Below the pieces are notes generated by a model. That model searched no databases. It worked only from the letters and a program-made list of their open reading frames with translations, and was not told the origin of the DNA. This document shows positions 1 through 8,797 of a stretch of DNA of 8,797 bases, piece after piece; within the stretch, counting starts at the first letter, position 1; every line of letters begins with the position of its first letter. Location: positions 266,724 to 275,520 of the forward strand of contig VRVR01000031.1 in NCBI GenBank assembly GCA_009859145.1. Direction: 5' to 3'. The translations under genes and the position numbers were made by a program. The DNA is from Andalucia godoyi And28. Taxonomy: Eukaryota; Protista; Jakobida.

Positions 1-122
1 AACACATCTTTGCAAGTCGATCGATGATATCCTGCGAGACACGCTTCTGCAGGTGAAAGACAAGTGTTTGTAAGGTTCTCCATTTCCTTGGATGCTGAGC
101 TCAAGAGCAAGGGTTAGACACG

Positions 123-2102
123 ATGCAAGCACCAAAGCTTGTTCTCCAGCGGTGGGGGCTATATCAGATAGGAAGAACGAGATGTGATTTAAAAGTCTTT
201 CTTATTTCCCTGCAATCTTCCGCAGTTTCACGTCAGTTCCTGCGATCACGGAAGCTGCTCGCAGCCCGCATGGAGCCGCCTCCACAAAGGGCCGTGCAGT
301 ACTACAAAATCCCACAGGATGCTGTGCGGGCTTCTCCGGCACTGCAGAAACTAGACGACCTGATTGGCGTGTGTTCCGTCAAGAGGAAGCTTGTGCAGCT
401 TTTCCACTCCATCGAAATGTCGAAGCACACGGGTCTGACCGTCGATCAGAATCTGCACTCGCTGTTCGTCGGCAATCCTGGAACAGGCAAGACGACCGTC
501 GCTCGCGTGTTTGCGATGGCCCTGCGAGAAATCGGGGTGCTTCAGAGCAGTCTCATTGTTGAGAAGAGTGCTGTTGGCTACACAACCTACGAGGGCCAAA
601 AAAACTTTGACACGGATATCCAAAAGTTGCTGGATGCAAAGGGCGGCGTGCTCTTTCATCGATGACGCGTACATGCTGCAGCCGAAGACGAGCTACAACG
701 GCACGCAAATTGCGAACAAGCTGCTCGTCATCGCGGAAAGCCACCGCAGTACCATTTGCATCATTCTGGCTGGGTACGAAAAGGAGATTGACGACGAGCT
801 GCTGTCCTTTACTGCGGGTTTCTCACGCCGGTTCCCGCATCGCTTTCATTTCGAAGACTATGGACACGACGAGCTGGTGCGGATTCTAGAGCACCAGGCT
901 GCGGATCCGCAACGCACGCTCGTATTCGAGAATGAGAATGTGAAGCACGTGGTGGCTCGTCGGCTTGCTCGGCGACGGGGACAGCGCGGGTTCGGGAACG
1001 CTGGAGATGTTCGCAGTCTCATCGAGCTGTCGGTGCAAACTTTGACATACCTCGGGATGTCGCCGAGATGTGCATCAAGCACCTGGCTGGCCTTCGGTGC
1101 ATGCCCAACTTTGGGAACGCAGGAGCGGTGAAGTCCCTCGTCGCCAACGGCATTCAGAGGTATAACGATCGAACTGCAGGCGGCGGCTCGGGATCGCGCG
1201 TGCTGACGGCAGCCGATCTCGGGGTCGATGCAGCCGCACGCCAGGAGAGGATGGATTCGTTGCTGCGCAACTTTGTCGGGTCGCCGGGAATCCTGGAGAA
1301 GCTGCAGGATCTGGAGTATCGGGCACGGGAAGCGCGGCTGTTCGATCGCGATCCCCGCGACTTGATATCCCACTACAAGTTCGTTGGGAAGCCGGGCACC
1401 GGAAAGACGACGATTGCGCGTGCCATGGCATCGATTTTGCATTCTCTCGGCGTCCTGCCGTCCGACAAGTGTGTCGAGACGTCCGCATCGAGGCTGCAGA
1501 CCGAATACGTTGGACAGGCAGGGAGGCAAACGAGGGAAATGCTCCGCAGTGCGCTCGGAGGAGTTCTCTTTGTGGATGAAGCGTACGCGCTCATTCCACG
1601 ACCAGGCACATTCAACCAGGAGATCGTCGACCAGATCGTGCAGTGTCTCACCGACACCGAGTTTGTCGGGAAGATCGTGGTCATCTTTGCAGGATACGAA
1701 GCCGATGTCGAAGAGCTGATGCGCTCCAACGACGGGCTGTACCGGCGATTCAAAGAGACTTGGATATTCGAGGACTGGAGCCCCGATACGGCCACGACAG
1801 CGGCGCTCTCTGTCCTGAGAACAAGCACCAGGTGGAGTCATCTGCAGTTCCGCGATGCCGAGCGCTCGCTGCTTGCTGCATTCGAAGCGCCGTGCCGTGC
1901 ACCGAAGTGGGCCAACGGTGGCGACATCGAGACTCTATTGTCCAAATGCGACGAAAAACGAAGTGCACGCGGCAGACGAACTGCGACGATCTCGAATGTT
2001 GTATCTGTTGAAGATGTTGCAGCAGCTGCAGCGAACAAGCTAACAAGCGCAAGAGAAGAACAAGCACACACACGCTTCATTCGCAATCACGCGTTGGGTT
2101 AG
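123..2102 (+). pseudogene. Disrupted tandem AAA+ ATPase of the CbbX/SpoVK (eukaryotic triple-AAA) type; 5' start uncertain
   Basis: Three ORFs join into one protein. Module 1 has Walker A GNPGTGKTT (from 471), and Walker B GGVLFIDDAY is restored by removing one T at 654-656, followed by LAGY, SRRF, FEDY and RGFGNAGDV. At ~1038 the sequence jumps to a second lid motif (NFDIPRDVAEMCIKHLAGLRCMPNFGNAGAV). A complete module follows: GKPGTGKTT (from 1386), GGVLFVDEAY, FAGYE, YRRF, WANGGD. The stop TAG (2100-2102) lies inside the telomere-like repeat. Confidence 0.85.
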
Positions 2103-2138
2103 GGTTTTAGGGTTTTGGGTTAGGGGTTAGGGTTAGGG
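2094..2138 (+). repeat. Degenerate interstitial telomere-like repeat, 7 units
   Basis: Reads TTGGG TTAGGG TTTTAGGG TTTTGGG TTAGGGG TTAGGG TTAGGG. Three units are perfect TTAGGG, and the seven runs of 3 or more G match the G-quadruplex pattern. Confidence 0.9.
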
Positions 2139-2151
2139 TGTACTTAGCTAT

Positions 2152-2177
2152 AGGGGCCGGACCCTCCCCTTAACCCT
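2152..2177. repeat. Inverted C-rich telomere-like tract with a small hairpin
   Basis: AGGGG (2152-2156) can pair with CCCCT (2166-2170). ACCCT CCCCT TAACCCT (2161-2177) reads AGGGTTA AGGGG AGGGT on the minus strand. Confidence 0.55.
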
Positions 2178-2280
2178 GAACGCAATTCGAAATCCGCACT
2201 ACTGTAAGCATATGACTGCAGTATGCGTTTCATGACTTGTTCCTAGCTTATTTGACGTATGCCACTGCTTGCAGGTGCTG

Positions 2281-2487
2281 TTTCACGTACACCACCAAGC
2301 AGAGAGTGACCAGAAATGTGATTCAGATTTTTATAATAAACCTTCGTGGATATCAAATGTGATTTTATCACTTTACTATGTATCTCTATTAGTACGGGCT
2401 TTTGGTCGAAGTCATATAAAATCATGACATTCTATATAATAAGAACATGACAAAACACACTGAGGTACATTGCTTATATACTCAGTG
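2281..2487. other. AT-rich island with a repeated decamer and hairpins
   Basis: Hand count gives 59/180 GC (33%) at 2281-2460, versus 35/60 at 1261-1320 and 30/60 at 6301-6360. AAATGTGATT occurs at 2314-2323 and 2355-2364. Inverted repeats are GTGAT-TTT-ATCAC (2359-2371) and CACTGAG-N16-CTCAGTG (2458-2487). A TATATAA lies at 2433-2439. Confidence 0.6.
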
Positions 2488-3145
2488 ACGTGCAAGCAGC
2501 GAGGAGTTGCGTCATCGCGGCCGTACATTATCTCTCCCGCAGCATATCTCTCGGGACCGCATGTCGATCACCACCACTCTGCAGTGCTTGGCCAGAGTTC
2601 CTTTATTTGTCCTTCTCAACTACAGCTGGCGGACGTTGAACTGCATCCCTACACGAAATCATGTGTGTTTCGAAATGTCGTTCTGAGCGATGACGGCAGC
2701 TTTGCCATTCTGCACGAACCAGCACGAGCGCTTCCATCTCCGGCGTTTTGGATGCCGTCGCGACACATTGGCGGCTATGATACGGACGGACCTGTATTCA
2801 AATATCGTTCGATCGAAACAGCGAGTGTGTGCAATGCACGCATTCAAACGCCTGTAATGATGATCGACCACACGCATTTCGTGAGCTGGGGCCACGCACA
2901 CAACGAGGTTCTTCTGCAGGCTCTGACAGCCTTATGGATCGGCGCAGATCAATGGACTGTACGACGACCATCATGCGCTCGTGCTTGTTATTTACCCGCC
3001 GTACTGCATCTACGATGACTTTCCCGGCAACGTCGCAGCGCAAATGCATCAAAAACAGTGGAAAGTAATGGCAACTCCAACAGATGACGAAGAAGAAATC
3101 ATTGAGGCCATTCTGCTCGAAATGCTCGCAATCGACGCGAATTGA
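2470..3145 (+). pseudogene. Fragment of a probable GT61/DUF563-like glycosyltransferase
   Basis: SCVFRNVVL (from 2659) and SWGHAHNEVLLQAL (from 2884) resemble the N-terminal C-x-F-R-N and N/W-x-x-H-x-x-x-D/E motifs of GT61 enzymes (EOGT/POMGNT2-like). Removing one G at 2941-2942 gives LWIAQINGLYDDHHALVLVIYPPYC...EMLAIDAN to TGA at 3143-3145. There is no ATG, signal anchor or C-terminal HGAG motif. Confidence 0.5.
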
Positions 3146-3198
3146 CATTTGAGAATGTATGATATCGTCTGTCGTACGCGCTTCCCACTCTCGCATGA

Positions 3199-3623
3199 GT
3201 CATTGATGCAAAAATTGCGTTCTTGTCCATCTTGTTTACTGTGGGATATCAGTTTCTCATCCGGAAGGCTTCGTCATCGTTGAAAGTCAGCGGACTGAAC
3301 TTGTGTACCATGCTCTTCCGTACTCTACCGCAATTCTGCTGGTATTATGTCCGTTTGCAGACCCACTGCTCTCTTCGCAGGTCAGTTGGACTCCAACGCT
3401 GGTTACACAGATTCTCACAACGTGCTTCTTGTCGATTGTTCTCAACTGGTCGCTGTTTGCACTCCTCGGCTCCGTCTCACCGGTGACGTTCAATGTCATG
3501 GGACATGCAAAGACCGTTGCTGTGCTGCTTTTGGCATTCCTGTACTTTGGCGAAGCTTGCTCAACGCAAAAACTCTGCGGATTGGTCGTCGCTGTTGTTG
3601 GAATGATTGTATTTTCAAGATGA
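3199..3623 (+). pseudogene. C-terminal part of a nucleotide-sugar transporter (SLC35E/TPT family, UXT/URGT-like)
   Basis: IAFLSILFTVGYQFLIRKASSSLKVSGLNL is followed by a 1-nt loss at ~3303-3305 and then (L/V)YHALPYSTAILL...SCFL-like TCFLSIVLNWS...SPVTFNVMGHAKTVAVLL...GLVVAVVGMIVFS*. This matches the family pattern SCxxAxxVNxS...SPVTYQVLGHLKT. An in-frame TGA sits at 3196-3198 and the N-terminal half is not recognisable. Confidence 0.85.
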
Positions 3624-3859
3624 GGAGCAGCAGCTCTTCTGCATGCGTTCATGTTGTTTTAACCCTCTCTCTCCAACTTCCATCCGTTTCTATTTTCGTA
3701 CTATAGAAGCTGTTAATAGACAGGTGTTTTTCTTCTTTCCCCCTAATCATGAAACCCAAATGTTGGGGCAGCGACATGCTTGGCTCAATCCTTCATCGAA
3801 GCAGCGTAAAGTTGGCACAACCTGCTCATCAAGACCTCCTTAATGAAGATTCGAGGAAT

Positions 3860-3887
3860 CCCGAATAGGCCTCCCGAATAGGCCTCC
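3860..3887 (+). repeat. Perfect 13-bp tandem direct repeat
   Basis: CCCGAATAGGCCT occurs twice (3860-3872 and 3873-3885) plus CC, 3 nt from the DUF707 stop codon. Confidence 0.9.
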
Positions 3888-3890
3888 TGT

Positions 3891-4913
3891 CTAGGGTTGT
3901 TGCGAGTTGACACATCGGTCGGACGGCTCGATGGGGCGAACTTCTTTGGGAACAGTCATTTTGATACCGGTGCGCCGTTCGACCAGTCCCATTTCATACA
4001 TTGCTCGTTCAACGAACTGGGTGTCGCTGGACATTGTCTTGAACGATATGTGATAGACAGGCATACTGCTGAGCACTGCAACTCGGGCAGAGTAGCCGGA
4101 AGCAGCAGCCAGGTAGTGGAATCCAAGGTCATAGCCGTATCCGCTCCCGAGATCAAACTGCATCATCGGGTACACATACTTTTCGTAGAACGGCACGAGA
4201 ACACAGGCGCCATTACTTCGACGAAATTCGTGAACAGGGCCAAGCGTAGTCTCTGGCTTGTATCCTATCACTGGTCGCCAGCCGTTTCCGTCGACTGCCG
4301 GTTGAGCAGCATCGATGCAAAACTCCGTCATCCAGGCGACAAACTTTGGGGCGTCAAAGTCTCTCCCATCAAGGTCCTCATCGAACAGAAAGACGAAGCG
4401 GTAGTTCTAGAGCACAAAAGGATGGACAAATCGCTTGATGAACCACCATTTCGGTTGGTGCAGCGATCGAATGATCGTTGCTCGACTTGCAAATTCACTC
4501 CAATCGCTATCATCCCACACGAAAAGAAGCACATCGTAGTTCTTCGCGGGAAACTTTGTCAGCATGATCCGTACGAGATCTTTGGACCGATGCCCAACTG
4601 GAATCGCCAGCAAACCATCCATTTGTGGAAGCGGGACACCGCGCGGACCTTGAAGTCTCTGCAATCGATGGTAGTTGCCCTTTTCGCCTTCTTCGAAGAG
4701 TGGTGCACACCATGATGAAGAAAAAGACGATGACGACGAAGGATGATCGTGGCCATGTATAGATTCTTCTGCAACTCTACGTCTCAATGACAGCGGATCC
4801 AAAGCTTGTGACGATGGCTGACTTGCGTGCCGGAATGACAACACACAAACCAGGGCCACAATCGCCAGGCCAAACAGGAAGAAATTGGGGGACCGTGGGG
4901 ATGTCCAGCGCAT
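3891..4913 (-). pseudogene. DUF707-family type II membrane protein (predicted GT-A glycosyltransferase-like) with one in-frame TAG
   Basis: ORFs 4407..4952 and 3891..4331 share one frame. ATG is at 4913, followed by the anchor FFLFGLAIVALVCVLSF. Family motifs are LLAIPVG, LLFVWD, QPKWWFIKRFVHP, then TAG (4407-4409), then NYRFVFLFDEDL (DxD), AQPAV and GYGYD. These correspond to plant DUF707 LLAMPVG / QTKWWFAKRFLHP / IFLWDEDL / SQPAL / GWGLD. Confidence 0.85.
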
Positions 4914-5210
4914 TGCAAACGATTCTATCCTCGTCTTTTTTTCGATTTTCAATTTTTTTGTTTAGGTTTGGTTGGTTGTTGTTTCCCCTTTTCTCAAAAT
5001 GATGATCGTTGTGGCGTCTTTTGGGTGTTTTTGAACGAGTGAACTTGAGGCCGAGGGATGGGGAAAACCATGGGATGGATGGCGGATTCTGGCATCACTT
5101 GATGCAATTGTGTCCGTTTTCACCTCTTGTGAATTTTGTGACAAAAGAAGCCTGGTGTGAAATCTGAGGAAGTTTCTTGTTTTATTAACAATGAGCGAGA
5201 GGGCGTGGAG
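4914..5210. promoter_or_regulatory. Divergent intergenic region (putative bidirectional promoter)
   Basis: 297 bp between the head-to-head ATGs at 4913 (-) and 5211 (+). It contains T-rich tracts and the interrupted palindrome TTTTGT-G-ACAAAA (5134-5146). Confidence 0.4.
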
Positions 5211-8200
5211 ATGGCAAAGATCATCGTCAAGGTCTTTTCATTGTCCCGGCGCGGCCAGGAACCATTTCGTGTGCTGAATGGTCCCGCATCACTTGAATGT
5301 GATTCATTCGAGACAGACATTGATGTGATTGCAAAGACTGCGGCTGACGATGTTCAGATAAAAGACTATCTTCGTGGTGCATATGCTGTTCGATGCATGA
5401 CAAAGCTGCCTGGTCTGTGCTCGATCCCTTTGCGATTCACCTCCAATGAAGGAGGAGCCGGTTCAAGCGAACGTGCTGATCTGTGGTGCAAGTGTGCTGT
5501 TCAGAGGACTGCATCCGTCGATGGTCGATTTGTACACAATAATGGAGACGCAGAATTCGTTACAACGCTTGATGACTTCAACGAACGATTTCCACAGATT
5601 TCAAGCGAGCAGGTTCTTGGAGATCTTGTGCAGGTTCATCGCACAGCGTCTGCGAATGTGTATGTGTATCTTGTTCTCGAACCCGCGCATTCGGAGCCTC
5701 CTGTTCGTCCAACATCTCAAATCGAAGAAGCGTTCTCGAGACACACTCTCGAGGAGTCTTTCGCGCAGAGAGTGAGCAAGATGGCCGACAATCTGGTGGC
5801 TGACTTTTGCGTTCTCAACGTTCTTGATCACCAGAGAAGGAAATGGTTTCTTGGCGAGAGCCTGCTGAAGGAATTACCAATCACGTGCTGCGAAACCAAC
5901 TCAACTGTGGAAAATCCGTCCTTTGTCGACATGCTCATGCCGTATGTGGGGACTGTCGAGGAGTACTGGAAAGCACTCAACAGTCAGACTGGTGCTGCTT
6001 CTGAACAGTGTTCGAAACGCGTGGTTGCTGTCGCACAAGCATCCGGCAGTGGAAAAACCCGTCTTTCCTATGCGCTTGGGCAAAACAATGCGCTCGTGAT
6101 AGTGATTCGCATTGCTATGCAGCTGACCGAAGGACTCGCCCCACCTTGGGAGCAGTGGCAACGTCATGTGCAGAAAGCTCATCGGCTCGACAGAGGAAAT
6201 CATCCTCGGCATGTGGCTTCGTTTGCAATGGCGAGTCTCCGTTTGCTCGTGGCCACGTATGTGGAGTGGGTTGCCGAAGTTCTGAAAGCGCTCTCGGACC
6301 GCAAATTTGATTCTGAGAGCGTTTTCAGAGAAGCTGCACTGCGCTCGCTGCGAAATGGCAGTGGAGATCGTGGTGTGCTTTCGCTGTTCAACGAACGCAT
6401 GCGGTCTTTTTTCCCAGATGGATATACTGGCATCCAGAATGAGAATGAGGATATGATGATGGATGACGTGCGAGAGGCCGTGAAGAAACATGTTGCTGTT
6501 GTGGATGAACGCCTACGCAAAATTGTTGGCACGCAGGAAACCATTGTGATTTCGTACGACGAGGTTCAGTTCTTGTTGGATGTGCTGCAGAATACGTTTT
6601 ATCCGCTGGGCGAGTGGAACGGGTCGCAAGACGCAGGGGCGCCGACTCGATCCGCGTTTCATGGATTGATAGCGTTAATGCCGTCGCTGTTGGATGGCGT
6701 TGGATGGCGACAGAGCATGTGCGGCACGTACTTTCAGATCTCGGCCGAAGCGGTTTCCAAGCTTTCGCCCATTGCTCATCGTGTGCATCCGATGTATCAC
6801 ACGTCCGTCATCGAAGTGAATGACATGAAAGCATCGCTGGAGACATTTTTCCGTTTCCAGCCGGGCTTCTTTGAACGTGAAGAGGTACGCTTGTGTCTAT
6901 CATTTTTGCGTGGTCGACCGAAATTCTTTTTTGGACATGCGTGGACAAGCTGCATCTGGATCGAGCTGACGGCGCGCACGGGTAACTCCACAGAAGGTAT
7001 TGATGAGCTCGTGCTTCGTGGATTGCAAAAGGCTGTTGAGGAGTTGAAGCGAGAACGTACCGCTGACATCCGATCGCTGTGGATTTCAAACCCAAAATTG
7101 ATTGCTAGCACTCCTCATGTGACCACCTCCTTGTTTTGCCAAGAGCTGTATGCGTCGCTGAAGCTGAGTGGAGGTCATCTTTTGACCTCTGGACAGGAAG
7201 GCGATGTTGTGCGGTACGGAATATTTGCCTTTCATCCTTCTGCTGGTGTTGATCTTGATTTGCGCAATGAGCCGGCGACAGTCGACGCACTGCTGTTTGT
7301 TGGCGATTCCCTTGTGCTGAAGTCAGAGCAGGGCGTTTCGCAAGTTGAGACCTCGTCGAAGAGGGGTGATGCCGATCCTATTTTGTCCCTTCTCGAAAGG
7401 TACACCGCCACGACAAGCATTGCCGGTTTTCATTTCACAACGAACGTGAAGGGTGGTGTGTGGGAATTGGCCTTTGTGTGGCACATCCTGCGTCGTCGAA
7501 TCATTCAGCAGAAAGCAAAAAGCACACTAACACTGCATTCTCTCTTTTCCCCGCTATGCGCTGCCAATTTTGTTCTACCGGATGCGCTTCATCAATGGGA
7601 AGTCATAGCAGACGAAGGCTGGAACGCCAGCTCCCTCGTAGCCTCCAGAAATGACGATGACGACGATGGCGATGCTGATGATGATGATGATGATGATGAT
7701 GACGACGACGATGATGACGACGATGATGGTGATGATGATGATGTTGTTGGTGTGACTACGCATTTCCACATGTTGCTCAACAGTCGTGATGCGACACGTA
7801 AGGTCATGTACAGTGTGGACAGGTACGCTGGGGCAGACGTTTTGTTTCTCGCGACGCACAGCGACAATCGTCATGAACGGATTCTCGTCAGTGTGCAGTG
7901 CAAAGCAGAAAAGAGGAGCTCGCTCCGAGAATGCCTGCGAAGCAGTTCTCCAGCGTGGCAATTCACAACCAAGTCACAGCGGGCGGCGGTGTTGAACGGC
8001 GTGAGAGTCCTTTCATTTAACGAACAGAAGAAGGTGTCGAAAACGAAGACAAAGAAGACGAAGGTGAAAGCAGTTAAGGGGTGGTCGAAGAAGAGAGAGG
8101 CGTTCTGTTCGTTGTGGCTTGAGGATCCGTTTGTTTTCGAGCATGCGGTCCGCGTCGCTCTGGCTGTGAATGACTACTCAACTGGAACTGCGGAAGCAAT

Positions 8201-8399
8201 CACGAAGCTGAACAGCGATTACTCCGCAGACGAGTGGTCGCCAATCGTTCTTTGCAGAAGTTCCGCCACTGCTTTCGGTCCGCTGCATGATGCAGTGGCG
8301 CGAGCTTGCGCCGGGGAGCAGACATCCAACACTTCAGACCGTGCATTTCTCTTACCTCAGACTGCCAGCAAGGTTGCTCTTTCACAGATTGACAAGTGA
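5211..8399 (+). CDS. Crinkler/RHS-type (CR) protein: N-terminal header, P-loop NTPase and PD-(D/E)xK restriction-endonuclease-like domain, 1062 aa
   Basis: Uninterrupted ORF from the first ATG (5211) to TGA (8397-8399). Motifs: VYVYLVLEP (5658-5684, HVLVxxP-like); Walker A QASGSGKTR (6036-6062); Walker B IVISYDE (6543-6563); GRP (6912-6920); core helix GGVWELAF; GAD (D at 7836-7838) followed by VSVQCK (Q 7896, K 7902). This is the NTPase+REase core described for CR proteins. Confidence 0.75.
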   Translation: MAKIIVKVFSLSRRGQEPFRVLNGPASLECDSFETDIDVIAKTAADDVQIKDYLRGAYAVRCMTKLPGLCSIPLRFTSNEGGAGSSERADLWCKCAVQRTASVDGRFVHNNGDAEFVTTLDDFNERFPQISSEQVLGDLVQVHRTASANVYVYLVLEPAHSEPPVRPTSQIEEAFSRHTLEESFAQRVSKMADNLVADFCVLNVLDHQRRKWFLGESLLKELPITCCETNSTVENPSFVDMLMPYVGTVEEYWKALNSQTGAASEQCSKRVVAVAQASGSGKTRLSYALGQNNALVIVIRIAMQLTEGLAPPWEQWQRHVQKAHRLDRGNHPRHVASFAMASLRLLVATYVEWVAEVLKALSDRKFDSESVFREAALRSLRNGSGDRGVLSLFNERMRSFFPDGYTGIQNENEDMMMDDVREAVKKHVAVVDERLRKIVGTQETIVISYDEVQFLLDVLQNTFYPLGEWNGSQDAGAPTRSAFHGLIALMPSLLDGVGWRQSMCGTYFQISAEAVSKLSPIAHRVHPMYHTSVIEVNDMKASLETFFRFQPGFFEREEVRLCLSFLRGRPKFFFGHAWTSCIWIELTARTGNSTEGIDELVLRGLQKAVEELKRERTADIRSLWISNPKLIASTPHVTTSLFCQELYASLKLSGGHLLTSGQEGDVVRYGIFAFHPSAGVDLDLRNEPATVDALLFVGDSLVLKSEQGVSQVETSSKRGDADPILSLLERYTATTSIAGFHFTTNVKGGVWELAFVWHILRRRIIQQKAKSTLTLHSLFSPLCAANFVLPDALHQWEVIADEGWNASSLVASRNDDDDDGDADDDDDDDDDDDDDDDDDGDDDDVVGVTTHFHMLLNSRDATRKVMYSVDRYAGADVLFLATHSDNRHERILVSVQCKAEKRSSLRECLRSSSPAWQFTTKSQRAAVLNGVRVLSFNEQKKVSKTKTKKTKVKAVKGWSKKREAFCSLWLEDPFVFEHAVRVALAVNDYSTGTAEAITKLNSDYSADEWSPIVLCRSSATAFGPLHDAVARACAGEQTSNTSDRAFLLPQTASKVALSQIDK
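7653..7742 (+). repeat. In-frame GAT/GAC trinucleotide tract encoding 27 Asp in 30 codons
   Basis: Encodes D5-G-D-A-D17-G-D4 within the CR ORF. Confidence 0.95.
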
Positions 8400-8465
8400 C
8401 GGGCTATCGGGCCACGGTTGCACAGCCGAGTTGAGCGGAAATCGTACCATTCCCATAGGAGGGCC

Positions 8466-8693
8466 ATGGCGCATGCGATCTGCAGTACACTTGCACGTGT
8501 CATCTCTGAACTGGTGCTGTCGATCGCGGCGCTGTAGAAAGATGCCCACCAGCTTCCGACCTCGAGCCCGTTGGATAGGACCGCTCGCGCGATGGAGCTC
8601 GTCATCGCCAGACAGCTGTGGACCGACCTCGAACGCGCAGTCCAGCGTCTGCAAATCCGGGACGCTAGCATCACCGCCTTCTTTGCACCGTGA
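8466..8693 (+). pseudogene. Possible short helical ORF remnant with an internal TAG
   Basis: In the same frame as the CR gene, it reads MAHAICSTLARVISELVLSIAAL*KDAHQLPTSSPLDRTARAMELVIARQLWTDLERAVQRLQIRDASITAFFAP*, with TAG at 8535-8537. The sequence looks amphipathic-helical, but I recognise no family. Confidence 0.3.
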
Positions 8694-8797
8694 TCACTGT
8701 GTCATCGCCACTCTTCGCGCCCCCCGTTTCGTGAGCATAAATTAGAAGGTAGTCCTTCATGCTGCATCCTTTTGGAATTGCAAAAATCAACAACGAC

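Follow-up and report, generated by a model that had tools for sequence, protein, structure and literature searches.

An intact gene of Andalucia godoyi encodes an AAA+/STAND-like NTPase with a probable C-terminal nuclease domain

The window analyzed in this study, a stretch of 8,797 nucleotides of the jakobid Andalucia godoyi, harbors an intact gene whose product is a member of a protist family that is large and unnamed, diversifies rapidly and often occurs in multiple copies. We modestly favor the interpretation that this product is an NTP-gated nuclease serving as a conflict or defence factor, and that it represents an undescribed protist family with the architecture of the Crinkler/RHS core. 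According to this interpretation, the intracellular protein would be composed of three parts: a variable N-terminus, which may act as a recognition or targeting module, an AAA+/STAND-like P-loop NTPase, and a C-terminal nuclease-like domain, which is most likely a PD-(D/E)xK nuclease with the Mrr-like 'D...QxK' configuration. Binding and hydrolysis of NTP would control the assembly or the conformation of the protein, and the state of the NTPase would in turn decide whether the nuclease acts on intracellular nucleic acid. The targets may be viruses, transposons or other invading DNA. Parallels to this architecture are the NTPase-(HTH)-REase core of Crinkler/RHS proteins and the prokaryotic STAND-nuclease defence proteins, and it is the architecture, along with the evolutionary pattern of the family, that suggests a role in defence.

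The gene and its NTPase core

Positions 5211-8399 of the plus strand constitute a single ORF, which runs from an ATG to a TGA, comprises 1062 codons plus the stop codon and encodes 1062 aa. The coordinates are identical to those of the NCBI gene call for Andalucia godoyi (GCA_009859145.1, contig VRVR01000031.1). Purifying selection acts on the gene, the dN/dS against the closest relative (62% identity) being 0.23 over 821 codons. These data confirmed the intact single ORF of the original prediction. The predicted absence of a signal peptide was corroborated by hydropathy, which revealed neither a hydrophobic N-terminal stretch nor a TM-like segment in the 1062-aa protein.

The core conserved throughout the family begins ahead of the P-loop with residues ~194-261 (5790-5993), among them D198, Q208, P223 and G247. 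It continues with strand 1 and the conserved Walker A motif (6018-6062, RVVAVAQASGSGKTR), in which QASGSGKTR corresponds to residues 276-284 with the near-invariant positions G279, G281, K282 (nt 6054) and T283. An unusual helical insert of ~160 residues (6063-6539), assigned by AF2 secondary structure and conservation, lies between Walker A and Walker B and contains the conserved motif LRxLRNG (R381, N382). The conserved Walker B motif (6540-6569) reads TIVISYDEVQ including D450 and E451; the previously noticed hhhhDE pattern is TIVISYDEV, residues 444-452. Conservation and weak AAA_16/AAA_22/nSTAND matches also mark the element LSFLRGRPKFFFG (6897-6935) with the invariant tripeptide GRP (residues 568-570), which we infer to be the lid motif GxP of STAND/AAA+ proteins. 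The subsequent helical linker (residues ~576-744; 6936-7442), delimited by AF2 and conservation, carries a conserved E687-P688 and is possibly a winged-helix or HTH region.

In the 108-123 aligned domains of the family, counted per column, K282 was kept in 112 of 113, D450 in 110 of 112 and E451 in 105 of 112 cases. The lid residues G568 and R569 were each present in 123 of 123 domains, and P570 in 114 of 123. Thus, the set of AAA+/STAND motifs is present (Walker A GxxGxGK[ST], Walker B hhhhDE, lid GxP). All of the motifs predicted originally were found at the predicted bases and reside in near-invariant columns of the family. They are far above chance.

Searches of 50 diverse members with Pfam at E<=10 gave weak matches to AAA_16 (15/50), AAA_22 (8/50), IstB (2) and nSTAND6 (2), and those that recurred in the family were to AAA+/STAND families only. 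AAA_16 did not reach its curated threshold in any of them, the best match (E 2.4e-5) falling under the cut-off of 32.6 bits, and it did not match the 1062-aa window protein itself. The NTPase matched no housekeeping family either, an outcome in line with the original assignment of this domain.

Family members and their variable N-termini

A word-indexed homologue search yielded just 4-6 relatives, regardless of whether the single protein, a 50-sequence profile or a profile free of low complexity was used. As this search missed even members of the query set, an exhaustive profile HMM search was required, which disclosed 374 related clusters (E<=1e-3), of which 111 were retained at E<=1e-30. All of 30 sampled clusters stemmed from metagenomes, read-set assemblies or a transcriptome, 28 of them from environmental or read-set assemblies only, and none bore a functional name. 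Family members are absent from named reference proteomes, and neither the viral contig collection nor a first metagenome scan contained relatives. Both the protein and the family profiles remained without a Pfam family at the curated threshold and without a match to the PADLOC models. Judging from the neighboring genes (RabGAP-TBC and others), the family is eukaryotic. An assembly of one environmental eukaryote, Ga0208629, harbors ~7 copies, which are 33-82% identical, are all open where the contig permits and lie alongside ordinary eukaryotic genes.

The N-termini of 31 members fell into 26 unrelated clusters, so that the N-terminal variability anticipated in the original prediction is seen across the family. 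In most members Walker A is located only 75-130 residues from the start, so that there is little or no header. The family therefore exhibits multi-copy expansion as well as N-terminal shuffling. In the window protein the variable header comprises residues 1-175 (5211-5735) and is common to only one other copy (L001/P0002). This copy is 44% identical over residues 4-924 (tblastn, starting at residue 4), the header alone giving ~30% identity (blastp). The relative with 62% identity (P0001) possesses an N-terminus unrelated to this header. AF2 gave pLDDT values of 25-45 in the header (<50 over residues 1-178).

At the end of the header, a strand with a proline motif, VYVYLVLEP (residues 150-158; 5658-5684), was recognized, whose counterpart in L001 is HVYLIMEP. 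It immediately precedes the site at which, in P0001, the common core takes over from the unrelated N-terminus, and it resembles the motif HVLVxxP that marks the junction of header and C-terminus in CRNs (PMC11064341). Both sequences are inexact matches because the proline is situated one position later, and a motif as short as this could also occur by chance.

A true CR protein would contain a Ubl-type header for delivery and an HVLVxxP-like motif in front of an NTPase-HTH-REase toxin core, and the toxin would be aimed at other cells such as prey, competitors or hosts. We regard this explanation as unlikely for the window protein. The junction motif, the variable N-termini and the multi-copy nature of the family speak for it, as does the architecture, which fits the commonest CR C-terminus consisting of NTPase, HTH and REase (PMC5289972, summarising Zhang et al. 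2016). However, with a limit as permissive as E<=10, the Pfam families RHSP (PF07999) and Crinkler matched neither the window protein, including its header, nor any of the 50 diverse members searched, and inspection of the sequence did not reveal the motif LxLFLAK. Moreover, the header lacks a confident predicted fold and is small or absent in most family members, A. godoyi is free-living and feeds on bacteria, and hydropathy gave no sign of a secretion signal. Thus, the Pfam searches did not bear out the original placement of the protein among Crinkler/RHS proteins, and its membership in this group is unproven.

The C-terminal nuclease-like domain

Residues ~745-1020 (7443-8270) were delimited as a nuclease-like domain by an AF2 domain model, to which Foldseek and hhalign contributed suggestive but not significant matches. 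The model gave a pTM of 0.71 and pLDDT values of 72-92 in the core blocks, with only 7 sequences as input. It predicts an alpha-beta-beta-beta-alpha-beta core, in which the E is placed on helix 1, the D at the start of strand 2 and QxK on strand 3. According to conservation and AF2, helix 1 (7443-7505, NVKGGVWELAF...) includes K747, G748 and E752, while strand 2 opens with G874-x-D876 within AGADVLF (7818-7856; D876 corresponds to nt 7836) and strand 3 bears Q896-x-K898 within VSVQCK (7878-7910; K898 corresponds to nt 7902). Just past the predicted catalytic strands, SPAWQF (7944-7973) shows the conserved residues Q917 and Y/F918. The domain also carries a poly-aspartate insertion in a loop (residues 814-844; 7650-7742), which exists in this copy only, and a lysine-rich insertion (residues 936-957; 8016-8081, KKVSKTKTKKTKVK), which is possibly a nuclear localisation signal.

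Between 87% and 95% of the family members retain E752, G874-x-D876 and Q896-x-K898. Among the aligned domains, E752 was kept in 96 of 108, D876 in 113 of 119, Q896 in 104 of 118 and K898 in 103 of 119, and at the position of Q896 neither D nor E was ever seen. The same pattern, E / DGGxD / xQxK, is found in E. coli K-12 Mrr and 11 plasmid relatives. An hhalign comparison with the Mrr_cat profile covered 32 columns (probability 1.8%, P 0.027) and placed GxD on DGGxD and QxK on QxK in register; its score of 18.5 exceeded those of all 200 column-shuffled controls, the best of which reached 18.2. Pfam Mrr_cat itself was not seen to match, a search of PDB sequences with the family profile found nothing, and hhalign comparisons with E. 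coli Mrr, McrC and HsdR as individual proteins, along with controls, were uninformative.

Structural comparisons of the domain model by Foldseek gave no significant match in the PDB (best E 0.29, Mus81 0.7-3.5) or in BFVD (best E 0.08, Mrr-like at 0.46). The top matches, all below significance, lean to nucleases: Mus81 occurs five times among them, next to one Mrr-like protein and one entry named 'Restriction endonuclease'; ORC/Cdc6 proteins were among the weak matches as well. A whole-protein AF2 model built from 5 sequences (mean pLDDT 54) led Foldseek to RdrA, Cdc6, SAMD9 and PspGI, which were rejected as noise-level matches. Hence, of the restriction endonuclease fold predicted originally, the placement of E, D and QxK on the expected helix and strands was upheld, whereas Foldseek and hhalign did not provide significance. 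On the basis of the model and of the D...QxK form shared with Mrr-type enzymes, we consider a nuclease fold of this domain probable, yet unproven.

It is rather improbable, in our view, that the C-terminal domain lacks nuclease activity and that its E/D/QxK residues are used for binding or structure. The protein would then be a scaffold or regulator driven by its NTPase, or a factor of DNA metabolism specific to its lineage. Such a function would agree with the lack of a significant nuclease match by Foldseek and hhalign and with ORC/Cdc6 appearing among the structural matches. It would also agree with the family-wide exclusion of D and E from the Q position; the replacement of the second acidic residue by Q could mean that catalysis is reduced or lost. 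On the other hand, E752, D876 and K898 are kept at ~87-95% over members which are just 20% identical, and the QxK configuration also occurs in active enzymes of the Mrr type. Mrr is an active Type IV enzyme. Furthermore, housekeeping factors are seldom multi-copy, equipped with 26 types of N-termini and absent from named reference proteomes.

Genomic surroundings and relation to known systems

The window is a stretch bounded by two scaffold gaps, and the gene is located on a scaffold of 303.5 kb, ~28.4 kb away from its end. Telomere-type repeats were not detected within ±10 kb of the gene, and the subtelomere-like setting suggested before was thus not supported. The decay of adjoining genes was, by contrast, confirmed. 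An AAA gene (123-2102) shows a 1-nt frameshift within Walker B, a DUF707 gene on the minus strand is interrupted by one in-frame TAG (4407-4409), and of a TPT transporter only a C-terminal fragment is left (3303-3623). The NCBI record has no gene call for any of these damaged neighbors. Rfam gave no match anywhere in the window.

Terminal inverted or direct repeats flanking the gene were not found in the window, and retroelement domains were absent from the window and from the adjoining ±10 kb. Within the latter distance there is also no second copy of the gene and, thus, no tandem arrangement. Transposase, integrase and reverse transcriptase genes were missing in all flanks examined, both of this gene and of its relatives. 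The loci of two relatives (L009 and L011) have a 4.3-kb unit in common, which has sharp ends and unrelated flanks, and neither a TIR nor a target-site duplication was found at its ends. The assumption of a still-mobile unit, also part of the original prediction, was therefore not substantiated by the copies examined. It is very improbable that the protein stems from a transposon-derived unit, an NTPase and REase pair which is mobile still or was so recently: the association of prokaryotic NTPase-REase pairs with transposable elements, the transposon/viral-like subtelomeric scaffolds described in the A. godoyi genome paper, the weak matches to IstB_IS21 and AAA_22 in the family, the 4.3-kb unit and the location of the gene amid damaged genes next to assembly gaps would fit, but the structural hallmarks of mobility looked for were not found in the flanks examined, the copies have diverged over a long time (33-82% identity) instead of being near-identical, and the viral contig collection is devoid of relatives.

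If our preferred reading of the protein as an NTP-gated nuclease is true, free-living protists carry widespread, diversifying enzymes of this kind that are absent from domain databases, and the 'NTPase plus nuclease' principle at work in antiviral systems of bacteria and in Crinkler/RHS proteins reaches the jakobids, which matter for the reconstruction of early eukaryotes. Should the nuclease domain be inactive or the family housekeeping, it would merely be another orphan P-loop family. Since A. godoyi is culturable and its genome has been sequenced, it offers a handle on the role of such proteins outside pathogens. Only tentatively do we put forward that the protein is the first member from a named genome of an undescribed STAND-like NTPase/Mrr-type nuclease family, which may provide NLR-like innate immunity or act against selfish DNA in free-living eukaryotes, and that this family might connect prokaryotic NTPase-nuclease defence proteins with the Crinkler and trypanosome RHS families, either as their counterpart in free-living Discoba or as an evolutionary intermediate.

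With CR proteins the window protein has in common the order of its parts, in which a variable header is followed by a P-loop NTPase, a helical linker and, at the C-terminus, a nuclease-like domain with E/D/(Q)xK residues. Further common features are a motif similar to HVLVxxP at the junction and a multi-copy, diversifying family that occurs in free-living eukaryotes. The RHS-bearing trypanosomes belong, like A. godoyi, to the Discoba. This likeness is one of architecture and motifs. In contrast to CR proteins, the family has no Pfam RHSP or Crinkler match and no LxLFLAK, many of its members are headerless, and the window gene has no pathogen context. While CRNs combine a conserved header with a variable C-terminus, the window family shows the reverse, with a variable N-terminus attached to a conserved core. 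Trypanosome RHS genes encode an RHSP P-loop domain and lie in subtelomeric clusters with retroelement insertions; the window gene gave no RHSP match, and neither retroelement domains nor tandem copies nor telomere-type repeats were found within ±10 kb of it.

The Type IV enzyme Mrr (Pfam Mrr_cat; EcoKMrr) resembles the C-terminal domain in the unusual configuration of its active site, with the E on helix 1, G-x-D where strand 2 begins and h-Q-x-K on strand 3, and the spacing of the motifs is similar (16 vs 20 residues). Both motifs were aligned in register by hhalign, and Mrr-like proteins ranked among the top Foldseek matches. The likeness is confined to the motif level (32 columns at 1.8% probability, with no Mrr_cat match). 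In the window protein the nuclease-like domain is larger, is interrupted by insertions and follows an NTPase in the same chain; in Mrr, the N-terminal part is a winged-helix domain that binds DNA.

The STAND/AAA+ NTPase-effector conflict proteins (AAA_16, nSTAND; PMC7159879) are prokaryotic, while the family described here is eukaryotic to judge from its neighbors, has no sensor repeats and carries a long stretch of helices inserted between the two Walker motifs. Its Pfam matches are sub-threshold, with none for the window protein, and PADLOC gave no match. The common features are the AAA_16-like P-loop core with a lid motif of the GxP type, the linkage of this core with a variable region and an effector of the nuclease type, and the logic of an NTP-gated effector activation, which we propose for the window family as well.

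The gene and its chromosomal setting

The gene at 5211-8399 (+) consists of a single open frame of 1062 codons ending with TGA, and the NCBI gene call (GCA_009859145.1, VRVR01000031.1) shows the identical start and stop. The contig belongs to the draft nuclear genome (VRVR00000000) of the free-living jakobid Andalucia godoyi, which comprises 20 Mb, is compact and has few introns (PMC7050145). The nearest relative of the encoded protein is P0001, the product of locus L002, with 62% amino-acid identity. Comparison of 821 codons of the shared core of the two gave a dN/dS of ~0.23 (pN 0.21, pS 0.57). The gene is intact and constrained.

As claimed by the original prediction, this open frame lies beside decayed genes: three neighbours in the window are damaged, and each of them is devoid of a gene call in the NCBI record. 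A tandem CbxX/AAA_lid_6-type AAA ATPase gene at 123-2102 (+) is distributed over three overlapping frames, the first switch being caused by a one-base frameshift within Walker B (GGVLF/IDDAY, about nt 655-660); it is either a pseudogene or reflects a homopolymer error of the 454-based assembly. The DUF707 gene at 3891-4952 (-), whose product has a hydrophobic segment at the N-terminus, occupies one frame and is seemingly full length but for one TAG stop within this frame (4407-4409). The remnant at 3303-3623 (+) derives from a transporter of the TPT/EamA type, for sugar phosphates or nucleotide sugars, and encodes no more than its last ~80 residues, at the C-terminus (positions 213-291 of the 291 in the Pfam profile), the remainder being out of frame. 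The single-base lesions of the neighbours may be sequencing errors.

A subtelomere-like setting, which had also been proposed, was not corroborated. The gene is located ~28.4 kb from the end of the scaffold (contig VRVR01000031.1, 303,515 nt), and neither telomere-type repeats nor retroelement domains were detected in the 23 kb examined around it. Transposon/viral-like subtelomeric scaffolds were excluded from the main A. godoyi assembly (PMC7050145), and true chromosome ends are therefore not readable from the contig record. Both edges of the window are scaffold gaps: in L005, the gene with flanks of ~10 kb, N-runs at 4664-4790 and 13588-15049 enclose the window (4791-13587). The gap ~400 nt past the stop of the gene may point to repeats in this region that the assembly left unresolved. 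Further away, large genes of the Kelch/Roc and Roc-domain (ROCO-like) types were found (L005 1101-4663 and 19153-21624), as was an unannotated ORF of 412 amino acids without a Pfam match (L005 16980-18218, -).

Conserved motifs and the NTPase part

All listed motifs were found on the plus strand at the predicted bases, namely Walker A (QASGSGKTR, residues 276-284, K282 at nt 6054), the hhhhDE motif as Walker B (TIVISYDEV, residues 444-452), GRP (residues 568-570), E752, D876 (nt 7836) and Q896-x-K898 (K898 at nt 7902). Their conservation was determined in an alignment of 151 sequences (199 domain rows, 108-123 residues at the motif columns). K282 was kept in 112/113, D450 in 110/112 and E451 in 105/112 domains, while G568 and R569 were each present in all 123. 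The corresponding values for the C-terminal part were 96/108 (E752), 113/119 (D876), 104/118 (Q896) and 103/119 (K898). Further conserved sites are R381-N382, E687-P688, K747-G748, Q917-[YF]918 and R981. Since the motifs are conserved family-wide, they reflect functional constraint and not chance.

As judged by its motifs, the P-loop was shown to be catalytically complete. The distance from Walker A to Walker B is 168 residues, and AF2 models place in this interval a helix bundle holding a conserved LRxLRNG. The sequence GRPxFF, ~118 residues past Walker B, is invariant. The lid of STAND/AAA+ NTPases carries a GxP motif, and by reference to descriptions of STAND proteins GRPxFF is best read as this motif. 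The window protein itself gave no significant match in Pfam. The only recurrent weak matches of 50 diverse relatives were to AAA+/STAND-type P-loop families (AAA_16 in 15/50, AAA_22 in 8/50, IstB_IS21 and nSTAND6 in two each); the best AAA_16 match (E 2.4e-5) was below the curated cut-off. The AAA_16 and nSTAND matches agree with the lid reading of GRPxFF. Profile searches of PDB sequences likewise revealed similarity at the P-loop level only. No match to a housekeeping NTPase family was found, a grouping which the original prediction had regarded as incompatible with its reading.

The nuclease-like C-terminal domain

The AF2 model of the whole protein was of low quality (mean pLDDT 54) and gave nothing but noise in Foldseek. 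A domain model of residues 690-1062, based on seven sequences, reached a pTM of 0.71 with pLDDT values of 72-92 in the core blocks. It comprises helix 1 (748-768) carrying E752, strand 1 (864-867), strand 2 (877-883) directly preceded by D876, strand 3 (890-898) with Q896 and K898, a helical section, strand 4 (980-985) with R981, another helix and strand 5 (1012-1016). The predicted order of these elements is the canonical PD-(D/E)xK layout with the catalytic residues in canonical places. Two insertions found in this copy alone, a poly-aspartate tract of 31 residues (window 7650-7742, +) and the lysine-rich tract KKVSKTKTKKTKVK (residues 936-957, window 8016-8081, +), both reside in loops of this domain. 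The lysine-rich tract may act as a nuclear localisation signal.

Foldseek searches with the domain model disclosed nothing significant in the PDB (best E 0.29) or in BFVD (best E 0.08). The non-significant matches included Mus81 nuclease domains five times (E 0.7-3.5) in the PDB, and an Orpheovirus 'Mrr-like' protein (E 0.46) and a phage 'Restriction endonuclease' (E 0.49) in BFVD. Because D or E never occurs at position 896 in the family, the Mrr-type configuration D...QxK was tested. Mrr of E. coli K-12 and eleven relatives encoded on plasmids of non-pathogens have in common an E on helix 1, DGGxD and xQxK. When a 98-sequence family profile was aligned with this 12-sequence Mrr profile by hhalign, GxD and QxK fell in register with DGGxD and QxK, respectively (32 columns, score 18.5, P 0.027, probability 1.8%). 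None of the column-shuffled controls (n = 200; mean 10.3, SD 1.8, maximum 18.2) reached this score, nor did the reversed control. Thus, the domain probably adopts a nuclease fold with an Mrr-like configuration.

The family, its possible role and the Crinkler/RHS proteins

An exhaustive HMM search with a profile of the window protein and its four nearest relatives yielded 374 cluster representatives with E<=1e-3, of which 111 had E<=1e-30. By word-indexed homologue search, 4-6 relatives were obtained as against the 374 clusters; as this search missed sequences of its own query alignment, its 'orphan' verdicts are untrustworthy. None of 30 clusters looked up bore a functional name ('hypothetical protein' at most). 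Twenty-eight of them came exclusively from metagenome or read-set assemblies, while of the other two, one was an EukProt transcriptome entry (TSA GILJ01) and one had a member that NCBI lists as well. The family is large; neither Pfam, PADLOC nor the literature searched describes it, and PADLOC models did not match. Relatives were absent from the viral contig collection, and no second A. godoyi copy was present within +-10 kb of the gene.

A metagenome scan revealed 14 family loci, eight of which, representing about seven distinct copies, belong to the metagenome assembly Ga0208629. These copies are 33-82% identical, have kept the motifs and are open wherever the contig allows. They are accompanied by genes for a RabGAP-TBC protein, a tRNA-editing-domain protein and DUF3752, and on the basis of these neighbours the family is eukaryotic. 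N-terminal regions are highly variable: those of the 31 members in which 60 residues or more precede the core fell into 26 BLAST clusters, and many members are almost without a header. The coiled-coil-like N-terminus of P0001 is unrelated to that of the window protein and passes into the shared core near residue 175. The window header was common only to the L001 copy (3834-6847), whose protein P0002 is 46% identical to the window protein. Close to its 3' end the frame of P0002 shifts, and the final ~100 residues are encoded in another frame (L001 6392-6847), which is due either to decay or to an assembly error. The family was shown to be diversifying, multi-copy and eukaryotic.

All functional claims on the gene are computational. 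NTP binding and hydrolysis would gate the nuclease, and the variable N-terminus might be a recognition or targeting module. A rival explanation is a scaffold with an inactive nuclease, or a factor of DNA metabolism. The protein could also be a delivered effector of Crinkler/RHS (CR) type. By hydropathy, the predicted lack of a signal peptide was borne out and no transmembrane segment was detected either; because of this and of the free-living, bacterivorous host, we favour a role in conflict or defence inside the cell, not secretion. A transposon-derived mobile unit is opposed by the lack of retroelement and transposase domains in the window and its flanks. Two family copies of Ga0208629 (L009 8537-12696, L011 1131-5404) lie in a common 4.3-kb unit of 85% identity, ~1.2 kb upstream included; its ends are sharp and the sequences flanking it unrelated, but it carries neither inverted repeats nor a target-site duplication. 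As A. godoyi is culturable, these ideas are testable. The family would be of moderate relevance to protist genomics and to the evolution of immunity.

Fusions of an NTPase with an REase-type nuclease in a conflict-like family are already known. CR proteins, which include trypanosome RHS, combine a header, either a Ubl fold with LxLFLAK and HVLVxxP at its end or another type, with C-terminal enzymatic modules, most commonly NTPase + HTH + REase, and form multi-copy families also in free-living eukaryotes (PMC5289972, PMC11064341, PMC6131194). The window protein appears to have the same architecture, and its header closes with VYVYLVLEP (HVYLIMEP in L001) right before the shared core, a sequence inexact with respect to HVLVxxP. 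In contrast, the Pfam models Crinkler and RHSP matched neither the window protein nor the 50 diverse relatives, and the combination of a conserved core with a variable N-terminus in its family was counted against CR membership. That the protein is itself a CR protein is a distinct claim and appears unlikely; it is reasonable to assume that it functions in the manner of a CR core.
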